Origin: an uncultured Clostridia bacterium
GTDB taxonomy: Bacteria; Bacillota; Clostridia; Christensenellales; UBA1242
Reading direction: 5' to 3'
Length of the DNA: 64,000 bases
Assembly: GCA_944350275.1 (NCBI GenBank)
Contig: CALVOK010000043.1
Location: 24,411-88,410 of the forward strand
In this document: one piece after another, positions 1-64,000 of the stretch
Position numbering within the stretch: the first letter of the stretch is position 1
How the letters are laid out: each line of letters begins with the position of its first letter
Notes under the pieces: generated by a model
What the model was told of the DNA's origin: nothing
Database searches by the model: none
What the model saw: only the letters and a program-made list of their open reading frames with translations
Program-made: the position numbers and the translations under genes

Positions 1-454
1 ATTTGTGATATTTACTGCCACTGTTTATCATAAATGCCCTATAAATCTGTTCAATAACCACCACTCTTGCAAGGTTATGAGGCAGGGTTATTTTGCCAAG
101 CGACAGCCGTTCGTCTGCCCTGTTTTTTACCTCGTCGCTGACACCATATGAGCCACCTATTATAAAGTTTATGGTGCTTTGTTGTTGGGCTATATTCTTT
201 AACTTGTCCGCTAGTTGCTGACTTGAGAGTTCCTTTCCGTCAATGTCGAGCAGAATTGAATAGCCCTGCAAATTTTCTAGTATCTCCCTGCCTTCCTCGA
301 AAAGTATCCTATTTTTATCCTGGTATTTGTTTTGTTCGCTTAACTCTTTGATGTTTATCTTGCAAAACCTTTGCAGTCGTTTTTGGTATTCTGCGACCGC
401 CTCTTTCCAGAACTCCTCCTTTAACTGTCCGACGCAGACTAAGTTTATATTCAT
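1..454 (-). CDS. rlmH: 23S rRNA (pseudouridine1915-N3)-methyltransferase RlmH; the last few C-terminal residues lie beyond the window edge
   Basis: Not in the ORF track because it runs off the edge. Reverse-strand translation from the ATG at 454-452 gives MNINLVCVGQLKEEFWKEAVAEYQKRLQRF...LLDIDGKELSSQQLA...FIIGGSYGVSDEV...ITLPHNLARVVVIEQIYRAF, a typical RlmH/SPOUT pattern. Its start overlaps the stop of the upstream CPBP gene as ATGA. Confidence 0.8.
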   Translation of the reverse strand, partial: MNINLVCVGQLKEEFWKEAVAEYQKRLQRFCKINIKELSEQNKYQDKNRILFEEGREILENLQGYSILLDIDGKELSSQQLADKLKNIAQQQSTINFIIGGSYGVSDEVKNRADERLSLGKITLPHNLARVVVIEQIYRAFMINSGSKYHK

Positions 455-1587
455 AGGAAGATTCCCCAGATAAACGTCATAAATGTAATCAGTCCCATAA
501 GCACGAAACAACATACCAAAAGCACTCTTGAGAGGTTGCTTGGCGGGTTTAGTTCGTCATCGCTGTACATTGAGTCGCTTATCTCATCAGCCACACCCTG
601 ACTTAGCGAGGTCTCATGAACGAGTTTTTGTAGGTCTTGACTTTCACTTCCAAGTCTAACCTCGTTGTTTGTAAGTTGAGCCACCTCTTCGAAGTAACTA
701 TCTCGAAGAACCTTTGTCATTATTGCATCTTGAAGAGAATTCATCTGTTTTAGCACACTTTCCTTGATGATACCTTTTATCAGCATTCTTGCAAGGATAA
801 AAAGCAGAGCGAAGAGTGTTACCATAAACAAAAAGGCAATTATAGGGTTATTTTCAAAGGATGCACCAACGAAGGTAAAAAATCCGTCGAACCTTAGGTT
901 GTTCATCCTTGAAAAAGACATGAATGTGCTTAAAAAATTGTTCATAAAGTGGATGATAATTGCAGGATATATGCAGTCGGCACGCATTGTCAAATACCCT
1001 AGGAGAAGTCCTATCAAGGTTGTGTAGAAAAACTGTTCAATATTCATATGCAACAGTCCAAAGAGCAGTGAGGAAATTATTATCGCCTTTTTCATACCAT
1101 AACTTGAAAGACCTTTGAGTAACATTCCCCTATGAGCAGTCTCCTCACATACGGCAGGAAAGATTGCAGTTGTCACAATGTTTACAAGGAAAAGCCACCA
1201 AGGATATGAGTCCATCGTGGAGCGGTCTGGGTTATAGCCAAGGTTTTCAAGTGCTAGGCTGAAAAATGAGGCTACAAAGACGTTGACAATGTATACAATA
1301 ATTCCAAGCAAGAAGGCATATAGCACTCCCTTCCATGATATTTTTTTATAGCCGTAGAATTTAAACACCTGTTTGGTCTTAGCCTTTTGCAAAGCCTTAA
1401 ACAAGAAGATTGATACCACAAACAGCATAACTTGGATGGATACATTTATAATGTACTTAGCCACGTCGCTTATCTGTCCGAAGAGATTGACCTCGTCTGA
1501 AAGTAAGATTTTCAATGTGACGAAAATTACCACAATGATTGAGTAACAAATAAGAGTATTTGTTGTAGTTCTGTTTTTTGTTTTCAT
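451..1587 (-). CDS. CPBP-family intramembrane glutamic endopeptidase (CAAX protease/Abi family), multi-TM, with a C-terminal soluble extension
   Basis: 378-aa ORF with the CPBP motifs EETAHRG (EExxxR), LLFGLLHMN (FxxxH) and HFMNNF, plus many hydrophobic helices. Confidence 0.8.
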   Translation of the reverse strand: MKTKNRTTTNTLICYSIIVVIFVTLKILLSDEVNLFGQISDVAKYIINVSIQVMLFVVSIFLFKALQKAKTKQVFKFYGYKKISWKGVLYAFLLGIIVYIVNVFVASFFSLALENLGYNPDRSTMDSYPWWLFLVNIVTTAIFPAVCEETAHRGMLLKGLSSYGMKKAIIISSLLFGLLHMNIEQFFYTTLIGLLLGYLTMRADCIYPAIIIHFMNNFLSTFMSFSRMNNLRFDGFFTFVGASFENNPIIAFLFMVTLFALLFILARMLIKGIIKESVLKQMNSLQDAIMTKVLRDSYFEEVAQLTNNEVRLGSESQDLQKLVHETSLSQGVADEISDSMYSDDELNPPSNLSRVLLVCCFVLMGLITFMTFIWGIFL

Positions 1588-1894
1588 AATGCTCCTTTTA
1601 ATTTATCTTGACGAATTGTTTTTTATATTGTCAAATAAAAATAATATATTTTGTCACCTATCAAATTATTTTTCAAAAATAATATCATAAAAATATCAAA
1701 CATAATATTATTTTATAAAACACATTTTTAAAATGACTAACAATATAATAATACAATATTTTTATGGTGTAAAGAGTTATTTTATTATTTCCCAAAAAAA
1801 TTTTTTGTCTAATTTAGCCGAATTTGTATCAATTTTGTCGTTTTATAAATTATTTTGTTACATTTTGTCGAATTGACTTTTTCCTGACGTCATT

Positions 1895-2887
1895 TTATAA
1901 GGCAAAATTGAATATTGTTATCACCAAAAATAACGCACACGACACGGCAAGAGAAATATAGATAAATTTTGATGTTTTTTGACTTTTTTCTTGAATCTCC
2001 TCTTTGCTTTTATGCTTGAAAAAGAACCTATCAATAAGGAAAAATATCCCTGCCGTCACTGCTAAGAGTGCTACCGCAAGCAGATAGAACCACCACTGCG
2101 AGCCAAGGTCAAGCGAGAAGGATGTGACATTTTGTAAATATGTAAAGAGTATCACCAAGAAGTTGTTTATAAAATGAACTATCATTGAAGAGACCAGCGA
2201 GCCTGTTCTTACCACCACCCATGCCATGACCGAGCCCAGCAAAAATGGATAGACAAGTTGTTGCAAGTTTTGATGCATAAGGGCAAACATTATCGCCGAG
2301 AGGAAGATTGCCGAGATGTCACCAAACCGCCTGCGTAACCCCTGCAAAATCACTCCTCGGAAGAGAAGTTCCTCTGTTATGCATGGAAGTATACATGTCA
2401 CAAAGACCGACAAAATAAAAACTCCAAAACTCTTTGGATTGGTCAGGCTCTCTGCCATGTCAGGCGAAGAGACCTCAAGCGGATAGCCAATAAGTCCAAG
2501 TAAATCATCCACCGCGCCTATAAAATATTGAATGCCAAAGAGTGCGACAATGCCCACCAAAATTACAATAAGATAATTTTTATAGGACATCTTAAACTCA
2601 AGTTTTACCGCCGAAAAACTAATCTTATTTGTTTTATTGTAGACAATAAAAAGCACCACCAAGGCACAGGCACTGACAATCTGCAAGGCGGTCGAGTACC
2701 AAATATTACCTGTTACAGCCTCGCTCTCCTGCCCGCTTGCACCTACAATTATATTTGCAATAAGTGTGAACAAAATTGCTAGAACAATCGGCAAAATAAG
2801 TGCGAAGAGATAAATCTTTCCACTGTCATCATCATTATAAAAATTACGTCTATCAAACGTCTTGCTGTCTATTTCTGTCTTTTCCAT
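1895..2887 (-). CDS. CPBP-family intramembrane glutamic endopeptidase (second tandem copy)
   Basis: 330-aa ORF with the motifs TEELLFRG, MFALMHQN and HFINNF; polytopic membrane protein. Confidence 0.8.
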   Translation of the reverse strand: MEKTEIDSKTFDRRNFYNDDDSGKIYLFALILPIVLAILFTLIANIIVGASGQESEAVTGNIWYSTALQIVSACALVVLFIVYNKTNKISFSAVKLEFKMSYKNYLIVILVGIVALFGIQYFIGAVDDLLGLIGYPLEVSSPDMAESLTNPKSFGVFILSVFVTCILPCITEELLFRGVILQGLRRRFGDISAIFLSAIMFALMHQNLQQLVYPFLLGSVMAWVVVRTGSLVSSMIVHFINNFLVILFTYLQNVTSFSLDLGSQWWFYLLAVALLAVTAGIFFLIDRFFFKHKSKEEIQEKSQKTSKFIYISLAVSCALFLVITIFNFAL

Positions 2888-2966
2888 TCACTTATTATAC
2901 AATAATTTTCTACAAAAGACAACAAAAGTGCTTTACTTTCTAACATTTTTTTATTAAAATTTAACT

Positions 2967-3428
2967 ATGATAGATTTTATTTCCGAGGCAATTAAAGAGG
3001 CAAAAAAGGCATTAAAAAAAGACGAGGTTCCAATCGGTGCCGTCATCGTCAAGGATGGCAAGATAATAGCAAAAGGTTATAACAGACGAGAACACAGCCA
3101 AAACGCACTCGACCATGCCGAAATGATAGCATTAAATCGTGCCTGCAAAAAACTCTCTTCCTGGCGACTTGATGGCTGTGATATCTACGTCACCCTTGAG
3201 CCCTGTCCAATGTGCTGTGGAGCAATTGCAAACGCGAGAATTTCTCGACTAATATTTGCCTGCAAAGAGACCACCTCACAGGATAATTTATGTGAGAAAA
3301 TTTTATCAAGTAACCGTCTCAATCATAAGGTTGAAATAATCTTTGATAACACCCACGAGGTCCAGTGCCAAAATATGCTGAGTGAATATTTTAAAAGTAA
3401 ACGTAAAAACAAGAATATTTTAAATTAA
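2967..3428 (+). CDS. tadA: tRNA adenosine(34) deaminase TadA
   Basis: 153 aa with the CDA-fold zinc motifs HAEMIAL and PCPMCCGA; size and N-terminus (EVPIGAVIV) are typical of TadA. Confidence 0.85.
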   Translation: MIDFISEAIKEAKKALKKDEVPIGAVIVKDGKIIAKGYNRREHSQNALDHAEMIALNRACKKLSSWRLDGCDIYVTLEPCPMCCGAIANARISRLIFACKETTSQDNLCEKILSSNRLNHKVEIIFDNTHEVQCQNMLSEYFKSKRKNKNILN

Positions 3429-3440
3429 CTTAAATAAAAT

Positions 3441-3660
3441 GTTGATTTTTGTTGATAATTCTTATTTTTCGTTGATTTTTGTATTTTTTCGTCGGTTTTC
3501 GTTGATAATTTTAGATTTTTGTTTATTTTCGTTGATTTTTGTATTTTTTCGTCGGTTTTTGTTGATAATTTTAGATTTTTGTTTATTTTCGTTGATAATT
3601 TTAGATTTTTGTCGGTTTTCGTTGATTTTCGTTGAATTTTGTCGGTATTTTTTTATTAAT
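3441..3660. repeat. Phased array of about 21 ten-bp T-tract words (gttgattttt, gttgataatt, ttagattttt, gtattttttc, gtcggttttc, gtttattttc), including a 60-bp higher-order unit repeated twice
   Basis: Direct reading. The words stay in exact 10-bp register. 3471-3530 equals 3531-3590 except for one base. The array is T-rich on the + strand and stop-free, which explains the spurious 74-aa track ORF 3439..3663. Confidence 0.9.
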
Positions 3661-3685
3661 TAAAAATACATTAAAAAATACAAAA

Positions 3686-3716
3686 AATGCGGAAATTAAA
3701 ACCGCATTATTTTATT
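3686..3716 (+). terminator. Rho-independent terminator hairpin (aatgcgg / ccgcatt) followed by a T-rich run
   Basis: 7-bp GC-containing stem 3686-3692/3702-3708, flanked by an A-run upstream and a T-rich tail downstream. Confidence 0.55.
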
Positions 3717-3935
3717 AAATTTTGCTTTTTATTAATCTAAGAAATTAAATATTTTTAACTGATTAAAAGCAAGTTCTATTTTATTAAAATTGAATTTGTT
3801 TTATTATTATTTTAATTAAATTTATTTTATAAAAATTATATTTTTAAATTAAATATTTTTTATAAAAATAATTAAATATTTTTTATAAAAATTTTAGAAT
3901 TCGGTCGCAACATCTTTACAGCCTATAAATATATT

Positions 3936-4421
3936 TTACAAAAGGTCCATAAGTTGTCTCTCAAACTCTTCCTCGCTGATTTTTCCCTCATTTCTGAGTT
4001 TTCTAAGACGTGCAATCTTATCCTCTTTGCTCTCCTTTATCACCTCGGTTTTATCGTCAAGCGGTATGGTCTTGTCATCCTTTGGGTTTATCCATACCCA
4101 GTCGGATATAAACATTGTTACTATCAAAAGCACGCATGACACTGACGGCAAATTTACAATTATTGAAAGCACGACGGCAGTCATATAATAGCCATATCTC
4201 TGCCTGAAAAGTTTTCCGTTGTTCCAAATCGACATGACAAGAAGAACGTCAATAAGTATTGAGCAGGCAATTGCTATAAACTCAAACACCACATAAAAAA
4301 CAGGCAATCTATAGTCAGGGTCCATCATAAACCACTGCACTACCGTATATATGCTGTAGGCGGTCTCTATCAGATTGAAGATTATTGCGACTATTATAAG
4401 CCATTTTTTTGTCTTGTTCAT
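3936..4421 (-). CDS. Membrane protein with a C-terminal SHOCT domain
   Basis: The ATG at 4421 is preferred (MNKTKKW..., preceded by the RBS aaggagag). About 4 TM helices, then KIARLRKLRNEGKISEEEFERQLMDLL, a typical SHOCT short C-terminal motif. Confidence 0.65.
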   Translation of the reverse strand: MNKTKKWLIIVAIIFNLIETAYSIYTVVQWFMMDPDYRLPVFYVVFEFIAIACSILIDVLLVMSIWNNGKLFRQRYGYYMTAVVLSIIVNLPSVSCVLLIVTMFISDWVWINPKDDKTIPLDDKTEVIKESKEDKIARLRKLRNEGKISEEEFERQLMDLL

Positions 4422-4628
4422 ATCTCTCCTTATATCAAAAAGTCTTATTGCAAACAAAAGACGTTTGTTTTATACTTACTATAACACATTTCACAAAAAT
4501 ACATTTTTTGTTGTTTGCAATATCTATTATGATAACATTTATCATAAATTATGTCAAATCATTTTGATAATTTCCTATTTTATTATATACTAAATTCATA
4601 CTATTATTACTTTATTTTTTAAGGAGAA

Positions 4629-5417
4629 ATGATGAAAAAAGTCAAAAATTTAAACATTGTTATCACAGGCTCGTCAAGCGGGATTGGTCAGGCACTTCGC
4701 TCCTACTATGAAAGTTGTGGCAACAAAGTGCTTGGAATAAGTTTGAGCGGTGACGACTACAATGCCGACGTCTCAGATAAAGAGGCTCTTGTCAAGGTCT
4801 TTGAGGATATAAAAACAAAAGTGCCGTCAATTGATATCCTGATAAACTGCGCGGGCTTTGGTCTGTCAGGTGCAATCGAACTTATAGATGAAAAACAAAT
4901 TCAAAAGGAATATGAGGTCAACGTGCTTGGTTCGGTCTATCCTATTCAACTCGTCCTGCCTCTTCTCAGCAAAAATGGCAAGATTGTCAATATCAGTTCG
5001 GCTTGTGCCCTCTTCCCTCTGCCCTTCCGTGCATTCTACTGCTCAAGCAAGTCGGCGGTAAGTATGCTTAGCGACTGTTTGCGAATGGAACTAAGTAAGA
5101 CCTCCATCCAGGTCACCGCAATCTGCCCTTGTGATATTAAGACTAACTTCACTAAAAATAGGCAAAAAGATTTTAAAACGAATGAGCGATATGGCGAGGC
5201 TATCAGGCTCTCTGCCGAGCGAATTGACAGTCGCGAAGATAAGAGGATGAGCATTGAAAAAGCCACCAAAATCATGACGAAAATCATAAACAAAAAGCAC
5301 TTCAAACCTCAATATGTTATGGGCATGAGGAATAAATTTCTCTATCAAGTGCAAAAATTTTTCCCAAAGTCACTGGTGCTAAAAGTTATGACAAAACTCT
5401 TCTATGTGGATAGATAA
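4629..5417 (+). CDS. SDR-family NAD(P)-dependent oxidoreductase
   Basis: TGSSSGIG Rossmann motif, NCAG, catalytic YCSSK (YxxxK), 262 aa. The start could be the ATG 3 nt downstream. Confidence 0.8.
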   Translation: MMKKVKNLNIVITGSSSGIGQALRSYYESCGNKVLGISLSGDDYNADVSDKEALVKVFEDIKTKVPSIDILINCAGFGLSGAIELIDEKQIQKEYEVNVLGSVYPIQLVLPLLSKNGKIVNISSACALFPLPFRAFYCSSKSAVSMLSDCLRMELSKTSIQVTAICPCDIKTNFTKNRQKDFKTNERYGEAIRLSAERIDSREDKRMSIEKATKIMTKIINKKHFKPQYVMGMRNKFLYQVQKFFPKSLVLKVMTKLFYVDR

Positions 5418-5446
5418 GTGCGGACAACAAATATAATTTTTAAAGG

Positions 5447-5790
5447 GAACGAGCGAGAACGAGTGAGAACGAGTGAGAACGAGTGAGAACGAGTGAGAAC
5501 GAGTGAGAACGAGTGAGAACGAGTACGAGTGTACGTGTACGAGTGAGTATGTACGAGCGAGTGAACGAGTGCGAACGAGTACGAGTGTACGTGTACGAGT
5601 GAGTATGTACGAGCGAGTGAACGAGTGCGAACGAGTACGAGTGTACGTGTACGAGTGAGTGAACGAGTGCGAACGAGTACGAGTGTACGTGTACGAGTGA
5701 GTATGTACGAGCGAGTGCGAACGAGTGCGAACGAGTACGAGTGTACGTGTACGAGTGAGTATGTACGAGCGAGTGCGAACGAGTGAGTGC
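5447..5790. repeat. Purine-rich satellite: about 7 copies of the 10-bp unit gagtgagaac, then about 5 copies of a roughly 56-bp higher-order unit (gagtacgagtgtacgtgtacgagtgagtatgtacgagcgagtgaacgagtgcgaac)
   Basis: Direct reading. Higher-order unit copies start at 5521, 5577, 5633 (42-bp variant), 5675 and 5733. The reverse strand has no stop codon in any frame, which explains the spurious 142-aa track ORF 5379..5807. Confidence 0.9.
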
Positions 5791-5792
5791 AT

Positions 5793-5885
5793 GGGCTCGA
5801 AAGTCAAATTTTAAATTTCATTTAAAATTTTGTTTTGCAAACTCGTTTGCAAAACTGCTCGCAGGAGCGAGCGACTTTCGAGCCC
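5793..5885. other. Perfect four-way-junction palindromic module: a 13-bp closing stem enclosing three abutting perfect hairpins
   Basis: Closing stem gggctcgaaagtc (5793-5805) pairs with gactttcgagccc (5873-5885). Inner hairpins are 5806-5830 (11 bp), 5832-5855 (gttttgcaaac/gtttgcaaaac) and 5857-5872 (gctcgc agga gcgagc). All pairs are Watson-Crick, with at most 1 unpaired nt between helices. Confidence 0.85.
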
Positions 5886-6115
5886 AACCTCACTTTTATT
5901 TATACAAAACTCTCAAACCCACATCACTTTTATAATTTTCATGTCAACCTCGCTTTTATTTATATATAACTCTCATGTCAACCTCAGTTTTATTTATACA
6001 TAACTTTCATGTCAACCTCGCTTTTATTTATATATAACTCTCATGTCAACCTCACTTTTTATTTATACAACATTCAACCTAATCTCACTTTTATATATGT
6101 TTTTCGAGCCCACCA
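5886..6115. repeat. Tandem 34-bp repeat (caacctcgcttttatttatatataactctcatgt), about 5-6 copies, bracketed by the direct repeat ttcgagccca
   Basis: Near-identical copies at 5945-5978, 5979-6012 and 6013-6046, with degenerate copies on both sides. ttcgagccca occurs at 5878 and again at 6104. Confidence 0.85.
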
Positions 6116-6224
6116 ACTATTTAACCAATCAATCTTCCAATCAATTCTTGCTCTTATTCCACCCCTATTTTGAAAATCTATCAAAAAAGCGAGCAATGAT
6201 GAAAATCAAAGTTCGCTTTTTGTT

Positions 6225-6552
6225 GTCGGTTTTTGTTTATAAACGTCGCAATTTGTTTTAAATCATCGAGTTTTGTATGTTTACGTCGGTTTTTGTTTAT
6301 AAACGTTTGAATTTGTATATTTACGTCGAATTTTGTTGCAAATTGTTGAGATTTTTCGCAAATTGTCGAATTTTAAATATAAAGTGTCAAAATTTGTATA
6401 AAATAGTCGGAATTTGTATCAAATCGTCAAGTTTTTTTCGCAAGTCGCCGAGAATTTGTATAAAATCGTCAAAGTTCTTTGAATATCGTCGTAAATTCTC
6501 ACAAACTGTCGAGAATTTTCGTATACCGTCGAGGTTCGTCGAAAAATGTCTA
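6225..6552. repeat. Phased array of about 17 twenty-bp units (consensus roughly aaacGTCGAAaTTTTGTATa) abutting the groEL stop codon
   Basis: GTCGG/GTCGC/GTCGA/GTTGA/GTCAA cores begin at 6225, 6245, 6265, 6285, 6305, 6325, 6345 and 6365 (exactly 20 bp apart), then at 6386, 6406, 6426, 6444, 6468, 6488, 6508, 6528 and 6548. This accounts for the spurious track ORFs 6277..6573 (+) and 6419..6616 (-). Confidence 0.9.
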
Positions 6553-6569
6553 TATTTCTCTCAGCCTTT

Positions 6570-8482
<1,913 letters not shown>

Positions 8483-8783
8483 TTTTTCCTCCTGCATATT
8501 TTTATACGAATTTTATTTTTGGTTTTCCTCTTTTCGAAATGCAATTTTTTGCCTTCAGAGGATACCATTTTGCCTTTAAAGTGGCTTTAAAATCTTCGCC
8601 TCGCCTGAATGGTTAAAATCTCTAGTTGTAAAAGATTTTCCCCCCTTAAAAGCAACTTTCAAAAGTAATTATAATACTTCTGCCCTGTCTTTTGCAAACG
8701 TTTTTTTGCTTTTACCGCTCATATTGTGCCACTTTTTGTCATAAACTAATTTATCATAGCAAAGGAGTGAAAATCAACCTTAT

Positions 8784-9596
8784 ATGTCAAAATTTACCAT
8801 AAAAAATCTGTTAAAGTCTAAAAAAAATGTGTTTTTGATTGCCTTGGCTCTCTTTTTGGTGTGCGCTAGTTTGATAGCAAACTGCCTATCTCTGATGATT
8901 GTTCCATCAAGTAGCACCTCAGAGAGCGTAAGTTACAACTCGTTTTCTCTTTATATGCTCTCTCTTGCAAAGTCGCAGGTGGAGAGCGAGGCAAACTCTC
9001 TTGCTGGTGACTACCAAAAAATTGGTGCGGGCGGTTATATCTGGAAAATTGACAATTACTATCACGTCATCTCATCAGTCTATGCGAACAAAAACGACGC
9101 AACTCTCGTGCAAAACAGTGTCAAGGCAAATCAGGGTCTTGATAGCGAGATTGTTGAGGTTAACTTTAAGTCTTTCTCGCTAAACGGCAATTTCTCGGCA
9201 GATGAGAAAAAGGTGTTAACAAAGTCGCTTGCCTCATTCTACGACTTTTACCTTGCTCTCTACGACATTGCAATAAGTCTTGACACCCTAGTATATAACG
9301 AGATATCTGCAAAACTTGCCCTCAATACCGCTCATAGCAACCTAAGTAACACCGTGCGTGACTTTAAAACGGTGTTTCCATCTCCTAGTGGCGAGATTGA
9401 ACTGCTCAGTCTTAGTCTTGACAAGGCACTGAGTGTGAGCCAAAGCCTTTGCGACGAGAGCACCTCTACTCAGACATTAGCAACTGCCCTTTCTCAAACT
9501 CAAACCTTTTCATCTACCTCTCAGACACTTTCATCAATGCTAAAATACCACTACACCACAGTGCTTGATATTTACTATCAAATGATAAATGGTTGA
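8784..9596 (+). CDS. N-terminally membrane-anchored hypothetical protein (possible SPOR-like beta-sheet domain)
   Basis: 270-aa ORF with a TM helix at aa 17-38. The segment GGYIWKIDNYYHVISSVYANKNDATLVQNSVKAN loosely resembles SPOR domains. No firm motif. Confidence 0.5.
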   Translation: MSKFTIKNLLKSKKNVFLIALALFLVCASLIANCLSLMIVPSSSTSESVSYNSFSLYMLSLAKSQVESEANSLAGDYQKIGAGGYIWKIDNYYHVISSVYANKNDATLVQNSVKANQGLDSEIVEVNFKSFSLNGNFSADEKKVLTKSLASFYDFYLALYDIAISLDTLVYNEISAKLALNTAHSNLSNTVRDFKTVFPSPSGEIELLSLSLDKALSVSQSLCDESTSTQTLATALSQTQTFSSTSQTLSSMLKYHYTTVLDIYYQMING

Positions 9597-9640
9597 AATA
9601 AAAGACCTGAGTAAAAATTTAAGCAGTTTTATAAAAAACA

Positions 9641-9761
9641 CCCTTTTCGACGTTACTAGACTTTTCTCGACGTGTTTAGACGTTGGTCGACAGTTATTGA
9701 CGTTTCTTGACTTTGGTCGACGGTTGTTGACAGATTTTGACGTTTTTTGTTTGTTTTTGAT
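9641..9761. repeat. Phased 10-bp array with the T(C/T/A)GAC core (reverse orientation of the GTCRA words)
   Basis: GAC recurs at exactly 10-bp spacing ten times (9649, 9659 ... 9739): cccttttcga|cgttactaga|cttttctcga|cgtgtttaga|cgttggtcga|cagttattga|cgtttcttga|ctttggtcga|cggttgttga|cagattttga|c. It lies between convergent genes. Confidence 0.9.
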
Positions 9762-9800
9762 TGAATTTAAGTTTTTAATGCACATTTTTCCCTCCTTGGT

Positions 9801-11012
9801 TTAAAGTTCTTTAATTATCTCTCCACATTGATAAAATGACTGTTTTGCATCATCTAAGTTTGTGCTTTCTTCAATAGAATTTTGGTTTTCTTCACTAAAA
9901 TTTAAGTTTTCTTCTTTGAAATTTATTTTTTCTTCATTGAAGTTTGATTTTTCTTGAGTCAAATTTGTATTATCTTCTAAATTCGAGGTCTCTTCGCTGG
10001 CAGTGTCTAAGTTAGTTTTGTCTAGGTTTAGGTTATTTTCGACGTCAGAGTGTGAGTTGTCCGCTGAAGTCTCCGCTGTTTTAGAGTTTATGTAGGCATA
10101 GTTTTCTTCTGCGCGGTTAAGAAGAGCACCTAATATGTAAATGTACAAGTCTTTTATCTCGTCATTGTTCATCACCTGCCAAACTATATCTCGCAGGTCC
10201 TGTGCCTCAATGTAGTCAAATTTCTCAAGCAGTTCTATCTCGCTGTAACTTGTAAAGCGGTACTTAAAATCACCCTGCTTTGCTTGAGAAAGTGCTTTTA
10301 CTATGGTTTTAACTACTTCGCTGAAGTACTGCTTGCCTTTTTCGTCGTAACCCCAGTAAGAGTAGTACTGCTGAGTTTTCTTAAGCAGGTTATCTTTCAT
10401 TTCCCTCGCGTCGTGTGTGAGAGAGGATGTATGCGTATGTGCGTGTGCGTGCGTATGTACGTGTGCGGGCGCGGGTGCGGGTGATAGATTATTTATTTTA
10501 TTTTTCGACAGACAAAAATTAATTTCTTTTTCTTCTTCTTTTTCTATTTCTTTATTATTATAGGGATAATTAACTCCAATTATCTGGCAATTATCTTGAA
10601 ATATCTCTTTTTTATCTTCAATTATCTTTTTGTTTTTTTTATTGTCAGTTTTTGCCTTTTCTTCTGTTGCAAGAGTGGTTTCTTCCTCGTGGTCTAATAG
10701 GTCATTTTCTTTCTCGTCAGGGCTAGGATAATAGGGATTTCGCTCCCCTTTTTTGAAGTTTGGATTGCCTTTTTTGTGACCTTTAAGACGCTTGTCCATC
10801 CTTATACTTTTCTCAATGCTAGGCAGAAAACTTGTGATAATTGCCTGCGAAATTTGTGATAGTCCTGTAGGCTCTATCCCGCTTGACATAAAGGATATAA
10901 CCGCTTTGTATGTCTCAAGTTGATACTCCTCTGGCAGTGAATTTATTGTATTTGACCAATTGGTAAAAAACACGAAACACTCTCTTTGATAAACTTTATT
11001 TCTGTCTTTCAT
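9801..11012 (-). CDS. Hypothetical protein with an internal His/Thr/Ala low-complexity tract and a C-terminal N/E-rich repeat tail
   Basis: The start at 11012 (MKDRNKVYQ...) is preferred because the RBS aaggaggg precedes it. The protein contains PAPAPAHVHTHAHAHTHTSS and a tail of the form EEKINFKEENLNFSEENQNS. No recognisable catalytic motif. Confidence 0.6.
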   Translation of the reverse strand: MKDRNKVYQRECFVFFTNWSNTINSLPEEYQLETYKAVISFMSSGIEPTGLSQISQAIITSFLPSIEKSIRMDKRLKGHKKGNPNFKKGERNPYYPSPDEKENDLLDHEEETTLATEEKAKTDNKKNKKIIEDKKEIFQDNCQIIGVNYPYNNKEIEKEEEKEINFCLSKNKINNLSPAPAPAHVHTHAHAHTHTSSLTHDAREMKDNLLKKTQQYYSYWGYDEKGKQYFSEVVKTIVKALSQAKQGDFKYRFTSYSEIELLEKFDYIEAQDLRDIVWQVMNNDEIKDLYIYILGALLNRAEENYAYINSKTAETSADNSHSDVENNLNLDKTNLDTASEETSNLEDNTNLTQEKSNFNEEKINFKEENLNFSEENQNSIEESTNLDDAKQSFYQCGEIIKEL

Positions 11013-11141
11013 TTCTTCCCTCCTTGATTTCTTTTGCTTGGCTATATTATAGTCTAGCAATTTTTAATTTTTCAAGGTTATATGCCACAAATTATTGATT
11101 CTTTTAAAGTTTATTTTTAAGTCCTTTTTTAGCCATAAAAA

Positions 11142-11230
11142 AGATAATTCGAGAGATAATTCGCATTTTTTTGAAGATAATTGCAAGATAATTGGAGATA
11201 ATTGGAGATAAAAAAGATAAATAATTATCT
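11142..11230. promoter_or_regulatory. Iteron-like cluster of AGATAATT motifs upstream of the 9801..11012 gene
   Basis: Perfect AGATAATT at 11142, 11154, 11175, 11186 and 11196. Partial copies at 11206 and 11215, and an inverted copy aattatct at 11223. Spacings are mostly 9-12 bp. Confidence 0.6.
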
Positions 11231-11337
11231 TTTATCTTTTTTCGTGTTTTTTACTTTTCCCAAGATTTATTTTTACATATTTTATTGTTTCCAAATTCCC
11301 TCGTTTTTCCCAGTTTTTGTGTTTCTCTTCAAAATTA

Positions 11338-12966
11338 CTACTGAATTACCACCTCACCGTTGAGCCAACTGTTGAAAAAGCCCTCAAGGTCACAGTGAGA
11401 CGACTTGTTAAACGAGGCTATCATGTCGGCAGGAGTTGCGTTTTTGAAGGCAAAGTCAGTGTAATAGTCCTCTAGTGCCTTGAAAAATTTTCTATCACCT
11501 AAGGACTTTCGAATAGAATCAAACATTAGCAGTCCTTTTGTATAGGTACACTGCACATACTCTGGCTGGGTGTCGAATTTGTTAAGCGGTCTATCCATTG
11601 AGGTGTCTACACTTCCATTGACCTGAGAGTACACCCTCACAAAAGTTTTGTAACTCTCGGTGGCACTATCAATCATCGCCTTGCTGTCAACATTGTATTT
11701 TTCATTCCTCTCAAAAAAGAGCAGAGTGCTATACTCGGTAAGTCCCTCATCCATCCAGGCATGGTTATATTCATCATTGCCCACAACTCCATACCACCAT
11801 TGATGAGCAATCTCGTGTGCTATCACATAGGCAATGTCCTCTTGCGAAAGGTCGTCGCTTATCATAACAAGGTTTGGATACTCCATTCCGCCGTGGATAA
11901 AGTTTGTTTTTACAACATTTAGAGTTGAATATGGATACTCTCCGAATAAATCATTATAGGTATTAAGGGCATCGACTGCAATTTCAAGGCAGGTGTTTAG
12001 GTTATTGTCGCCTGTGTAACCGTAATAGGTCACCTTAACTAAGCCCACCTGTTGTGATTTGCTCGCAAAAATCTCGCTTAAAACAAAACAGAAATCTCGA
12101 ATATTGTCTCCGCTAACTTTTGCCATTGTCATGTCTTGAGCGGAAGTCGTGTTATTGGAATTTGTGTTATCTTGAGCGGAAGTTGTGTTATTGGAATTTG
12201 AGTTATCTTGAGCAGAGGTTGTGTTTTTGTCTGCTGGTGAGATATTGGTCTCTGACAAAACTACACCTGAAGTTGCAAGGCTAAAAGAAGATGGATAGCA
12301 AATCTCTACCTCATAGTTTGCCTGCTCACTGTAAAATGGGTCACCATTTGAGTGATAAAGGTCGGTTTTAAATCCCTCGCCCTCCTCATAGACGCAGAGA
12401 ATAGGATAAAAATTGCCAAAGTTTGTGGTGTTATTGCCATAACCTAGTCTATGATTTACATTTGCAAGAGTTGTGACAAATTCTATTGTAAAGGTAACCT
12501 GCTCGTCAGGATAGACCTCGCAAGGCAGGTTCACTTTCAGTATGTTACTGTCCTCGCCCTCAATGCTATACTCAAGATTTTCTCCGCCACCTGTCACACT
12601 TAACACTTCAATACCGCCGTAACTTTCGCCGTCAACATACACCTCATCCTCGTCCGCTATGCTGACAATAGGGTTTTTCGCACCCTCTCGAAAGGCATTT
12701 GGATAGAGGTGAAGATACAGATATGTGAACATATTATCATAATTATTGACAAACGTCACCTCCTCTCTTCCCGTTAGCGAGTGAGAGGTCTGGTCATAGG
12801 AGAGTTGCATTTTGTAACTTGAGACAGGAGTGTTGTCCTCCCTCAAACCGTTAACACATAAAATTGTCACTATCAAAATGACCGCAACAAACAAAACTAT
12901 AAGGGATATAATTTTAAATTTCTTATTTATGGTTATCTTTTTCATATTTGAAGTTGTCTTTTTCAT
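11338..12966 (-). CDS. M1-family zinc metallopeptidase (aminopeptidase N-like), membrane-anchored
   Basis: HEIAHQWWYG (HExxH) followed by WMDEGLTEY (the downstream Glu ligand). N-terminal TM helix. Internal 36-bp tandem insertion encoding NTTSAQDN(S/T)NSN. Confidence 0.85.
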   Translation of the reverse strand: MKKTTSNMKKITINKKFKIISLIVLFVAVILIVTILCVNGLREDNTPVSSYKMQLSYDQTSHSLTGREEVTFVNNYDNMFTYLYLHLYPNAFREGAKNPIVSIADEDEVYVDGESYGGIEVLSVTGGGENLEYSIEGEDSNILKVNLPCEVYPDEQVTFTIEFVTTLANVNHRLGYGNNTTNFGNFYPILCVYEEGEGFKTDLYHSNGDPFYSEQANYEVEICYPSSFSLATSGVVLSETNISPADKNTTSAQDNSNSNNTTSAQDNTNSNNTTSAQDMTMAKVSGDNIRDFCFVLSEIFASKSQQVGLVKVTYYGYTGDNNLNTCLEIAVDALNTYNDLFGEYPYSTLNVVKTNFIHGGMEYPNLVMISDDLSQEDIAYVIAHEIAHQWWYGVVGNDEYNHAWMDEGLTEYSTLLFFERNEKYNVDSKAMIDSATESYKTFVRVYSQVNGSVDTSMDRPLNKFDTQPEYVQCTYTKGLLMFDSIRKSLGDRKFFKALEDYYTDFAFKNATPADMIASFNKSSHCDLEGFFNSWLNGEVVIQ

Positions 12967-13185
12967 GTTATAATATACTAAGACTTTGTCCTTTTGATAA
13001 CTTGCAATATGGGTTTGTTTAAAAAAGTCTATGTAAAACTTGGTAAAATACTATAGAATTAATAGAGTTTAAAGTTACAAATTTAACAGGCAAAATTTTT
13101 AAACTAACTTAATCTAATTTTTCAACCTATTTAAAATTGCTTGTAAAAACGAGGCGAGTATGATAGAATTATTTTTGGAGGAATT

Positions 13186-14628
13186 ATGGCTTTTTGTAAA
13201 TATTCTACTGAATTTATAGCAAGTTCTAAGACAGAAATCGACAATATTTTTATTAATGACTATCTGCCTTTTGCTCAACCTCAGTTTGTGGTTGTATATA
13301 TCTATGGACTTTATCTTTGCAACAGCACCTCTTTTGATAACTCGCTGGAAAACTTCGCAAAGACTCTTAATATGAGTGAGGAGGATGTCGTTGGCGCATT
13401 CGAGTTTTGGGAGGAACAGGGACTTGTTCAGGTTTTAAAGACTAACCCTGTCCAAGTGGTATTTGTTCCGCTTAAAAATGTTCTAACCGCAAATAAACTG
13501 TATAAGCCTGACAAGTATACCACGTTTAATCAGCAGGCTCAGGATATTTTCCAAGGAAAACGGTCAATCACCAAGCATGAGTATGAGGAGTACTATGATT
13601 TTTTGGAACGTTATCACGTCGAGCAAGAGGCGCTTCTTATGATTATGCAGTACTGCGTCAACACAAAAAAGCAGGCTGTGGGATATAACTACATCCTCAC
13701 CGTCGCAAAAAATTGGGCATATGAGGGTATAACTACCGCCTTGCAGGTGGAAGAAAGACTGCGTGCCTTTGAAGAAAAAGACCCAAATCTCCTTGAAATT
13801 TTTAAGGTGCTGGGAATTAAACGTTCACCTTACGTCGAGGAGAGAGCGCTTCTCAATAAGTGGCTGAGCGACTATGGTTTTGGTCTTGAGGTTATACTTC
13901 ACGTGTGCAAGTCCTATAACAAGAAGGCAAGGCTAAATTTTGAAAGACTTGACGGAATTTTGACAAAATACTACGAAATGAAACTTATGTCGGCAAAAGA
14001 AATTGACGACTTTGAAAGCGAAAAACAGTCGCTTTACTCTCTTGCCAAAGATGTCAACAAGGCAATTGGTGTGTACTATGAAAATCTGGAAACCGTTGTT
14101 GAGACATACATATTAAAATGGATAAATATGGGTTTTGAGCGGGCTCTTCTTGTGGAGATTGCCTCATACTGCTTTAAGAATTCTATCCGCACACTTGAGG
14201 GCATGGATAGGACTGTGGCAAAGTTTTATAAACTTGGACTTTTATCACTGTCCGCCTTTAACGAATATATGGGACAAATTCTCGCTGATGATGACAAGAT
14301 AAAAAATATACTTTTCTCGCTTAAAATTGAACGTGGAGTTAGCACTTTTGACAGAACAAACTACAAGATTTGGACTGAGGAGTGGAACCTTCCTGGTGAT
14401 GTCATTGACTATGCTGTCAGCATTTCAAAAGGCAAGAATAACCCTATAAAATACCTCTCAAAAGTGCTTGCCGACTATCACGAAAAGGGAATAAAGACGG
14501 TCGACGAGGCAAAAAATAACTCACCTATTGAAGAAAAAGTCTCATCAAAAAATAACTTCTCTGGGCGAAGTTACTCAAAAGAAGAAATCAATGCCCTATT
14601 TCAGTCCATTGATGAAATTGATATTTAA
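13186..14628 (+). CDS. dnaB: Replication initiation and membrane attachment protein, Bacillus DnaB-type (DnaD-like domains; not the replicative helicase)
   Basis: 480 aa, with size and position directly upstream of dnaI as in Bacillus dnaB-dnaI. Repeated DnaD-like helical segments (e.g. NYILTVAKNWAYEGITT and KYLSKVLADYHEKGIKT). Confidence 0.65.
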   Translation: MAFCKYSTEFIASSKTEIDNIFINDYLPFAQPQFVVVYIYGLYLCNSTSFDNSLENFAKTLNMSEEDVVGAFEFWEEQGLVQVLKTNPVQVVFVPLKNVLTANKLYKPDKYTTFNQQAQDIFQGKRSITKHEYEEYYDFLERYHVEQEALLMIMQYCVNTKKQAVGYNYILTVAKNWAYEGITTALQVEERLRAFEEKDPNLLEIFKVLGIKRSPYVEERALLNKWLSDYGFGLEVILHVCKSYNKKARLNFERLDGILTKYYEMKLMSAKEIDDFESEKQSLYSLAKDVNKAIGVYYENLETVVETYILKWINMGFERALLVEIASYCFKNSIRTLEGMDRTVAKFYKLGLLSLSAFNEYMGQILADDDKIKNILFSLKIERGVSTFDRTNYKIWTEEWNLPGDVIDYAVSISKGKNNPIKYLSKVLADYHEKGIKTVDEAKNNSPIEEKVSSKNNFSGRSYSKEEINALFQSIDEIDI

Positions 14629-14977
14629 TTTGATAAAAATATATATAAAAATTCATTAATAAATTAAAAATTAATTTCAAATAAAAAAATATTATTTAAA
14701 AATAAGTTTGATTATAAATAAATTTAATTTGTTTTATTAAATAATTTTAATTAATTAAATAATTGTAAATAAATTTTAATATTAACCTATTTTTTAATAA
14801 AAATTTAATAAAAAATGTCTTTATTTGTCATATTTTTCAAGTTTTTTAGTAATTTTTATATATTTTTATTAAATTTATGTCATTTTATATTGATTTTTAC
14901 TTAAAATACACTTAAAATATTATTAAAGGCAATTAAAATATTATTAAATAAAAAACAGCATTTTAAGGGAGAAAATT

Positions 14978-15877
14978 ATGAAAACGTCTGTTATTGAAAA
15001 GGCAAAAAAAATTATTGATAACCGAAGATTTGATGCCGAAAATGAAGCGCTTAAAAACAAGGTAAAAGCATTTGAGGACAAAACATTTAAAGAGTTATAT
15101 CAAGACTACACCACAAAGATGATTGAATCTTGCAGAGAGGGCGAGGCTCTTTCAAGCAAGGTCCAAAATATCAAAAAGAGATATCAAAAGCGGTTAAAAG
15201 AGATTGGTATTGCCTCCATTGACCCTGACTATTACTGCAAAAAATGTAATGATAGCGGTTATGTCGAGGGCAAGTACTGCTCCTGTCTTATTAAAGAAAT
15301 TAACAACATCTTGAAAAAGGAGAGCGGGTTTGACAGGCTTGAAGAGTTTGATAAAACTGATTTCTCCATATTTGAAAATGCTGATGAGATGAAGAAGTTA
15401 TATGAAAAAATGAAGGCATGGTGTCACTCTAAATTTGATAAGAATTTGATTTTTATTGCTGGCAATACTGGAGTGGGTAAAACTCACCTTATCAAGTGTA
15501 TGGCAAACGAACTTATCAATCTAAATCATGTCGTTTTGCTCACCTCCTCGTTTGCTATGCATCAAGATTTTGTTAAGAGTTACTCGACGCGTGACCTTGA
15601 CGAGAAGAGTAGTTTGCTTGACAGATATCTTAACTCTGAGGTGCTTTTTATAGACGATTTGGGAACAGAACTGAGGCAACCTAACATCACAATAAATTAT
15701 CTCTATCAGGTGATAAACGAAAGGAAGATGAATAGACTGCCGACAATTATAACCTCAAATCTTGACCTATATGAACTCAAGGACTATTACGACGAGAGAA
15801 TTTCAAGTCGAATTATTGATAAGGCATCATCAATCTGTATATTTGTCAAAGGCAAAGATTTGAGACTTGTAAAGTGA
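14978..15877 (+). CDS. dnaI: Helicase loader DnaI (DnaC/IstB-like AAA+ ATPase)
   Basis: N-terminal Cys cluster CKKCNDSGYVEGKYCSC, Walker A GNTGVGKTHL, Walker B LFIDDLG, and ITSN sensor motif. 299 aa. Confidence 0.85.
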   Translation: MKTSVIEKAKKIIDNRRFDAENEALKNKVKAFEDKTFKELYQDYTTKMIESCREGEALSSKVQNIKKRYQKRLKEIGIASIDPDYYCKKCNDSGYVEGKYCSCLIKEINNILKKESGFDRLEEFDKTDFSIFENADEMKKLYEKMKAWCHSKFDKNLIFIAGNTGVGKTHLIKCMANELINLNHVVLLTSSFAMHQDFVKSYSTRDLDEKSSLLDRYLNSEVLFIDDLGTELRQPNITINYLYQVINERKMNRLPTIITSNLDLYELKDYYDERISSRIIDKASSICIFVKGKDLRLVK

Positions 15878-15907
15878 GATTTTTCAAAATAAAATAGTCT
15901 GCAAACA

Positions 15908-15962
15908 TTTTTGTGCGGATGAACTGGGTGCGAGAGTTTTTGTGCGGATGAACTGGGTGCGA
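15908..15962. repeat. Direct repeat, 2 x 26 bp (tttttgtgcggatgaactgggtgcga), period 29 bp, running into the adjacent palindromic module
   Basis: Identical copies at 15908-15933 and 15937-15962. The second copy supplies the 5' strand of the closing stem at 15957. Confidence 0.9.
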
Positions 15963-16049
15963 CTTGCATAAGTCGAAAATCCTTTTCGACTTATATCACG
16001 TTTTTTAAAAAACGTGATGGTTGCTTTTGTAAGCAACCGCAAGTCGCAC
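15957..16049. other. Second perfect four-way-junction palindromic module: an 11-bp closing stem enclosing three abutting perfect hairpins
   Basis: Closing stem gtgcgacttgc (15957-15967) pairs with gcaagtcgcac (16039-16049). Inner hairpins are 15968-15994 (12 bp, ataagtcgaaaa/ttttcgacttat), 15995-16018 (24-nt perfect palindrome atcacgtttttt/aaaaaacgtgat) and 16019-16038 (8 bp, ggttgctt/aagcaacc). There are zero unpaired junction nucleotides. Confidence 0.85.
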
Positions 16050-16110
16050 ATTCAAAGAACAATTTTCTTACAAAATGTCTTTATATTATCATTATCTATA
16101 AAACACAATA

Positions 16111-16141
16111 AAAAATGCATGATTTTACTCATGCGTTTTTT
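16111..16141. terminator. Bidirectional Rho-independent terminator between dnaI (+) and the MBL hydrolase gene (-)
   Basis: Stem gcatga/tcatgc (16117-16122/16129-16134), flanked by an A-run on the left and a T-run on the right. Confidence 0.65.
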
Positions 16142-16145
16142 AATG

Positions 16146-16760
16146 TTATCTTGTTAAAAACCTCTTAAACACGGCAATGTTTTTCATTTGTGTTTGATAG
16201 GTGCTTTTCTCGCCATGACCGCTATAAGCCTCCTCAAAGGTAAGTTTTTCAAGTTTGCAAAGGCTCTCAAACATTTCATCCTTGCTGGAGTTTTTAAGGT
16301 CAGTTCGCCCTATCCCCTTTTTAAACAACACGTCACCTGAAAAGAGTTTTCCGTCTATTAAATAGCACTCACAGCACTTGCTATGCCCTGGACAATAGTA
16401 GCAGTCAACCTTAAACTCGTCAATCTGGATGGTCTTATCTTCGCCTATAAACTCAAACCTTGAAAAGTCGTCAATTGTCTCGCCATGCTTTGAATAGATT
16501 GCGACAGGGTCGGTCAAGGTGTCTTTTATCTTTTCGCTTGCATAGATTTTGCATTTGTAAAAGTTTGCATAGTCTAGCACGTGGCAGGAGTGGTCGTAAT
16601 GTCCATGAGTTAGAAGTATGCCGACGACTCTATTGTTTCCCACTGCCTTTATCAAATCATACAAGAAGGCACCACCATCAACTATTAGGCATTTACCATT
16701 TTTACTTACAATATAGACATTTGCATCCAAATATTGACCTATAAGTTTTTTTATTTCCAT
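16146..16760 (-). CDS. MBL-fold metallo-hydrolase (glyoxalase II-like)
   Basis: LTHGHYDH (HxHxDH) motif, downstream His/Asp ligands, 204 aa. Confidence 0.8.
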   Translation of the reverse strand: MEIKKLIGQYLDANVYIVSKNGKCLIVDGGAFLYDLIKAVGNNRVVGILLTHGHYDHSCHVLDYANFYKCKIYASEKIKDTLTDPVAIYSKHGETIDDFSRFEFIGEDKTIQIDEFKVDCYYCPGHSKCCECYLIDGKLFSGDVLFKKGIGRTDLKNSSKDEMFESLCKLEKLTFEEAYSGHGEKSTYQTQMKNIAVFKRFLTR

Positions 16761-16821
16761 ATTTTCACCTTGTCATATATTGTACCACATTTTAGAAAAT
16801 ATCAAAACAAAATTGGCAAAA

Positions 16822-18099
16822 TTAGGATTTTTCCTCGTAGTTGTCCTTATTTGCCTCGCCCTCTCGGCTATGCTCCTTCTCCATGTCATCTTCAAGATAA
16901 AGGGAAAGTGTCTCAAACTCGTTTAGATATGCCTGTTGTTGCATCTCTATCATCTTTACCACATACTCGGCAAACTCGCTTACATCCTTGGTGTTTATCC
17001 CTCGTGCAAGACGTTCATCAAAATTGCCCTTTGTGTCCGTTCTAAATGCAATAATTGGATATCCGTTTTTTGCAAGTTCATAGTTGGTAAAAAGTCTCGC
17101 TGTCCTTTTGTTTCCATCTCTAAATGGTTGTATCCTTGAAATCTCTAGGTTAAGCAAGCAGGCTTTCACAATTGGTGGCATATCGCTTGTGTTGTACCAG
17201 TTTATAAGTTCCTGAACCTCTTTGACAAGCGGTCTATTGTTGTATTTTGTTGGATTGCCAAGATAATCTCGCTCTAAAACCTCACGAATTACCACAACAT
17301 CCCATGCATTTACAAGCACGTTGGTATCTCTAAATTTGCCTAGTCCCCTCTCGCCGTCTCGCTCCGTTCCTTTAAATAATAGTCCATTTATCACCTCAAG
17401 TGCGTGAGCGTCAAGTTTGTCGCCGTTTTCCCTGCTGTCGCTAGCCATTTGAAGTATCTGTTGCAGTGCCAACATATGATTTTTGTTAGGAAGAACTTTA
17501 AACTCTCGTTTCATTGGGTTTACATATATAAGGTGAGTGTTCTTGACAAAACTGTCTTGAAGTTGGCAGGTTCGACACTTGCCTGTTATCTTGCTTTTCT
17601 TATAAAAATTCTTGAGGTTCTCAAGTGAAATGATTTTAAATTTGCTGTCTTTCTTTTTGAGAATTGTATTTATAGCAAGACCAAAATCTGAGTTATTCCT
17701 AAAACCGAACACACCCTCACCATTATCCTTGACCTTGCCCTTCTTGTATTGGAAGGCAAGAATTCCGCCATTGGTGATAAGTCCGTATTTTATATCCTTT
17801 AACTGCTCGTCTATCTCGCCATAGTCCACCTCTTCAAGTTTGTCGCTTTTTATCACATAGTCAAGATTGACAAGATTGTTAAATGCCTTCATAAACGGCT
17901 CAATAAAGCAGGCAAGTTTTCCCGTTCTGTACCTCTCAATCTCCTTGTGCTGAGCCTCTATCTTGCTTGTATCAATCGGTCTTGACAGATAATAGCCTCT
18001 AAAACCTACCTCTAGTCTGTCATTCTTTGCACTCTTTGGCTCTTCCTGTGCGCTGTTTGTCTCGTCCGCTTTAATCTCAACTGCTTTTTTCTCTGCCAT
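16822..18099 (-). CDS. Fic/Doc-family protein with a non-canonical active-site motif (QPFRDGNKRTAR) and a long N-terminal domain of unknown function
   Basis: The start at 18099 (MAEKKAV..., RBS aaggag) is preferred. C-terminal Fic core ...ACLLNLEISRIQPFRDGNKRTARLFTNYELAKNGYP. The NKR version of the motif is Doc-like. The catalytic His position is CAA (Gln) at 17128-17130. Confidence 0.75.
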   Translation of the reverse strand: MAEKKAVEIKADETNSAQEEPKSAKNDRLEVGFRGYYLSRPIDTSKIEAQHKEIERYRTGKLACFIEPFMKAFNNLVNLDYVIKSDKLEEVDYGEIDEQLKDIKYGLITNGGILAFQYKKGKVKDNGEGVFGFRNNSDFGLAINTILKKKDSKFKIISLENLKNFYKKSKITGKCRTCQLQDSFVKNTHLIYVNPMKREFKVLPNKNHMLALQQILQMASDSRENGDKLDAHALEVINGLLFKGTERDGERGLGKFRDTNVLVNAWDVVVIREVLERDYLGNPTKYNNRPLVKEVQELINWYNTSDMPPIVKACLLNLEISRIQPFRDGNKRTARLFTNYELAKNGYPIIAFRTDTKGNFDERLARGINTKDVSEFAEYVVKMIEMQQQAYLNEFETLSLYLEDDMEKEHSREGEANKDNYEEKS

Positions 18100-18165
18100 T
18101 TTTTTCTCCTTGCAATATTTTAACATATTTTTTATATTATTTCAACATTATTTTTGATAATATTT

Positions 18166-18193
18166 TTGACTTTTTCGCCAATTTTGTTATAAT
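18166..18193 (+). promoter_or_regulatory. Sigma-A type promoter (TTGACT, 16 nt spacer, TATAAT) for the 18263 gene
   Basis: TTGACT at 18166-18171 and TATAAT at 18188-18193, about 70 nt upstream of the ATG. Confidence 0.55.
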
Positions 18194-18262
18194 AAAGTTG
18201 AAGAATAAAAATGTTTTTTAATGCTAACAAAAATCTTCTCTTTAATTTAAAAGGATGGGTCT

Positions 18263-19495
18263 ATGTTAAAGGAACTGACAAATAAGCAAATAGAAAATGA
18301 AATGGACTTTTTCTACAAAGTTAAACGAACAAAACCTTTTGTGTACAATGAGGGAAACAAAACTGACATTATTATCAGTGTGTCCTCTGCCCTGCAAGAG
18401 AAAAATAATCTTGCTCACCTTGCAAGCAGGCTTTTAAATAAGTATTATGGATATTCAATTTTGTGCAATATTTCTAAAAACAATGAGGATACGTCATTTA
18501 AAGAAAAAATGGCAGAACTGTGCGAAAAGGATAAGCCTATTATTGTTATTGACCTTACAAGTCTGGTAAATGGTAAGGATAGTGGTGACTATGCTATCAA
18601 TTTATGCACAAATTTGGGCAGAACCTTGCATGACGACACCGAAATGCTGGAAGAGGTTATATCTTCATTTAAAAACTACCGAATAAACAAAATTAATATT
18701 GACAGTCCTTGCCAAAATCAATCATTTTTTGCCGAGTGGCTTGCTGAAAATTATAAGCAAAAGGCGGTGCAAATTGAGTTAAACAAGCAGTATTTTTCTT
18801 TGTCGAACAAAAATATTGTCAAACTTGTCAATGCTATCCACTTTTTATGTCAAACTTTGAGGCAACGTGATGTGGTTCGCTCAAGGCATATTGACATAAA
18901 AAAATTGAGAAAAATAGATGAAAACTTCTCATCAAAAGACAGTTTGAACGACTTTGAATATGTCAACGGACTGCCTGAAATAGTCCTTTCCGCTCCTCAT
19001 GCTAAGGCTGGTGTTTTTGAAAATAAACCAAAAGAAAGCGAGAGCATGAGTGGTAGCATATGTAAAATTTTGTACAAGGAATTCGGGTTCTCAGTCATCT
19101 ACAAAAGTCGAGATAATGAGGAGGACTATTTTAATTCTAAAGTAAATGCCTACAAAAATGCCCTATTTAAAAATGTTCTGTCTCCTAGTACAAGACTGTT
19201 TTTGGAACTGCATATTTTAAGCAAGACGCGTGTCCAGGATGTCACCCTATTTCTGCCTGAGGAGTACGACAAGGACAAACTCTATCAAATTATCAATGTG
19301 CTTAATAGTTACGGACTACAATATTTCTCTATCAATTCGGTGTTTGATTCCTTTAAAAAGGCAAGAACAATAAACCAAATCAAAAACAAGTGTTTCAAAA
19401 TGCAAATATGTTTCAATGAACGTCTTATCGAGGATAACAGAAAATTAAGGTCGGTTGTTGACTGTGTAAAGGATATTATTGCACTGTTTTTGTAA
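18263..19495 (+). CDS. Hypothetical protein (410 aa), apparently built from two halves
   Basis: Long ORF with an RBS-like aaaggatggg upstream. The second half (LSAPHAKAG...ESESMSG...LELH) faintly recalls amidohydrolase-type metal-site segments. No secure motif. Confidence 0.55.
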   Translation: MLKELTNKQIENEMDFFYKVKRTKPFVYNEGNKTDIIISVSSALQEKNNLAHLASRLLNKYYGYSILCNISKNNEDTSFKEKMAELCEKDKPIIVIDLTSLVNGKDSGDYAINLCTNLGRTLHDDTEMLEEVISSFKNYRINKINIDSPCQNQSFFAEWLAENYKQKAVQIELNKQYFSLSNKNIVKLVNAIHFLCQTLRQRDVVRSRHIDIKKLRKIDENFSSKDSLNDFEYVNGLPEIVLSAPHAKAGVFENKPKESESMSGSICKILYKEFGFSVIYKSRDNEEDYFNSKVNAYKNALFKNVLSPSTRLFLELHILSKTRVQDVTLFLPEEYDKDKLYQIINVLNSYGLQYFSINSVFDSFKKARTINQIKNKCFKMQICFNERLIEDNRKLRSVVDCVKDIIALFL

Positions 19496-19706
19496 TTTGT
19501 TTTTTATTTTGATAAAGTCATGTTTTTTTACTTGTGTTTTGTTAATTTATCAAATAAACCTATTGGTAAATTGCAAAATGCTTTTTGGTTGCAATTTAGT
19601 TATATTTTTATGATATAACCACTTTTATCATGATTTTTAATGTTTTTTCTTATTTTTAATTGACTATTTTTGTTTTTTATTGTATCATATTTAGGAAATC
19701 TGTTAT

Positions 19707-19780
19707 AGGGGTGTAGTTCATCGGTAGAATAAGAGTCTCCAAAACTCATGAGGTGGGTTCGATTCCTGCCACCCCTGCCA
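19707..19780 (+). tRNA. tRNA-Trp (anticodon CCA)
   Basis: Cloverleaf read by hand. Acceptor AGGGGTG/CACCCCT, anticodon loop CTCCAAA, T-loop TTCGATT, encoded 3' CCA. Confidence 0.9.
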
Positions 19781-19808
19781 GATTTATTTTTTGTTATAGG
19801 AGATTTTT

Positions 19809-20426
19809 ATGGTTATTGGTGTAGATATTGACGGAGTGCTGTGTAATCTTAATAGGTATACATGGAAATATTTTAAAAAATTCTTAAAGGAGAAAAAAAT
19901 TCCTTTTAAATTTAACAAGTCAAAGGTAAAGTTTTATCAGCAATTCAATGTTACACCTGAGATTGAAGATGAATTTTGGGAAAGGTATGCTTTTGACTAT
20001 GCGAAAAAAGTGCGGATGAGCAATCATGCAAGTTTTTATATGAACAAACTGCATAAGGCTGGGCACAAACTTATTATTATCACCTCAAGGACTTTCTCCT
20101 ATCTTGAAAATGAGAAAGGCGAAAAAATGCGTGAGGCGGTCAAAAAGTGGCTTGCGAAAAATAAAATTTACTATGACAAAATATATTTTTGTTATGACAA
20201 AGCAAAGGTTATCCGCGAGGAAAAAGTGGATGTTATGCTTGAGGATAGCCCTAAAAACATTGAAAACCTATCAAAGATTGTCCCTGTCATAATCTTTAAA
20301 AACCCAGCAAATAAATTCTGCAAAGGTAAAAATAAAATCTTAATAAATGGGTGGAAAGATTTAATTGGGGGGACACCCAACTTTCTTAACGCGGGCACGA
20401 CTTGCAAGGGCAAGCCTAACCGCTAA
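19809..20426 (+). CDS. HAD-superfamily 5'(3')-deoxyribonucleotidase-like phosphatase; the last ~21 codons are supplied by the inserted repeat element
   Basis: N-terminal DxDGV motif (VIGVDIDGVLCN), IIITSR (motif II) and a downstream acidic motif (MLEDSPKN). The reading frame runs into the element beginning at 20364. Confidence 0.7.
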   Translation: MVIGVDIDGVLCNLNRYTWKYFKKFLKEKKIPFKFNKSKVKFYQQFNVTPEIEDEFWERYAFDYAKKVRMSNHASFYMNKLHKAGHKLIIITSRTFSYLENEKGEKMREAVKKWLAKNKIYYDKIYFCYDKAKVIREEKVDVMLEDSPKNIENLSKIVPVIIFKNPANKFCKGKNKILINGWKDLIGGTPNFLNAGTTCKGKPNR

Positions 20427-20809
20427 AAGACGCATTTCTTCGAGTCCCTCTCGAAATGCTTTCGGTTTCCCTCCCAGACCCCTTTCCGACCCCCTTGAAA
20501 TTTACTCTGTAAATTTCTGCGTAATTTGGAGTCTTACCGACTATATTTCCATGACGCATAGTTTGTAAAATATGTAAATAATATCTTTAGGGACACCCAA
20601 CAAACCTTACGTTCGACGACTGTCCGATGTAGTGTATTTAAAATATAGATTACACTGACCGCTCTCGAACCAAATGTTCGACGACTGTCCGATGTAGTGT
20701 ATTTAAGATATTATTGTGGTTTCCGCTCTCCCAAATAAGAAAGTGAAAGCGGATAATCCGCCCGCTCTCGAACCAAATGTTCGACCAAACTAAGTTTGGT
20801 CCCCCCAAT
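20364..20809. mobile_element. MITE-like non-coding element, 446 bp, with 11-bp terminal inverted repeats and a 5-bp target-site duplication
   Basis: ATTGGGGGGAC at 20364-20374 is the exact reverse complement of GTCCCCCCAAT at 20799-20809. ATTTA flanks both ends (20359-20363 and 20810-20814). Internal direct repeats are a 31-mer at 20611 and 20676, a 24-mer at 20659 and 20762, and a 12-mer gggacacccaac at 20370 and 20590. The element is locally GC-rich and has many hairpins. Confidence 0.6.
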
Positions 20810-20811
20810 AT

Positions 20812-21159
20812 TTAAAAGCCTAATGAAATCAACAATGCCTTATTGACCTCTCTCATTTTCTCTGGCGAAAGAGTTGTAACTTTCTCTTGCAGACGTCTTT
20901 TGTCGAGTGTTCTTATCTGCTCAAGCAGAGCAACAGAGTTCTTGGGAAGATTATATTTTTCAGCAGGCAGTTCTATATGCGTGGGCAGTTTCGCCTTGCC
21001 AAGTTGACTTGTTATTGCAGAGACTATCACCGTCGGCGAATACTTGTTTCCAACATCATTTTGAATTATAAGCACAGGACGAACGCCACCCTGTTCACTA
21101 CCAACAACAGGGCTAAGGTCTGCGTAGTAAATTTCACCTCTTTTTATCTGTCCTTCCAT
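20812..21159 (-). CDS. mazF: MazF/PemK-family endoribonuclease toxin (EndoA/NdoA-like)
   Basis: 115 aa, [48 protein letters not shown]...PTHIEL...[16 protein letters not shown], closely matching the Bacillus EndoA pattern and including the conserved Arg and Thr/Ser. Confidence 0.9.
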
Positions 21160-21379
21160 GTCCTTCCTTATTCCAAAAGTCTATCAAGTCGGCTTTTTCG
21201 AGTGGCAAAAGTTCCTCTTTGGTCTCTTGGTAGACCTCATCAAACACATTTTGCTTATCTACTTTCATATTATGCAACTTGTCACCAAAATTTGCATATA
21301 TGGTGGCAGAAACAAAGTCATCTTTTGTCAATTTTTGTTTCTTTTTTAACTCTCGCTTAAGCCTAAATTTATCAAACAT
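21134..21379 (-). CDS. Putative cognate antitoxin of MazF (not obviously RHH/AbrB type)
   Basis: 81-aa ORF directly upstream that overlaps the mazF start by 26 nt. The C-terminal half is acidic and ends in ...[12 protein letters not shown] (an acidic segment with aromatic residues, MazE-tail-like). Confidence 0.5.
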
Positions 21380-21490
21380 AATTATCCCCTTTTCAATAAA
21401 AATTTAAACATTCTTTATTATTTTGTTTAAAAATTGAAGTTTTATTTATAAAAAACACAAATTATCCTAAAATGTTGTTAAAAATAACAA

Positions 21491-21521
21491 AAAATATGCA
21501 CTGTTAGTGCATATTTTTTTT
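21491..21521. terminator. Bidirectional Rho-independent terminator downstream of acpS
   Basis: 9-bp stem atatgcact/agtgcatat (21494-21502/21506-21514), with an A-rich run upstream and T7 downstream. Confidence 0.65.
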
Positions 21522-21615
21522 CTTAATCAAGTTTTTTAACTTATAAATTTGTCAACTACCTAAAAACGACCTATTGCCCTTTTTCTCAAGTTAAGGCGGG
21601 AATATTTAAATTTAT

Positions 21616-21975
21616 TTACTCAATAACCGCAACCGCTACTGCCATTTTTGGTGTGTGAGAGATGGAAACTTCAATTTTTTTGCCCTGGAAATCTTTTTCA
21701 AACTTTTCAAGTGCCTTACCATGCAGAATAACAAAAGGTTTTCCGCTTGAGTCGTGCGAGAGTTCTATATCCAGATTGTTCCCCTCGCCTCTACCTATTC
21801 CGAGTGCCTTATTGACCGCACCTTTTACGCACTGCAAGGCACCTATCCTCTGATGACGGAGGCTCTCACAAAAAGACTTTTGTATATATTTTATCTCCTC
21901 ATCACTTGCAAGTTCTTTTAAAAACTGCTCGCTTGTGTCCACCTGGTCAATATCCGTCATATCAATTCCTATCAT
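21616..21975 (-). CDS. acpS: Holo-[acyl-carrier-protein] synthase
   Basis: 119 aa, MIGIDMTDIDQV..., ...KGAVNKALGIG..., SGKPFV, VSISHT..AVAVAVIE; the classic AcpS layout. Confidence 0.9.
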   Translation of the reverse strand: MIGIDMTDIDQVDTSEQFLKELASDEEIKYIQKSFCESLRHQRIGALQCVKGAVNKALGIGRGEGNNLDIELSHDSSGKPFVILHGKALEKFEKDFQGKKIEVSISHTPKMAVAVAVIE

Positions 21976-22582
21976 TTTCTAACTCCTCCCAAACATTTAA
22001 AATCAGACTGTAGTCATAGCCCTTACTCGCAAAGTGATTGTAAAACTTTTGCTTATTTTTTAGGTCAAATTCCTTGTTTTTCATGTATTTTTGCGCTAAA
22101 TTTAACAGATTTTCTCGCTCATCACCCTCGTCAAACAACTCTTCAATCTTTTTATCTATCAACTCCTGCCCTATCCCCTTTGATAAGAGGTCAAACTTGA
22201 GTTTTTTCTTGCTTTTGCTAAATCGGTATGAATTTATATAACTCTCACAAAAATTTTCGTCGTCAATGTAGCCATATTCTTTGAGTTTGTCAATTGCTTT
22301 TGTAATGCTCTCTTTTGGATAACCCTTGCCCTGCAAAAAGTCCCTTAGTATTTTCTCACTTTTCATGCTCTTTTCAAGAAGAGAAAGTCCCCTATTAAAA
22401 CAGGCATAGTCACCATTTTCAACCTTTAACTGCTCGAAAAACTTTTCATCAAATTTTTGACCGCTTTTGAGACAATGTCTTGCTAGTATTTCCGCCTCAT
22501 AGACACCAAAAAACTCGCCGTCCAAATAGAGACTATATCGTAACCCCTTGCCTATCTTTTTTATCTCGGTTATCTCTTTCAT
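21962..22582 (-). CDS. recX: Recombination regulator RecX
   Basis: 206 aa with three-repeat helical RecX-like segments (RDFLQKGYPKESITKAIDKLKEYGYIDDENFCESYI...). Its 3' end overlaps the acpS start by 14 nt. Confidence 0.75.
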   Translation of the reverse strand: MKEITEIKKIGKGLRYSLYLDGEFFGVYEAEILARHCLKSGQKFDEKFFEQLKVENGDYACFNRGLSLLEKSMKSEKILRDFLQGKGYPKESITKAIDKLKEYGYIDDENFCESYINSYRFSKSKKKLKFDLLSKGIGQELIDKKIEELFDEGDERENLLNLAQKYMKNKEFDLKNKQKFYNHFASKGYDYSLILNVWEELENDRN

Positions 22583-22776
22583 AAGAGTATTATATCATAA
22601 TAATAACTATTTTTCTAAATAAAAAACAAATTAAAATAAGAATTTTTTAAATTTATCACCTTTTAGATAAAATTATAGTTATAACATAATACTACATAAG
22701 ATAAAACATATTTTTTCTGTTACTATTGAAAAAATACATTTTATATGCTAAAATATTAAATAGTTAAGGATGAATT

Positions 22777-23747
22777 ATGAAGAAAAAAGTTTTGACAATT
22801 GGTGTTATTTTTATAATTTTGGTGGCTGTTGTAGTGACGGCTGTGCTTTTAACCCTTCCCACAAACTATCAATTGATGAAAAATGACTATGTCGTCAACT
22901 CCAAAGTTGGACAGAGTATGGAGGTGCTTGGAACGGTCTCTCGAAAAATTCCTGAGCAGACCTCGAACGGCGGACTAAGTCGCTATCCTGTCTATGCGAC
23001 AACTCTTACAAACATGACGACCGAAGAGAAACAGGCTCTGCTTGACGAGGATGCCTCTCTTCGCGCGTCGTCATCCACCTATGATTCTATGGACAGTGAG
23101 GGTAACCTCTATCTTAATGGACAGGCGACAGGAGAGAAGTTATACAAGCATACCGCCTCGGTCGGAATGTACTACGGTAATGTTGATGATGACGAAGTCG
23201 CGGTTATTAAAAGAATTTCGGTTTCGCCAAGACCGCTTGGCAACTACATTACAGGGCTCTATGCCCCTGCTGGCGAGGTTATCAAAATGTCTCCTACTCT
23301 AACCGAACAATAAATGTCTCCTTTGATGAGGCAAATATTAGGTATTATAAGATTGTTGTCAAGGCGACAGATACCAACCGCTATGTTGCACTCGCCGAGA
23401 TAAATATGTCCTACGACTTCGCAGGCGGAGAAGAATACACCCCTGATGAGATGACCTATTACAATTTTGAGAAAAACTACACCCTCTCAACCTATGGGCA
23501 TTTGGTGGAAGGCAATGGCTATTTAACCTACAATTTCACTGGCACTCAGTTTGGTTTCTATGTGAGGCAAAAAGAAAATTGTGTCATTGAAATAGAAATT
23601 GACGGACAAAAAGATGAAATTACACTTGAAAATAATAATAAAAAAGAACTTGCATATTTTTCAAGTCTTTTGCAAAATTGTTCCCATAATGTAAAAATTA
23701 CTGTTCTTGAGGGCACTCTTTCAGTTGAAAGTATTATAATAAGATAA
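22777..23747 (+). pseudogene. Remnant of a large secreted or anchored protein (M60/enhancin-like N-terminal region plus C-terminal beta-sandwich) whose central part is missing
   Basis: ORF 22777..23313 (signal anchor, ...LGNYITGLYAPAGEVIKM) stops abruptly. An out-of-frame continuation (NVSFDEANIRYYKIVVKATDTNRYVALAEINMSYDF...) runs to 23747. The 11-bp direct repeat aaatgtctcct lies at 23285 and 23312, at the break. Confidence 0.45.
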
Positions 23748-23837
23748 TTTATATAAAGATTTTTGATGAATTTAAATTTAATAAAAAATAAATAATAATT
23801 TAAAAATATTTAATTTTAATAATTTAAAGATATAGTT

Positions 23838-24191
23838 TTAGTTAAATAATTGTGAAGTCACCTTTGCATAGACTCTCACAAGTCCGCCTGCACCGAGTTT
23901 TATTCCGCCAAAGTAGCGGACTATTATTACGCAAACATTTTCGACATTTTTCTTCTGCAAAACTGAGAGGATGGGTCTACCTGCTGTACCTGAGGGTTCT
24001 CCGTCGTCAACCGCCTTTTCAAAAAATGGAGTTTTAAGTCGGCAAGCCCAGCAAATATGTGTAGCCTTTTTGTGTTCTCTCTGCAAAAAAGACAGCGCCT
24101 CTTTTATTTCCTGTTCACTTTGGCACTCAAATAGATATCCATAAAATTTTGACTTTTTCTCAATAATTTCAATTTGATTTTTAAAGTTCAT
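23838..24191 (-). CDS. YigZ/IMPACT-family N-terminal domain protein (short form)
   Basis: 117 aa with KSKFYGY, ATHICWA, DDGEPSGTAGRPIL and VIIVRYFGGIKLGAGGLVRVY, all hallmark YigZ N-domain segments. The C-terminal domain of full-length YigZ is absent. Confidence 0.8.
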   Translation of the reverse strand: MNFKNQIEIIEKKSKFYGYLFECQSEQEIKEALSFLQREHKKATHICWACRLKTPFFEKAVDDGEPSGTAGRPILSVLQKKNVENVCVIIVRYFGGIKLGAGGLVRVYAKVTSQLFN

Positions 24192-24248
24192 ATGTCGATT
24201 TATGTCGGTTTGTAGAAATTTAATTTTTATAGTTTATTTACGCGAAAA

Positions 24249-24971
24249 CTAATATGTTATCTTAAAATAATCAAGTTTTTTCTTGTACTGGTCTTGTGCG
24301 GTAAGGCAGGTGTCAAGAAGATTCCCCCGCTCTTCCTCCCACATTTCTAGACCTCGGTAATAGTAATATTTCAAATCATCATCTATTATAAAAGGAACAA
24401 TGCTATTTTTAAGGCACTCTTTAAACATTATAAGTCTACCCACTCTGCCATTCCCATCTTGAAATGGATGTATGCACTCAAATTTTTGATGAAATGCAAC
24501 AATATCTTCAAAATTTTTGTGTGTCTTTTCGTTGTATTCATTCAATAATTTTATCATTTCGTCACTTACATTTTCAGGTGCTACTGTCTCCTTACCGCCA
24601 ATTGTGTTTGGTATTTTTTTATATTCTCCGACGTTGAACCACTCTTTTTTCTCGTCGCTGGTATTGCTTTTAAGCAATTTATGAAGATTTTTTATCATAT
24701 TAGTGCTGAGCGGTTTCTCAGCATTATCAATGCAATAGTCAAAGCACTTAAAATGATTTATTGTTTCGGTGATATCGTCTACATTGATAGGTTCGCTCGC
24801 TCCTATTGTGTTAGTCTCGTAAATATAACGAGTTTGCTCTTCTGTCAGTTTGCTACCCTCAATATGATTGGAGTTATAGGCAAATGATATCTGTGTAAAC
24901 TGATAAATTCCGCCTTTTAATTGCGACGTTTTCTCCTCTCTCAACCTTTTCAATATCTTGTTTCCTGCCAC
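24249..24971 (-). CDS. Fic-family protein with the canonical active site and an N-terminal inhibitory-helix motif
   Basis: HPFQDGNGRVGRL (HxFx[D/E]GNGRxxR). The upstream SNHIEG fits the (S/T)xxxE(G/N) auto-inhibition motif. 240 aa from a GTG start. Confidence 0.85.
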   Translation of the reverse strand: MAGNKILKRLREEKTSQLKGGIYQFTQISFAYNSNHIEGSKLTEEQTRYIYETNTIGASEPINVDDITETINHFKCFDYCIDNAEKPLSTNMIKNLHKLLKSNTSDEKKEWFNVGEYKKIPNTIGGKETVAPENVSDEMIKLLNEYNEKTHKNFEDIVAFHQKFECIHPFQDGNGRVGRLIMFKECLKNSIVPFIIDDDLKYYYYRGLEMWEEERGNLLDTCLTAQDQYKKKLDYFKITY

Positions 24972-25083
24972 TATATAACCTCATTATATTTCTAATATTT
25001 ATGGTGTTTTTATTTTAACTTATATATTTTTGTTATTATGATTTTTCCTTTTTTCTTCCTTATACTCTTTTATTTTTTATTTC

Positions 25084-26328
25084 TTATTTTATCACAACTT
25101 TGATGAAATTCTTTTTGCCTTTTTTGAGCAAAATTGAGTTGTTATCAAAATCTTTTTCGGATAATTTTAGAGTAAAATCACTCACCTTTTGACCTTTTAC
25201 AGAAATTGCTCCGCCTTGGATAAGTCGTCTTGCCTCGCTCTTTGATGGTGCAAGTCCAGTCTCAAACAAGAGGTCGCAGATTGATTTGCCATTTTGAAGT
25301 TCTCCTCTGTCAATCTCGAAAATTGGTGCGTCATCTCCACCCTCTGTAAATAGGTTCTCACTCATATCCCTTGCCTTAACTGCATCCTCTTCTCCGCGGA
25401 TAAACTTTGTTACTTCAAAGCAGAGAAGTTTTTTGGCTTTGACAATGTCCTCCTTGACGAGCGACCTAACCTTATCCATAGGTTCATCTGTAAAGAGAGC
25501 AAACATCATCTCAACACAGGCATCAGGTGTCTGATAGATTCCTTGATAGAAGTCGTATGCGGATATTTTGTCTTTGTTAATCCAAATTGCACCTTTCTCA
25601 GTCTTGCCCATTTTCTTGCCCTCAGGAGTGAGAAGAAGTGGGTTTGTCGCTCCGACCATGTTTCGTGTTTTTCCATCTTGGAAACTCATTTTTCTTGCAA
25701 GTTTGACTCCTGCTGTAATGTTCCCCCACTGGTCAGCACCGCCCCACTCGAGAGTACAACCATATTTTTCATTTAAGTGGACAAAGTCGTATGCTTGCAT
25801 TGGCATATAACCCATTTCGAAGAAAGTAAGACCGCCCTCTTCAAGACGGTTATCATAGATTTCGCTTGAGAGCATTTCATTTACATTAAAAAACTGACCT
25901 ATCTCTCGCATAAAATCAATATAGGTTAAATCTTTAAACCAATCATAATTGTTGACAATCTCTGCCTTGTTCTCGCCCTCAAAGTCCAAAAATACCTTCA
26001 ATGTGTCCTTGATTTTGTCAATATTTGATTGAATTTGCTCCTTTGACATAATCTTTCTTATCTCGCTTTTACCAGATGGGTCACCTATGCAGGCAGTCGC
26101 TCCGCCCATAAGCAGATATACCTTATGCCCTGCCTGTTGAAATCTTCGCATGATAACATAAGGCACGCAGTGTCCTATATGCAAACTGTCGGCGGTTGGG
26201 TCTGTGCCCTCATAAAGAGCAATAGGTTTTCCGCTTTCAAGCAACTTTTGCAGTGCCTGCTCATCCGTACACTGATAGAGAAGTCCTCGCTCCTTTAACT
26301 GCCTATATAAATTTGTATTGACTTTCAT
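25084..26328 (-). CDS. tyrS: Tyrosine--tRNA ligase
   Basis: The start at 26328 (MKVNTNLYRQLKERGLLYQ..., RBS aggagag) is preferred over the track start. HIGH-type motif (LHIGH), KMGKT (KMSKS-type) and a C-terminal S4-like domain. Confidence 0.93.
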   Translation of the reverse strand: MKVNTNLYRQLKERGLLYQCTDEQALQKLLESGKPIALYEGTDPTADSLHIGHCVPYVIMRRFQQAGHKVYLLMGGATACIGDPSGKSEIRKIMSKEQIQSNIDKIKDTLKVFLDFEGENKAEIVNNYDWFKDLTYIDFMREIGQFFNVNEMLSSEIYDNRLEEGGLTFFEMGYMPMQAYDFVHLNEKYGCTLEWGGADQWGNITAGVKLARKMSFQDGKTRNMVGATNPLLLTPEGKKMGKTEKGAIWINKDKISAYDFYQGIYQTPDACVEMMFALFTDEPMDKVRSLVKEDIVKAKKLLCFEVTKFIRGEEDAVKARDMSENLFTEGGDDAPIFEIDRGELQNGKSICDLLFETGLAPSKSEARRLIQGGAISVKGQKVSDFTLKLSEKDFDNNSILLKKGKKNFIKVVIK

Positions 26329-26591
26329 TTTTTCTCTCCTAAAATTGTTATTTTCTCTCTTAAAATTCTTATTTATAAATGTAACATTTATAGAAAAAAA
26401 AGTCAACTTAATTTGAATTAAATTGACTTATTTGAATTAATTTTTTAAGTTGTTTATTTTTCAATTTTTTTCAGTCGCGAAACAACGCATATATGCAACC
26501 TATACATAATTTTTTAGTTAATTTATATATTTTTACATATTTTTGGTTAAATTTTTATATATTTTTTGAAAAATAACTTTAAAATTTAAAA

Positions 26592-27191
26592 TTATTCCTG
26601 CTCAGTTGTTGTTTCTTGACTGCCCTCTGTCTTTCTTCCTGCAAGGTAGAATTTAAGTGAAAATCCTGCCATAACAATTGAGACAATAGTAACAACTCCC
26701 ATAACTACCGCAAAGGCAATTGCTCCATTGCAAGTTGCAACCTCTCCTGCACTATCAAGAGAAAAGGCATTTATTGTTCCAACTTGGTCGCTCTCCCAAA
26801 GAGCATTCCATGTCTCAGGGTCGGCTTTCATGCTCTCAACTTCCGCCTCATATTCTTCACGAGTCATACCACTTGTGCCTGTTTCATCAACTAGTTTACC
26901 TGTTGGAAGAACTTTGTTTCCATTGATGACACACCACATTTGCATAGCAACTGAAGTTCCGCCGTCAAAACCTGTAACCTCCATAATTTCGTCACTGATA
27001 AATTTGGTTGATACGTCAACGGTTGTTCCGTCAGTGTCCTCAATGGTCATTGAGTAGGCCATGCCATAACTTACAGGTCTTGCAAGTACACCTATGTAAA
27101 GAGCGGTGAAGAAGAGTGCAAGCACGAGTAGAATTATCATGACGAATTGTTTGCCCATGATGTCTTTTGATTTGTCAATAAACTTTTTCAT
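26592..27191 (-). CDS. Hypothetical membrane protein (N- and C-terminal TM helices with an extracytoplasmic domain between them)
   Basis: 199-aa ORF with an RBS (aggaggg) before the ATG at 27191 and two clear hydrophobic helices. Confidence 0.6.
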   Translation of the reverse strand: MKKFIDKSKDIMGKQFVMIILLVLALFFTALYIGVLARPVSYGMAYSMTIEDTDGTTVDVSTKFISDEIMEVTGFDGGTSVAMQMWCVINGNKVLPTGKLVDETGTSGMTREEYEAEVESMKADPETWNALWESDQVGTINAFSLDSAGEVATCNGAIAFAVVMGVVTIVSIVMAGFSLKFYLAGRKTEGSQETTTEQE

Positions 27192-27484
27192 ATTTCCCTC
27201 CTGTTATATATATACAATAACATATTTTTGTGTGAAAAACAATCTATTTTCGACATTTTTTTTGTTTTTTTAATAATATTATTATTTTTTTATATAATAT
27301 TCACATATTTATATCTATTTTGGTTAGTTGTTTAATTAAAATTTAATATTATCTGTAAATAAAAGTTATTTAATTTATCATAAATAATTTATTTAATTTT
27401 TTAATGGTAACTTTTTAAATTATTTCACATTTCGTTTGACTTATTTTTTCGCTGTCTCTATAATAAAAAGTGGAGGAAAAATTT

Positions 27485-28153
27485 ATGAGTTGTCCTATTA
27501 ATATGAAAGGATTTGGACCATCACCTATTCCAGAAGAGGCTGAGTGGGTTCAATTAAAAGACATCAAACAAATATCTGGATTTTCACATGGTTGCGGAAA
27601 ATGTGCGCCACAACAGGGCACCTGCAAACTTACTTTAAATGTTAAAAATGGCATTATCAAAGAGGCTCTTGTTGAGACAATTGGTTGCTCGGGTATGACG
27701 CATTCGGCGGCTATGGCAGCGGAAATTCTCCCTGGCAAAACACTGCTTGAGGCACTCAATACCGACCTCGTGTGTGACGCTATCAATGACGCAATGAAAA
27801 ATATCTTCCTGCAACTTGTATATGGCAGAAGTCAGTCGGCGTTCTCAGAAAACGGTCTCGCTGTGGGCTCGGCTATTGAGGACCTGGGCAAAACTCTCTC
27901 TAGCAATGTGGGTACCGTCTACTCGCAAGAGGGAATTGGCACTCGCTATCTTAATTTGGCTGAGGGTTACATAACCAAAGAGGGTCTTGACGAAAATGGT
28001 GAGATTATCGGCTATGAATATGTTGCAATCGGCTCGCTTATGAAGTCGCTACGTGAAGGAGTGGACTCAAAAGAGGCTATCAAAAAGGCAACTAAGACCT
28101 ATGGTAGATTTGCCGAGGCAAAAACTGTTATTGACCCAAGGAGGATAGACTGA
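27485..28153 (+). CDS. NifU/IscU-like Cys-containing scaffold-type protein, partner of the GGGtGRT protein
   Basis: The ATG at 27485 is preferred (RBS ggagg at 27472). Cys motifs GCGKCAPQQGTC and GCSGMTHSA. TGATG stop/start overlap (shared TG) with the next gene. Confidence 0.6.
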   Translation: MSCPINMKGFGPSPIPEEAEWVQLKDIKQISGFSHGCGKCAPQQGTCKLTLNVKNGIIKEALVETIGCSGMTHSAAMAAEILPGKTLLEALNTDLVCDAINDAMKNIFLQLVYGRSQSAFSENGLAVGSAIEDLGKTLSSNVGTVYSQEGIGTRYLNLAEGYITKEGLDENGEIIGYEYVAIGSLMKSLREGVDSKEAIKKATKTYGRFAEAKTVIDPRRID

Positions 28154-29139
28154 TGGATTTAACTTTAAAACAGACAGGTATTGAAGAGACCTTACAAAAA
28201 TATAACATTAAAAGTCTTGACGAGGCAAAGAAAATTTGTCTTGACGGTGGCATAAATGTCGAGGAAATTGTCAAAGGAATTCAACCTATTTGCTTTGATA
28301 ACGCGGTAAAAGCATATGAACTTGGTGTTGCAATCGCACTCGTCACAAACACTAACAGTGCAAGTGAGGTCGCACTTAAACTGGGCGAGGGATTGCAGGC
28401 TTACTGCAAAAAAGGCTCTGTCGCTGATGAACGTAAAATCGGACTTGGACATGGCAGACTTGGAAGTATGCTCCTAAGCGAGAACACAAAGAGTTTTTGT
28501 TTTCTTGCAGGACATGAGAGTTTTGCCGCTGCTGAGGGTGCTATTGGTATTGTTACCTCAGCAAATAAGGTGAGAAAAACTCCCCTCAACGTCATTTTGA
28601 ATGGTCTTGGTAAAGACGCAGCCTATATTATCTCGCGTATAAATGGTTTCACATTTGTCTCTACAAGTTACGACCACAAGACAGGCGAACTTAAAATACT
28701 CTCAGAAAAACCTTTTTCAAATGGCGAAAGAGCAAAGGTGAAAGTCTACGGCGCTTATGACGTGCCTGAGGGCGTGGCTATTATGCAACACGAAAAAGTT
28801 GACGTGTCAATAACAGGCAACTCCACAAACCCTATGCGTTTCCAGCATCCAGTCGCTGGCATCTACAAAAAATGGTGCTACGAAAATGGTAGAAAATATT
28901 TCTCGGTTGCCTCTGGCGGTGGCACAGGTAGAACACTCCACCCTGATAATATGGGATGTGGTCCTGCAAGTTATGGACTAACTGACACTATGGGACGAAT
29001 GCACTGTGACGCTCAGTTTGCAGGCTCATCTTCAGTGCCTGCTCACGTTGAAATGATGGGCTTTATTGGCATGGGAAATAATCCAATAGTTGGCGCAACA
29101 GTTGCCCTCTCCGTCGCAGTTGAAACAAGAAAAAGATAA
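28153..29139 (+). CDS. GGGtGRT-family protein (function unknown)
   Basis: 328 aa containing the family-defining signature ASGGGTGRTLHPDNMG. Confidence 0.75.
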   Translation: MDLTLKQTGIEETLQKYNIKSLDEAKKICLDGGINVEEIVKGIQPICFDNAVKAYELGVAIALVTNTNSASEVALKLGEGLQAYCKKGSVADERKIGLGHGRLGSMLLSENTKSFCFLAGHESFAAAEGAIGIVTSANKVRKTPLNVILNGLGKDAAYIISRINGFTFVSTSYDHKTGELKILSEKPFSNGERAKVKVYGAYDVPEGVAIMQHEKVDVSITGNSTNPMRFQHPVAGIYKKWCYENGRKYFSVASGGGTGRTLHPDNMGCGPASYGLTDTMGRMHCDAQFAGSSSVPAHVEMMGFIGMGNNPIVGATVALSVAVETRKR

Positions 29140-29156
29140 TTAAAAACATTAATTTT

Positions 29157-29204
29157 AAAAAAGCATATTGATTTTAGTATATTTCAATATGCTTTTATTT
29201 TTTG
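29157..29204. terminator. Bidirectional Rho-independent terminator between the GGGtGRT gene (+) and the 514-aa gene (-)
   Basis: 11-bp stem aagcatattga/tcaatatgctt (29161-29171/29184-29194), flanked by an A-run and a T-run. Confidence 0.75.
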
Positions 29205-29266
29205 TATTTGAATTTTAAGATATTATTTTGTATATTTTTTTGATTTTTATGTGTTTTATAAAGATT

Positions 29267-30811
29267 TTATTCGTTCTCGTCCTCATAGTCGTCGTAGATA
29301 TCTGTTTTTTCAAGGTCAGTGTCGTCGTACATATCGGTTTTTTCAAGGTCAATGTCATCTTCAATGGTATCTTGCTGTTCAATGTTGTTATTTTTGAATT
29401 TTGCCATCAAAAAGCCCTTTGAACCATAGAGAATTATCTTTTTAAAGTTGCCCTCATATGAAAAACCTAACTCGTTAAAGTGGTACTCTATAAGTTTGCT
29501 GAACTTGTCGAGATACTCCTCTTTTGTCTTTTTGTCAGTGATATTTTGCTTTCTAAAATAGGCATTCTCACTGTTACAAATATATTTTAAAAGGTGGATA
29601 TAGTAATTTGGATGATTTTTTAACATATAATTTTGATAAAAATTTGTCAAATCTTTGTCGTATTTTAATATTCCGTCTTTATTTCTAGTCTTTACGGTAA
29701 AGAGAGAAAAGTCGTATTTATCCTGAACATACTCACCCTTGTCATTCCTTTGACCTTGCTTTAAGGTTATGATTGTGTTCTTTTTTGACTTCGAGTTGGA
29801 ATAATAGTCGCCGTACTTCAACTGCTCTCTCTTCTTGCCGTCTTTTGCCTCTAACTCTTTGAAGTACTCATTTAATATTTGAACAAGTTCTCTCTCTGAC
29901 GGCTTTTTCTCTGGATAAATTAGTGCGAGTCCGTCAAGTGTTCTTGTGTTTTCTATTGCGTTTTCATAGGATATGCTTGTCTTAAAGCCACCGCTCGTTG
30001 CCTTTTCCTCAAAAAATGCATAGGATGAATTGACTTTTTCTTTCAATTTTTGGAGCATATTTTCATCAATATGTCCTCTGTACTCAAATATTCTCATTGG
30101 CGAAATGATTTTAACCTTGCTTGTGACGGCATAGAGGTCGCGGTCAGTCTTAAAGTGAATATCAAATCCGCCGTCGGCATTAGTTGTGCAAGGAACGCAG
30201 ACATAGTTTGACTTGTCATTGTCATATCCTATCACGACAACACTACGTTTTCCGCCATACTCGGCATCAACCACAGGGTTCAGGTCTGCAGAAAAGACGT
30301 CCCCTATCTTAATCTCTCGCTCAGGGCGGTAGTATGGGTTGTCAACCTTTCTAAACATGGTATGATTACCACATCGGACATAGTTTAAGGCACTTGCAAG
30401 CGTGAATTTAGAGTCAATTTTAAGAAAATCTTGTATGCCCTCAATTCCCTCGTTATACATGGCATTTATAATTGTAAATTTTAATTTCTTAGAGAGTTTT
30501 ACCGCTGTATTGTAAATCTCATCTTTTTGTCTGCCAATTTCAGAGTACTTCATGCTGATGTAGTCTAGGTAGTATTTTTGCAGTGCCTGGATAATTCTGT
30601 TATTGTTATTTAGCACCTCAATATGATTATTGTTGAAACTTATTAGCACTTTGTCATGAGTCTCTGGATTAAACAGGGTTAGACGGGTAAAATTTATGTC
30701 GTCGGTATTCTCATTGGTATATGTTATCACCTTGTAATCGTTGTCAAGAACCATACGAACAATATTTAAAAGTTCCTCATAAGTCAAATTTATCTTCATA
30801 CTTTTCTCCAT
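29267..30811 (-). CDS. Large protein with an embedded MazF/PemK-like domain, unknown N- and C-terminal domains and an acidic repeat tail
   Basis: aa ~166-262 read EIKIGDVFSADLNPVVDAEYGGKRSVVVIGYDNDKSNYVCVPCTTN...VKIISPMRIFEYRG. This parallels the canonical MazF at 20812 ([25 protein letters not shown]...AITSQ). The tail is DDIDLEKTDMYDDTDLEKTDIYDDYEDENE. The start could instead be the ATG at 30799. Confidence 0.7.
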   Translation of the reverse strand: MEKSMKINLTYEELLNIVRMVLDNDYKVITYTNENTDDINFTRLTLFNPETHDKVLISFNNNHIEVLNNNNRIIQALQKYYLDYISMKYSEIGRQKDEIYNTAVKLSKKLKFTIINAMYNEGIEGIQDFLKIDSKFTLASALNYVRCGNHTMFRKVDNPYYRPEREIKIGDVFSADLNPVVDAEYGGKRSVVVIGYDNDKSNYVCVPCTTNADGGFDIHFKTDRDLYAVTSKVKIISPMRIFEYRGHIDENMLQKLKEKVNSSYAFFEEKATSGGFKTSISYENAIENTRTLDGLALIYPEKKPSERELVQILNEYFKELEAKDGKKREQLKYGDYYSNSKSKKNTIITLKQGQRNDKGEYVQDKYDFSLFTVKTRNKDGILKYDKDLTNFYQNYMLKNHPNYYIHLLKYICNSENAYFRKQNITDKKTKEEYLDKFSKLIEYHFNELGFSYEGNFKKIILYGSKGFLMAKFKNNNIEQQDTIEDDIDLEKTDMYDDTDLEKTDIYDDYEDENE

Positions 30812-30897
30812 ATTCTAATTATAATTCGCAAAATCTTTTTTGTCAATACCTGACTAAATAAATTGACCTTTCATTTAAAAAATATTATAATGTACCT

Positions 30898-31557
30898 ATG
30901 ATTCAATTGCGAAGAAGTTGGTACGAGTTACTAAAAGATGAATTTGACAAAGATTACTTCAAAAAATTACAGTTATTTTTAGATGATGAGTATAAAAATT
31001 ATCAGGTTTACCCTAGCCAGCAAAATATTTTTAATGCACTCAATCATCTGCCTTTTGATAAAATTAAGGTGGTTATAATTGGTCAGGACCCCTATCATGA
31101 GCCTGGACAGGCACAAGGTCTTGCCTTTTCTGTACCTGAAAATGTGCAAATTCCGCCATCACTAGTCAATATTTTTAAAGAAATTGAGGATGACCTCAAT
31201 GTAAAGTGTCTAAAAAATGGCAATCTGGAACGTTGGGCAAATCAAGGCATACTTCTTCTCAACACAGTTTTAACAGTTAGGCGAGGTCAGGCAAACTCAC
31301 ACAAGGATAAAGGTTGGGAGACTCTGACAAGAAAAATTATCCAACTTGTAGGTCAAAGACAAAAACCTGCAGTGTTTATGCTTTGGGGGTCTTATGCACA
31401 GAGTTTTGCTCCGCTAATTGCACCTCAGCACCTAGTTTTAAAGGCACCTCATCCAAGTCCTCTCTCGGCATACCGTGGGTTCTTTGGTTGCAAACACTTC
31501 TCAAAATGCAATGAATTTTTGCGTTCTCATAATGAAGAGCCTATTGATTGGAGATAA
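30898..31557 (+). CDS. ung: Uracil-DNA glycosylase (family 1)
   Basis: GQDPYH water-activating loop, LLLNTVLTV and HPSPLSA motifs. 219 aa. Confidence 0.93.
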   Translation: MIQLRRSWYELLKDEFDKDYFKKLQLFLDDEYKNYQVYPSQQNIFNALNHLPFDKIKVVIIGQDPYHEPGQAQGLAFSVPENVQIPPSLVNIFKEIEDDLNVKCLKNGNLERWANQGILLLNTVLTVRRGQANSHKDKGWETLTRKIIQLVGQRQKPAVFMLWGSYAQSFAPLIAPQHLVLKAPHPSPLSAYRGFFGCKHFSKCNEFLRSHNEEPIDWR

Positions 31558-31767
31558 TTTTTGAAAATACATTATAGAAATTAGCCTATTCTATAATAAA
31601 AAACTGTGAAAAGCGCAAAAACATGATGAAAAATCATCGTTTTATTAGTTAACAAAGACATAAAAAAGATAGAAATTTCACCTTTTAAACGGTTAAAAAG
31701 TTAACAAAAGTACAAAAAACAAACAAAAACATAACCTATAAAACGGTTGAAAGGTTGATAAAAACAC

Positions 31768-31805
31768 AAAAAAGCAGACATATTTCAGTCTGCTTTATAT
31801 TTTTA
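31768..31805 (-). terminator. Rho-independent terminator downstream of the Glu-rich protein gene
   Basis: Stem agcagac/gtctgct (31773-31779/31788-31794). On the minus strand it is followed by ttttttgtgttttt. Confidence 0.65.
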
Positions 31806-31913
31806 GTGAAAATTTTTAGTTTGATTTCTTAGAATTATCTATAACCTATTCAATTATCAAACATTTTATTTATAGATTTTTATGCATTTTATTTGCATAT
31901 TCACACTAAGGCA

Positions 31914-33029
31914 TTACTCAGCATCTGCTGTCGTGTCGTCGTCAGAATTCTTCAAACTGTCAATAGCCTCTTGAAGATTCTTGATATCCTCTTTGATTTC
32001 GGCATTTTGAGAGGTAAGCAAGTTGAATATCTTTTCAAGCAGAGGGTATCTCTCAGAGTTCTTCTGCATAACTTCTTCGCAGTGTTGAACAGATAGTTTA
32101 AGTCCCTCAAGCAAGTCAAGGTCCTCTTCAAGTTTCTTTGCCTTCTCTTCGTCAATATCAGCATAGTTGTTTACACCATAGAGTACAACCTTTTGTTTTG
32201 CAACAAGTGCCTCTTTTCTGCGAAGTTTCTTCTCATCACTCTCGAGAGTTCTCTTCACACGTCTAAGTGGAATATACTCTTTCTTGCACTTACGAAGTTC
32301 TTTCTCGTTCTCTTTAAGTCTCTCTTGCTCCTCAGCAAGTTTTCTCTCAAGTTCTTCAAGGCTCATGTTAGATGTGAGTGCGTTTACATCACCCTTATTC
32401 TCTTCATATGTTGTTGTAGTCTCATCATCTGAAGGCTCTGTAACCTCTTCGGTTTCTTCGCTCTCTTGTTCCTCTTGAGTCTCAGGCTCTTCATTTTCTT
32501 CCTCAGTTAAATCAACAGCCTCTTCTTCCTCTGTTTGTTCTTCCTCTTCTTGTTCCTGAGCCTGCATTCTTGCAAGTCTTTCCATAAGTTCTTGTCGACG
32601 TTGACGAATAAACTCAGTTGCGTCGTCTGATGGAGCATCCTCAGACTCTTGTTCTTCTTGCTCCTCTGTTTCTTGTGGTTGTTCTTCAACTGTTGGAAGT
32701 TCTTCTTCCTCTTCCTCTTCTTCCACTTCCTCAACCTTTGTAGCGTCTGGGTTGTAGTCCTCAACTACTGCACCATTGTAGAGGATAGTTGCAACTTCTG
32801 GGTCGTTTTTTAATTCCTCTTTGAGTTTTTCTTTCTTCTCAAGAGCATTGATACGTTCCTCAAGTGCCTTGTTTTGCTCTGACTGTCTGTCAGAAATAGT
32901 CTTTTCATCTTTCTTTTTATGAGAAATGCTCATAAATAGGTCGCCCATGAAATATAAGAGGAAACCTCCCGCTACAATAATTCCAAGAACAACAACCACG
33001 GTAATAATTACTGAACTCATAATTTTCAC
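31914..33029 (-). CDS. N-terminally anchored, extremely Glu-rich coiled-coil protein (unknown function)
   Basis: 371 aa with a TM helix at the N-terminus followed by long E/Q/K-rich heptad-like sequence. The start is the GTG at 33029 or the ATG at 33020. Confidence 0.6.
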   Translation of the reverse strand: MKIMSSVIITVVVVLGIIVAGGFLLYFMGDLFMSISHKKKDEKTISDRQSEQNKALEERINALEKKEKLKEELKNDPEVATILYNGAVVEDYNPDATKVEEVEEEEEEEELPTVEEQPQETEEQEEQESEDAPSDDATEFIRQRRQELMERLARMQAQEQEEEEQTEEEEAVDLTEEENEEPETQEEQESEETEEVTEPSDDETTTTYEENKGDVNALTSNMSLEELERKLAEEQERLKENEKELRKCKKEYIPLRRVKRTLESDEKKLRRKEALVAKQKVVLYGVNNYADIDEEKAKKLEEDLDLLEGLKLSVQHCEEVMQKNSERYPLLEKIFNLLTSQNAEIKEDIKNLQEAIDSLKNSDDDTTADAE

Positions 33030-33089
33030 TTCCTTTTTCTAATTTTTTTGGGCATTTACTGCACTTTTATCTAGCAATTTGATTGCTTT

Positions 33090-33480
33090 TGGTGGAGACG
33101 GCGGGAGTTGAACCCGCTTCCGAAAAACTTGTTCAAAACTTTTCTACACGTTTAGTTTATGTTATTTTCTCGCTGATAAACCTAACATAAACAAAATTTT
33201 TATCAGCCTAGTCTATTTTTTATAAGTAACCTTAGACAGAGTAACTTACAGAGCACCTAATTTAAACCCTTGTATTCAATTTGGTGAGATTGAATAAGAG
33301 TCATCCGAAAGATTGTTCAGACTTAAGATTTGTTCACTTAGGCAGCACAAGCAAGGCTTGCATTGTCAAGACGAACTACATTATTTTTTGCGTTTATTTT
33401 TGTTGCCTACTTTTAGGTGCTAGGCACACCACGTGCTTTACATTTTGACCAATGCTCCCCGTCGAAACCATGACGCCCCC
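33090..33480 (-). ncRNA. ssrA: tmRNA (SsrA)
   Basis: 5' GGGGGCGTCATGGTTTCGACGGGG... and 3' ...GGAAGCGGGTTCAACTCCCGCCGTCTCCACCA (tRNA-Ala-like acceptor/T-arm). Tag ORF GCA AAA AAT AAT GTA GTT CGT CTT GAC AAT GCA AGC CTT GCT TGT GCT GCC TAA. It lies immediately downstream of smpB. Confidence 0.9.
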
Positions 33481-33493
33481 ATTTAAAGAGGGT

Positions 33494-33937
33494 TTAATAG
33501 TTTTTAAGCACTCGGTCGAGTCCTCTTTGGACTGCCCTATCCTTGAGAACCTGCCTTTTGTCATAAAGTTTTTTACCTTTTGCAAGACCAATCTCAACTT
33601 TTGCCCTGCCTTTCGACAGATAGACTTTTGTCGGCACAATTGAGTAGCCTTTTTCAAGAACTTTACGTTCCAGTTTCAGTATTTCTTCTTTATGCAAAAG
33701 TAACTTTCTTGTACGCTTGCATTCACTTTCACCTGCCGTCGAGTTTTCAGTCGGCGCTATGTAACAGTTTCTTAGGAAAGCCTCGCCATTTTTGATTGTA
33801 ACAAAACTATCACTAAGACTAATTTTGCCGTTTGCGACTGATTTTATCTCACCGCCTTTAAGTTCAATGCCCGCTTCAAGCAAGTCAGAAACGAAGAAAT
33901 TATGATAAGCCTTTTTGTTATTAGTTATTATCCTCAT
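33494..33937 (-). CDS. smpB: SsrA-binding protein SmpB
   Basis: The start at 33937 (MRIITNNKKAYHNFF..., RBS aggagg) is preferred over the longer track ORF. Also IELKGGEIKS and a C-terminal basic tail. Confidence 0.92.
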   Translation of the reverse strand: MRIITNNKKAYHNFFVSDLLEAGIELKGGEIKSVANGKISLSDSFVTIKNGEAFLRNCYIAPTENSTAGESECKRTRKLLLHKEEILKLERKVLEKGYSIVPTKVYLSKGRAKVEIGLAKGKKLYDKRQVLKDRAVQRGLDRVLKNY

Positions 33938-34184
33938 CTCGCCTCCTATTATAACACTGATTTTCAACTTTTTCAATACCCTATTTAAAAAAAGTTGAGA
34001 AAATTTCAAAAAATTTGCATTTTTTTATAAATTTTAGTCAAAAAACACGTTTTTTTGCATATTTTAAGCAAATTTTAATTGTTATACATATTTATTATAT
34101 ACTATTTTGTAAATAAAATCATACTAAATTTAAAAATATTTTGCTAATAAATGATAATCTTTCAGCAAATTTTGTCAAAAAATA

Positions 34185-34225
34185 AACATTGACGAATTTA
34201 AGTACTCTTTCGTCAATGTTTTTAT
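34185..34225. terminator. Rho-independent terminator hairpin downstream of the 34292..34774 gene
   Basis: 12-bp stem aacattgacgaa/ttcgtcaatgtt (34185-34196/34209-34220) with A/T runs on both sides. Confidence 0.6.
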
Positions 34226-34291
34226 CTTAAAAAAATGTTATCTTTTCAAGAATTCAAGATGTTTGTAATAGCCTTGTTATCTTAAAAAATG

Positions 34292-34774
34292 TTATCTCTC
34301 CAAGAATTCAGCAAGTTTAGTGTCCTCTTCCTGCTGTTTTTCAAATCTCTTTTGCTCTCTTGCCTGTGCCAAGTCGTATGCTCTAGATCTTCTCTTTATT
34401 TTTGCCTGAATTTTATCTCTGTATCTATCTTCTTTCCTCTGCATTGACATAAATTGTCTGCCCTTCAATTTATGTGTGTGATAGAGCCTATATATTAAAG
34501 AACCATCATACTCAAGTCTTGTGACATTTAATTTTAAATCACCTGCCCAGTCCTTATAACCTATAAACTGATTAGCAATACTGTCCATAGATGAAAGTTT
34601 AACATCATATTTTTCTAAATCGCTAAAAGAATATACAGAACCGTTATTCGTTCTAAATAGAATATGAGACCTGTTATCTTTATCTCTTACAACGAAAATA
34701 TCCTTCATCTCAAAGGTGTGTTCTCTTACCTTCTTTACCTTTTCTTTGTGCCTCTTTTTCTCTTCTTTATCCAT
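34292..34774 (-). CDS. Hypothetical highly charged protein (160 aa)
   Basis: ORF with lysine-rich N- and C-termini and a central beta-rich segment. No recognisable motif. Confidence 0.5.
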   Translation of the reverse strand: MDKEEKKRHKEKVKKVREHTFEMKDIFVVRDKDNRSHILFRTNNGSVYSFSDLEKYDVKLSSMDSIANQFIGYKDWAGDLKLNVTRLEYDGSLIYRLYHTHKLKGRQFMSMQRKEDRYRDKIQAKIKRRSRAYDLAQAREQKRFEKQQEEDTKLAEFLER

Positions 34775-35055
34775 ATTTTCTCCTCTCTATGCCTATTATA
34801 TAACATAATCCACATTCTGTCAATACAGATTATTATTTTTTTCGTGCCAAAACTAGTTTTGCTCTGCTTAAATTCCCACAAAAGTATTTAAAAACATAAT
34901 TATTTATGAAAATAAAACCTAATCGTTTTACAAGTTGATTATTATAGTAATAGTTATATTAATATACTAATTTTTGAAATCTTATAAATATGCTATTGTT
35001 TTATTATTGTGATAAAAATTTATAATCTTGCAAATGTATTTTAGTAACCAAAAAA

Positions 35056-37149
35056 TTATTTAATAAATCTTATAAATTCAAAGTCAATTTTTCGTGTGTA
35101 GATGTTTGAGGCGGTTAGTTTTACAAGCACTTTTTCGCCGACAGCAAATGTCAGTCTTTGACCTTTGAGTTTAAGTTGTTTTTCAAAGAGCAAGAATCCG
35201 CTGTCATTTAAATCCTCAACCTTTATCATACCCTCGACGGTGTTTTCAAGTTCGACAAAAATGCCAAAGTTTGTCACTGATGAGATAACACCCTCAAACT
35301 GCTGTCCTATCTTATCTCGCATGAGGTAGGCTTTCCAGAGGTCGTCGACATCCCTCTCACACTTGTCAGCATTTTTCTCGGTTAGACTTGACTGCTCGCC
35401 TGCTTCAAAGGTGAAGTTTTCAAGTTCCTCGCGTCTTTCCCCTTTTATGCCTTTGTGGAGATTCTCCTTGATAATTCTATGAATTGTCAGGTCGGGATAA
35501 CGTCTTATTGGTGAGGTAAAATGGCAATAATATTTCAGTGCAAGACCAAAGTGTCCAAGACACTGATTGGTATATCTCGCCTTTTGCATAGAACGCAAAA
35601 TCACCTTGTTAACCGTCTCGGTATAGGCTTGTCCGTCGCAGAGTTTGATTAGATTTTGGTAGTACTCAGGTGTTATCTCCTCTGGCAGAGATGGAGTTTT
35701 TATCCCAAGCCCTTTCATATATTCAAGCACACTTTCAAGTTTCTCTTTTCGTGGACTTTCATGCACGCGGTATAAAAATGGTATATCATTATCACAATAC
35801 TCCTTTGCTACCGTCTGATTTGCTAGCACCATAAAATCCTCAATCAATCTATGTGCGTCATTTCGTTCACGTTTAGCAAAGTCTACCGCCATGCCATCTT
35901 GGTCAAAAATAAACTGCACCTCGGGTATCTCAAAGTCAAGGCTACCCTCGTTTTTCTTCCTTTCTTGAATTTTCTTTGACACCTCATGCATAAGCAGGAG
36001 TTGTTCTTTTACACTCTCCGTTTTCTCGTCCGCCTTTTCTCCGCAAAGTACCTTGTAGACATTAGTATAATTGAGTCTTGCCCTGCTTTTTATTACACTT
36101 TCACAAATCTTGTGAGAGATTACCCTTGCGTCTTTGTCAAGTGTCATTATGCAGGAAAGAGTTAGTCTCTCCACATTCTCATTGAGCGAGCAAATACCAT
36201 TTGAGAGTTCTTTCGGAAGCATTGGCAAAACTGAGGTTGGAAAATAAACACTTGTGCCACGATTGAAAGCCTCCTCGTCAAGCAAGGTATCATATTTAAC
36301 ATACTCGCCAACATCGGCAATATGTACACCTAAAATATAGCCATTTTCCGTCTTTTCAATGGATACCGCGTCATCAAGGTCCTTTGCATCCTCTCCGTCA
36401 ATGGTGAAAGTTATCTCACCCGTCAGGTCAAGTCTGCCTTTTTTCTGTGCAGGCTTAACCTCTTGAGAAATCTTCCTTGCCTCGTCAAGCACCTCCTGAG
36501 GAAAGGTCTCATAAAGTCCATGGTCGCGGATAATGGCAAGTTCGCAGGCTTTGACATCGTCGCTCTTGCCAAGAACCTCATCAACCACACCGCACAAGGT
36601 GGTACTATGACGAGAAAGACGCACAACAACTCGCTCATCCTCTTTTGCACTCAGTCCGCCTCTAATCAACCTAATTTTATATGGAATGTGGTTGTTATCA
36701 GGAGTGACGAAGAGGTTTCCGCCCACCTTTTCCACCACACCTGCAAGTTTGGTGACAGGTTTTACAATCTTGACAATCTGACCATCACTGCCCTCATCTG
36801 TCTGCGAGAGCACCTTGACAATAACTTTGTCTCCATCTATTGCTCCCATTTGGCAGTTCCCAGCAATAAAGATATCCTCCTCTTGCGAGTTTTCAATCTC
36901 CACAAAGCCATAGCCACGCGTGTTTCCTATAAAAACTCCTCTTTTGTATTCGTCATTAGGAACGGTTACATACTTTCCCTTTTTGACTTCAAAAATCTTG
37001 CCTTCCTGTTCCAGTTTCTTAAATGCCTTTTTTACCTCATTGATATCAAGGCTATAGGTATTTGCTAAAAAATAAAAAAGATTGTCTGTCTTTTTTAGTG
37101 ACAAACTATCTCTTTCTAAAAATTCTAAGATTTTGTCTTTTACCTGCAT
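35056..37149 (-). CDS. rnr: Ribonuclease R
   Basis: 697 aa with cold-shock/OB N-terminal region, RNB catalytic domain (DGEDAKDLDDAVS, HFGLA..YCHFTSPIRRYPDL) and a C-terminal S1 domain. Conserved secG-rnr-smpB-ssrA order. Confidence 0.93.
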   Translation of the reverse strand: MQVKDKILEFLERDSLSLKKTDNLFYFLANTYSLDINEVKKAFKKLEQEGKIFEVKKGKYVTVPNDEYKRGVFIGNTRGYGFVEIENSQEEDIFIAGNCQMGAIDGDKVIVKVLSQTDEGSDGQIVKIVKPVTKLAGVVEKVGGNLFVTPDNNHIPYKIRLIRGGLSAKEDERVVVRLSRHSTTLCGVVDEVLGKSDDVKACELAIIRDHGLYETFPQEVLDEARKISQEVKPAQKKGRLDLTGEITFTIDGEDAKDLDDAVSIEKTENGYILGVHIADVGEYVKYDTLLDEEAFNRGTSVYFPTSVLPMLPKELSNGICSLNENVERLTLSCIMTLDKDARVISHKICESVIKSRARLNYTNVYKVLCGEKADEKTESVKEQLLLMHEVSKKIQERKKNEGSLDFEIPEVQFIFDQDGMAVDFAKRERNDAHRLIEDFMVLANQTVAKEYCDNDIPFLYRVHESPRKEKLESVLEYMKGLGIKTPSLPEEITPEYYQNLIKLCDGQAYTETVNKVILRSMQKARYTNQCLGHFGLALKYYCHFTSPIRRYPDLTIHRIIKENLHKGIKGERREELENFTFEAGEQSSLTEKNADKCERDVDDLWKAYLMRDKIGQQFEGVISSVTNFGIFVELENTVEGMIKVEDLNDSGFLLFEKQLKLKGQRLTFAVGEKVLVKLTASNIYTRKIDFEFIRFIK

Positions 37150-37150
37150 C

Positions 37151-37459
37151 CTATTCGCTTGCCCCTGTACTTAAAAATATTTCGGTAACGAAGAACAAAA
37201 TCAAGCATATAAAGATTATAATAGCCATTGCAATTGTTATGCGTTTTAGCACACTATCACGCGAGGCGCCCTTGTTTTTAGAATAATAACTCTCCTGACT
37301 TGCACCAGTAAAGGCATCTAGACTCTTTGATGAATCATTCGCCTGCATAAGTGTGGTGACAATCATCACTATTGCACAGGCAATAATAAGTCCAAATAAA
37401 ACATATCTAATAATAGGCAAAGCATCCTGCCAAAAATAACTTAGTGTACCCTCAGTCAT
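37151..37459 (-). CDS. secG: Preprotein translocase subunit SecG (long form)
   Basis: Two TM helices separated by a LMQ...S.S....G.S...Y.K.K loop resembling Bacillota SecG. Sits immediately upstream of rnr, as in Bacillus. Confidence 0.65.
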   Translation of the reverse strand: MTEGTLSYFWQDALPIIRYVLFGLIIACAIVMIVTTLMQANDSSKSLDAFTGASQESYYSKNKGASRDSVLKRITIAMAIIIFICLILFFVTEIFLSTGASE

Positions 37460-37577
37460 TGAAAAAAATCTCCTTTTAGTTGCTAGTTGAAACTTTTGTC
37501 TTTTTAAAATTTTATCATTTAAGTATGAAGTATCTGTTAAGTATGAAATTTATCATTTTAGTATGAAAATTTATCTG

Positions 37578-37832
37578 TTACATATTTGACAAAATCAAAC
37601 AGAACCATGTGGTGAAGAGTGCCAAAATTACAACAAATATAATTTGAACCCATTTTATTTTAAATTTTCTGTCCGCTCTTGGTTTGAAGATTTGTGCAAG
37701 AAAGATATTGTAGAGCATGAATAACATTATTGCAACAAAAGCGACAACAAATATTATCACACCTGTGCGACCTAGACCTTCGCCTATTGACCGTCCCCAG
37801 TCATCTAAAAAACTGCATAGTAAACTGTTCAT
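37578..37832 (-). CDS. Small membrane protein (2 TM), unknown function
   Basis: 84-aa ORF with two long hydrophobic helices. Confidence 0.45.
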   Translation of the reverse strand: MNSLLCSFLDDWGRSIGEGLGRTGVIIFVVAFVAIMLFMLYNIFLAQIFKPRADRKFKIKWVQIIFVVILALFTTWFCLILSNM

Positions 37833-38142
37833 AACTCTCCTCTACGTCACTCGTGCACTTAAATTTTCACATACAAAGCATACTTACTATACTATTATAA
37901 ACATTTTTTAATTTTAGTCAATCATTTACGTTGATTTTTTATTAGGAATTTGCAAAAAAGAAGATATTTTGTTGTGTGTAACTGCTTTTTATAAAAACAA
38001 AAAGGTTTGCGACTAGAGAAGTTCTGTCAAAAATTTAGCAATTTTTTATTTTCAGAGTGTAAACTCTTAGGTTCCACAAAAACTCTGTGACCAATTTAAA
38101 CTTTAAAACCTATTGACCAATATTATTAGCAAAAATATGTTG

Positions 38143-38204
38143 AAAGAAAAATACTCTCCGCGTACTGCCTTTATTATGGAAGAACTATAAGGCTGTACAG
38201 AGAG
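38143..38204 (-). terminator. Imperfect long-hairpin terminator downstream of the 38224..38448 gene
   Basis: Minus-strand ctctc-t-gtac-a-gcc ... ggc-a-gtac-gcg-gagag followed by tatttttctttc. Confidence 0.45.
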
Positions 38205-38223
38205 CATTTTCTATATTAAACTT

Positions 38224-38448
38224 TTAAACGTTTAATATTCTCATTATTCGGCCATTTACAATCATAAGAACAAGGTCAATAAGCCATACAATCCAGAAAC
38301 CTAAGAATATTCTAAGGATTCCTGCTACTATTTTACCCTCGGCAATTCTTGTGATAATACCACAAATCCAAGCGGTAACAGGGATGATTGCAAGGATGAT
38401 ACTTACGACTCTTCCTAAGCCAAAATAATCTTTACCTATTTTTGCCAT
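38224..38448 (-). CDS. Small membrane protein (2-3 TM), unknown function
   Basis: 74-aa ORF, hydrophobic, with the RBS aggagggc before the ATG. Confidence 0.5.
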   Translation of the reverse strand: MAKIGKDYFGLGRVVSIILAIIPVTAWICGIITRIAEGKIVAGILRIFLGFWIVWLIDLVLMIVNGRIMRILNV

Positions 38449-38527
38449 AATGCCCTCCTAATTTTATTATACAACATTATTTTATGAATATCAATCATTT
38501 TTTGTCAAATTTTTAGATTTTTTTAGT

Positions 38528-39018
38528 TTATATGAGTTTGTCATACTGCTCATCGCTCACCTCTTCAAGCCATTCGTTTGAAGAGTTCTCGGCAGGAATT
38601 TCTATTGCAATGTGAGTGAAGCAACTATCCTTTTTCGCTCCATGCCAATGCTTGACTTCTGGCGCTATATAAACCACATCACCCTTTTTAAGTGAGCGAG
38701 CCTCTTTGCCCTCTTCCTGATACCAGCCCTCGCCGTCTGTGCAGAGAAATATCTGTCCACCTTTGTGATGAATGTGCCAATTGTTTCGACAACCTGGCTG
38801 GAACGTCACATTCGCAACAGGCACTCCTTTTGTGTTCAACATTTTAAGATAATTTTTCCCTATAAAGTATTTTGCAAAGGCGGTGTTCTCTTCACCTAAT
38901 CCAAAAACAGAGTCTGCCTCATTGTTTTCAATATCGTCATCACCTGCATATCATTTAGTTCTGCGAATTTTGGTGCAAGTTTGCCAAGATTTTTTCGTCC
39001 TGCTGTCTGTTTTACCAT
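38528..39018 (-). pseudogene. Decayed carboxymuconolactone-decarboxylase-type / cupin gene; the cupin core ORF (38528..38842) is still open
   Basis: A strong RBS plus the ATG at 39018 open MVKQTAGRKNLGKLAPKFAELND... (a typical CMD-family N-terminus), which stops after 40 codons. In another frame ...DDDIENNEADSVFGLGEENTAFAKYFIGKNYLKMLNTKGVPVANVTFQPGCRNNWHIHH... continues into the cupin ORF. The total span of 491 nt is not a multiple of 3. Confidence 0.5.
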
Positions 39019-39159
39019 AACTTCCTCTTATCAGAAAAATTATATCAAATCTCCTATAAAAAACAAAATATTTTAAGTTTACAAGTATTTTAACAGGAAA
39101 ATTTTGTCCTAACCTATAGCATTGTTTTATTTTTCAATTTGTGGACTTACTTTTACATT

Positions 39160-39486
39160 TTAAATTATATCAATATCAAAAATATCGTCAAAGTCAATCT
39201 TTTTATTGTCTATTTCAAGTGTTCTTTCTTCAAAGAGAATTTTGCACCTGCCCTCCACCTCTTTATAATGCCCATCGTCATAATAATTTAGTCGAATTTT
39301 GTCGTTTTTTGTCAAATTTAATAAAATTTTGGTTATTTTTTCAATTTTTTCCTCGTCTAAGTCACCTTTTTCCACTCGTTCGTGCTGATACTCTTTAAGT
39401 CTTAGTGCCTGCGAAAGTCCTTTGAGTGCGTCAAAGGGCATGAATTGTTTTGCTCGGTCGCCTCTTGGCATTTTAACTCTCGCCAC
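39160..39486 (-). CDS. YolD-like protein (partner of the Y-family polymerase)
   Basis: PRGDRAKQFMPFDALKGL... is the YolD-like signature. It overlaps or abuts the 3' end of the polymerase gene, like the B. subtilis yqjW-yqjX and uvrX-yolD pairs. The start is the GTG at 39486 or the ATG at 39471. Confidence 0.75.
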   Translation of the reverse strand: MARVKMPRGDRAKQFMPFDALKGLSQALRLKEYQHERVEKGDLDEEKIEKITKILLNLTKNDKIRLNYYDDGHYKEVEGRCKILFEERTLEIDNKKIDFDDIFDIDII

Positions 39487-40741
39487 TGTTATGTCCTCCT
39501 ATAAGTTTGTTTCGCTCAATCTGCGTCGCATTTTCTCTAAAATCTATACCCTTTAGCATGGAATTCTTGCCAAATTTCTCCTTAATTGCAAGCACACTTT
39601 CAACAAGCCTCTTCTCCTTTTTAACCTTTTCCATATCGGTAAATAAGTCGTACTGCTCATGGGTTAGGTCTTGAAGTTCACAAAAATCTATTCCAATTTT
39701 TCGTATCGGTCTCGACCTATCAACAATCTTTGAAAAGAGTTTTTCAACTGCCTCTTCCATAAAAGAATAGAGATTTGTCGTATTGTTTATCCTCTCGCTT
39801 CCCTTTACAATCTCCCTCTCGCCGTCACCATAACCTATATAGATATGTAATAGATTTGTTACATACCCATATTTATATAGATGATAACATCCGTTTTGGA
39901 GCATCTCTTTGATTACCGTCAGTCCGTCTTTGAAGTTGTAGTTCTTTGGTAAAATCTGCATATTTGACATTGACTTCTTCTTGGTCTTATAGTTTTTTAT
40001 ATCCGCTATCGTGCAACTCTCTTTTCCCCATGCGTGATCAATCAAAAGTTCGGCATTTATTCCAAATTCTCTATAGAGCATATCCTCATTTGCGTGCGCG
40101 ATGCCATACATATCATATATGCCATGTCTCTTCAGTCTCTCTTCAGTCCCCTTTGAAATCTGCCAAAAGTCTGTTATAGGTCTATGATGCCAAAGTTTCT
40201 CTTTGTAGGTGTTCTCGTCAAGAAGTCCTATAAAGTCAGGACTGTGTTTTGCGGTTATGTCTAGGGCAATTTTTGCTAGGTACATATTCGTTCCTATCCC
40301 AGCAGTGCTTGGTATGTGGAGTTTCTCCCTAATCTCGCCCATCAGTTTTTGGGCAAACTCTTTCGCACCTAACTTGTAAAGTTTTAAGTAGTCGGTCGCA
40401 TCAATAAAGCACTCGTCAATTGAATAGACGTGTATGTCGTTTTTGTCAATAAATTTAAGATAAATTCCGTAGATTTCGCTTGCATATTCAATATATTTCT
40501 TCATTTGCGGTTTTGCAACAATGTATTGTATATCTTTTGGAATCTCAAAAAGTCTGCAACGATTATGCACCCCCTGTGCCTTTAATTTCGGTGTAACCGC
40601 AAGACAAATGGCACCCTCTCCACGTGACGAGTCGGCTACGACAAGATTAGTCTCAAAAGGGTCAAGTCCTCTTTCGGCACACTCCACAGAGGCAAAAAAA
40701 GTTTTCATATCTATAACAAAATAAACTTTATTTTCCTGCAT
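39473..40741 (-). CDS. Y-family (translesion) DNA polymerase, UmuC/YqjW-like
   Basis: 422 aa with FVIDMKTFFASVECAERGLDP (catalytic Asp region), SIDECFID and little-finger-like C-terminus. Confidence 0.88.
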   Translation of the reverse strand: MQENKVYFVIDMKTFFASVECAERGLDPFETNLVVADSSRGEGAICLAVTPKLKAQGVHNRCRLFEIPKDIQYIVAKPQMKKYIEYASEIYGIYLKFIDKNDIHVYSIDECFIDATDYLKLYKLGAKEFAQKLMGEIREKLHIPSTAGIGTNMYLAKIALDITAKHSPDFIGLLDENTYKEKLWHHRPITDFWQISKGTEERLKRHGIYDMYGIAHANEDMLYREFGINAELLIDHAWGKESCTIADIKNYKTKKKSMSNMQILPKNYNFKDGLTVIKEMLQNGCYHLYKYGYVTNLLHIYIGYGDGEREIVKGSERINNTTNLYSFMEEAVEKLFSKIVDRSRPIRKIGIDFCELQDLTHEQYDLFTDMEKVKKEKRLVESVLAIKEKFGKNSMLKGIDFRENATQIERNKLIGGHNSGES

Positions 40742-40916
40742 ATCAATATTTTAATAGATTTATATCATTTTTGCAAGTTTAAATAAAAAATAACATAAAA
40801 AATTGAAATGGAATAAAAATTGCAATTTAAACTTATCACCTTTTAATTATAAAAAAACTCGGAAAAGTAGTAATATTTTTAGCAATTTAAGTTAAATTGT
40901 GATATAATAGACTAAC

Positions 40917-40992
40917 CGAGATGTAGCACAGGTGGTAGTGCGCATGGTTCGGGACCATGAGGTCGTGGGTTCGAGTCCCACCATTTCGACCA
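40917..40992 (+). tRNA. tRNA-Pro (anticodon CGG)
   Basis: Acceptor CGAGATG/CATTTCG (one G-U pair), D-arm GCAC/GTGC, anticodon stem CATGG/CCATG with loop TTCGGGA, T-loop TTCGAGT, encoded CCA. Confidence 0.88.
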
Positions 40993-41125
40993 AGAAAAAA
41001 AATGCCTTTCTACCTATTTAACTTTCCAAGTTCTATAAAAAATTGACTTTTATTATAAAACGCTAAAATTAAGATAAAACTTGAAAATTTAACTAAAAAA
41101 CGGAAAATTTCATTAAAAAAGGTAA

Positions 41126-41614
41126 AATTTTATTAAAAAACGGACTGCAACTAGAAAATTTAGTGACAAAGAAGTTTCAAAAGAGTTTTTACAAAAGATT
41201 TTAGAGGCTGGCAGACTTGCACCAACTGCTAAAAATCAACAACCCCAAAAAATCTATGTTTGTCTGTCAAAGGACTCTCTTCAGAAGATTGATGAGGTAA
41301 CACCTTGCAGATACAACGCACCCGTTTGTTTGCTTGTTTGTTCTGATAAAAATCTTACTTGGTCAAAAGGCAACTACTCTACCTATGAAATGGATGCCTG
41401 CATTGTTGCAACTCATATGATTTTAGAGGCAACAAACCTAGGCGTTGACTCTGTATGGGTACGAAATTTTAATGCCGAAGAGGTAAAAAGAGTTTTTGAA
41501 CTGCCAGAGACAGTAGAGCCTATTTGCATTATCCCTCTTGGTTATGCGGATGAAAATTACAAAGGCAACCCCCTTCACGCAATAAGAAAACCTCTTGAAG
41601 AGACGGTACAATAA
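41126..41614 (+). CDS. Nitroreductase-family protein lacking a canonical start codon (possible pseudogene or non-ATG start)
   Basis: The in-frame stretch from 41126 reads NFIKKRTATRKFSDKEVSKEFLQKILEAGRLAPTAKNQQPQKIYV...GYADENY, a typical nitroreductase from its very N-terminus. A TAA stop at 41123 precedes it, and no ATG/GTG/TTG occurs before the TTG at 41330. Confidence 0.6.
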   Translation, partial: NFIKKRTATRKFSDKEVSKEFLQKILEAGRLAPTAKNQQPQKIYVCLSKDSLQKIDEVTPCRYNAPVCLLVCSDKNLTWSKGNYSTYEMDACIVATHMILEATNLGVDSVWVRNFNAEEVKRVFELPETVEPICIIPLGYADENYKGNPLHAIRKPLEETVQ

Positions 41615-41934
41615 TTATAATAGAGAGTTTTGTGACACTCTTTCAAATTATTGAAAAGGGATAAATTTTAATAATAATATTTTATCCCTTAAAACACATA
41701 AATTTTAAAAATAGTTTTTTATCTTTTTAGATTATTTAAAAAATATTGTTATTTTTATCTTTTTAGATACACAAATCTTGAAAATAATGCTATTTTTATC
41801 TCCAAAAACACACATATTCTTGAGGATAATACATTTAAAAATATAGCAACTTTAGAAAAAAATGTTAAATCATTTTGGTAATTTTTGATTGTGTGCTAAA
41901 ATAATATTGCTCGGAGAAAAACCGAGGGATATAC

Positions 41935-42008
41935 GCAGGTATAATTTAGTGGTAAAATGTGTGCTTCCCAAGCACAATTCGCGGGTCCGATTCCCGCTAC
42001 CTGCTCCA
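41935..42008 (+). tRNA. tRNA-Gly (anticodon CCC)
   Basis: Acceptor GCAGGTA/TACCTGC, anticodon stem TGTGC/GCACA with loop TTCCCAA, T-arm GCGGG/CCCGC, discriminator T, encoded CCA. Confidence 0.88.
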
Positions 42009-42020
42009 TATATTTTTTTA

Positions 42021-42057
42021 ATACTAGATATTTTACTTTATCTAGTATTTTTATTTT
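42021..42057 (+). terminator. Rho-independent terminator after tRNA-Gly
   Basis: 10-bp stem atactagata/tatctagtat (42021-42030/42039-42048) followed by a T-run. Confidence 0.75.
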
Positions 42058-42126
42058 TAAAATTTTTGCTTTATTTTCTATTTTTTGAAAAAAGTTTAGT
42101 CAAAAGTTTAGTCAAAACAATTTTTC

Positions 42127-43884
42127 TTACTCCACTGTTACACTTTTGGCGAGATTTCGAGGCTTATCTGGATTATTGCCCTTTTCAAGTGCAGTGAAGT
42201 AAGCCAGTTTTTGCAGGCTTAAGATAGTTTGCATTGGCATAAGTGTGTTTGGCAGGTTTGTTATTCTTATTATGCTATCAAAATTTTTCTCAACATCACT
42301 ATCTACAAATAGGCTGGTGACTAGGACTAGGTGCCCACCTCGCGACCTTATCTCGCAGACATTGTTTATTGTCTTTGCAAAGAGTTTTTCATCTGTTGCA
42401 ACTACTATGACTAGCACATTCTCATCAACAAGGGCAAGAGTGCCATGTTTAAGTTCGCCACTTGGAAGTGCTGAACTAAAAATATATGTTATCTCTTTGA
42501 GTTTTAGTGACGCCTCCTTTGCGGTTATAAAGTCATTTCCTCTGCCTATAAAAAAGACATTTTTATAATTACATATCTGTTTTGCTATCTTTTTTAGGAT
42601 ATTGTCATCACCAAAATCTATATTATGACTAAGCGACTTTAAAGGTTTTTCGTAACTTTCGCCTTTTAGATAATTTGTCAATATAAACAGCAAGGTGCAC
42701 TGTGCAAAATATGCCTTGGTGGACGCCACCGCTCTCTCCTGCCCTGCAAAGATTGGGAGAACAATCTCCGCTTTTTTCGCTATAGTGGAGTACTCGACAT
42801 TTGTGATTGCCACAATTTTTCCTCCTTTCTCTTTGCAGTATTCAAGTGCGGAAATGGTATCTGCCGTCTCGCCACTCTGCGAGATAAAAATACACAGACT
42901 TTTTTCGTCAATGCTGTAATTTTTATTTTTAAACTCACTTGCAACCTCGCAAAATATGTCAATATTGAAAGACTTTCTTAAAAAACTCTCCCCCATAAGT
43001 CCTGCATGGTAGGCGGTCCCACAACCTACCAAATACACTCTGTCAAACTCGAAGTTTTTTATCTCTTCAAGTTTACTTTTTAAGCCCACCGACTGATATT
43101 TTTTTATTAGGTTTTCAAGAACAATTCGGCTTTGATATATCTCCTTTATCATATAGTGTTCATAACCTGATTTATCCTCGCTTAAAAAGTCAAAATCAAG
43201 CAATTTTTCTTCTTTATTGATTTTTTCATCATTTTTGTTAAAAATAACAGTGTTTTTTAGCGAAATTTTGCCATAATCACCATCATCAAGTTCAATATAA
43301 CTTTTGCTATAGCCAACAAAACATGATGGGTCACTTGCTATAATCACGCAGTCATCACCTTTTGACAGATAAAGTGGACTTTTATTTTTTGCAAAATAGA
43401 GATAGTCGCCACTCTTTGATAACATCACAAAAGCATAAGAGCCAACAAGATTTTTTAAAACTCTTCTTAGTGATGATATAGACAAGTTATCAAACATTTT
43501 TGCCACAACTTCACTGTCCGTTTGCCCACAGCACTCTATTTTACGTAAATTTAACTGCTCCCTTAACTGCTCAAAATTTTCAATTATGCCATTATGAACA
43601 AGTGCAATATCACAGTTGTTTGAAAAATGTGGATGGGTGTTCTCAAGTGAAATCTTACCATGGGTCGCCCAACGAGTGTGAGCAATTCCTAGACCGAACT
43701 GCTCATTTAACTTCACCTTGCTTGCAAGGCTTGACACCTCGCCAATCTCTTTATATGTAATAAACTCGCCTCCCCTGCATACCGTCATACCTGCCGAGTC
43801 GTATCCGCGATACTCAACTTTTTTAAGTCCCTCAAGTAAAATTCGCTCAGGGTTCTTGCCAATATAACCTATAATTCCGCACAT
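42127..43884 (-). CDS. glmS: Glutamine--fructose-6-phosphate aminotransferase (isomerizing)
   Basis: MCGIIGYIG N-terminal nucleophile, two SIS domains, C-terminal ...LAKSVTVE. 585 aa. Confidence 0.95.
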   Translation of the reverse strand: MCGIIGYIGKNPERILLEGLKKVEYRGYDSAGMTVCRGGEFITYKEIGEVSSLASKVKLNEQFGLGIAHTRWATHGKISLENTHPHFSNNCDIALVHNGIIENFEQLREQLNLRKIECCGQTDSEVVAKMFDNLSISSLRRVLKNLVGSYAFVMLSKSGDYLYFAKNKSPLYLSKGDDCVIIASDPSCFVGYSKSYIELDDGDYGKISLKNTVIFNKNDEKINKEEKLLDFDFLSEDKSGYEHYMIKEIYQSRIVLENLIKKYQSVGLKSKLEEIKNFEFDRVYLVGCGTAYHAGLMGESFLRKSFNIDIFCEVASEFKNKNYSIDEKSLCIFISQSGETADTISALEYCKEKGGKIVAITNVEYSTIAKKAEIVLPIFAGQERAVASTKAYFAQCTLLFILTNYLKGESYEKPLKSLSHNIDFGDDNILKKIAKQICNYKNVFFIGRGNDFITAKEASLKLKEITYIFSSALPSGELKHGTLALVDENVLVIVVATDEKLFAKTINNVCEIRSRGGHLVLVTSLFVDSDVEKNFDSIIRITNLPNTLMPMQTILSLQKLAYFTALEKGNNPDKPRNLAKSVTVE

Positions 43885-44017
43885 AAAAAACTCCTTAAAA
43901 ATATTTTTATAAGATATCTTATGAGGAAAGATTAATTTAGTTGAATTGTTGCATTAAATTTTGCTAAAAAAAGAAACAAAAGAAATTCTTATTCATAAAA
44001 AAATATATGAGGAGAAC

Positions 44018-44629
44018 ATGACAAGATTTTTAAATAAAAAGAGTTGTTTTATTGGCAAAAATGTCAAGTTTGGCAAGAATGTCACAATCTACGAAAATAA
44101 CCACATTGATGGACAGTGCTATATTGGAGATGGTTGTGTTCTTTTGCCTGGTAACTTTATCTCAGATAGCCAAATTGGTAAAAACTGCACAATAGTGTCA
44201 AGTGTTATTGAAAAAAGCACAGTTTTTGACAATGTGTCAATTGGGCCTTTTGCAAGAGTTCGCCCTCAAACTAAAATTTTTAACAACTGCAAAATAGGCA
44301 ATTTTGTCGAGATAAAAAACAGTAGCATAGGGAAAAACACCAAAATAAGTCATCTTGCATATGTAGGTGATAGCGAGATAGGAGATGACTGCAATATTGG
44401 CTGTGGGGTTATCTTTGCAAACTATAATGGCAAATGCAAAAATAAATGCAAGGTCGGCAGGCACGTCTTTATTGGCTCTAATTGCAACATAATCGCACCT
44501 GTAAATATAGAAGATGATAGTTTTATCTGTGCTGGTACGACGGTTACACAGGATGTAAAAAAGGATGACTTTGTTATTGGGCGAGCAAGGCAGGAAAACA
44601 AACCTAATAAGGCAGGCAAGTATTGGTAA
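44018..44629 (+). CDS. Left-handed beta-helix acetyltransferase equivalent to the C-terminal (GlcN-1-P acetyltransferase) domain of GlmU; no uridylyltransferase domain
   Basis: The ATG at 44018 is preferred (RBS gaggag). Hexapeptide repeats, with HLAYVGDSEIGDDCNIGCGVIFANYNGKCKNKCKVGRHVFIGSNCNIIAPV matching the GlmU C-domain pattern. Only about 203 aa. Confidence 0.7.
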   Translation: MTRFLNKKSCFIGKNVKFGKNVTIYENNHIDGQCYIGDGCVLLPGNFISDSQIGKNCTIVSSVIEKSTVFDNVSIGPFARVRPQTKIFNNCKIGNFVEIKNSSIGKNTKISHLAYVGDSEIGDDCNIGCGVIFANYNGKCKNKCKVGRHVFIGSNCNIIAPVNIEDDSFICAGTTVTQDVKKDDFVIGRARQENKPNKAGKYW

Positions 44630-44801
44630 AAATATATAAAAAATAACAAAAAATTAAAAAATTGTTGAAAAAATTATTAAAAATATAAAAAATATTTAAA
44701 AAATAAAAATTATTCAAAAATATGATAAAAAATAATAATTAAATTTTTTCGACAATATTTTCAAATAAAAATACATTATTTTATTAATTTAAGGAGAAAA
44801 A

Positions 44802-46103
44802 ATGGGAATTTATTTTGGTACTGATGGACTTAGAGGTATTTATGGTGAGGAAATTACTCCAAGCATTGCATTTAAATGCGGAAATAGTCTAAGTCGTTTT
44901 TGTGAGAATAAAAAAGTGCTTATTGGCAAAGATACAAGAGTTACTGGTGATATTCTCGCACTCTCACTAATAAATGGTCTTATGCAAAATGGTGTTAACT
45001 GCATTGATGTTGGTTTGGTCTCCACCCCTGCAGTTGCCTACCTAACCAAAAAGGAAGGATGCGATTTTGGAGTTATGATTTCGGCAAGTCATAACCCACC
45101 CTGTTATAATGGGATAAAGATTTTTGGCAGTGATGGTTATAAAATTTCAGAGCAACTTGAAAACAATATTGAGAGAAAGTTTATGTTTCAATCAAGTGTC
45201 CCATTTAATAAAATAGGCAGATACTATTTTTGCCCTGACCTTATTAAAAAATATCTAAACTATTGCTATTTGTTATCAGACAATCTTGATGGTTTGAAAG
45301 TGGTGATTGACTGCGGAAATGGTGCTTGTAGCCAACTTGCTAAAAAGATATTTAAGGATAAGAGGGCTAAAGTCTATATCATCAATGACAAGACTGACGG
45401 GCTGAGCATAAACGAAGATTGTGGCGCGCTATACCCCTCCTCTATGGCTAAAGTGGTTTGCCAAAAAGGTGCGGACATTGGAATAAGTTTTGACGGTGAC
45501 GGTGATAGAATTATTGCCTGCGACGAAAGTGGAAATTTGATTGACGGTGATGATATCCTTTTTATCCTTTCAAATTTTTATAATTGCAAAGATGTCGTCG
45601 GTACCACAATGACAAATAAGGGACTTGAAAATGCACTTGTAAAGAAAAATGCCAGCCTCATACGTGCAGACGTCGGCGACAAGTATGTTATTGAAATTAT
45701 GAAAAACAAAAATATCTCTTTGGGTGGTGAGCCATCAGGGCACATCATAATAGGTAAAACTAGCACGACAGGAGACGGTCTTTTGGTTGGTTTGACTCTT
45801 GCAAATATCTTGAAAAAGAGCGGTAAAAAACTTTCTAAACTTGTCTGCTATAAAAAATTTCCTCAAATTAACATCAATGTGGAAGTGTTTGATAAATACC
45901 GAATATTAAACTCCGACAAACTCTCTAGCGAGATTTTATCACTTCAACAACTGTTTGGAAGTGACGGTCGCGTGCTTGTAAGAGCAAGCGGAACAGAAAA
46001 TAAAATTCGTATTATGTGCGAACATAAATCTAAAAATATTGCCTCGCGTTCTGCACAAAATTTAGAGAATTTAATCAAGAAAATAAATGTCGAAAAAGGT
46101 TGA
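44802..46103 (+). CDS. glmM: Phosphoglucosamine mutase
   Basis: MGIYFGTDGLRG..., active-site ISASHNPPCYNGIK, metal loop FDGDGDR, and GEPSGHII. 433 aa. Confidence 0.93.
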   Translation: MGIYFGTDGLRGIYGEEITPSIAFKCGNSLSRFCENKKVLIGKDTRVTGDILALSLINGLMQNGVNCIDVGLVSTPAVAYLTKKEGCDFGVMISASHNPPCYNGIKIFGSDGYKISEQLENNIERKFMFQSSVPFNKIGRYYFCPDLIKKYLNYCYLLSDNLDGLKVVIDCGNGACSQLAKKIFKDKRAKVYIINDKTDGLSINEDCGALYPSSMAKVVCQKGADIGISFDGDGDRIIACDESGNLIDGDDILFILSNFYNCKDVVGTTMTNKGLENALVKKNASLIRADVGDKYVIEIMKNKNISLGGEPSGHIIIGKTSTTGDGLLVGLTLANILKKSGKKLSKLVCYKKFPQININVEVFDKYRILNSDKLSSEILSLQQLFGSDGRVLVRASGTENKIRIMCEHKSKNIASRSAQNLENLIKKINVEKG

Positions 46104-46153
46104 AATTTTCTATAAAAAATAAGTAGTGAGTATGTATAGTAAGTATATAAAAA

Positions 46154-46197
46154 AAGTTTGTGTATTTGAATTGCCACCCATTTACACAAACTTTTCA
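46154..46197 (+). terminator. Rho-independent terminator after glmM
   Basis: 11-bp stem aagtttgtgta/tacacaaactt (46154-46164/46183-46193) followed by a T-rich run. Confidence 0.6.
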
Positions 46198-46320
46198 TAT
46201 TTTCTAAGCACTTTTTATATGTTTTTTATTGTTTTTATTGCTTTTTCACTTTTCTTTTTTTTACTTCATTACGAACTTTTATTTTTTCGTTCTTAATTTT
46301 TCTTTTTTATTTTCTCTCCT

Positions 46321-48060
46321 TTACAGCGGTAGGTCTTTTTTATCAAATCGGAAAATTCCTACTATAAAACATACTATTCCTATACCGAGAAGTATTGCAA
46401 ATTTCCACAGATATGCAAGCGAGCCTGCCATAATGGAAACGGTATCATAGAGAGAAACAATTGATAGATAGTTAAAGAAATCCATTGCACCAATCCTCAT
46501 TGCTGATGGTACGACTGATGAGCCAAACAATCCAAGTATTGTGCAAACTAGAGAAAATATTGTTACACCGCCACCTATTCCGAGAGAATATTTTGTTCTA
46601 TTAAATATCGCCGAGCACATAAAGCAGAAACCTGCTATTGCGAACATTGTTAAGAATGCACCTAGGTTGAAAAGCAGAATTTGTGAATAGTTTATTGCAA
46701 AAGCATTTCCGCCTGAAATCCAAACTGCTATCACCGAGGTCACCGTAAGAAGTGCAAACATTGCAAAGAGTGATACAATTAGGTAGGTCATCTGTGTAAG
46801 AGTCACCGTTCTCCTCTTTGTCGGAGTTGAAAGTACATATGCCATGGAGCCTGAGTCCACCTGTCCTGCTAAAAGTCCATTTGCAGTCATTATAACAAAC
46901 ACCATTGGCATTAAAAGACCTGCTATTCTATAGAAGATTGAACCTATGATAAGACTGTATATGTCCATGTTGCCAAGTTCTTCAAGAGCATTGGAAACCT
47001 CTGCATCTATCTGTCCTGTTATGCTCTTAGTTGCCTCCTCTCTTGCCTTTGAAAGTGCATCTGAATATTCCTCATCTGTCAATTCAAGTGGCAAGCCCTC
47101 TTCATCGGTAGTAAGTTCTTGTATCCAAAATTCATATGTGGTTATTGCAGTATTTGACATAACCTTTGCAGCAAGTGCCATCTGTTCTGCCTCAGTCTGT
47201 TCTTCCTCGCTAAGTTCTCCATCTGTGCCAAAAGAGAGCAAAGCCTGCTGATAGAACATATCATTTACATAGTCATTTGCAAGTGTTTTAAAGTTGTCGT
47301 TATCATAGACGAATGTTCCGCCATCCACTTCTGCCTGAGATTTCTGCTGGTCGTAGCAGGCAAACGCATCACTTGCAAGTTCTCTCGCTGACATGGCTGA
47401 GGCATGAGCGGTCTCTTCTGTTGCATCCTCTTGTGTGAGTGCTGTTGCATAGGCATTATCATAAACATAGTTACCAAATCTTTCCTTTAATGCCGAGATA
47501 ATATTTTCGCTTGTTGCCGTATCGCCTGTGAGGTCTTTATTATCCTCATAGGTAAGCATTAAAAAGTAAAGAAGTTGTTTAAGTTCATCTTCTTCAAAAT
47601 TGAAGTTCTCAGCATACTGCGGGAACATTTCGATAAGTCCTACAATCTGCGTATAAGTGCTATCAACTGCATTGTTTCTTATGATTTCATAGTCGGACTC
47701 GCTAAGTTCTGTTATATCTGGGTTTTCCCGCTTGAATGTCTGTTCGGCACTGTCATAGTTTGATGTTACAAATCCCCAAAGCACCGTCGCCATGCCTGAG
47801 TCGCTAAGCATAATCACCCCATTTTCAAAGTCGACAGCATTGAGATATAAATCATAACTGTCAATAGCGTTGGTCTTTAAATAAGTCTGTTGGTCTGCCT
47901 GAGTAAACACCTCTTTGAGTTGGTCTCGGATATTGTTTATACCGAGATTGCCTAGCACTATGATGACAATTGCAAGCATAATGCAGGTTGAGGCGGTCGC
48001 CATAACCCATTTTACCCAATTGGCTTTCATGGACTGTTTAAAAAGTGCTTTACTGAACAT
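46321..48060 (-). CDS. ABC-2-type transporter permease with a large extracytoplasmic domain
   Basis: 579 aa with an N-terminal TM, a roughly 330-aa acidic soluble domain, then about 5 C-terminal TM helices. Its start overlaps the stop of the upstream ATPase gene. Confidence 0.7.
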   Translation of the reverse strand: MFSKALFKQSMKANWVKWVMATASTCIMLAIVIIVLGNLGINNIRDQLKEVFTQADQQTYLKTNAIDSYDLYLNAVDFENGVIMLSDSGMATVLWGFVTSNYDSAEQTFKRENPDITELSESDYEIIRNNAVDSTYTQIVGLIEMFPQYAENFNFEEDELKQLLYFLMLTYEDNKDLTGDTATSENIISALKERFGNYVYDNAYATALTQEDATEETAHASAMSARELASDAFACYDQQKSQAEVDGGTFVYDNDNFKTLANDYVNDMFYQQALLSFGTDGELSEEEQTEAEQMALAAKVMSNTAITTYEFWIQELTTDEEGLPLELTDEEYSDALSKAREEATKSITGQIDAEVSNALEELGNMDIYSLIIGSIFYRIAGLLMPMVFVIMTANGLLAGQVDSGSMAYVLSTPTKRRTVTLTQMTYLIVSLFAMFALLTVTSVIAVWISGGNAFAINYSQILLFNLGAFLTMFAIAGFCFMCSAIFNRTKYSLGIGGGVTIFSLVCTILGLFGSSVVPSAMRIGAMDFFNYLSIVSLYDTVSIMAGSLAYLWKFAILLGIGIVCFIVGIFRFDKKDLPL

Positions 48061-49234
48061 TTTTGCCTCCTTTTTTGCTATCCTTTTTCATCTTCTTTTT
48101 ATATTTTTTATCTGATTTTAAAATATCTTTTTTAATCGTCTTTATCTCTTTTATTTGACGTTTATTTTCTTTCTTCTCAGCCTTTACCTTAGGTTTATTG
48201 AAGAATTTTTCACTTTTTTCCTCTTCGTTTGCCTTTTTAACCTGTCTCTTGTTTTCATGTTTTTCGAATTTTATCTCTTCTTTGGTCTTTTCAGAGATGT
48301 CCTTCTCTTTCGACTGCTTTAACTCCTCTTCCTGTCTTAAATACTCCTCGGCAAGCACCTTTTTGAAGTACTTTTCAAGGTTATATTTGACCTCGCTCAT
48401 AAATTTGAGGTGGTAATTTTTTAGCACATTGAAAAGGCGGTTTATATCACTGTTTTTTATCTTTATTGTAACTTGATTGTATTTCTCTTGGTCTCTAACA
48501 ATCTCATATTTGAGTCTTTTAAACTTAAGATACTCCTCTCTCGTTGTAAACTCAATTTTGTAGTCCTTATATTCGCTATTTTTAATATCACTCAGTTTTG
48601 CTATATCTATAATATGTCCATTGAAGATAAGAGCAACTCGGTCACAAACCTGTTCAAGTTCATCAAAACTCTGACTGCTCATAAGGATAGTTTTACCTTT
48701 TTTCTTCTCTTCGAGCAGAAGTTCGGTGAAAGTTTCTCGCATTAGAGGGTCAAGTCCTGTGTTCGCCTCGTCAAGAATTAGAATATCCTTATCTGCCATA
48801 AAGGCGGCAACTATGGCAGTCTTTTGTTTCATGCCCTTGCTCATACGTTTTAGGTTTGCAGATGGGTCAAGTTGAAGTCTATCGACAAGATAATTTGCAT
48901 AGTCCATATTTTGCAGGCCCAAAAGTTCTGCCTGCGCCTTTAAAAAACTATTCCCATCGTTTAGGTCAGGAAATGCTATCTCGCCAGGAACATACTCGAC
49001 ATACTTTTTTATCTCGCAGGAGTTTTTCCATGAGTCAAGTCCCATGACAGTTACACTGCCCTCTTGCGCCTTTAAAAAGCCCATGATATGACGAATTGTA
49101 GTGGTCTTACCGCTTCCATTCGTTCCGACAAAGCCAAAGACTTCACCCTTTGCAATAGAAAAGTTTAGGTCAAAAATTCCCCTCTTATCACCATAATCTT
49201 TTGTAAGGTGTTTTGCTTCAATCACGTACTCCAT
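48050..49234 (-). CDS. ABC transporter ATP-binding protein with a Lys/Glu-rich C-terminal extension
   Basis: The start at 49234 (MEYVIEAKHL..., RBS gaggtg) is preferred. Walker A GTNGSGKTT, signature MSKGMKQK, Walker B ILILDEAN. About the last 110 aa are low-complexity K/E-rich. Confidence 0.85.
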   Translation of the reverse strand: MEYVIEAKHLTKDYGDKRGIFDLNFSIAKGEVFGFVGTNGSGKTTTIRHIMGFLKAQEGSVTVMGLDSWKNSCEIKKYVEYVPGEIAFPDLNDGNSFLKAQAELLGLQNMDYANYLVDRLQLDPSANLKRMSKGMKQKTAIVAAFMADKDILILDEANTGLDPLMRETFTELLLEEKKKGKTILMSSQSFDELEQVCDRVALIFNGHIIDIAKLSDIKNSEYKDYKIEFTTREEYLKFKRLKYEIVRDQEKYNQVTIKIKNSDINRLFNVLKNYHLKFMSEVKYNLEKYFKKVLAEEYLRQEEELKQSKEKDISEKTKEEIKFEKHENKRQVKKANEEEKSEKFFNKPKVKAEKKENKRQIKEIKTIKKDILKSDKKYKKKMKKDSKKGGKNVQ

Positions 49235-49235
49235 A

Positions 49236-50189
49236 TTACACCTCAATCCCAAATTTTTTGTCCTCTTTGTAGAACTTCATAAAGTAATCTTCAAGAGTAA
49301 ATTTAACCTGTTGGTATGACTCTATCTTATACTCACTCAGCATATCAATTAGCAAGTTTATATCCTTATCATTGACGGCAATTGTGAGTGTCTTATTATC
49401 TCTGTCAACCTCTTTAAGTGAAATTTTCTTAATTAAAATGGCATTTTTGCGAAGGACTGGAAGTTTTGCTATTACCTCTTCCATCTCTTTGGCATTTTTA
49501 AAGGTAACATTAAATGTCTTATTCTCATTACGAGTGATTTCGCTGGTATTAAACTCAGAGACTTTGTGACCATCTTTAATAATTGCAATGCGGTCGCAGG
49601 TCGCCTCAACTTCATTGAACATATGTGATGAAAGTAATACCGTTTTGCCTCGTTTCTTTTCCTCTTTTACAAAATCAATAAAGGTCTGTTGCATAACAGG
49701 GTCAAGGGCACTCGTCGGCTCGTCAAGAACAAGCAGTTCTGGGTCATGCATAAACGCGGTGACTATTGCAAGTTTTCGTTTGTCGCCAAGGCTCATTTTC
49801 TTTGTCTCGCCTGATGGGTCAAGTTTAAACATATTTAATAGGTACTCAAGTCTCTCTTTGTTTTCAACTTTGCGTAGCGACCACATCATTCTTATAAATT
49901 CCCAACCTGTCAGTCCATCTGGAAGAGCAATCTCGCCAGGCAGATATCCTACCTTGTCGAGAATTTTATGATAATTTGCAAAAGCCTCCATGCCAAAGAC
50001 GGTAATCTTACCACTTTGTGCCTTTGAAAAACCCATTATATGACGGATAGTTGTTGACTTGCCTGCTCCGTTTGGACCTAAAAAACCGAACACCTCGCCC
50101 TTTTTAACAGAAAAAGAGACGTCAAAAACTCCTCTACCATGTCCGTAGTCTTGCGTCAATTTGTCAACAACAATTATATTTTCTTCCAT
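49236..50189 (-). CDS. ABC transporter ATP-binding protein
   Basis: Walker A GPNGAGKST, signature LSLGDKRKL, Walker B LLVLDEPTSALD. 317 aa. Confidence 0.9.
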   Translation of the reverse strand: MEENIIVVDKLTQDYGHGRGVFDVSFSVKKGEVFGFLGPNGAGKSTTIRHIMGFSKAQSGKITVFGMEAFANYHKILDKVGYLPGEIALPDGLTGWEFIRMMWSLRKVENKERLEYLLNMFKLDPSGETKKMSLGDKRKLAIVTAFMHDPELLVLDEPTSALDPVMQQTFIDFVKEEKKRGKTVLLSSHMFNEVEATCDRIAIIKDGHKVSEFNTSEITRNENKTFNVTFKNAKEMEEVIAKLPVLRKNAILIKKISLKEVDRDNKTLTIAVNDKDINLLIDMLSEYKIESYQQVKFTLEDYFMKFYKEDKKFGIEV

Positions 50190-50382
50190 GGCTCTTCGTC
50201 TCCTTTTATTTTTTATTCATTTTTTAGTTTTTATGATAAAAATTACTTTAAAATTGGTCTATTTATTGCTTAATTTTATGAGTAACATCTTTTCATGTTT
50301 TTTCTCTAGCATTTCTGCAATTTTATTCGCCCTTTTAGTAGTTATTATTATACCATATTTATCATAAAAAACAAATGATTTT

Positions 50383-51816
50383 TTACAATTTTAGTCTTTC
50401 TACTTCCTCCTCGTCATTATGCTTTATTAACTTGTTATCAATGACATACTTTGGTTTATAGTCTTTTTCAATTATCTTTTCACTGCAATTTGTGATTGAG
50501 TTTACCACTCCAGTCGCGCACTCAACCTCTAGATTAGACAGAAGTTCGAGTTTGCCGTTGTCCTGTGTGTTCGACCGCTCATCACTTACAAATTGTAAAA
50601 ACTGCAATGAAGAGATGAGTTTTTTAAAACTCTTTTCTCCTCCCCCGACGCTTTTTACCGAGTAGAGCATCTTGAAACTGCATTTAAGTTCTTCTAAATA
50701 TTGTCTCTCTTTTTCATTTTGACAAGGATAGTTTTCTAAGATTTTATCAACAGATATGGTGTTTATCTTCTTTCCTTTAACCTTTATATTCAAAAACGGC
50801 ATACCATAATTGAGATTTTGCCTGTCTAGTTTCTCAAGTTCCTCGTGACTTTTATTGTCAAGACTTAAAAGGTATCTGACAAGGTGTTTGCAGTCAATTG
50901 AGTTACACTTGCCTGTTTTCCACCTAATTCTTCTGTCGCCGTCTCGGTATTTTCTTATACATAAAAGCAAATCATCCTCATTTTGAAAATGGAAATGTGG
51001 GTTGTCCGACTCAATTCCAAATACCTCTATCCGTTTGTCACCCTCCAAAAAGGTGTTGGTGTGCGTCATGCTGGCACTATCATATCTCACAAATGGATGG
51101 CTCTTTTTAGGGTCACCCTCGAGAAGTGAGTAAAGCGAAATTGAAAATGTCCTATTGTATAGCCTTGGGTTAAACCTAAGTTTCTCTTTCTCTTCCCCTT
51201 CAAGTCCGCTTCCTGCCTCTTTGATATGATGATAATTTATTGGTTCAAACTTCAAATTTGTTACCTTTGCAAAAAGCATATTCTCATCTTTTGTGGTGTA
51301 AAACTGCACGTCGTTTGAGTTTATTATCTTTCGTCTCTTAAAATCGCTTTCATTGTGGAAATTTATATTGTTCCCAAACTTATGTAGTGGCAAAGAGTAG
51401 TCGTACCTGTCAATATATATTGGATACTTCTCGCATTCCTGCAAAAGCATATAGTCATTGTTTGACAAAATAATTGGTCTATGTTGCCAACTTCTCTCCA
51501 TAAAGTCAGAGACGTCGAAACTTTGAAGTTCCTCCTCTAACCCATTTGTAGTGTAAAGGTCGTACTGATCGGCGTGGTCGTCATACTGTTTGATGTTCTC
51601 CTTTATTGCCTCTTTTACCGCCTGCTTTGCCTTTTGCGGTGGCAATGATAGTGACTTTAAAGTGCTTGCAAGTTTTAGCAAGGAATACTCCTCATCATTT
51701 GACATAATATATGCCTCAACCTCTCTATCAAGTTGCGAAATAGTTTGTCTTTTGTGCGATTGAGGTTTCTTAGGTCTATTGAGTTTATCTCTGCTGTGAG
51801 AATGATAGGTGTTCAT
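50383..51816 (-). CDS. Hypothetical protein (477 aa), no recognisable domain
   Basis: A long uninterrupted ORF with its own AT-rich flanks. Basic N-terminus (HSHSRDKLNRPKKPQSHKRQ). No motif identified by eye. Confidence 0.55.
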   Translation of the reverse strand: MNTYHSHSRDKLNRPKKPQSHKRQTISQLDREVEAYIMSNDEEYSLLKLASTLKSLSLPPQKAKQAVKEAIKENIKQYDDHADQYDLYTTNGLEEELQSFDVSDFMERSWQHRPIILSNNDYMLLQECEKYPIYIDRYDYSLPLHKFGNNINFHNESDFKRRKIINSNDVQFYTTKDENMLFAKVTNLKFEPINYHHIKEAGSGLEGEEKEKLRFNPRLYNRTFSISLYSLLEGDPKKSHPFVRYDSASMTHTNTFLEGDKRIEVFGIESDNPHFHFQNEDDLLLCIRKYRDGDRRIRWKTGKCNSIDCKHLVRYLLSLDNKSHEELEKLDRQNLNYGMPFLNIKVKGKKINTISVDKILENYPCQNEKERQYLEELKCSFKMLYSVKSVGGGEKSFKKLISSLQFLQFVSDERSNTQDNGKLELLSNLEVECATGVVNSITNCSEKIIEKDYKPKYVIDNKLIKHNDEEEVERLKL

Positions 51817-52002
51817 AATTTTTGTCCTTTTTTACATTTTACCACAATAAAATATCTTTTGCAATAACTTAGAGGACAATTTTAAATATTTTTTTAGTTA
51901 ACTACTTATAACAATTTTTAAATTTTCTATTTTATTTTTATATTTTTTATGTTATAATACAAAAAATGCTAAATTTAGCACAGACTAAAACAGAGAGAAA
52001 TT

Positions 52003-53145
52003 ATGAAAATTGTAATTGTTTGTGATATATTAGGTAAGAAAAACAATGGGACAAGCATTGCCTCTTATAATCTTATAAACTCGCTAAAGTCAAAGGGACA
52101 TGATGTGAAAGTTATATGTTGCGACCTCGACGATAGCGAAGATAAAGAGGGTTTTATTATTCTTAACAAACTCAATCTTGGACCACTAAATAAAATTGTG
52201 GAGAGAAATGGTGTGTCTCTACCATTAAAAGATAAAAAGGCAATAATAAATGCCATAAAGGGATGTGACCTAGTCCATGTTATGCTACCCTTTCCTCTGG
52301 GAATAACTGCCTGCCGAATGGCAAAAAAGTTGGGCAAACCTGTGACCGCTGGCTTTCACTGCCAGGCTGAACTTATCTCCTCACACCTTGGACTTATGAA
52401 CTGCCAGCCTGTTAACACTCAAATTTACAAACGGTTTTACAGTCGTCTCTATCAATTTTGTGATGCCATACACTATCCAACACAGTTTATATGCGACGTG
52501 TTTGAAAATATAGTGGGAGAGACTAACCACTATATAATAAGTAATGGTGTAAACAAATATATGACAAGCAAGGTTTGCAATAAGCCTCAGTCACTAAAAG
52601 ATAAATTTATAATTCTAAGCACTGGCAGGCTGTGCAAAGAAAAATCTCATATGACTCTATTTAAAGCGGTTGCCTGCTCAAAACATAACAGCGAAATTCA
52701 AATCATTATTGCAGGACAGGGGCCACTTAAATGCAAACTTGAAAAATATGCTGATGAGAATATCGCGAATAAACCTATCATAAAATATTTCTCACGCGAA
52801 GAGATGATCGACCTTGTAAACTACTCCGACCTCTATGTCCACCCTGCAAAAGCAGAACTTGAGGGTATTGCCTGTCTTGAGGCAGTCGTTTGTGGACTTG
52901 TGCCTATTGTGTCAAACTCTAAAAAAAGTGCCACAAAAGATTTTGCAATCTCTGACTATAACATATTTAACTGTGATGACTATAATGACCTTGCAAGTAA
53001 AATTGACTATTGGTTTGAGCATCCTGAAGAAAAACAAATCTATAAAAATAAGTACATACAATTTGGAGAAAAATTCAATCAAGAAGAATGCATGGATAAA
53101 ATGGAAGAAATGTTCAATGATGTACTCAAAAATAGAGTAAAATAA
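52003..53145 (+). CDS. GT4-family (GT-B fold) glycosyltransferase
   Basis: MKIVIVCD...GTSIA N-terminus and C-terminal E-x7-E type motif (ELEGIACLEAV). 380 aa. Confidence 0.8.
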   Translation: MKIVIVCDILGKKNNGTSIASYNLINSLKSKGHDVKVICCDLDDSEDKEGFIILNKLNLGPLNKIVERNGVSLPLKDKKAIINAIKGCDLVHVMLPFPLGITACRMAKKLGKPVTAGFHCQAELISSHLGLMNCQPVNTQIYKRFYSRLYQFCDAIHYPTQFICDVFENIVGETNHYIISNGVNKYMTSKVCNKPQSLKDKFIILSTGRLCKEKSHMTLFKAVACSKHNSEIQIIIAGQGPLKCKLEKYADENIANKPIIKYFSREEMIDLVNYSDLYVHPAKAELEGIACLEAVVCGLVPIVSNSKKSATKDFAISDYNIFNCDDYNDLASKIDYWFEHPEEKQIYKNKYIQFGEKFNQEECMDKMEEMFNDVLKNRVK

Positions 53146-53261
53146 CAAAAATATTTAAAAAATATGGTAAAAAACACTTAAAATGCTAAAATTTTCAGTC
53201 AAATAATGTCTTTTAGAAAAATATAATAAAAAAATTCAAAAGCAAAAAAACGAGTCAAATA

Positions 53262-53978
53262 ATGAAAAATTGGTTAAATAACTATAAAAATATGCCTTAT
53301 AAACAAAAGACAAGCCTCCACAATAAAATTTCAATGGGGGCAAATTTTGCGTGGAGTTTGTTAAAACTTGTGCTTGCTGGTGTAATTTCCTCTTTCTTTT
53401 TGACTCTGAGCGGATTTTACACAATGTGTCTTGCACTTGCAAAATGTTCCTATTTTGACGGAAGAAGAAATGCGAAAAATCTCTTTAAAGAGGAAAAATA
53501 TTATAAACAGATTGCCTTTATGATGATGATTGCAGGACTTATTTATCTTCTCTATATCTTAGAAATTTTTATTTACACACATGAGCAATCTTATGGACTT
53601 ATAATTTCCATTACCTTTGCACTAATTGCATTTTGCGAAATATTTTTCTCGGTGCGAGGACTTATTAAATCTTGGGCATCAAAAGACCTATTGCTTATTG
53701 GACTTAAACTTATCAACATCTCCTCCGCCCTTTCTTCTCTTGTTTTAACTCAAATTGCCCTGCTTTCTGTAAATTCCACCTCTACAAATACCATTCTCTA
53801 CAACACCCTATTTGGTATGTTTATAGGACTTATCACTATGGCACTTGGCATATATATGTTTTTCTATCTTACCTACTTTAACAAAAAACATTTTCATCTA
53901 ATTAAAAAACAAATTAAGTTTAAATTGTGTCAAAAAAAGATAAATATAAAATCAATACAGATAAATTATCACACGTAA
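53262..53978 (+). CDS. Integral membrane protein (about 6 TM), unknown function
   Basis: 238-aa ORF with regularly spaced hydrophobic helices. Confidence 0.55.
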   Translation: MKNWLNNYKNMPYKQKTSLHNKISMGANFAWSLLKLVLAGVISSFFLTLSGFYTMCLALAKCSYFDGRRNAKNLFKEEKYYKQIAFMMMIAGLIYLLYILEIFIYTHEQSYGLIISITFALIAFCEIFFSVRGLIKSWASKDLLLIGLKLINISSALSSLVLTQIALLSVNSTSTNTILYNTLFGMFIGLITMALGIYMFFYLTYFNKKHFHLIKKQIKFKLCQKKINIKSIQINYHT

Positions 53979-54092
53979 ATAAGATAAAAACAAGAAAAAT
54001 TCACAAAAAAATATGAAAAAACAGTAAAAAACATAAAAAAATGGTTAATTTTTTAGATTTTTATTAGTTTTAATATAATTTAAGGAGAAAAC

Positions 54093-54794
54093 ATGAAGGT
54101 TACAATAGTTGGAAATCACTGCACTTGGACAAGAGCACTATCAACAAGTTTTTTAATTAATGATGAACTTATTGTAGATGTTCCACAGGGAAGTTTTAAG
54201 TCGCTATATAGAGATTATGGGCTTGACAATATTAAATACATTTTAATCACACATTTTCATAGCGACCACTTTGCAGATTTGCACTTAGTGATTGATATTC
54301 TCTCTAGGAGAAAAGGAAAATATGTTATTTTAGCACCAAAAGGTTGCAAAGAGAGACTTTTTTCCATTTTCCATGCTTTTGATGTCCCTCACCTTAAAAA
54401 ACCAGTGGAAGAAAAATTTGAGTTTTTAGAGTGTGAAAATGGCAAATCCTACTCGCTCGGCAAATACAAAATCAAGACCTACAAGATGATTCACGGCAGT
54501 TTAGATGCCTATGGCTACATAATTGATGACGGAAGAGTTAAAGTGGGCTTTTCAGGTGACACCTGTATGTGCAATAGCCTTTTAAAAATTATCAAAAAAT
54601 CTAACGCTATCTTTATAGACGCCTCAAAAATAGATGAAAACCTAAATCATTTGTCGGTAAATGAGGTGCTGAATTTGTCAAGAGAATATAAAAACACAAC
54701 TTTCTATCCTGTTCACATTTCAGATGCCACAAAAAAATTAGTAAAAGACTTTGGACTTAATGAAACAAGCGAGGGGCAGATAATCTACTTTTAA
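54093..54794 (+). CDS. MBL-fold metallo-hydrolase (RNase Z/phosphodiesterase-like)
   Basis: ILITHFHSDHF (HxHxDH) and downstream His/Asp ligands. 233 aa, with the RBS aaggag. Confidence 0.75.
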   Translation: MKVTIVGNHCTWTRALSTSFLINDELIVDVPQGSFKSLYRDYGLDNIKYILITHFHSDHFADLHLVIDILSRRKGKYVILAPKGCKERLFSIFHAFDVPHLKKPVEEKFEFLECENGKSYSLGKYKIKTYKMIHGSLDAYGYIIDDGRVKVGFSGDTCMCNSLLKIIKKSNAIFIDASKIDENLNHLSVNEVLNLSREYKNTTFYPVHISDATKKLVKDFGLNETSEGQIIYF

Positions 54795-54833
54795 TTGTTG
54801 TTTTATTTATTATAAAAAAAACATTATTAATAC

Positions 54834-54865
54834 AAAAAGTGCTTAAAAACATAAGCACTTTTTAT
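54834..54865. terminator. Bidirectional Rho-independent terminator between the MBL hydrolase gene (+) and pepF (-)
   Basis: 8-bp stem agtgctta/taagcact (54838-54845/54852-54859), flanked by an A-run and a T-run. Confidence 0.75.
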
Positions 54866-54933
54866 TACATTTTTTAATTATTATGTCAAAAAAATATTTT
54901 GTATGTTGTTAATTTATTTTAATTTATCATATA

Positions 54934-56712
54934 TCAATATTTTATCAGTTTTTTCCAGTCGTCAAGCATTCTTTCAAGATAGTTAAAGCAAGAGGTAAAT
55001 GTGTTCTCATCCATTAAATCTACACCAGAATTTTGAAGAATTTTGACAGGATTATCACTCTCACCTGTCGACAAAAACTTGATATAATCTTTTAGTGCGT
55101 CTTTGTCATGAGATAGTATTTTGTTTGCAAATGTTATGGCACTTATCATGCCTGTTGCATACTTAAACACATAAAAGGCATTGTAAAAGTGTGGTATTCT
55201 CGCCCACTCGTAACGTATTTGGTCAATAAGTTTTACAGGTCCAAAATATTTCTTGTTTAAAACATAATATATTCCGCAAAGTCTGTCTTTTGTCAAAGGC
55301 TCGCCTTTTTCGTAGAGGCTATGCACTTTTTCCTCAAATTCGGCAAACATGGTCTGTCTGTAAATTGTACCTTTAACTTCATCAAAGAGTTTGTTGTAAA
55401 GTGCTATCTTTTCATCCTTTTTGTGAGTTGTTTGCAAAAGATAATTTATAAGCAACATTTCATTTGTGGTGCTTGCAATCTCGGCTAAGAAAATTGGATA
55501 GTATGCCTTTGAGTATGGTTGCGACCTATTTGAATAGTATGAGTGCATTGCATGACCAAGTTCATGGGCTAGAGTGAAAATAGATTCAAGGTCGCCCTCA
55601 AAGTTTGTCATAACATAAGGGTGGGTTTCATAAATTGCAGTTTCAAACGCACCCGAACTTTTGTCTTTATTTGGATAGACATCTATCCATCTCTCATCCT
55701 TTGCCCTTTGGATAAGGCTAACATACTCCTCGCCAAGAGGTGCAACCGCCTTTTTGATAATCTCTATAGCCTCATTGTAAGTATATTTTTTGTCGCCAAA
55801 TTTACCAACGTCTGCCATGGTATCATAAAGATACATTTTATCTTCGCCAAGCAGTTTTTGCTTTACAGAAAAGTATGAAAATAGCAAATTAAGATTCTTT
55901 CCAACCTGTGAAATTAAGGTATCGTAGACCTTTTTGTCTATCTCCTCGCTGTTAAGTTCCCTTTCAAGAGCAGATTTATATTTTCGCACTTTTGCAAAGT
56001 AACAGTTTGCCTTTACCTCATTTATATAGTTATTTGCAAAGGTATTGATAAACTTTCCATATATGCCGTTCATCCTTTCCATTGCAAGTTTTCGCAGTTT
56101 TCTGTCGCTACTTCGCACTAATGACGAATAAGAAGAATGATTGAGTTCGTGCTTATTTCCGTTTGAGTCTCGCACCTCTCCAAATTTAATATCTACATCA
56201 CTTAGCATATCCATATTGGAAGAAAAACCTGACAAAAAGTTCATGCCAGAGAGCAACTTCTCTTCGCTTTTTGATAGCGAGTGTTTTTTATTTCTCTTGA
56301 TGTTTTCAAAGAGTCTATTATAATCTTTGAAGTTTTCGTCTTTAGTTATATCATCAAGCATGGCAAGAGGAAGTTTGTTAAGTTCGCTCGTGGCAAAACT
56401 TGTTTCCACAGAAATGTTGTTTAAAATATGAGAAATCTTTTCGCTCATCTCCTGCCTGTCATTATCAGAAAGAATTTCATTTGACTTAAGATGTGCATAT
56501 AACATAAGCGGTTCAACATACTTTGAAAATTTTTCGTCAAGTTTTAAATAATTTAAAATATTTTCCTTGTTATTTAATTTTCCTTCAAAACTCTTAATTT
56601 GTGGTAAAAAATCATTGATTTTTTCAATTTTTTCATAAAATTCCTGGTCATTCTTGCATAAAACACTTAAATCCCATTTATATTTTTCTTCAATCTCATC
56701 TCTATTTTTCAT
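54934..56712 (-). CDS. pepF: Oligoendopeptidase F (M3B family)
   Basis: 592 aa with HELGHAMH (HExxH), a downstream EIAS region and overall PepF-like helical architecture. Confidence 0.88.
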   Translation of the reverse strand: MKNRDEIEEKYKWDLSVLCKNDQEFYEKIEKINDFLPQIKSFEGKLNNKENILNYLKLDEKFSKYVEPLMLYAHLKSNEILSDNDRQEMSEKISHILNNISVETSFATSELNKLPLAMLDDITKDENFKDYNRLFENIKRNKKHSLSKSEEKLLSGMNFLSGFSSNMDMLSDVDIKFGEVRDSNGNKHELNHSSYSSLVRSSDRKLRKLAMERMNGIYGKFINTFANNYINEVKANCYFAKVRKYKSALERELNSEEIDKKVYDTLISQVGKNLNLLFSYFSVKQKLLGEDKMYLYDTMADVGKFGDKKYTYNEAIEIIKKAVAPLGEEYVSLIQRAKDERWIDVYPNKDKSSGAFETAIYETHPYVMTNFEGDLESIFTLAHELGHAMHSYYSNRSQPYSKAYYPIFLAEIASTTNEMLLINYLLQTTHKKDEKIALYNKLFDEVKGTIYRQTMFAEFEEKVHSLYEKGEPLTKDRLCGIYYVLNKKYFGPVKLIDQIRYEWARIPHFYNAFYVFKYATGMISAITFANKILSHDKDALKDYIKFLSTGESDNPVKILQNSGVDLMDENTFTSCFNYLERMLDDWKKLIKY

Positions 56713-56847
56713 GTTAAATCTCCTGTTTAAACTGTCTATTTTTTATAATATTTTTAACTTATTAAATTTTTTCGAAATACTTTCACCTTGCATTAATTAA
56801 ACACCAAACCCATTTAATCATACACCAAACCTAATTATAAAGAGTTT

Positions 56848-57726
56848 TTATTTTAGAAAATATTTGTCTAGATAAAAATAGTTCCATGGTTTGTCACTCT
56901 CAAGCGGAGGACAGGCAAAGGTCATTTTTTGTTTGGTGGTTGGATGAATAAACTCAAGTCGCCCTGCCCAAAGTCCGAGATTTTTTGTGGGTTTAGTCTT
57001 GTCTTTTCCATATTTATTATCACCGTAAAGTGCACAGTTGATACCTGCAAACTGCACCCTGATTTGATGTGACCTGCCTGTGATAAGTTTTACCTCTACT
57101 AAGGCAAGGTCGTCATGTGTCTGCAAAACTTCGTAGGAAAGTTCTGCTCTTTTGACAAACTTTTCACCCTGCGGAACAATCTTGACAATATTATTTCTTT
57201 CATCCTTTTTTAAATAGTTAATAAGTTTGCCTTTTCTTAACTGAGGAATTTTTGTGGTGACCGCATAGTAGGTCTTTTTCATCTCCCCATCCCTTATCTG
57301 CTGAGACAGTCTGCTTGCTGTTTTAGAATTCTTAGCAAAGACCATAATTCCACCCGTTGACCTGTCAAGTCTATGCACAAGCCCGACGAATGCCTCACCT
57401 ACCTTATTGTATTTTTCTTTAATATACCTCTTCACCTTTGACAGCATATCATCGTCACCTGTTATATCACTTTGAGAGGGAACATTCTGTGGCTTTACTA
57501 CCACTATTAAATGATTGTCCTCATATAGCACAGTAAGGTTTTCACTTTGTGGTAATTGTTTTTCATTTGAATTTTTATTTTGTGATAATGGTTTTTCGTT
57601 TTGTGATAATTCAACATTTTTATCAAAATTTTCATTTTTTAACGTTTTTTCGTGATTTTTTAACGTTTTTTCACTGTTTTTTTCTATATTTTCTTGATTT
57701 TTTATTGTTTTTACATTATTTTCCAT
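56848..57726 (-). CDS. RluA-family pseudouridine synthase with an N-terminal N/E/K-rich low-complexity extension (start uncertain; the open frame extends to 57786)
   Basis: Catalytic HRLDRSTGGIMVFAKN, with the core beginning around LTVLYEDNHLIVVVKP. The ATG at 57726 is preceded by the RBS aggaagag and avoids overlap with the upstream gene. Confidence 0.8.
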   Translation of the reverse strand: MENNVKTIKNQENIEKNSEKTLKNHEKTLKNENFDKNVELSQNEKPLSQNKNSNEKQLPQSENLTVLYEDNHLIVVVKPQNVPSQSDITGDDDMLSKVKRYIKEKYNKVGEAFVGLVHRLDRSTGGIMVFAKNSKTASRLSQQIRDGEMKKTYYAVTTKIPQLRKGKLINYLKKDERNNIVKIVPQGEKFVKRAELSYEVLQTHDDLALVEVKLITGRSHQIRVQFAGINCALYGDNKYGKDKTKPTKNLGLWAGRLEFIHPTTKQKMTFACPPLESDKPWNYFYLDKYFLK

Positions 57727-57752
57727 ATTTTTATCTCTTCCTATATCCTTAT

Positions 57753-58601
57753 TTATTTCCATATTTTTATACCCCTCGCTCCGCATGGAAGGACTATTTT
57801 TTCATCTGTCGGAAGCCCTATCTCGTCGGCATCAATGTTCCCCTCGCCAAAGACAAGCGTCAAAATATTTTTAAGCACACTTGCTTGAAGTCCTGTCGTA
57901 TAGGATGAAATTAATACAAACAAGGGTTTATCTGAAAGTACCTTTTTTGTAAGAGAGACAAAGTCAAATAGGTTATCTTCGAGTTTCCACATCTGTCCAT
58001 TTGTTCCTCGTCCATAACTTGGCGGGTCCATTATAATTGCATCATAGAAATTGCCTCGTCGCAACTCCCTTTCAATAAACTTTTGACAATCATCTACAAT
58101 GTATCTTATATTTGTTATGTTATTTAAATGTGCGTTCTCCTTTGCCCGCTCCACCATTCCTTTGCTTGCGTCAACATGAGTTACACCTGCCCCAGCCTTT
58201 GCACAAACAACAGAGGCACCACCTGTATAGGCGAAAAGGTTTAGCACTTTAATCGGTCTCTTTGCCTCGCTTATAAGGTTTGTCATATCCTCCCAATTTA
58301 CCGCCTGCTCAGGAAAGAGTCCTGTATGTTTGAACCCCATCGGTTTTATTATAAATTTTAAACCTTTCCAGGAAATCTGCCACTGCTCTGGGATACTATT
58401 TAAAAACTTCCAACTTCCACCGCCTGATGATGAACGCAAATAGTGACCGTCAAGTTTATCAAATTTTGACAAATCACCTCTCGCGTGCCATATAACCTGT
58501 GGGTCGGGTCGCAGAAGATAGTACTTCCCCCATCTCTCAAGTTTTTCACCGTCGCCTGTCGCTATAACCTCAAAATCTTTCCAACCATTTGCTGTTTTCA
58601 T
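57753..58601 (-). CDS. Class I SAM-dependent (RlmI/YwbD-like) RNA methyltransferase
   Basis: The start at 58601 (MKTANGWKDFEV...) is preferred, because the longer track ORF would run through the divergent promoter. SAM-binding motif VLNLFAYTGGASV, and IIMDPPSYG. Confidence 0.8.
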   Translation of the reverse strand: MKTANGWKDFEVIATGDGEKLERWGKYYLLRPDPQVIWHARGDLSKFDKLDGHYLRSSSGGGSWKFLNSIPEQWQISWKGLKFIIKPMGFKHTGLFPEQAVNWEDMTNLISEAKRPIKVLNLFAYTGGASVVCAKAGAGVTHVDASKGMVERAKENAHLNNITNIRYIVDDCQKFIERELRRGNFYDAIIMDPPSYGRGTNGQMWKLEDNLFDFVSLTKKVLSDKPLFVLISSYTTGLQASVLKNILTLVFGEGNIDADEIGLPTDEKIVLPCGARGIKIWK

Positions 58602-58693
58602 AAATGTTCCTTTTACAAACTTTTCTTTATATAAAGTATAACAAAATATTACAATTTTATCAATAAAATTAAAGAACATTTTTGATTTTGGTG

Positions 58694-58722
58694 TTGACAA
58701 AGCATGCTTTTCATGTTATAAT
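58694..58722 (+). promoter_or_regulatory. Consensus sigma-A promoter (TTGACA, 17 nt spacer, TATAAT) for paralog A
   Basis: TTGACA at 58694-58699 and TATAAT at 58717-58722. RBS ggagg at 58735 and ATG at 58746. Confidence 0.75.
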
Positions 58723-58745
58723 TTCCTTAGATTTGGAGGTATGAT

Positions 58746-59405
58746 ATGTACATTTTTGATAATATAACAATGGCAATGATGGAACTTTATTCTATAGGCA
58801 AAAGTAGTTTAAAATATTCGGTTTATACTGACTATTTCATTTTAAAACTTGATGATATAAATCATAATAGTGAGGTCGCATCTCAATTTAGAACTCCTAT
58901 TCAAAACATCTCTGATATATTTATGGATAACTTTAATGAGATTTTCCTTGGTTACTCTTCGGAAAAGAAATCTTTTCTAAAAGAAAATGAAAAGGGAAAG
59001 TTGATTCGTGACACATTTTTTAAAGATGATAGCAATGGAAGTTTTGTCTATCTAGGCTCACTTATCAATTTAAGTGAGGATGTTAAAGAAAAACTAGAAC
59101 ACTACTTCAAGAACGCCCTGCTCTCACCTCATAATCTCCATTATGATTACTCGCAACGTATGCTTGATATTGACAAGTTCTCAAAACTTAGCGAAAACGA
59201 ATTGCTAAAATATAAAAAATTTATTGATGAAAATATAGATTGTTATGCCATACTGCTTACAAGAAACAACCTCAAAAATAAAGAAGATATGGTCAAAAAA
59301 TTATATAATTCTTGGCGAGAGAATATGTCAAGAAACAAACTTGACTATCGTCTCAATGCTTATGATAAGGCAACTGAGTTGCTTCTTGAAGAAGAAAAAG
59401 TATAA
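58746..59405 (+). CDS. Hypothetical protein, paralog A of a tandem pair
   Basis: 219 aa. It shares blocks with the next gene (MELY, YF.LKLD, S.VYLGS.I.L, LLSP, LLKYK.FID.NI.C, L.YR...Y.K). Confidence 0.65.
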   Translation: MYIFDNITMAMMELYSIGKSSLKYSVYTDYFILKLDDINHNSEVASQFRTPIQNISDIFMDNFNEIFLGYSSEKKSFLKENEKGKLIRDTFFKDDSNGSFVYLGSLINLSEDVKEKLEHYFKNALLSPHNLHYDYSQRMLDIDKFSKLSENELLKYKKFIDENIDCYAILLTRNNLKNKEDMVKKLYNSWRENMSRNKLDYRLNAYDKATELLLEEEKV

Positions 59406-59560
59406 ACCTTTAAAAATATAATTAGTTCTATTGCTAATTATATTTTTTAATATTTTTATTAATTTTTGTTTTTTGTAAAATTTATTGAAATTTATATGTT
59501 TTTCTTTATTAATATATTTTACAATATTTACCATCGCCTTTTATTTTTATAATTTTTTAT

Positions 59561-59589
59561 TTGACAAAGGACAGGATATGTTATAAAAT
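59561..59589 (+). promoter_or_regulatory. Sigma-A type promoter (TTGACA, 17 nt spacer, TAAAAT) for paralog B
   Basis: TTGACAAAG at 59561 has the same extended -35 sequence as at 58694. The -10 is at 59584-59589. RBS aggag and ATG at 59607. Confidence 0.6.
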
Positions 59590-59606
59590 TGTTATAGGAG
59601 AACAGC

Positions 59607-60239
59607 ATGAAAAATATAAAAAATATTAATATTGCCATTATGGAATTGTATCATAAGGCTGAAAGTGGACAGATAAAACAAGAGGTCGCTGAATACTTTA
59701 TTGACAAACTTGACACAATATGTCATGAAGTTAACTTTGCAAACAAAAGGTCGGGGCTACTTGCAAACAACCTAAATATTTTTAAGGAAGTTGGTGATAT
59801 ATCTACCTTTCTCACTCCAAAAATAAGTTTTGAGCAGGAAGTCGGCAAAAAAGAGATAAATCTTCATTTCATTGAAGATAAATACAGCGAAAATGCAAGA
59901 AAAGTTTTCTTTATGAAAGAGAGGGGTGGCTCTTATATCTATCTTGGTTCGGTGATTGACCTCGACAGCGAAATTGACAACGAGATATATCTAAATTTGA
60001 CAAAATCCCTGCTCTCACCTTACACCTACGAGCAAATTGCAGAGGACAAAGTGCTTTTTGAAAAACTTGATAAAAACTCACTTTTAAAATATAAATCTTT
60101 TATAGATAAAAATATAAAGTGCCTCTCATCAATGACAAAAGACGACAAAAAAATAATGCAAATATATCAGAAAAGTTTAGAAAAAGAAGATTTGTCGTAC
60201 AGGTTTGATGTATATAAGAAATTGGATAGCGAAAAATAA
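59607..60239 (+). CDS. Hypothetical protein, paralog B of a tandem pair
   Basis: 210 aa, colinear similarity to 58746..59405. Confidence 0.65.
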   Translation: MKNIKNINIAIMELYHKAESGQIKQEVAEYFIDKLDTICHEVNFANKRSGLLANNLNIFKEVGDISTFLTPKISFEQEVGKKEINLHFIEDKYSENARKVFFMKERGGSYIYLGSVIDLDSEIDNEIYLNLTKSLLSPYTYEQIAEDKVLFEKLDKNSLLKYKSFIDKNIKCLSSMTKDDKKIMQIYQKSLEKEDLSYRFDVYKKLDSEK

Positions 60240-60501
60240 ATTGTAAAAAATAAAAATTATTTTAATAAAATAATTTCAAAAAAAATCAGTGAAAATTGAA
60301 AATTATCTTAAAATTTGTTGTTTTTTAAGTTAAAATCATATTTTTTACTGATTTTTTCGTGTTTTTTATCAATTAAGTTGATATTTTTTTATTTTTTTAA
60401 TTATTTTTATTTTTCTATTTTTGTAATCTTAATTTATAATTTAAATTAATTTTAATTATTTTTTCATTTAATTAATTTTATATATTTTTAATTAAATTTG
60501 T

Positions 60502-63500
60502 CTAAATTCTTGATATTTTTACCTGGACACTCTTGCCGTTAAACTCAAACTTCATTTCACTTTCACCACTATTTCCAAGTTTTACACTATCACAAAGAGT
60601 GCCTTTTTTGATTGTGTCATTTAATTTAATGAGAGTATCAACAAGTTCTTTGTCGCCATCGAGTTGAATCTCAATGTGATTTACAACTTCAAAACCGCTC
60701 TCCTTTCTTAAATTTTGAACTTTTGAAACAAACTCCTTTACCATGCCCTTTTCTATCAAATCATCAGTAAGAGCGGTATCAAGTACGACGGTCATCTCAC
60801 CGTTTGTCTCACTTGAAAATCCCTCTTTGTTTTTAAGACCTATCAAGAGGTCGCTTTCAGTAAGTTCTACTTTTTCGCCATTTACATAAAATTCTAGCAC
60901 ACCACCACTGCGAACCTTGTTTACATTTTCAGCACTGCCTGCACCTAAAAGAAAATCTTTTATTCCACCGAGCAATTTGTTATACTTTGGACCAACAGAG
61001 CGAAGTTGTGGTTTTAACTGGTATGAGACGTACTCATCTGCATTGTGAAGAACCTCAATCTTTTCAACATTAAGTTCGTCAAGTATCAAGTCTTTTAGTT
61101 CGTCGTCAAGGCTAAGTTCACTGCTTGTACATACAATTACTTTCGCAAGAGGTTGACGGTTTTTAACATTGCTTGCACTTCGGCATGCTCTACCTAAATT
61201 CACTATTTCAAGCACTTTGTCCATGCCTTCATTTAAGCGAGTATCAATCATGCTCTCATCAGCGGTAGGATAGGCACAAAAATGTACACTCTCTGGTGCG
61301 GTTTTATCAAGGCTTCGCACAAGATTTTGATAAATCTCTTCAGCCATGAAAGGAACAAAAGGTGCTATCAACTTGCTTAATGATACAAGCACTTCGTAAA
61401 GGGTCTTGTATGCGGAAATCTTATCGTCACTCTCATCGCTCCCCCAAAATCTCTCTCTTGAACGTCTTATATACCAATTTGAAAGTCTATCTACAAAATC
61501 AGTTATTGCCTTTGCGGATGACTGCATATCATATTTTTCAAGGCAGGCATCCACGTATTTAATAAGCGAGTTATAATCGGAGAGTAGCCACCTATCAAGG
61601 AAAGACAGTTTGCAATCTTTAAGGTTATATTTGCAAGGGTCTATCTTATCAATTTCGGCATAGAGGGTGTAAAAATAATACACATTCCAAAGTGTGCCCA
61701 TAAATTTTCTTTGCAGGTCGACAAGGTTCTCTTCAATAAATGGAAGTGCCTGTGCTGGTGAGCAACTAGAGAAGAAATACCACCTCACACCATCGGCGCC
61801 ATACGTACCTAGCACATCCCAAGGGTCGACACCATTTTTAAGGCTCTTCGACATTTTAAGTCCGTGTTTATCAAGTATAAGTCCAAGCACGTTGCAGGCT
61901 TTGAATGGTGCCTTGTCAAATACTGCGGTGTTGACCGAGAGGAGCGTGTTAAACCAACCTCGTGTCTGGTCAATTGCCTCACTTATATAGTCAGCACAGA
62001 AAGCCTTTTCAAAAGTCTCCTTGTTCTCAAATGGATAGTGATATTGAGCAAACGGCATTGAACCGCTATCAAACCAGCAGTCCATTACCTCAGGTGTCCT
62101 ATGCATTATCTTGCCACATTTTTTGCAGTTAAAAGTTATCTTATCAAGGGTTGGTTTATGAAGGTCAAGTTCACCTGTAACACCTGATAGTTGTCTTAAC
62201 TCCTCGACACTTCCCACGACGTGAATGTGTCCGTTCTCACATTTCCAGAAAGGAAGAGGTGTTCCCCAATAACGATTTCGCGAGATATTCCAATCAATAT
62301 TGTTTGCAAGGAAGTTGCCCATGCGACCATTTTTGATATAGTCAGGTATCCAATTTATTTTCTGATTGTTCTCGACAAGTTGGTCTCGAATTGCAGTCGT
62401 CTTTACAAACCATGCATCTTGAGCATAGTACAAGAGCGGACTTTTACATCTCCAGCAGTGAGGATATGAGTGTTCAATTGGTTGCACTTTGAACAATTTA
62501 TCCTCATTTTTAAGTTTCTCAATGATGAGTTTATCTGCATCTTTGACAAACATACCACCAAAGTCGGTCTTATCACTCATCTTTCCGCTATCATCAACAA
62601 GTTGCACAAAGGTGAGCCCATATTTTATCCCAACTTTATAGTCATCCTCGCCAAAAGCACAGGCTATATGGACAATACCTGTTCCGTCCTCAGTGGTAAC
62701 ATAGTCATCCACCGTCACAAAATATCCCTTTTGCACCTCATTTTTCACATAATCAAACAGTGGCTGGTATTTATGGTATTCAAACTCCCTACCCTTCTTT
62801 GTGTAGACCTTTTCAATCTTATCTTCTTCAAACAGTGTGCCAATAAGTTTATCAAGCATGATATAGTTTTTGCCCTCAAAGATAAATTTGGTGTAATCTT
62901 CATTAGGGTTCATACAAAGGGCAATGTTTGACGGCAATGTCCAAGGTGTCGTTGTCCAAACAAGAAAATAGGTATTCTCTTCTTCTGCACTTTTCACCTT
63001 GACATAAACCGAATTTTCCTTTAAAATTTTGTAGTTATCGCCATTTTCAAGTTCGGCTTTTGAAAGAGATGTTCCACAACGTGGACAATAAGGAACCACC
63101 TTGTGACCTTGATAGATAAGTCCTTTTTTATCCATCTCTTTGAGTGCCCAAAAGACACTCTCAATGTAGGAGTTGTCATAGGTAATATATGGATTGTCCA
63201 TATCCACCCAATAACCTATTTTCTTAGTAAGGTCCTCCCACATAGATTTATACTGCCAAACAGATTTTTTGCATAGGTCTATAAACTTGTCAATGCCATA
63301 GTTCTCAATGTCCTTTTTGCCGTTGAAACCAAGCGACTTTTCAACCTCAACTTCAACAGGCAGACCATGAGTGTCCCAGCCTGCTTTGCGGTAAATATAG
63401 TAACCCTTCATTGCCTTAAATCTAGGGATAACATCCTTCATTGCCCTGGTAAGCACATGTCCAATATGTGGCTTACCATTTGCAGTTGGTGGACCATCGT

Positions 63501-63633
63501 GCAAAACAAAATACTTGTCACTGTTCTTGTTAAGCATAAGTCCTTTTTTGATAATGTCGTTCTCTTCCCAAAATTTTAAAATTTTGTTCTCATTTGCAAC
63601 GAAATCGAGTTTAGATTCAACCTTTTTATACAT
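60502..63633 (-). CDS. ileS: Isoleucine--tRNA ligase (long, type-2-like form)
   Basis: 1043 aa with HIGH-type motif (PHIGHVL), KMSKS (LKMSKSLKNG), CP1 editing domain and a Zn-finger-like CPRCG / CWRCK. Confidence 0.95.
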   Translation of the reverse strand: MYKKVESKLDFVANENKILKFWEENDIIKKGLMLNKNSDKYFVLHDGPPTANGKPHIGHVLTRAMKDVIPRFKAMKGYYIYRKAGWDTHGLPVEVEVEKSLGFNGKKDIENYGIDKFIDLCKKSVWQYKSMWEDLTKKIGYWVDMDNPYITYDNSYIESVFWALKEMDKKGLIYQGHKVVPYCPRCGTSLSKAELENGDNYKILKENSVYVKVKSAEEENTYFLVWTTTPWTLPSNIALCMNPNEDYTKFIFEGKNYIMLDKLIGTLFEEDKIEKVYTKKGREFEYHKYQPLFDYVKNEVQKGYFVTVDDYVTTEDGTGIVHIACAFGEDDYKVGIKYGLTFVQLVDDSGKMSDKTDFGGMFVKDADKLIIEKLKNEDKLFKVQPIEHSYPHCWRCKSPLLYYAQDAWFVKTTAIRDQLVENNQKINWIPDYIKNGRMGNFLANNIDWNISRNRYWGTPLPFWKCENGHIHVVGSVEELRQLSGVTGELDLHKPTLDKITFNCKKCGKIMHRTPEVMDCWFDSGSMPFAQYHYPFENKETFEKAFCADYISEAIDQTRGWFNTLLSVNTAVFDKAPFKACNVLGLILDKHGLKMSKSLKNGVDPWDVLGTYGADGVRWYFFSSCSPAQALPFIEENLVDLQRKFMGTLWNVYYFYTLYAEIDKIDPCKYNLKDCKLSFLDRWLLSDYNSLIKYVDACLEKYDMQSSAKAITDFVDRLSNWYIRRSRERFWGSDESDDKISAYKTLYEVLVSLSKLIAPFVPFMAEEIYQNLVRSLDKTAPESVHFCAYPTADESMIDTRLNEGMDKVLEIVNLGRACRSASNVKNRQPLAKVIVCTSSELSLDDELKDLILDELNVEKIEVLHNADEYVSYQLKPQLRSVGPKYNKLLGGIKDFLLGAGSAENVNKVRSGGVLEFYVNGEKVELTESDLLIGLKNKEGFSSETNGEMTVVLDTALTDDLIEKGMVKEFVSKVQNLRKESGFEVVNHIEIQLDGDKELVDTLIKLNDTIKKGTLCDSVKLGNSGESEMKFEFNGKSVQVKISRI

Positions 63634-63732
63634 AAACTTCTCCTTTATTAATGGCTATGACATAAAAACATGGTAAAATTGCAAAATTTTATAACTTTTA
63701 GATATTTTTATCGGCTATAGTGAGCATTTTTC

Positions 63733-63962
63733 AAAAAAACCGCACTAAGTTACAAGAACCTAGTACGGCAATTCAACCACTTGTAAACTTCTGCAGGCAA
63801 ACACCCACCTCATCTATAACGGGAATACCCGACTTTGACTACTAAGAATATCTTTTCGCCATCGCAACTCCGAAAGTGATAATCTAAATGCCTTCTTGTT
63901 GCCTTTCACCTGCCGACAACTCTCTGAAATGAACCTAGCAAATAGACCTTGTCTTTCATCAA
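63733..63962 (-). promoter_or_regulatory. T-box riboswitch leader (Ile specifier ATC) with terminator/antiterminator, upstream of ileS
   Basis: On the minus strand: GATGAAAG (K-turn region), AGAGAG bulge, GGTGAAAG distal loop, candidate specifier gattATCAc, F-box CCGTTA, antiterminator acaa[gTGGTt]gaa...ttcttgt with a UGGU bulge, and a competing terminator ccgtactaggtt...aacttagtgcgg followed by T7 (63733-63769). Confidence 0.75.
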
Positions 63963-64000
63963 CGTTTTTATGTACATATTTTAAATACGCATATATTTTA

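Follow-up and report, generated by a model that had tools for sequence, protein, structure and literature searches.

Organization of the locus

We analyzed a 64,000-nt stretch of DNA, referred to here as the window, and some flanking sequence, so that about 71 kb of this genome was covered in all. The window is bacterial in content, with a tmRNA, three tRNAs and housekeeping genes. It is about 36% G+C, most of its genes lie on the minus strand, and its cumulative GC skew declines throughout, with no switch. The array of interest (array A) occupies the upstream part of a 507-bp spacer between tadA, which encodes a protein of the tRNA adenosine deaminase family, and a convergent gene for a SHOCT-domain membrane protein (Table 1). 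It is followed by a short A-rich segment whose two words, AAAAATAC, are the inverse complement of the array word GTATTTTT. The hairpin that comes next, with an A-run and a T-run on its flanks, is a candidate bidirectional terminator for the convergent tadA and SHOCT genes. It also occurs in another assembly of the species (L004), and the sister species L204 has a related hairpin at the corresponding position. With its loop of 9 nt, the hairpin of the window was not called by the scanner. Past the hairpin, about 230 bp of A+T-rich repeats of 23-33 bp extend up to the stop codon of the SHOCT gene.

Table 1. Positions of array A and its neighbors, and of related arrays and short runs of decamers. 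Positions are those of the window except for array D.
Feature	Position	Strand	Remarks
Loose run GTCTA, GTCG, TGTCGAA	1800..1890	.	heads at ~10-bp multiples
tadA	2967..3428	+	stop codon 8 bp before array A
Array A	3437..3656	.	22 words, each exactly 10 bp
74-aa ORF, spurious	3439..3663	+	stop-free frame through array A
Short A-rich segment	3662..3687	.	two inverted words AAAAATAC, 12-bp step
Hairpin ATGCGG-N9-CCGCAT	3688..3708	.	A-run and T-run on flanks
SHOCT-domain membrane protein gene	3936..4457	-	convergent; bounds the spacer holding array A
Array B	6205..6567	.	35 words: 32 of 10 bp, 3 of 11 bp; 20-bp superperiod
Array C	9635..9765	.	~13 ten-bp words, few T-tracts
Three words ATGTCGAT TTATGTCGGT TTGTAGAA	24193..24222	.	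directly upstream of YigZ-family gene
Short run GTCGAATTTT GTCGTTTTTT GTCAAATTT, then phased T-tracts	39285..39345	.	downstream of dinB
Array D	L001:3815-4160		~3 kb left of the window; 33 words: 31 of 10 bp, 1 of 11 bp, 1 of 12 bp

Register and composition of array A

A sequence-only reading of the window had described about 21 consecutive decamers in exact register at this position. When array A was segmented with steps of 9-12 bp permitted, all 22 words came out at exactly 10 bp, which upholds that description. Identity autocorrelation was 0.61, 0.63, 0.71 and 0.80 at lags of 10, 20, 30 and 60, and about 0.40 at other lags. The 60-bp unit that was said to be repeated with a single mismatch is likewise real, as a single base distinguishes the 60-mer at 3471-3530 from that at 3531-3590. 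TRF reported a period of 60 with 2.7 copies, 92% matches and no indels, and the higher-order units that it found had periods of 30, 60 and 90. The consensus of the words is TTTTGTTGAT, and the word types are TTTYGTTGAT, AATTTTAGAT, TTTTGTTTAT, TTTTGTATTT and TTTYGTCGGT. Conservation is strongest in the Ts and the GT step and does not extend to the full head, of which positions 7-9 are variable.

The T-tracts of array A recur every 10 bp, as had been claimed. A regular-expression search for T4+, A4+ and AnTn runs found 20 tracts in 210 bp, with a phase coherence of 0.87 at a helical repeat of 10.0 bp. The array is strand-asymmetric (57% T, 23% A). Its tracts of at least 4 bp spaced every 10-11 bp over several turns are those of helically phased A-tract DNA, and its head-to-tail words with nested higher-order units of high identity are those of a minisatellite. 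Array A is identical in two independent assemblies (L001 and L003) and has a variant form in a third (L004), and it is therefore not an assembly artefact.

A family of decamer arrays

Three further arrays were recognized. Array B lies in the groEL-proximal part of the convergent SDR/groEL spacer, where it abuts the groEL stop codon, and its heads are GTCGA, GTCGG or GTCAA. Array C lies in the convergent spacer between a gene for a 270-aa protein and a DUF6291 gene. Its heads are well conserved and inverted, reading TYGAC on the plus strand and GTC(G/A/T)A on the minus strand. Array D lies upstream of the gene for RNase J. The T-rich strand is the plus strand in every array, array C included, so that the inverted orientation reported at 9641-9761 holds for the heads and not for the T-rich strand. 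Arrays A, B and D have 13-16-mers in common, such as (TTA)CGTCGGTTTTTGT, always in direct orientation, in agreement with the proposed shared vocabulary. Across five arrays, 123 of about 134 steps are 10 bp and the remainder are mostly 11 bp, and the step averages of the arrays range from 10.0 to 10.3 bp.

The recurrence of the vocabulary at the named sites was supported. The arrays at 6205-6567 and 9635-9765 are real; the site at 24193-24222 amounts to about three words, and the run at 1800-1890, in the tandem spacer between two CAAX-protease genes, is loose. The run at 39285-39345 and the 33 words of array D had not been listed before. A sliding period-10 score picked out four segments (~1.1 kb) in the 64-kb window, at 3403-3709, 5373-5847, 6235-6619 and 9584-9823. 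The periodic sequence at 5447-5790 (GAACGAGTGA) is rich in purines, and its vocabulary is unrelated to that of the arrays. As controls we used 79 tadA-centred loci from other genomes (1.21 Mb), many of them equally A+T-rich. The same period-10 scan found no array in these loci; their periodic segments had periods of 6, 9, 12 and 15 and, in a few cases, of 7 and 14 bp.

Arrays A, B and C fill three of the 12 convergent spacers among the approximately 57 spacers in the ORF map of the window, an association that consists of three arrays in one 13-kb neighborhood. Long arrays are confined to about 13 kb, and the remaining 54 kb is without any; together with their absence from syntenic sister species (see below), this speaks against the proposal of a genome-wide element class. 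Arrays A, B, C and D form a small family of non-coding, hypervariable decamer minisatellites, located mostly between convergent genes and specific to a single uncultured Clostridia species of the gut.

Background of phased A-tracts in the genus

Helical phasing extends beyond the arrays. With the arrays masked, the same-strand spacing of A/T-tracts of at least 4 bp in the non-coding DNA of the window peaked at 10-11, 20 and 30-31 bp, and in-phase pairs outnumbered out-of-phase pairs 179 to 83 (ratio 2.16). The corresponding ratio was 1.5-2.7 in relatives and 1.29 in the pooled controls, and the value of the window was reached by 2% of control subsets. Fourier analysis of AA/TT in non-coding DNA gave a broad signal at 10-11 bp in the window, a signal at 10.1 bp in relatives and a weaker one in controls. 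Non-coding tandem repeats numbered 2.5 per kb in the window, 2.0 in relatives and 0.63 in controls. Helical multiples were not clearly favored in the TRF period histogram, and GTCG heads were not enriched between phased T-tracts outside the arrays when coding DNA was included.

Predicted curvature of array A

We estimated curvature with a wedge model, using Bolshoy-Trifonov angles. Array A was predicted to bend by 12.9 degrees per helical turn, with a summed axis turning of 287 degrees and an end-to-end/contour ratio of 0.66. The strong curvature claimed for the array was not supported as stated, the predicted curvature being real but moderate. The predicted value is above all 200 composition shuffles (mean 8.6, max 12.8); it is about half the 27.6 degrees per turn of an ideal A6N4 x21 sequence, and at least 25 segments of 120 bp in the window are more curved than array A. 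The top-curved segments that we inspected are mostly short intergenic runs of phased A-tracts, several of them just upstream of genes. A curved run at 57601 lies inside an annotated ORF.

The tract coherence of array A depends on the helical repeat assumed, being 0.87 at 10.0 bp, 0.39 at 10.34 bp and 0.09 at 10.5 bp. With a period of 10.0 bp against a helical repeat of 10.5 bp, the bends would precess and not add up in one plane. On this model, array A would lie in one plane as an arc only if the helical repeat of this T-rich DNA is about 10.0-10.2 bp, and would otherwise form a shallow superhelix. Strong curvature of array A is no more than plausible on these predictions.

Candidate identities of array A

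We evaluated several other identities for array A. The frame that is open for 74 aa is not coding, since the array of L004, in which TadA is identical, contains several stops in each frame of both strands. The description of array A as helically phased, strand-asymmetric and non-coding, with a spurious ORF, is borne out by these data. A structured RNA was rejected in view of the absence of Rfam matches at gathering thresholds, and a comparison of positions 3300-6700 with Rfam gave zero matches even at E<=1. A promoter array was rejected, as matches to promoter consensus were weak and arrays A and C have no downstream gene. WalR-like TGTWAN half-sites were not enriched.

An origin of replication or DnaA cluster was also rejected, because DnaA boxes are not enriched and the GC skew does not switch. 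The perfect box TTATCCACA is absent from the window, and one-mismatch sites number 21 against 19.2 +/- 4.5 by chance. Two such one-mismatch DnaA-like sites, TTATCAACA, fall inside array A. A DnaA-box cluster beside the array of a more distant genome, L005, was found in L005 only. No similar DNA was found in plasmid or phage collections, which removes a plasmid or phage origin, and the neighboring genes are tadA, SHOCT, SDR and groEL and not rep or par, which removes an iteron or partition site of such elements. An identity as REP/BIME or MITE was discarded, as array A is strand-asymmetric and its sole inverted match is to the short A-rich segment at 3662-3700.

Variation among strains and sister species

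This species is rare in the databases, and exact-protein look-ups with TadA, GroEL and the SHOCT protein retrieved only a handful of contigs. In L004, array A has 29 words in place of 22, of which 25 measure 10 bp and four 11 bp. The vocabulary is the same, the order of the words is different and the ends are conserved. Arrays B and C are identical in one other assembly. The syntenic sister species have GroEL proteins 93% (L204-206), 92% (L334) and 89% (L207-208) identical to that of the window species, and synteny covers tadA-SHOCT-SDR-groEL-groES and the RNase J region. No period-10 array was found in the syntenic spacers of L204-L208 or L334. Strain polymorphism of this kind (29 vs 22 words) together with absence from sister taxa is the behavior of a minisatellite, and it indicates that the arrays are dispensable on short timescales.

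The spacer downstream of tadA is still long in L204, L207 and L334 (~300-400 bp). On the tadA sense strand it is 62-67% T in L207 and L334, and 48% A and 38% T in L204. Isolated TTTTGTCGAATTTT, TTTGTCTA and TTTAGATTTT words occur in this spacer in L204 and L207. The spacer ends in a hairpin in the sister species, or in a three-hairpin palindrome in L334. The T-tracts of this spacer were significantly coherent in phase in the window species and in L005 (0.72-0.83 at 10.1-10.2 bp). The coherence was borderline in L207, and neither L204 nor L334 showed any.

Judged by TadA, the closest genomes in GTDB are gut MAGs of uncultured Clostridia from animals, namely L005 (68% identity) and L006-L008 (60-64%). 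In L006-L008 the spacer downstream of tadA is only 50-70 bp. At the position of array C, L005 has an array of different words (GGTTTTGTTA) with a 31-bp higher-order unit and a mean step of 10.3 bp. The GroEL homologue P0001 was set aside as coming from an unrelated organism of 61% G+C. Four copies of TTTNGT, searched for in viral contigs, matched simple repeats of 5 and 10 bp that are unrelated to the arrays and belong mostly to giant viruses, and a search of metagenomes with GTCGGTTTTNGT...GTCGGTTTTNGT returned unrelated repeats among the matches listed, this species not being among them.

It follows from these comparisons that the decamer arrays are recent species-level expansions in spacers of older T-tract character.

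Comparison with known repeat systems

Helical periodicity of A-tracts (AA/TT) in prokaryotic non-coding DNA has been described by Herzel, Trifonov and Mrazek (PMC3431218, PMC516772, PMC4132750). As in the arrays, the runs of A or T are short, phased at about 10-11 bp, intergenic, and tied to curvature and nucleoid structure. The known signal, however, is statistical and usually near 11 bp in bacteria. It typically persists for about 100-150 bp, whereas the present arrays are discrete, 130-360 bp long, and exact in their 10-bp step, with recognizable words and higher-order repeats. The hyperperiodic DNA or PATCs of C. elegans also resemble the arrays, being 10-bp minisatellites that are based on A/T-tracts, strand-asymmetric and bent, for which a response to supercoiling has been proposed and which evolve by repeat turnover (PMC1474062; bioRxiv 10.64898/2026.08.08.743475). 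In contrast to the arrays, which lie in bacterial 3' spacers and for which a transposon source was not found, PATCs are eukaryotic, intronic and nucleosome-related, and derive from minisatellites of Helitron transposons.

The REP/BIME elements of enterobacteria are repeated extragenic sequences that are enriched in 3' and convergent spacers, some of them strong gyrase sites (PMC3333891, PMC6379681). Unlike the arrays, which have no dyad symmetry, REPs are G+C-rich imperfect palindromes mobilized by RAYT transposases. A closer analogue of REP in this genus is the three-hairpin 'cloverleaf' palindromes found in the same spacers. The partition centromeres and iterons of plasmids, such as R1 parC and pSK41 parC, are runs of direct repeats of 10-11 bp, along which protein is aligned on a single side of the helix and builds up a superhelical nucleoprotein filament. 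The R1 and pSK41 repeats lie beside their par or rep genes on plasmids, whereas arrays A-D have no adjoining par or rep gene. The TAACTGA heptamer arrays of Beggiatoaceae, Cyanobacteria and Bacteroidetes (PMC4679880) and the Borg repeats (PMC9879509) share with the arrays their restriction to a lineage, fast evolution and intergenic arrangement of short words, and their function is unknown. They differ in their period, which is 7 bp or variable, helical phasing being described for neither, and the TAACTGA arrays lie just upstream of start codons.

Interpretation of the arrays

Our preferred explanation, which we hold tentatively, is that the arrays are helically phased DNA that was amplified by slippage and has a structural or topological effect. 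If array A acts at all, it most likely does so as bent DNA, and not as a gene, an RNA or a known operator. The arrays would have arisen through slipped-strand or unequal-exchange amplification of words of the 'T-tract + GTYRA' type, for which seed words would pre-exist in the T-tract-rich 3' spacers of the genus. The T-tract-rich spacer of sister species, with its isolated TTTTGTCGAATTTT words, makes a plausible seed. Phased T-tracts would offer microhomology every 10-11 bp, from which duplications in units of 10, 20, 30 and 60 bp could follow with the register kept automatically. The A/T-rich tracts and the G/C-containing heads, about 13-35 per array, would then all face the same side of the helix. 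An array would amount to some 130-350 bp of DNA with intrinsic curvature and anisotropic bendability, in most cases located between convergent genes. In favor of this explanation are the exact register over 22 words without indels, the lack of period-10 arrays in the control loci, the conservation of the Ts and the GT step in preference to the full head, and the predicted curvature above all shuffles. Against it weigh the dispensability of the arrays, the merely moderate curvature, the loss of tract coherence at a helical repeat of 10.5 bp and the heads of array C.

Such an array may be a preferred site to pin or absorb supercoils from converging transcription, or may alternatively be wrapped by bend-seeking proteins, for example gyrase or HU-type proteins. 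Positive supercoils gather between convergent genes (PMC8360656), plectonemes are pinned by intrinsic curvature (PMC6301789), and gyrase favors phased 10-bp G/C variation and builds up downstream of transcribed units (PMC6379681). The 10-bp minisatellites of C. elegans are topological elements (bioRxiv 10.64898/2026.08.08.743475). On this explanation the arrays would have no role as peptide, structured RNA, promoter or canonical operator. Transcription from tadA would make array A a U-rich RNA and transcription from groEL would make array B an A-rich RNA. The transcription sense thus differs between arrays A and B while the T-rich strand is constant, which favors a feature of DNA over one of RNA. 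By analogy with C. elegans, the arrays could even be the bacterial counterpart of PATCs, that is, helix-tuned minisatellites from slippage-prone T-tract DNA that serve as topological elements between convergent genes and pin plectonemes or load gyrase, with GTC(G/A)AA heads that could also titrate a Spo0A/CtsR-type regulator. We regard this fuller version as speculative and quite unlikely.

The first alternative is that the arrays are selectively neutral or mildly selfish products of slippage, which inherited their period from the seed and have no cellular consequence. We consider this somewhat doubtful, and several observations point to it. The arrays are hypervariable among strains with identical TadA, and syntenic sites are empty in species with 89-93% identical GroEL. 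The high identity of the higher-order units indicates recent duplication, and a register of 10 bp survives duplications of 10n without selection. Tandem repeats are 3-4 times as dense in the non-coding DNA of the genus as in the controls and include many other periods (14/56, 34 and 21-23), and viral contigs commonly have simple 10-bp tandem repeats. The uniformity of the period argues against neutrality, however, since at least five separate arrays and the L005 array of unrelated words all have steps of 10.0-10.3 bp. The diverged array D, with 33 different-looking words, has only two non-10 steps. T-tracts are prone to indels and yet non-10 steps are few, which suggests that indels are removed, a rough argument for which the rate is uncalibrated. 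The location of all three in-window arrays in convergent spacers and the background of phased A-tracts across the genus also speak against neutrality.

A second, unlikely alternative is that the arrays are tandem sites for a heptad-reading regulator, such as Spo0A, CtsR or another head-to-tail response regulator. An array would then present dozens of sites on the same side of the helix and would work as a silencer, as a roadblock or as a sink that titrates the regulator. In all arrays a GT(C/T)(G/A/T)A head recurs every 10 bp, which is the 7+3 geometry of such operators, whose 7-bp boxes with a GTC(G/A)AA core lie head to tail with 3 bp between them. Spo0A footprints two TGTtGAA boxes 3 bp apart in phage Nf (PMC2731898), and in the CtsR operator RGTCAAA-NAN-RGTCAAA the repeated heptads are separated by the 3 nt NAN (PMC12634643). 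Matches to such boxes exceeded shuffles in arrays B, C and D. Array D contains four exact TGTCGAA boxes and seven within one mismatch (shuffle mean 0.6), and array B contains one exact box. Arrays B and D have six tandem 7+3+7 matches each (shuffle mean 0.0, max 1). Array C has five CtsR-type tandem matches within three mismatches (shuffle mean 0.1, max 2), with a central A in seven of nine spacers. The inversion of its heads on an unchanged T-rich strand indicates that the head is an independent unit, and with few T-tracts and well-conserved heads, array C fits a sequence-specific reader better than pure curvature. In the non-coding DNA of relatives TGTCGAA ranks third of 298 7-mers of the same composition; it is only mildly enriched in the window, and the mild excess in the non-coding DNA of the genus is also seen in the controls. 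Arrays B and C flank groESL, and no CIRCE element was found in the window.

Array A itself fits such a regulator poorly. Boxes of the 0A or CtsR type are absent from it even when one mismatch is allowed, which rejects it both as a Spo0A 0A-box cluster and as a CtsR operator, and its DnaA-type sites are the two TTATCAACA sites only. Positions 7-9 of the heads are weakly conserved, and arrays A, B, C and D together fit no single known motif. Known operators of this type have 2-5 boxes at promoters, whereas the arrays have 13-35 in 3' and convergent spacers, including the CtsR-type matches of array C, and are missing from sister species. A CtsR box was not seen by eye upstream of groES, and no sporulation gene was recognized among about 50 window proteins scanned. 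A third alternative, an RNA or peptide element in which array A would be a U-rich tadA 3'UTR (a protein sponge or stability element) or a repetitive hydrophobic micro-protein, draws on the probable transcription of array A, which follows the tadA stop codon and precedes the first hairpin, on its 74-aa open frame and on an open frame per strand in array C, but is highly improbable given the stops in all frames of L004, the lack of Rfam matches, the incapacity of the G/T-rich strand for a stable fold and the opposite, A-rich sense of array B, which leaves no common RNA.

Significance

For 25 years, the periodicity of A-tracts in bacteria has been recognized as a diffuse statistical signal whose purpose is unclear. 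The present locus displays the same principle as discrete, clonable arrays of hundreds of bp with an exact 10-bp step, which are recent, polymorphic and located between convergent genes. If neutral, the arrays would still show that phased T-tracts bias slippage towards helical-repeat units, and they would be good strain markers. If the arrays affect supercoils, gyrase loading or the availability of a regulator, one species and its syntenic sisters would constitute a natural presence/absence experiment, and this contrast may serve to test whether mechanical properties encoded in the DNA sequence are of consequence for a bacterial chromosome.

Cloverleaf palindromes and their flanking repeats

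We found a family of 'cloverleaf' palindromes, each 80-104 nt long, in the window, in the nearest GTDB relative by TadA (L005) and in three loci of syntenic sister species (L204, L207 and L334). A perfect outer stem of 10-14 bp encloses three perfect hairpins with nearly no linkers between them, and the hairpin motifs TTTTGCAAAA and AAAATTTTAAA are common to the family. Fold z-scores of the three best examples ranged from -7 to -11 on both strands; comparison of the palindromes with Rfam gave no match. The palindromes lie in 3' and convergent spacers, often at sites that hold decamer arrays (10-bp T-tract words) in the window species. The copy downstream of groEL has opposite orientations in the window and L005, suggesting that the palindromes may represent a REP/MITE-like mobile element.

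Repeats flank one window copy on both sides. Immediately to its left is a purine-rich period-10 array (5447-5790; GAACGAGTGA x8) that passes gradually into 14-, 42- and 56-bp units built from GTACG, GTGCG and GAGTG words. The ORF covering this array (5379-5807, minus strand) had no Pfam match, and the breaks of two assemblies fall within the array region. To the right is a 34-bp repeat, TATAACTCTCATGTCAACCTCACTTTTATTTATA, in four copies (5931-6067); its copy number differs between the window and another assembly of the region (L331), though the two are otherwise 99.99% identical across 7.3 kb.

Coordinates of cloverleaf palindromes, phased A-tract runs and iterons
Feature	Sequence	Position
Cloverleaf palindrome	Window	5792-5886
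Cloverleaf palindrome	Window	15957-16049
Cloverleaf palindromes	L005	6653-6733, 6950-7052, 12432-12531
Cloverleaf palindromes	L204	544-623, 11750-11842, about 19903-20012
Cloverleaf palindrome	L207	8446-8549
Cloverleaf palindrome	L334	spacer downstream of tadA
Phased A5-A7 runs	Window	33971-34090, 53971-54090, 44591-44740, 14771-14890, 57601-57733
AGATAATT iterons and inverted AATTATCT copies	Window	11130-11240 and 10568-10631

Decamers, curvature and other features

A public assembly calls an 81-aa gene over array C (9540-9785, minus strand). This array has one stop-free frame per strand, as does array A, 3' of tadA, on the plus strand; the frames and the call at array C are probably by-products of the 30-bp superperiod. 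Decamers of the TGTCGGTTT type also occur in two unrelated metagenome contigs: L298 carries six GTCGGTTTTT words in tandem (1290-1345), and in L311 (1655-1760) two direct TGTCGGTTT copies stand opposite two inverted CCGACATTT copies, an arrangement that looks operator-like.

Directly after the L005 decamer array are four perfect and one near-perfect TGTGGATAAC DnaA boxes within a ~52-bp tandem repeat (L005 16100-16240), with a 272-aa gene on one side and an M1 peptidase on the other; dnaB(DnaD-like)-dnaI is 1.7 kb away. No counterpart of this cluster was found in the window or L204-L209.

Across the window, curvature in the wedge model is highest over short stretches in which 4-10 A5-A7 tracts recur in phase. 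Most of these stretches immediately precede genes and carry their A-tracts on the sense strand; the one at 57601 is an exception, lying inside an annotated ORF. The CIRCE element (TTAGCACTC-N9-GAGTGCTAA) had no match at up to three mismatches anywhere in the window, including 8498-8783 at the groES-groEL operon, which has a leader of ~190 nt. A tmRNA (33090-33480; tag peptide AKNNVVRLDNASLACAA) adjoins smpB (33494-34009).

The DUF6291 gene

Iterons of AGATAATT, spaced 10-11 bp apart, lie upstream of a DUF6291 gene (9801-11012, minus strand), and inverted copies (AATTATCT) lie inside it. The C-terminal part of the ORF also contains an alternating purine-pyrimidine, Z-DNA-like repeat, TGCGTATGTACGTGTGCG (10432-10483), whose words resemble those at 5520-5790. 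Since the gene is missing in L005, L204 and L207, the gene and its iterons resemble an insertion that carries a putative operator or origin of its own.

Follow-up and report, generated by a model that had tools for sequence, protein, structure and literature searches.

The window, by which we mean the entire 64-kb stretch of DNA analysed, is ordinary chromosome (~36% G+C) from an uncultured Clostridia MAG lineage. Its genes include groES-groEL, tadA, a replication gene with a DnaB_2 domain, dnaI, tyrS, ileS, the RNase R gene, tmRNA and tRNAs, and no transposase, recombinase or reverse transcriptase gene is present among its ORFs. Two of its intergenic gaps hold the subject of this work, short modules in which a closing stem encloses three perfect hairpins. 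Module 1 lies between a short-chain dehydrogenase (SDR) gene, for which an exact-protein look-up returned no record, and groEL, while module 2 lies between dnaI (+) and the gene of a metallo-beta-lactamase-fold (MBL) hydrolase (-). Both gaps separate convergent genes, as had been stated in the original prediction. The features are listed here by position in the window.

4629-5417, + strand: short-chain dehydrogenase gene (SDR), left neighbour of module 1
5447-5790, + strand: CGAGTG-type complex tandem array with periods of 10, 14, 56 and 98 nt, abutting the left side of module 1
5792-5886, no strand: module 1 as a whole, 95 nt, forming a perfect four-way junction (closing stem 14 bp; hairpins 11, 10 and 6 bp)
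5792-5805, no strand: module 1 closing stem, 5' arm, TGGGCTCGAAAGTC, paired with 5873-5886
5806-5830, no strand: module 1 hairpin 1, AAATTTTAAAT / TTC / ATTTAAAATTT
5832-5855, no strand: module 1 hairpin 2, GTTTTGCAAA / CTCG / TTTGCAAAAC
5857-5872, no strand: module 1 hairpin 3, GCTCGC / AGGA / GCGAGC
5873-5886, no strand: module 1 closing stem, 3' arm, GACTTTCGAGCCCA, the final 11 nt of which occur again at 6102-6112
5887-6112, + strand: 34-nt tandem array to the right of module 1, ending in a second copy of TTTCGAGCCCA (6102-6112)
6570-8183, - strand: groEL, right neighbour of module 1
15908-15962, + strand: perfect 26-nt direct repeat in two copies, 15908-15933 and 15937-15962, of which the second enters the module 2 closing stem by 6 nt
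15957-16049, no strand: module 2 as a whole, 93 nt, forming a perfect four-way junction (hairpins 12, 10 and 8 bp; no linkers)
15957-15967 and 16039-16049: module 2 closing stem, 11 bp, GTGCGACTTGC/GCAAGTCGCAC
15968-15994, 15995-16018 and 16019-16038: module 2 hairpins
16109-16142, no strand: bidirectional intrinsic terminator of canonical form, made up of an A-run, a 14-bp hairpin and a T-run, in the stretch that separates module 2 from the MBL hydrolase gene

The stems and hairpins of module 1 match the predicted coordinates base for base, and the pair T5792-A5886 lengthens the closing stem from 13 to 14 bp. The linkers between its hairpins are single T residues; all pairs are Watson-Crick and single bases split the helices, again as predicted. 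Module 2 was correctly described as having the same topology, here without linkers, and pairing in both modules is 100% Watson-Crick. Since the closing stem surrounds three abutting hairpins, either DNA strand, or RNA from either, can fold into a compact, fully stacked four-way junction. Folded as DNA, both modules reach minimum free energies of -37.7 to -40.2 kcal/mol on both strands, compared with about -10 +/- 2.5 kcal/mol for dinucleotide shuffles (z = -9.9 to -13.5), which places the two loci far beyond the controls that had been suggested for them. Folded as RNA, the identical four-way junction is the minimum-energy fold of either strand.

A structural scan for a closing stem with at least three perfect hairpins inside it matches modules 1 and 2 only in the 64-kb window. 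Applied to 2.56 Mb of shuffled sequence (40 Markov shuffles of the window), to unrelated viral contigs totalling 1.04 Mb and to 146 kb from module-free relatives, the same scan gives no match. We also tried the pattern GACTTGC-N55-85-GCAAGTC as a member finder; its matches in viral contigs were due to chance and were kept as a negative control, and all 120 of the 120 viral sequences with this module 2-type 7-bp outer inverted repeat fold weakly, at -12 +/- 4 kcal/mol. Short words common to closing stem and hairpins (e.g. CGACTT in module 2) were given no weight because words of 5-6 nt are expected by chance at such lengths. The sequence of module 2 is unchanged in three independent assemblies (L001-L003) and that of module 1 in one (L025). 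Both loci are genuine and not assembly artefacts, and the doubts about chance and artefact that accompanied the prediction do not hold.

The repeats beside the modules were predicted to run into the closing stem at both loci. This is true of module 2, where the overlap is 6 nt, and not of module 1, where the left array only abuts the stem and ends near 5790. The 26-nt repeat beside module 2 is absent from relatives, and the right-hand array of module 1 varies in copy number between assemblies, being 128 nt longer in L025. Flanking direct or tandem repeats were not seen in relatives with orthologous modules, and we therefore regard them as local duplications at a structure-prone site, outside the element itself. 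For the same reasons (arrays that vary between assemblies and are missing from relatives with an orthologous module), an origin-like or iteron reading of 5400-6570 was rejected; in addition, cumulative GC skew declines across the window without a lasting reversal.

Three smaller observations concern the surroundings of module 1. The 11-nt TTTCGAGCCCA brackets the right-hand array, one copy being part of the module's 3' arm. The left (5447-5790) and right (5887-6112) arrays are unrelated to each other. AGTGAG (5782-5787) and CTCACT (5890-5895) add 6 more bp to the stem, past a small internal loop.

Members in related genomes

We collected syntenic contigs anchored on DnaI from GTDB genomes, public assemblies and metagenomes, which are referred to below by L numbers, and scanned the relatives' contigs in two ways, by perfect-stem logic and by minimum free energy. 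The search for further copies, which had been put forward as a check, yielded 20 intact and 4 partly eroded modules in ~12 related genomes whose DnaI is 57-82% identical to that of the window. Each of the 24 has exactly three hairpins within a closing stem of 10-14 bp, linkers of 0-3 nt (mostly 0-1) and loops of 3-5 nt, with a single loop of 7 nt. Module length has a median of 95 nt and a range of 82-124, and half of the intact modules (10/20) measure 93-96 nt. Pairing is Watson-Crick in 825 of 832 pairs and G-T in the other 7, while terminator-like hairpins from the same genomes have ~8% G-T, a figure from a rough set obtained by a search that itself favours G-T. Density runs from 2 per 64 kb in the window up to 5 per 20 kb in L156.

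The family appears to be confined to this group. More distant relatives (DnaI 27-51%), sampled over about 600 kb, yielded one weak 79-nt candidate (L169) and otherwise nothing convincing, and relatives with DnaI below ~57% are equally AT-rich, yet hold at most that one weak candidate. No module matches Rfam, either at the gathering threshold (window plus 8 loci) or at E values up to 5 (window 5300-16300), and ARAGORN reports true tRNAs and tmRNA only. We found no description of a closed three-hairpin repeat in the literature, in agreement with the original statement, which knew of no described bacterial repeat family with this architecture. The two loci are members of a family of intergenic elements, ~95 bases long and not described before, that is carried by a group of uncultured Clostridia of the gut.

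Gaps between convergent genes account for 7 of ~14 independent loci. Tandem and divergent gaps also hold members, some of these immediately upstream of promoters, so that the convergent siting noted originally is preferred and not required. Three sites recur: the groEL 3' end (module 1, L021, L152, L015/L023), the 3' end of an M1 peptidase gene (L006, L011a, L146b, L156a, L156b) and the dnaI/MBL gap (module 2, L011b, L004, L152b). At least three conserved members lie a few to tens of nt upstream of promoter-like sequences, picked by eye, or between divergent genes (L019, L146c/L156c, L146d/L156d). A link to replication genes was considered and dropped: modules are found after groEL, the M1 peptidase gene, tRNA-Trp and tyrS as well, and the dnaI neighbourhood had seemed relevant only because DnaI served as the search anchor.

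Is the module simply a terminator? In L011 it very probably is, in both directions: the closing stems of L011a and L011b carry A5-6 and T5-6 tracts, and their gaps have no other terminator. These two are the only ones among the 20 intact modules with U-tract flanks, which are lacking at modules 1 and 2. A separate canonical terminator adjoins the L021 module, another fills the L146 SDR-groEL gap, and the terminator at 16109-16142 begins 60 nt downstream of module 2, between it and the MBL hydrolase gene, which places module 2 upstream of the terminator that serves dnaI. With 18 of 20 modules lacking a U tract and canonical terminators as neighbours, most modules are therefore not the terminator.

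Sequence turnover and selection on pairing

Relationships between copies were judged from alignment scores compared with shuffles, expressed as z. Modules 1 and 2 are not among the pairs with z>3 and thus have no significant sequence similarity. The earlier view that they are unlike in sequence is therefore upheld, yet both belong to one homologous family spread across a clade, module 1 through its match to the inverted L021 module and module 2 through a closing stem shared with the L152, L011b and L006 modules. Module 1 matches the reverse complement of the L021 module, from the same SDR-groEL gap, with z 7.9 (1.7 in the forward direction), and its hairpin 2 has homologues in hairpin 2 of that module and in one hairpin of the module in L152. 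The L152 module, likewise 93 nt, also repeats the closing stem found in module 2 (GTGCGACTTGC in module 2, GGGCGACTTGC in L152). The GACTTG(C) core of the module 2 stem is present in L006, L011a and L011b, and L015/L023 have the variant GGCTTGC.

Other pairs show the same elements moving, persisting and recombining. The L005 module matches the inverted L004 module (z 16.8) although their loci differ, and the L015 and L023 modules are orthologues (z 23). L011a and L011b, paralogues in one genome (z 8.8), have in common a GACTTG stem, A/T tracts and one hairpin, and are mosaics of common and unshared parts. Sorted by sequence, the closing stems form four or more unrelated groups, and no tag is common to all of them. 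Taken together, the closing-stem and alignment homologies define one homologous set, whose members have reached different loci, are passed down at a given locus and can change orientation. Since copies in one genome have their architecture in common and share little sequence, whatever reads them would sense shape and not sequence.

Orientation agrees among assemblies of the window species (the window and three others for module 2, the window and one other for module 1), and inversion is seen between species only. Identity as an inverton was rejected on the grounds of this single orientation and the lack of a recombinase gene nearby. We also considered a stem swap, with the module 1 closing stem as an inverted form of the GACTTGC group, and dropped it because inverting a palindromic segment cannot exchange the stem arms.

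The comparison of orthologous gaps for structure-preserving changes, another check proposed at the outset, was most informative in L146 and L156. These two are close to saturation at dnaI four-fold degenerate sites (51.5% identity), while 88.5% identity is seen in the module that separates their M1 peptidase gene from the replication gene with the DnaB_2 domain (Pfam PF07261). Changes affect 7 of 82 stem positions and 4 of 14 unpaired positions, so that stems are 8.5% changed compared with 48% for four-fold sites. Three pairs have changed on both sides (A-T to G-C, C-G to G-C and A-T to T-A), one pair is broken and no wobble pair has been gained; both immediate flanks are unalignable as far as the promoter blocks. 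A second orthologous pair from the same two genomes, downstream of tRNA-Trp, behaves in a like manner. A compensatory C-G to T-A change is also found between L015 and L023, and likewise between L005 and L004. No loop motif and no unpaired nucleotide is conserved. Pairing is thus shown to be under purifying selection, while loops and linkers evolve almost neutrally. Such stem conservation with compensatory changes argues against a neutral by-product and against a purely selfish element.

DNA-level remodelling of modules occurs as well. In L015 and L023 the left flank is 98.5% identical, yet the interior of one hairpin has been replaced, with four mirrored changes including indels. This speaks for viewing the modules as a mutational by-product without function, built and kept perfect by template switching at quasipalindromes and by local duplications, inverted or tandem, within AT-rich intergenic DNA. 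That quasipalindromes become perfect through template switching is established (PMC7202029), several hairpin arms are themselves palindromic, and the 8-nt AGGCAAAA spans stem and loop in one L156 hairpin and is all stem in a neighbouring L156 module. Tandem duplications at module borders and the presence of several other repeat families in these genomes point the same way. The by-product view nevertheless leaves unexplained the invariant three hairpins and the length mode of 93-96 nt, stems 5-6 times more conserved than four-fold sites beside drifting loops, and the near-absence of modules in equally AT-rich relatives with DnaI below ~57%. We consider it very unlikely.

These results also divide an argument made originally, that perfect pairing speaks for selection or generation at the level of DNA. 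The part that stands is that only 7 G-T pairs among 832, together with the free orientation, point to a constraint acting alike on both strands, which a typical one-strand RNA would not show. The part that falls is perfection merely generated by a DNA process, given the purifying selection on stems, the compensatory changes and the free loops. Strand symmetry fits two readings, RNA that folds whichever strand is transcribed, or folded DNA.

It fits poorly with a discrete gene for a stable small RNA, tRNA-like or Y-RNA-like, with its own promoter. A compact fold of ~95 nt that is very stable as RNA is what such a gene would offer. Against it, there is no tRNA or Rfam match, no conserved promoter or terminator is found around the modules, orthologues differ in orientation, unpaired nucleotides are not conserved and G-U pairs are nearly absent; a small RNA gene is, of the explanations we weighed, a highly improbable one.

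Two observations were made next to the L015 module. An 860-nt non-coding stretch downstream of groEL and upstream of the module (L015 2632-3260) is dense in GC-rich hairpins, and 130 nt beside the module are 98.5% identical in L023, more than the groEL four-fold sites (87%).

Known elements and possible roles

The closest functional analogues of the modules are the REP/BIME elements of enterobacteria, and with them the REPINs of Pseudomonas. All are palindromic, intergenic and multi-copy, occur in either orientation and vary in location between relatives. REP/BIME elements are likewise enriched at gene 3' ends and between convergent genes, and have been proposed both as 3'UTR stabilisers or partial terminators and as protein-binding sites at the DNA level. 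They differ in that a REP is one imperfect hairpin, 20-40 nt long, whose conserved sequence includes a GTAG or CGTC tag at the stem base, and REPs are linked to RAYTs, whereas modules are closed three-hairpin junctions of 82-124 nt with four helices, perfect pairing and no sequence conserved within a genome. No RAYT (Y1/HUH) transposase is found among the window ORFs or in the Pfam lists of the other contigs.

Correia/NEMIS, ERIC, BOX, RUP and Bacillus bcr1 elements are dispersed intergenic sequences of ~100 nt with terminal inverted repeats and stable folds, some with compensatory changes. They are defined by sequence and come with target-site duplications and related IS, none of which three was found for the modules. 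The 10-14 bp closing stem does amount formally to terminal inverted repeats, a MITE feature. The modules could be selfish, non-autonomous elements of the MITE/REPIN kind, mobilised by a transposase elsewhere in the genome and without host function. Related stems and hairpins across loci and genomes (the GACTTGC, GGC..GAAAG and ACTATGTGATG groups) would follow from this, as would a module shared by L004 and L005 at different loci in opposite orientation, up to five copies in 20 kb of L156, the existence of eroded copies and the frequent breakage of assemblies at or beside modules (L004, L001, L025). What such elements leave behind is lacking: there are no target-site duplications (no direct repeat in the flanks of 14 modules), closing-stem arms never recur at the gene-sized spacing of a parent IS in any locus examined, and no transposase, recombinase or reverse transcriptase appears in the 64-kb window or in the Pfam lists of other contigs. 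The near-identical copies typical of MITEs are not seen either; paralogues are mosaics, too unlike within a genome for recent transposition from a master copy, and orthologues have been kept by purifying selection over nearly saturated synonymous divergence. For these reasons we judge the selfish explanation unlikely.

Bidirectional intrinsic terminators resemble the modules in their convergent gaps, Watson-Crick stems and folding on both strands, and L011a and L011b even have the A- and T-runs. In an intrinsic terminator a U tract comes straight after a single short hairpin, whereas 18 of the 20 modules lack this tract and several stand beside a separate canonical terminator.

Structurally, the closest analogues are the inverted terminal repeats of parvoviruses and the telomeres of Streptomyces. 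In parvovirus/AAV terminal repeats and Streptomyces telomeres an outer palindrome surrounds small inner ones and the strand folds into a multi-way junction. Those ends of linear replicons are terminal, act as single-stranded replication primers and have two inner hairpins with conserved sequences; the modules are internal to the chromosome and have three. Integron attC sites keep their structure while their sequence varies, and are recognised as folded single-stranded DNA. They are single imperfect hairpins with extrahelical bases and R/L boxes, and are accompanied by gene cassettes and an integrase, whereas the modules have none of these and have housekeeping genes as neighbours. A retron non-coding RNA was rejected because there is no reverse transcriptase in the window or among flanking genes. 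Each family tested (REP/BIME, MITE, terminator, attC, retron, inverton and Rfam) fails at least one defining feature. The distinctive property of the modules is that the family is defined by shape and not by sequence, with clear selection on a four-way junction that either strand can form.

Our tentative preference is for a REP/BIME-like element that acts through its shape, via RNA, and marks the boundaries of transcription units. Modules would serve as punctuation between such units, and transcription entering from either side would produce a very stable RNA junction at the 3' end. By analogy with REPs, this junction may hinder 3'-to-5' exonucleases and limit read-through; REPs have been described as combined 3'UTR terminators and stabilisers, and where they separate convergent genes their presence correlates with the two neighbours being more highly expressed (bioRxiv 10.64898/2026.03.23.713779). 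A need to fold from both strands would leave only Watson-Crick pairs tolerated, because a G-U on one strand is an A-C on the other. In the L011 lineage, the closing stem would have gained A and T tracts and the module would double as a bidirectional terminator. New copies and variants may arise by DNA processes (duplication to new sites, inversion, hairpin replacement and template switching), and the stable structure may itself provoke the tandem duplications at module borders. Several observations count against this reading. The lack of a U tract at most modules and the separate canonical terminators beside several of them do not suit a role at RNA 3' ends, and such a role is also ill-suited to promoter-proximal and divergent members, unless their promoters lie further out than predicted.

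Those same members favour a DNA-level element, which we rank second, as a close rival, and regard as possible though less probable. Here, the module would take one of two folded forms, a double junction resembling a cruciform when the DNA is negatively supercoiled or a four-way junction when it is transiently single-stranded, and be read by a putative structure-specific protein, with HU-like or RuvA/RecU-like proteins, a topoisomerase or a recombinase as candidates. The role could be a topological or boundary signal between transcription units, or a signal in replication or recombination. Strict Watson-Crick pairing and free orientation are as this predicts, and so are loops without a conserved motif. 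Three hairpins in every case, with linkers of 0-3 nt, produce a Holliday-like junction, the sole branched form that stacks fully. Conserved members also occur in probably untranscribed spacers (with promoters placed by eye), upstream of promoters or between divergent genes, where negative supercoiling builds up. The preference for convergent gaps is harder to reconcile with extrusion, which positive supercoiling there should oppose, and extrusion is kinetically demanding for a nested palindrome with outer arms 70 bp apart. The RNA-acting, REP-like boundary element keeps first place.

A broader and rather doubtful proposal spans both readings. The modules may be shape-coded genome punctuation without a sequence code: Holliday-junction-like four-way junctions of ~95 nt, held by purifying selection at dozens to hundreds of intergenic sites, and serving either a junction-specific protein on extruded or single-stranded DNA or as the first natural branched terminators or RNA barriers that work either way round.

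Bacterial intergenic repeats are normally defined and detected by sequence. An architecture that is conserved while sequence turns over between copies is consequently missed by repeat finders and RNA-family libraries. Should the functional form be DNA, the modules would give bacterial chromosomes a rare natural example of four-way-junction DNA under selection; should it be RNA, they would be a new branched 3'-end or boundary element that is independent of orientation. In addition, the family provides a clean natural data set on the evolution of nested palindromes, covering compensatory flips, hairpin replacement, inversion and border duplications.

Other repeats and genes

The genome of the window is unusually rich in intergenic repeats. 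Degenerate intergenic tandem repeats lie at 3466-3646 and 6231-6430, with 30-nt units (TTTTCGTTGATAATTTTAGATTTTTGTCGG) and 20/40-nt units. In the DUF6291 gene (window 9801-11060), a TGCGTATGTACGTGTGCG repeat at 10432-10471 encodes a His/Thr/Ala-rich stretch and is similar to the GTACGTGTACGAG units in the array that lies upstream of module 1.

A recurrent, structured-looking motif occupies ~20330-20560 of the window (-); its conserved core runs from TAGCGGTTAG through a variable hairpin to CGTGCCCGCGTTA ... GGGTGTCCCC. It is also present at L008 15603 and 15810, L011 4806, L015 3021, L023 512 and 6290, and L152 5481, at different intergenic loci across the clade. Rfam gave no significant match to it, and it may represent either a further family of repeats or a non-coding RNA specific to the clade. 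Repeats of a second dispersed family, built on the unit ATCGGACAGTCGTCGAACATTTGGTTCGAGAGCGG, are found at 20600-20800 of the window (-) and at L005 10907-11235. At the L005 site they take up the whole dnaI-MBL gap in reverse-complement form, with direct and inverted copies nested about a large hairpin.

Three tandem 240-bp units at L009 5700-6420 each start with the 3' part of tRNA-Lys(CTT), the gene for which lies at ~6347-6422 on the minus strand. The units look like remnants of repeated integration or of attachment sites. Finally, a 514-aa ORF at 29267-30811 of the window contains an internal PemK/MazF toxin domain (residues 170-262); it far exceeds ordinary MazF toxins in length, and its conservation extends to relatives (L019 12183-13688).

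Follow-up and report, generated by a model that had tools for sequence, protein, structure and literature searches.

A copy-number-variable minisatellite beside groEL belongs to a dispersed, helix-phased array family with a Spo0A-box-like core in an uncultured Clostridia bacterium

The 0A box has the sequence TGTCGAA, and the Spo0A dimer uses two such boxes placed 3 bp apart (PMC2731898), which corresponds to a 10-bp register. Imperfect boxes are still bound by Spo0A, for example TGTtGAA, or boxes with three mismatches that are located beside a consensus box (PMC2731898), and the specific contacts are made with G2, C4, and G5 (PMC3485338). The closest described counterparts of the array reported here are the tandem 0A boxes of the abrB, spo0A, and spoIIG promoters in B. 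subtilis and the 0A-1' and 0A-3 sites of phages phi29 and Nf, with which it has G2, C4, and G5 in common (PDB 1LQ1; PMC2731898, PMC3485338). Both contain direct boxes and have A/T-rich flanks, and the alternation in the array of a strong box with a degenerate neighbor 10 bp on may correspond to the pair of a good and an imperfect box 3 bp apart at the known sites. However, the known sites are pairs or triplets at promoters that comprise one to three dimer-sized units, while the array contains 16 to 22 and is placed at the 3' end of a gene, between the stop codon and the terminator, in a gap between convergent genes rather than at a promoter. It also differs from the known 0A sites in that position 1 is mostly a C, the copy number is variable, and the array is species-specific and belongs to a family of at least ten; we regard it as a putative site.

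Other repeat systems in bacteria resemble the array in part. Intergenic VNTR loci, such as the MIRU-VNTR loci of Mycobacterium tuberculosis and the MLVA markers used for many species, also consist of head-to-tail, non-coding repeats of tens of base pairs, the number of which varies between strains, with stable ends and turnover in the interior. Unlike these loci, the array has a unit length that corresponds to a whole number of helical turns and a core that looks like a protein-binding site and is common to many loci. Plasmid centromeres and iterons, including parC/ParR of R1, parC of pSK41 with its 20-bp repeats, and tubC/TubR of pBtoxis, are sites of small DNA-binding proteins and are similar to the array in that they consist of about ten helically phased direct repeats of 10-20 bp each, with possible polymerisation of a protein along one face. 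However, the array is chromosomal and is flanked by groEL and a short-chain dehydrogenase (SDR) gene with no adjoining par or rep gene, and a BLAST search of 72,556 plasmid and 50,697 phage records gave no match; a plasmid or phage origin, iterons, and a partition centromere were therefore rejected. Clusters that titrate a regulator, such as datA in E. coli and the DnaA-box clusters in B. subtilis, share with the array the presence of many sites for a master regulator outside promoters that could buffer its free concentration. The sites in the array are instead 0A-like, far more numerous, strictly phased, and strain-variable, and represent a small share of such sites in the genome. The pneumococcal BOX elements (boxA-boxB(n)-boxC) and the REP/BIME elements are also lineage-specific, dispersed intergenic families with variable internal modules, and the array adjoins a member of the four-way-junction palindrome family of its own genome. 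In contrast to these elements, it contains neither terminal inverted modules nor internal stem-loop potential, and its unit is a phased box that resembles a binding site.

The array is located in a window of 64,000 nucleotides (positions 24,411 to 88,410 of contig CALVOK010000043.1, here called C43, in assembly GCA_944350275.1), to which the positions given here refer. The convergent SDR and groEL genes are separated by a gene-free interval of 1152 bp (5418-6569). The corresponding gap measures about 40-515 bp in metagenomic relatives and in congeneric species, where it contains a plain terminator, in some cases accompanied by a four-way-junction palindrome. An earlier reading of the sequence alone (the sequence-only reading) had described an unusually long, gene-free interval of about 1.1 kb, and this comparison bears it out. 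Besides the array, the interval contains three other repeat modules and a hairpin (Table 1). The last core of the array is placed about 30 bp, and the end of the array about 17 bp, from the groEL stop codon.

Table 1. Positions in the window of the groEL-side array, the surrounding features, and two sister arrays
Feature	Start	End	Strand	Description
Sister array	3437	3660	+	30/60-bp higher-order units of 10-bp sub-units CGTTGATAAT, TTTAGATTTT, TGTCGGTTTT
SDR gene (short-chain dehydrogenase)	4629	5417	+	convergent with groEL; Pfam adh_short
Other repeat modules of the SDR/groEL interval	5447	6115	.	satellite, palindrome, and 34-bp repeat
ACGAGTG-type satellite	5447	5790		
Four-way palindrome	5793	5885		
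34-bp repeat	5886	6115		
Hairpin	6184	6221	.	AAAAAGCGAGCAATGAT-GAAA-ATCAAAGTTCGCTTTTT; A-run on one side, T-run on the other; from an inverted-repeat search
groEL-side array	6225	6552	+	17 tandem units of about 20 bp, head to tail
groEL	6570	8183	-	537 aa; stop codon 6570-6572; Pfam Cpn60_TCP1
Sister array	9641	9761	-	11 strictly 10-bp-phased units with [A/C/T]GTC[G/A/T]A-type cores

The hairpin has a stem of 17 bp, is identical in strains L042, L044, and L046, and forms the terminal hairpin when the groEL-sense strand is folded as RNA. It is probably a bidirectional intrinsic terminator that serves both groEL and the SDR gene; a simple terminator scan made no call at this position. Since the array is located between the groEL stop codon and this hairpin, it is probably transcribed as the 3' UTR of groESL. 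This placement would be consistent with a role at the RNA level, in which a groEL 3' UTR of about 350 nt binds a protein or affects the stability of the mRNA. However, the RNA fold is weakly better than that of shuffled sequences (z=-2.15, for a folded stretch that includes the terminator hairpin), and a search of Rfam gave no match for the array, at either the gathering or the E<=1 threshold, so that a known RNA family or a structured RNA was rejected. Furthermore, transcription of the sister arrays would run in either sense or be absent altogether, and the number of units is free to vary, which makes an RNA-level role very improbable. A coding function was also rejected, as the open reading frames over the array (6277..6573 on the plus strand and 6419..6616 on the minus strand) are not preserved among strains. 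Between strains, the array differs in length by -22, +103, and +39 bp. These are not multiples of three, which shows that the array is non-coding and that the overlapping frames are not genes. Promoter-like matches are no commoner than expected by chance.

Seventeen cores were located in the array, counted as GTCG or as one of the variants GTTG, GTCA, ATCG, and GTTT, and the number of units given in the sequence-only reading was thus confirmed. The first eight (6225, 6245, 6265, 6285, 6305, 6325, 6345, and 6365) are separated by exactly 20 bp, also as previously described, and two of these eight are degenerate (ATCG at 6265 and GTTT at 6305). The later cores are placed at 6386, 6406, 6426, 6444, 6468, 6488, 6508, 6528, and 6538, which corresponds to spacings of 21, 20, 20, 18, 24, 20, 20, 20, and 10 bp after the core at 6365. 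The self-identity of the array at lag 20 is 0.535, as compared with 0.296 in shuffled sequences (z=10.1), the z-scores at lags 10 and 40 are 6.2 and 8.8, and TRF reports periods of 20 and 40. The array contains 11 GTCG, as compared with 0.52 expected from the genome frequency (Poisson P ~1e-11).

The consensus of the unit is AATCGTCGA(A/G)ATTTGTWTAA, and each 20-bp unit consists of one [C/T]GTCGA[A/G] box followed, 10 bp on, by a degenerate TTTGT box or a T-tract. The real register of the array is probably 10 bp, in which the strong [C/T]GTCGA[A/G] box alternates with the weak TTTGT half-unit, and the phasing at 10 and 20 bp agrees with the earlier suggestion that the cores face one side of the helix. 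Most strong boxes are separated by 20 bp, and the array of the window contains three adjacent 10-bp pairs. The half-unit between the strong boxes is as much T-tract as box, and its G is kept in 51% of the units.

Six further public assemblies, located by exact-protein look-ups with GroEL and GroES, also carry the array, one of them identical and five from strains with groEL identities of about 98.3-98.6%. The presence of the array in these six independent assemblies rules out an assembly artefact, and the collapse upon re-assembly that the sequence-only reading had named as a possible refutation was not seen. The other outcome named there, absence or a complete lack of constraint in near-identical strains, was not observed either; the array is present in every such strain examined, with a free copy number and a retained core and phase. 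In ERZ24773282, the 20-bp array is 100% identical over all 330 bp, and the neighboring 34-bp repeat is 128 bp longer than in the window. The array was read end to end in four cases, the window and three of the five assemblies at 98.3-98.6% groEL identity. The comparison of copy numbers across assemblies that had been proposed earlier gave 17 (window), 16, 22, and 19 units in these four, with distances from the stop codon to the hairpin of 348, 326, 451, and 387 bp, respectively. The whole interval between the SDR gene and groEL measures 776, 1152, or 1539 bp depending on the strain, to which the satellite and the 34-bp repeat, both length-variable between strains, also contribute. With 16-22 units at groEL identities of 98.3-100%, the locus is indeed a hotspot of repeat expansion, one of the possibilities raised at the start.

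The terminal units are common to the arrays of all four strains, while the middle units have been gained, lost, or replaced. These stable ends, together with the turnover of the middle units, show that the array behaves as a minisatellite (VNTR), with head-to-tail, non-coding repeats that are polymorphic in number at the groEL identities given above. The spacing in the four arrays is 10, 20, or 40 bp, and slips of 1-4 bp are rare. All 32 GTCGA in these arrays (5, 6, 12, and 9 per strain) occur in the context [T/C]GTCGA[A/G]. The perfect TGTCGAA is present once per array in each strain, and most cores are CGTCGA[A/G].

The array could not be found in the gap between the SDR gene and groEL in species of the genus with GroEL identities of 81-85%, nor in metagenomic relatives with identities of up to 92-94%, which indicates that it is a novelty at the species level. 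Arrays could likewise not be found at the groEL, tsaE/tsaB, and mcsA loci of the other species examined, which argues against a conserved function tied to these genes. In sister species, 10-bp arrays are present but are built on another core, AAACCTAACA, which suggests that phased arrays form in this lineage independently of the motif. A genus-wide search for GTCGA-N15-GTCGA-N15-GTCGA gave matches in 4 of 120 other genomes, the same number as the reversed-pattern control, and the match in one of them (G058) represents a coding KVEN repeat in an FtsW-like protein.

Within the genome, at least ten arrays contain a GTCGA-type core, at least nine of them in addition to the one beside groEL. Seven of the ten are located on C43 within 30 kb, at 6.4, 16.8, 19.2, 21.2, 27.8, 30.6, and 34.1 kb of the contig, the last three of which correspond to positions 3437, 6225, and 9641 of the window. 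A matrix built from the 17 units gave clusters of at least four matches on C43 and on contig C2 only, and a phase scan identified one more array on contig C14. The distances from GTCGA to GTCGA in the whole genome show peaks at 10, 20, 30, and 40 bp. What the arrays have in common is the core, whereas the unit differs between them and is 10, 20, 30, or 52 bp long with A-rich or T-rich spacers. Five of them end with the unit CGTCGAAAA, which suggests common descent. Their orientation relative to the neighboring genes varies from array to array. On C43, the T-rich sequence is on the plus strand in every array, regardless of the direction of the core. Three arrays of the family are placed between convergent genes, and the sister array at 3437 is located directly after the tadA stop codon. 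In strains L042 and L045, the sister array at 9641 contains 20 units with zero phase slips. In some of the sister arrays, the sequence alternating with GTCGA is TGTAGATAA or TGTTGATAA, which is one mismatch away from the DnaA box. The genes tsaE and tsaB, neighbors in three relatives, are here kept apart by an array of 560 bp. Another array overlaps a strong TTGACA-N18-TATAAT promoter that precedes a species-specific open reading frame and mcsA-mcsB-clpC. The boxes upstream of mcsA are not conserved in the relatives examined, which lack that whole region. In total, 335 tandem-repeat arrays were counted in the genome, the periods of which peak at 20-21 bp.

The locus is thus a young, species-specific, copy-number-variable minisatellite in a dispersed family of helix-phased arrays. 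Many of these features would be expected if the family were neutral or selfish, in which case replication slippage or unequal recombination would have multiplied a short seed and ectopic repair would have carried it into nearby gaps. Both the GTCGA core and the 10-bp phase would then have been inherited from the seed and through indels of whole units rather than selected, and nothing would bind specifically. The absence from the sister species and from other members of the genus, the unrelated cores of the 10-bp arrays in the sister species, the different unit numbers between stable ends in every strain read end to end, and the variation in the adjoining satellite and 34-bp repeat all fit with this explanation. 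So do the abundance of tandem repeats with a similar period, the concentration of arrays on one contig as predicted by local copying, the common end unit, and the insertion even within an operon. The alignable end units show a few differences between strains in about 180 bp, which is of the same order as the 4-5% at groEL third positions (a rough, untallied estimate); no extra constraint is therefore visible, at a small number of sites.

The pattern of conservation within the unit is harder to reconcile with a neutral origin. The best-kept columns of the array are G-T-C-G and the T-tract (TTT-T). In 41 distinct units from the four strains, conservation is 93, 98, 95, and 80% at the G, T, C, and G columns and 80-95% at the T columns. 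The later units were aligned by their cores in this analysis, and the first eight units, with their fixed 20-bp spacing, gave the same pattern. The spread in column conservation is larger than in all of 5000 simulations of uniform decay, and 0.4% of them produced a block of four columns that equalled the GTCG core in conservation. Of the differences between closely related units, four fall in the core, as compared with 9.6 expected (P ~0.025, with pairs that are not independent). Uniform decay does not give this pattern of a retained core and T-tract among columns that are otherwise near random. Also, arrays at different loci have only the core in common and are opposite in spacer composition, which is hard to explain by recent copy-and-paste alone, and one-base slips are rare despite the many homopolymer runs, with none over 20 units in L042. 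Finally, the core coincides with the bases contacted by Spo0A. Weighing both sides, we consider a non-functional minisatellite doubtful, but the leading rival to the docking of Spo0A-type proteins.

The conserved T-tracts, one per 10 bp, could alternatively suggest that the DNA structure is what matters, and that the phased T-tracts form a curved, stiff segment that serves as a site for a nucleoid protein or as an insulator between convergent units, with GTCGA being incidental. The constant strand of the T-rich sequence on C43 would be consistent with this, as would the position between convergent genes of the three arrays mentioned above and of one array in Pseudogracilibacillus. In a wedge model, which predicts strong curvature for the array, the 150-bp end-to-end ratio is 0.54, below the first percentile of the genome (0.68), but this compares the minimum of several windows with single background windows, under provisional parameter values. 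However, several of the sister arrays show no unusual predicted curvature (0.73-0.83), and the column block that is best conserved is the core with its G and C residues, which curvature does not need. Furthermore, an array in an Oscillospiraceae genome with 60% GC contains the boxes but no T-tracts. A purely structural role is therefore unlikely. The nucleoid-organising role and the transcription or replication barrier that the sequence-only reading had put forward gained no support.

The array core [C/T]GTCGA[A/G] corresponds to the 0A box with position 1 relaxed, where C is more frequent than T, and the three bases contacted by Spo0A, G2, C4, and G5, are among the best-kept columns. The full consensus is not present in most boxes of the array. 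The host encodes a Spo0A of 248 amino acids on contig C16, the C-terminal domain of which aligns over its full length with PDB 1LQ1/1FC3 (E ~1e-36). The recognition helix is nearly unchanged (SKVERGMRHAIEVAW vs SRVERAIRHAIEVAW), and a Glu replaces the phospho-acceptor Asp in the Spo0A of this lineage. A perfect 0A box is located upstream of spo0A, and the genome also encodes two Spo0A_C paralogues that lack a receiver domain. The presence of SpoIVA and SpoVAC indicates that the organism is likely a spore-former. No phased operator was seen upstream of the orphan Spo0A_C gene on contig C39, and no link was found between the presence of arrays and the number of Spo0A_C paralogues, for which all 121 genomes of the genus have one to six matches.

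Our preferred reading, which we hold to be possible although short of probable, is that this is a young and expanding array that docks Spo0A-type proteins. Each 20-bp unit would represent a near-consensus Spo0A-type box with a degenerate TGT/T-tract half-box 10 bp downstream, and this head-to-tail layout of a good box, 3 bp, and a poor box is that occupied by the Spo0A dimer at known sites. Slipped-strand or unequal recombination would lengthen and shorten the array in steps of one unit or more, so that all boxes stay on one face of the helix, and the family of at least ten arrays would have spread in this manner through intergenic and intra-operon gaps of the species. Cooperative binding along the array, by active Spo0A or by either of the receiverless paralogues, may form a one-sided row of about 16-22 dimers. 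In that case the array could provide a platform for docking or decoy binding and might also form a roadblock at the 3' end of groEL, with a docking capacity that would follow the number of units. The earlier suggestion of a protein-loading site is plausible in this light and can be made more specific, since the bases contacted by Spo0A are matched and a canonical Spo0A is encoded; the binding itself, and any physiological effect, we infer from these similarities. The recurrence of the core in arrays of different architecture and the presence of similar arrays in other spore-formers also speak for this reading. Features that weigh against it are the single perfect box per array and the preference for C at position 1, the 20-bp distance between strong boxes, the location at a 3' end, the changing orientation relative to genes, the failure to find arrays at the loci examined in other species, the different core in sister species, and the equal number of genomes matched by the reversed-pattern control.

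Binding by another regulator that recognizes tandem sites, such as a CtsR-like heat-shock repressor, DnaA, or a response regulator of the OmpR/PhoB type, appears quite unlikely. The operator of CtsR is RGTCAAA-N3-RGTCAAA, a 7+3 bp direct repeat, and in some Firmicutes CtsR controls groESL and clpC. The array may share this geometry and has a similar core, and the locations of one of the ten arrays beside groEL and of another over the promoter in front of mcsA-mcsB-clpC would suit such a repressor. However, the CtsR family PF05848 was not found in a search of the genome, which is 97.7% complete, and the heptads differ from RGTCAAA in having a pyrimidine at position 1 and a G at position 5; a CtsR operator was therefore rejected. 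The promoter region of groES does not contain boxes of the array type, and no CIRCE was seen there. The near-DnaA boxes of some sister arrays would point to DnaA, but no TTATCCACA box is present in the groEL-side array with up to one mismatch. The dnaA gene is located on another contig (C16) and the GC skew is monotonic over C43, which places the arrays at neither an origin nor a terminus, and an oriC, terminus, or DnaA-box cluster was rejected.

Returning to the Spo0A-type docking array, a further extension would be that the arrays act as copy-number-variable decoy or docking sites for Spo0A-family proteins and that the gain and loss of units tunes the sporulation threshold between strains. 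This is speculative, and we think it improbable in that form. The arrays contain 47 of the 1791 sites in the genome that match the 0A box at six of seven positions, and the effect of pure titration would therefore be modest. If the decoy function is real, the locus would be a contingency locus that acts on a master regulator through the number of binding sites rather than through a coding repeat, where the gain or loss of units changes the amount of sequestered regulator. It would also link repeat instability to the sporulation decision in uncultured gut Clostridia with small genomes. If binding as such is real, rows of dozens of phased boxes arise, spread, and are resized within one species and away from promoters, and such fast-evolving arrays of sites could shape the occupancy of a master regulator. 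In the absence of binding, the locus would still represent a well-documented family of strictly helix-phased bacterial minisatellites and a marker for strain typing in this species.

Similar arrays, with long and exactly phased runs of TGTCGA(A/G), were present among the listed matches of a pattern scan of the GTDB species-representative genomes, in other spore-forming Firmicutes. The scan was swamped by single chance matches in GC-rich genomes and therefore shows the existence of such arrays rather than an enrichment. Among the matches listed, the array in the Oscillospiraceae MAG mentioned above consists of about 28 TGTCGAA units of 10 bp and adjoins a phage terminase gene. Pseudogracilibacillus contains several loci with 30-37 units of 20 bp, including the one between convergent genes, and runs of five boxes are present in uncultured Clostridia.

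Besides the full-length Spo0A, the host genome (G000) encodes two proteins that consist of the Spo0A_C domain and lack the receiver (see table). The receiver of the full-length protein has a Glu in place of the phospho-acceptor Asp seen in structures 1DZ3 and 9PHZ (FLISEVV versus ILLLDII and VLVLDII). Because of this substitution, the usual phosphorylation control may, judging from the sequence, be absent. Matches to Spo0A_C were obtained in all 121 genomes of the genus that were searched, with one to six matches per genome, many of them within ORFs of 125-160 aa. No phased array is present upstream of the Spo0A_C-only gene on contig C39.

Paired boxes are located before mcsA-mcsB-clpC on contig C2, where the third TGTCGAR-N3-TGTCGAR pair overlaps a TTGACA-N18-TATAAT promoter, which is followed by a species-specific ORF of 109 aa and then by mcsA-mcsB-clpC. 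In the relatives, mcsA comes straight after tex. A ctsR gene was not found in G000.

Features identified in G000 and in other genomes
Feature	Coordinates	Strand	Remarks
Full-length Spo0A	G000:C16:18830-19138 (locus L001:1483-2229)	minus	
Spo0A_C-only protein	G000:C39:6521-6826 (L002:1447-1827)		receiverless, 124-126 aa
Spo0A_C-only protein	G000:C40:29-331 (L003:8-382)		receiverless, 124-126 aa
TGTCGAR-N3-TGTCGAR pairs	G000:C2:13085-13270		n=3, spaced ~52 bp
tsaE/tsaB array	G000:C43:16527-17095		560 bp; outside the window, 7.3 kb upstream
Array with higher-order unit of ~63 bp (TTGACGAAAATTGTCGA...)	G000:C43:19125-19395		outside the window
GAGAGCGGAGA...ATCGGACAGTCGTC dispersed repeat	G000:C43:14800-15260		
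GAGAGCGGAGA...ATCGGACAGTCGTC dispersed repeat	C18:386-582; C26:44103-44377; C17:12300-12445; C51:54-183		
DnaA boxes and 10-bp array	L172:640-950		sister species, GroEL 93.7% identical
20-bp AGATGTCGAGTCGATTCTCA repeat	L058:1655-2200, L062, L065		Pseudogracilibacillus sp. SO30301A

Two further arrays are located on C43, the contig that carries the window. The first, in which TGTAGATAAA units alternate with [A/C]GTCGAGAAA units, separates tsaE from tsaB, which are adjacent in the relatives G002, G005, and G011. Open reading through the second array, the one with the ~63-bp higher-order unit, gives an N-terminal extension of ~85 aa to an apparent O-methyltransferase ORF, assigned by eye from the sequence, and this extension is probably a non-coding leader.

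Outside the host, the locus of the sister species contains five DnaA boxes (GTTATCCACA) followed by ~20 units of a 10-bp AAACCTAACA/AAACCCAACA array, which shares its period with the GTCGA arrays but has a different core and is syntenic in position with ~9600-11300 in the window. The Pseudogracilibacillus repeat comprises 30-37 units at several loci, and one such array is flanked by convergent genes for a P-type ATPase and a YihY-like protein.

In the whole of G000, there are 335 tandem-repeat arrays, together covering 24 kb, and their periods peak at 20-21 bp, which corresponds to two helical turns. At 5447-6115 in the window, the ACGAGTG-type satellite varies in copy number between strains, as does the 34-bp repeat, and a contig of one assembly stops within the satellite. 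G000 also contains the dispersed GAGAGCGGAGA...ATCGGACAGTCGTC repeat, with a period of 64-66 bp (or 90-128 bp).

Follow-up and report, generated by a model that had tools for sequence, protein, structure and literature searches.

In the 64-kb window from an uncultured Clostridia bacterium (the whole 64,000-nt stretch of DNA that we analyzed), a gene for a DnaI-type helicase loader (14978-15877, + strand) converges on an MBL-fold hydrolase gene (16146-16760, - strand), neighbors that agree with the original prediction, and the gap between them holds a 29-nt-period tandem repeat (15908-15965, + strand), a 93-nt palindromic module that we call M2 (15957-16049, no strand assigned) and a terminator. 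Features of a rho-independent terminator are absent from M2, which has no U-tract of its own, as the letters after its closing stem read ATTCAAAG on the + strand and CCAGTTCA on the - strand; a terminator scan gave only a weak internal match at hairpin 2 of M2 and placed a separate bidirectional intrinsic terminator for dnaI (+) and the MBL gene (-) at 16109-16142 (no strand assigned), bearing out the view that M2 is not itself the terminator. Since M2 follows the dnaI stop codon and precedes the only terminator, it should be transcribed, and the dnaI transcript would cross it before terminating. The tandem repeat comprises two copies of a unit of about GAGTTTTTGTGCGGATGAACTGGGTGC and both abuts and overlaps the closing stem of M2. 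The 26-bp direct repeat described ahead of the module (15908-15933 and 15937-15962) is exact and is really part of this 29-nt-period VNTR; its copies had been said to diverge at the first base of the stem, but the outer GTGCGA of the 5' closing strand doubles as the end of VNTR copy 2, so that the overlap covers the first 6 nt of the stem and the divergence begins 6 nt in. This VNTR could be the base or insertion site of M2, or may just as well have arisen from the structure. We entertained M2 as a multi-copy repeat inside the window and rejected it, as short-word blastn found no second copy of M2, of the 26-mer or of their flanks within the 64 kb, not even parts. Intergenic regions of the window genome are generally rich in tandem repeats.

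The closing stem of M2, 11 bp formed by GTGCGACTTGC (15957-15967, + strand) and GCAAGTCGCAC (16039-16049, + strand), surrounds hairpin 1 (15968-15994; 12 bp, loop TCC at 15980-15982), hairpin 2 (15995-16018; 12 bp, ATCACG-T6A6-CGTGAT, a perfect 24-nt palindrome in the window strain) and hairpin 3 (16019-16038; 8 bp, loop TTGT), none of the three assigned to a strand, with zero unpaired nucleotides at the junction and all 43 of the 43 writable pairs being Watson-Crick, without any G·U. The flanks read AACTGG and ATTCAA and share no direct repeat. A perfect four-way-junction palindrome had been predicted here, and both the sequence and the predicted folds (z about -13) confirmed it: the minimum-energy RNA fold is exactly this structure (-52.6 kcal/mol, z -12.6, with 0/200 shuffles equally good), and the DNA fold is the same (-39.9, z -13.5). 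Folding the whole window in sliding 110-nt pieces (mean -16.7, sd 6.3) gave -54.3 for M2 and -51.1 for the first copy of the module, M1, the next best value being -39.4. In addition, a purpose-built detector returned exactly two modules in the real window, M2 and M1, and no three-hairpin module in six dinucleotide-preserving shuffles of it. The alternative of a chance palindrome fails against these shuffles and against the position of M2 far outside the fold distribution of the window. Together with the covariation and family membership given below, the fold z-scores and outlier tests identify M2 as a complete ACTTGC-type four-way-junction element.

M1 (5792-5886, no strand assigned) has a 14-bp closing stem around hairpins of 11, 10 and 6 bp, with two 1-nt junction spacers and tandem arrays on both sides (5447-5790 and 5931-6069). 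It is identical in a second assembly, where the flanking array is different; no exact record was found for the SDR protein encoded upstream of it. The two window copies had been credited with the same architecture, and the topology is indeed common to both, but M1 has a different closing sequence without the ACTTGC core and was recovered neither by covariance model R1, built from M2 alleles only, nor by the family-level model R2. The window copies therefore belong at best to different subfamilies.

A covariance search for more members, the check suggested for the predicted module and named as a way to refute it, came out in its favor. R1 found three, with massive two-sided covariation. Two of them lie in a sister species, in the same MBL-proximal gap (L014:3350-3452; 41.8 bits, E 2e-9), and in the window's own genome 10 kb past the window (L047:4811-4922, here M3; 40 bits, E 7e-9). 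The remaining one, L009:652-769 (23.4 bits, E 6e-4), belongs to a third species and sits elsewhere, in the gap that precedes a peptidase M1 gene. R1 and R2 score all four ACTTGC-type members at E <= 6e-4. M2 and M3 sit on one contig (NODE_259), about 53 kb apart, and M1, M2 and M3 each adjoin a tandem array, which upholds the suspected link of such modules with tandem repeats. The type is thus present in more than one copy per genome and at non-orthologous loci, with four independent copies known in all, and the 74 kb of the window genome examined contain three modules, M1 included, or roughly one per 25 kb. Modules in the window lineage all occupy 3'-end or intergenic positions. Members of the ACTTGC type have exactly three abutting hairpins, leave 0-3 nucleotides unpaired at the junction and measure about 93-106 nt in all; in relatives the detector likewise returned clean three-hairpin modules and zero clean two-hairpin ones. 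We define a member by a family-specific junction-proximal closing stem and exactly three hairpins making up a fully paired four-way junction. An A5...T6 frame surrounds the closing stem in L014 and a T-run follows M3, and given these T-runs some ACTTGC-type copies could be terminators. A filled-versus-empty comparison of the fetched loci yielded orthologous filled sites and element-to-element matches only, with no empty site or insertion polymorphism for this type.

The hairpins of the ACTTGC-type copies, M2 and the three modules recovered by R1, are unrelated in sequence, yet in each copy their arms remain Watson-Crick complementary on both strands. The description of the modules as unrelated in sequence therefore stands for the hairpins but not for the junction, where M2's own family has an invariant ACTTGC/GCAAGT, the six junction-proximal pairs being present in M2 (15962-15967 and 16039-16044), M3, L014/L015 and L009. 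In alignment A4, 30/41 pairs changed on both sides and 0 on one side, and 97.9% of cells pair against about 40% in slid controls, counts that are somewhat inflated, A4 having been fitted to the structure with M2's own reverse strand among its rows. Within the closing stem the inner pairs (alignment columns 13-18/121-126) never vary and the outer five pairs covary. No loop or junction nucleotides are conserved among the modules. G·U pairs amount to 2/248 on one strand and 4/250 on the other, and folding is equally good on both.

The gap between dnaI and the MBL gene has different occupants in different relatives. It holds an ACTTGC-type module in L014/L015, other repeats in closer relatives, namely an element of a second type, which we call ACTATG, in L016/L017 and L007 and a palindrome of 63-nt units in L008, and only a plain terminator-like hairpin in L009-L012, more distant relatives with the same gene order. 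The ACTATG type is a sister family with closing stem ACTATGTGATG, dispersed and multi-copy in gut metagenomes, where the ACTATGTGATG...CATCACATAGT element is represented by 15 true copies, several per sample. These copies sit between housekeeping genes. Their tail of 53 nt is conserved, their left flank is always (A)TATAA, their ends are asymmetric, and head-to-tail tandems occur. Left flank and the element's own right terminus both read ATATAA in every tailed copy, which fits a fixed target better than a duplication. The gene on the tail side has the same orientation in 4 copies and the opposite one in 4, that is, without bias, and an outward promoter seen by eye in the tail (TTGCAA-N17-TAATAT) was discarded, as it receives no support from these orientations. 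The joint of tail end, TATAA and module start, which looked dif-like, was also rejected as a dif/Xer site, because the required inverted symmetry of the arms is absent and the copies are dispersed. No element arrays were found in the ORF-free 2.2 kb beside the L039 copy. As R2 misses M1 and reaches the ACTATG copies weakly, it does not unite the types in one superfamily. M2 has no recognizable tail; apparent tail motifs (CAxCCxCAC, ACTCTC) shared by the regions 3' of M1 and M2 and the ACTATG tail were dropped, since the alignments were no better than shuffles (p 0.03-0.96). In that comparison an exact 10-mer near M2, GATAATATAA, stood out, a match that fails correction for ten tests, and a similar-looking motif upstream of M2 and M3 is borderline (p about 0.05); our argument relies on neither.

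We consider it probable, with considerable room for doubt, that M2 is one copy of a lineage-specific, cruciform-capable, non-coding intergenic DNA repeat family (about 85-135 nt) in an uncultured gut Clostridia clade, a four-way-junction repeat family that apparently has no earlier description. On the best reading these repeats behave as selfish or structural DNA, of the REP/BOX/MITE kind, and not as a gene-specific regulator, and M2 is probably of little importance for dnaI or the MBL gene specifically. Conserved topology had been advanced as the argument for function, but this argument does not hold up, as the gap occupants vary, the sister family lacks an orientation bias and G·U pairs are nearly absent on both strands; gap turnover, the lack of orientation bias and the near-absence of G·U instead suggest a repeat element at the level of DNA, not a selected RNA.

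A functional structured RNA, whether a small RNA or part of the dnaB-dnaI operon's 3' UTR, would be in keeping with the expected transcription of M2 ahead of the sole terminator, with the 3'-end and intergenic sites of the modules in this lineage, with the terminator-like frame of L014 and T-run of M3, and with the very strong covariation. Such an RNA might block 3'-to-5' exonucleases, aid termination or insulation between the convergent genes, or bind a protein, and comparable repeats (BOX, BIME and Correia elements) have been reported to influence genes co-transcribed with them (PMC3049150). We nevertheless regard this as unlikely: RNAs selected on one strand normally show G·U pairs and strand-asymmetric mismatches, whereas here the two strands fold equally well; neither loops nor junction carry conserved nucleotides; M2 is without a U-tract; the sister family has no preferred orientation; and relatives that keep the gene order lack the element in the gap. 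In Rfam 15, furthermore, M2 matched nothing at the gathering threshold, and up to E 10 only chance-level hits appeared, far below gathering scores. Any effect of M2 on the dnaI mRNA, in whose 3' UTR it would lie, would then be a by-product or a co-option.

Variation among strains suggests how the arms of such a DNA repeat may be kept perfect. Across 13 contigs of the species the stems of M2 are unchanged. The loop of hairpin 1 is TCC in the window and GGA, its exact reverse complement, in strain contig L006, where, in addition, the terminator has been swapped for a different hairpin, symmetrically on both arms. The apex tract of hairpin 2 is polymorphic (T6A6, T5A8, T7A7 and T9A6), and the 29-nt VNTR ranges from 2 to 3 or more copies, with at least 3 in L020, L021 and L023. 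Several assemblies break inside the 29-nt repeat, as they do at other such sites. We surmise that intra-strand template switching, that is, hairpin-templated synthesis or repair, would either carry a mutation in one arm over to the other or remove it, in such a way that the sequence drifts quickly and the pairing is never broken; loop inversion and symmetric hairpin replacement between strains would then be footprints of single arm-to-arm copying events. The structure may also stall replication, which would give rise to the adjacent VNTRs and to length variation of the apex tract. Members of the MBL cluster differ by 1-3 residues only and the next relative stands at 78%, a jump that does not allow stepwise tracing of how the M2 arms evolved; no M2 alleles of intermediate divergence were found among relatives of the MBL gene.

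The same processes could have produced M2 as a local mutational by-product, through iterated template switching or slippage in a neutral spacer, with no identity, mobility or function. The tandem-repeat-rich intergenic regions and the differently built, locally grown palindrome of 63-nt units in L008 would suit such an origin, as would the loop inversion, apex-tract variation and symmetric terminator replacement, which are signs of active palindrome-type mutation at the locus, and hairpin 1 partly repeats the closing-stem sequence (AAGTCG/CGACTT), as local copying would lead one to expect. We judge this origin quite improbable, as it is hard to square with the repeated occurrence of three hairpins, no more and no fewer, inside closing stems of 9-14 bp and within 85-106 nt, clean two-hairpin modules being unseen, with the same six-base core at four independent loci (a chance of about 1 in 4096 per module), and with a sister family that is clearly a dispersed repeat with conserved sequence.

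We hold it to be very unlikely, too, that M2 is a host-maintained DNA structural site, a four-way junction in extruded or in single-stranded form, bound by a junction-binding or structure-specific protein in recombination, replication restart/primosome loading or chromosome organization, with the ACTTGC/GCAAGT duplex as recognition element: the six invariant pairs amid turnover of all else, the perfect strand-symmetric pairing expected of a duplex or cruciform ligand, a density of about one module per 25 kb and the nearness of M2 to the helicase-loading genes dnaB/dnaI would speak for it, but near relatives lack the element in the gap, the families are interchangeable there, unlike a conserved cis-site, the adjacency to dnaI is not repeated at M1, M3 or L009, no candidate protein presents itself, and positive supercoiling between convergent genes disfavors cruciform extrusion.

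To return to the intergenic repeat family as our preferred reading, we tentatively surmise that it spreads, or formerly spread, by means of a structure-recognizing enzyme acting on folded single-stranded DNA, HUH/Y1-transposase-like or RAYT-like. This is the least certain step of the proposal, suggested by the asymmetric ends, constant TATAA flank, head-to-tail tandems and absent orientation preference of the sister family. Invariance of the core and the strict count of three hairpins imply a constraint beyond a purely selfish or neutral model, perhaps one set by a host function or by a recognition site. It is conceivable, if rather doubtful, that these modules represent a new class of bacterial element, a fully paired DNA junction with a short invariant core and three free arms, whose sequences would change fast while arm-to-arm copying kept them perfectly complementary, and that is recognized in its folded state, single-stranded or cruciform, by a dedicated structure-specific enzyme; that enzyme would propagate or use the element, as RAYT does with REP, acting on a junction instead of a hairpin.

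If the family reading is true, the clade carries an undescribed small structured repeat with a fixed scaffold, a six-base core and drifting perfect arms. For evolutionary studies, it would provide a clean natural case in which template switching corrects one arm from the other and maintains the secondary structure with no passage through G·U, the loop flip and the symmetric hairpin replacement being strain-level snapshots of it. In metagenomics, short-read assemblies of this lineage are visibly broken by these elements and their adjacent VNTRs, whose hypervariable stretches might be used to tell strains apart. As regards mobile elements, a core that never varies and a number of arms held strictly at three hint at some system that recognizes the structure.

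Comparison with known systems places M2 near several of them. A phage or plasmid origin was rejected, as neither a pattern scan of viral contigs nor blastn against annotated plasmids and phages gave a match, and at the fetched loci no transposase or other mobilizing enzyme is annotated beside any copy, the neighbors being housekeeping genes. Compared with integron attC sites, the pairing of M2 is perfect, with no extrahelical bases and no GTTRRRY at the ends, and no integrase is found among its neighboring genes. With MITEs and IS200/IS605-derived elements the modules share a short, AT-rich, highly structured and non-autonomous make-up. Classical MITEs have TIRs related to an IS and variable target-site duplications, whereas M2 has no such duplication, and no parent IS was identified in the fetched loci; the closing stem of M2 is formally an inverted repeat, with the outermost five pairs varying and the inner six kept, the reverse of what transposase-bound ends would lead one to expect. 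IS200/IS605-type elements insert 3' of a penta- or tetranucleotide, and the ACTATG family, always located 3' of a fixed TATAA, with asymmetric ends and head-to-tail tandems, resembles them in this respect, whereas no fixed flank is evident for M2. The ITRs of parvoviruses such as AAV are T-shaped three-way structures that terminate a linear single-stranded DNA genome, dependent on Rep nicking and occurring in flip/flop variants; M2 is like them in having a closing stem around small internal palindromes, perfect pairing and flip/flop-like variants, but its place is within a bacterial chromosome and its internal hairpins number three, the two being alike in form only.

REP, BIME and REPIN sequences (PMC2817692, PMC3116915, PMC3733652) are extragenic palindromes concentrated at gene 3' ends and between convergent genes, single or clustered and specific to a species or lineage, as the modules are, and for both the substrate of a structure-recognizing enzyme, in the case of REPs a RAYT (HUH Y1) transposase, would probably be folded single-stranded DNA. 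Neither they nor our modules show a typical TIR or target-site-duplication signature. A REP, however, is a single imperfect hairpin of 20-40 nt that bears a conserved GTAG or CGTC tag and occurs in many copies, whereas M2 is a 93-nt three-hairpin unit with GTAG/CGTC at neither end, four copies of its type have so far been seen, and neither a RAYT nor a TnpA gene turned up beside any copy at the fetched loci. Template switching is a mechanism that generates perfect stems, keeps them so and flips loops (PMC8794818; PMC8604942). M2 bears the same marks, in that its stems are perfect, compensatory changes span several bases with no G·U step and a loop is inverted exactly, as a single event; in those papers, though, the mechanism acts on rRNA or miRNA stems or short inverted repeats, and not on a recurrent four-way-junction element with a conserved core. 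Pneumococcal BOX elements (boxA-boxB(n)-boxC), of which no Rfam family appeared in our Rfam searches, are small, non-coding, dispersed intergenic repeats of a Firmicute, often co-transcribed with their neighbors (PMC3049150). Like M2, their terminal modules pair as a closing stem and their internal modules form hairpins of their own, multi-boxB forms being multi-branched, and they show tight base-pairing and length differences between strains (PMC3049150). By description, BOX modules are conserved in sequence, imperfectly paired and variable in boxB number, whereas the ACTTGC type keeps its hairpin count fixed at three, pairs nearly perfectly without spacers and has only the six-base core in common.

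The module under study (M2, window 15957-16049) matches the predicted architecture exactly, comprising an 11-bp closing stem (GTGCGACTTGC/GCAAGTCGCAC) that encloses hairpin 1 at 15968-15994 (12 bp, loop TCC), hairpin 2 at 15995-16018 (12 bp, a 24-nt perfect palindrome) and hairpin 3 at 16019-16038 (8 bp, loop TTGT); the claim of zero unpaired junction nucleotides was also correct, and all pairs are Watson-Crick. This structure is the minimum-energy fold and the centroid under RNA and DNA energy models, with z-scores of -12.6 (RNA) and -13.5 (DNA), and none of 200 dinucleotide shuffles was as stable. When the whole window was folded in sliding 110-nt segments (mean -16.7, sd 6.3 kcal/mol), M2 (-54.3) and copy 1 (M1, 5792-5886; -51.1) were followed by a third most stable local fold of only -39.4 kcal/mol. 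The source of this third fold is a GT-rich 18-nt tandem repeat (TGCGTATGTACGTGTGCG) at 10381-10490, within a coding ORF (9801-11060, minus strand) with a weak DUF6291 match. A purpose-written detector of perfect closing stems around at least two abutting hairpins yielded exactly two modules in the window, M2 and copy 1; in six dinucleotide-preserving shuffles, the control asked for in the original prediction, there were no three-hairpin modules and only two weak two-hairpin hits.

M2 lies, as described, between dnaI and an MBL gene, with a DnaB_2-domain protein and the DnaI-type loader upstream (plus strand) and a convergent MBL-fold hydrolase and a Fic protein on the other side (minus strand). 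It is indeed distinct from the terminator, being without a U-tract of its own and followed by a separate bidirectional intrinsic terminator at 16109-16142. The adjoining 26-bp direct repeat is exact and in fact constitutes a 29-nt-period tandem repeat, but it does not diverge exactly where the stem begins, as had been proposed, since it covers the first six closing-stem bases. The Fic-domain gene (16822-18126, minus) and a PemK-type toxin gene (20812-21159, minus) are within 5 kb of M2, with no apparent link. Precomputed weak-to-clear Anti-Pycsar Apyc1 (PF23023) matches of the MBL hydrolase (16146-16760, minus) and of an MBL-fold protein at L047:18840-19541, placed ~15 kb inside the window right end, probably reflect generic MBL-fold similarity.

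Extending the contig 10 kb past the right end of the window revealed a third module of this genome (M3, L047:4818-4915), flanked by thioredoxin and NifS-like genes, with closing stem GCGAAACTTGC/GCAAGTTTCGC, arms of 12, 12 and 7 bp, a fold of -53.6 kcal/mol and, immediately upstream, three perfect tandem copies of a 26-nt unit. The six junction-proximal closing pairs, ACTTGC/GCAAGT, are common to four independent modules (M2, M3 and those on the relatives' contigs L014 and L009). The original prediction had staked its case on a covariance search finding further members, and a model built from M2 alleles alone recovered three: L014 (41.8 bits, E ~2e-9), M3 (40 bits, E ~7e-9) and L009 (23.4 bits, E ~6e-4). 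This recovery, together with the shared core, places M2 in a definable ACTTGC-type family. In the family alignment, which was fitted to the structure and includes M2's own reverse strand as one of its five rows, 97.9% of cells are paired vs. ~40% with partners displaced by 1-3 columns. Two-sided changes affected 30 of the 41 pairs and one-sided changes none; the six inner closing pairs were invariant and the five outer ones covaried. A family-level model re-detected the ACTTGC-type members and matched a sister family, termed ACTATG, weakly (E 0.03-0.9), with no further member in 293 kb. The proposal that the two window copies form one family holds for their common architecture, but this model did not recover copy 1, which is at best a different subfamily. 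What we observe is a structural family with an invariant core, in several copies per genome and across species.

The order of dnaI and the convergent MBL gene is conserved in GTDB relatives (DnaI identity 58-78%), but the gap between the two genes varies in what it contains. On L014/L015 (MBL 78% identical) the MBL-proximal gap holds another four-way-junction module with hairpins unrelated to those of M2; in L016/L017 and L007 the gap is taken by a distinct four-way-junction element; more distant relatives have a plain terminator-like hairpin only. One gap is occupied by different family members, and arms turn over under strict complementarity. In a sister species, the gap (L008:4894-5237) harbors an unrelated 63-nt unit in three direct and two inverted copies, together a palindrome of ~340 nt that folds as DNA at -89 kcal/mol (z -14). 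This lineage appears to tolerate long palindromes. A scan of all the relatives examined revealed more clean modules elsewhere (L009:658-763, L008:8781-8865 and L044:1232-1331), each with exactly three hairpins, a 9-14 bp closing stem and a length of 85-106 nt, and no clean two-hairpin module. L012:270-381 folds into a further, less perfect three-branch structure (-56.8 kcal/mol); within its closing stem, CCGGGGTTCGA.../...TCGAACCCCGG, lies a tRNA T-arm-like GGTTCGAA.

The modules of L007 and L008 share the ACTATG closing stem, ACTATGTGATG...CATCACATAGT, which had no match in viral contigs and 20 matching stretches in metagenome contigs, 15 of them true relatives. Individual samples contain several copies; one contig has two, and one pair is arranged head to tail in tandem. 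Most copies, once oriented, have a constant (A)TATAA left flank, an 82-85-nt junction of two hairpin types differing by pair-preserving changes, and a conserved 53-nt tail ending CCGATAATATAA (absent in L008, L018, L038 and L044); comparison of the oriented copies showed no terminal inverted repeat. They sit among housekeeping genes (ruvC, yebC, infC, xseA, spoIIIA), with the genes on the tail side in the same orientation in four cases and the opposite in four. Contigs of several relatives terminate inside or beside these elements, as multi-copy or palindromic repeats are expected to do. The sister family behaves as a small dispersed repeat, not as a gene-linked regulatory RNA. Its tail (L036:1131-1184; also L029, L031, L037, L039, L040 and L043) contains a near-consensus sigma-70-like TTGCAA-N17-TAATAT facing outward, and the tail apex, with CTTGC-AA-GCAAG, looks like an ACTTGC/GCAAGT closing stem left "empty"; L026 and L030 have different small hairpins at this apex.

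The source organism, an uncultured Clostridia bacterium, is present in several metagenome studies, and M2 is carried by 13 independent contigs of the same shallow species (MBL proteins differing by ≤3 residues). All stem bases are identical across the 13. Twelve have TCC as the hairpin-1 loop, and L006 has GGA, the exact reverse complement. The hairpin-2 apex occurs as T6A6, T5A8, T7A7 and T9A6, and the 24-nt perfect palindrome is therefore merely one allele. Upstream, the copy number of the 29-nt unit depends on the strain, being two or at least three, and four assemblies stop within this repeat. The copy 1 junction is likewise identical in a second assembly, whose contig begins within the left-hand array and differs in copy number of the flanking 34-nt array. 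Instability is restricted to apices and adjoining arrays. The SDR-groEL gap surrounding copy 1 (5417-6570; 1.15 kb, non-coding) is nearly all tandem arrays: 10/14/56-nt G/A-rich units at 5447-5790, 34-nt units at 5931-6069 and 20-nt units at 6231-6430. Arrays at 3466-3646 and 6231-6337, 2.6 kb apart, have related units (TTTTCGTTGATAATTTTAGATTTTTGTCGG-like, ~90% over 32 nt), and therefore at least some intergenic tandem-repeat units are dispersed.

Strong covariation and the position of M2 would fit a functional RNA; M2 would be transcribed within the dnaI 3' UTR and could incidentally stabilize or attenuate the transcript. Functional RNAs under selection on a single strand usually accommodate G·U pairs, and their mismatches differ between the strands. 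In six modules of ACTTGC and other types, G·U pairs numbered 2/248 on one strand and 4/250 on the other, and in the ACTATG family 2/527 and 9/534; both strands fold equally well. Complementarity is kept for both strands, and what maintains it therefore acts on the DNA. G·U pairs are nearly absent, the two strands are symmetric, the sister family has no orientation bias, the element is missing from the dnaI-MBL gap of relatives and Rfam gives no match; all of this argues against a functional RNA, and no evidence requires a role in the dnaI transcript. The original interpretation is partly borne out: the structural family is real, but it is a DNA-level repeat rather than a dnaI-linked function.

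Apart from the exact 3-nt loop inversion, the L006 module has no substitution, and downstream of it the terminator hairpin was swapped symmetrically, in both arms, for a different one. These are single-event footprints, and each suggests template switching within a strand or inter-arm recombination. Such a process is documented to yield perfect stems, multi-base compensatory changes and loop or spacer inversion (PMC8794818; PMC8604942). The replacement terminator (L006:~800-840, equivalent to window 16109-16142), AAAAAACGTGA-cgaaaaa-TCACGTTTTTT, has the two arms that also make up M2 hairpin 2 (ATCACGTTTTTT/AAAAAACGTGAT), but with their positions exchanged, as though the hairpin had been turned inside out. 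Template switching may have produced this, or it may be coincidental, since an A-run and a T-run are required in any case. An unrelated perfect hairpin (L027:1902-2004 and L032:3913-4015, from Ga0123353/Ga0123354; ~143 nt including flanks), containing the 11-mer ACTATGTGATG, differs between the two metagenomes solely by an exact central-loop inversion (AGGTT vs. AACCT), a second natural flip/flop example.

Our data best support M2 as one chromosomal copy of a lineage-specific structured DNA repeat family. Repeat-prone spacers and the L008 palindrome might instead suggest a purely local mutational product, but neither the fixed three-arm design nor a core common to four loci is expected from such a process. 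A host cis-site for a junction-binding protein, to which the invariant core lends itself, is at odds with an element that is interchangeable and lost among relatives. For the repeat family, we surmise that template switching homogenizes the arms, and such arm-to-arm copying would account for arms that have nothing in common from copy to copy and still always pair. A replication-stalling structure may have given rise to the VNTRs and to the variation in tract length. Most tentatively, we postulate spread via an enzyme recognizing folded single-stranded DNA, since the sister family has asymmetric ends, tandem copies and a fixed TATAA flank; the loci examined yielded neither a partner enzyme nor an empty site, and no polymorphic insertion.

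M2 failed the defining tests of an intrinsic terminator, REP or attC, and fits no Rfam family. Among known small structured intergenic repeats, the nearest analogues are pneumococcal BOX elements, in which terminal modules pair and internal boxB hairpins vary in number (PMC3049150), REP/BIME/REPIN with RAYT transposases, and palindromic elements of MITE or IS200/IS605-derived type, to which the fit of M2 itself is equivocal; the ends, flank and tandems of the sister family recall IS200/IS605-type or RAYT/REP logic. A limited literature search turned up no published account of a junction repeat that is fully paired, fixed at three hairpins and conserved in a six-base core.
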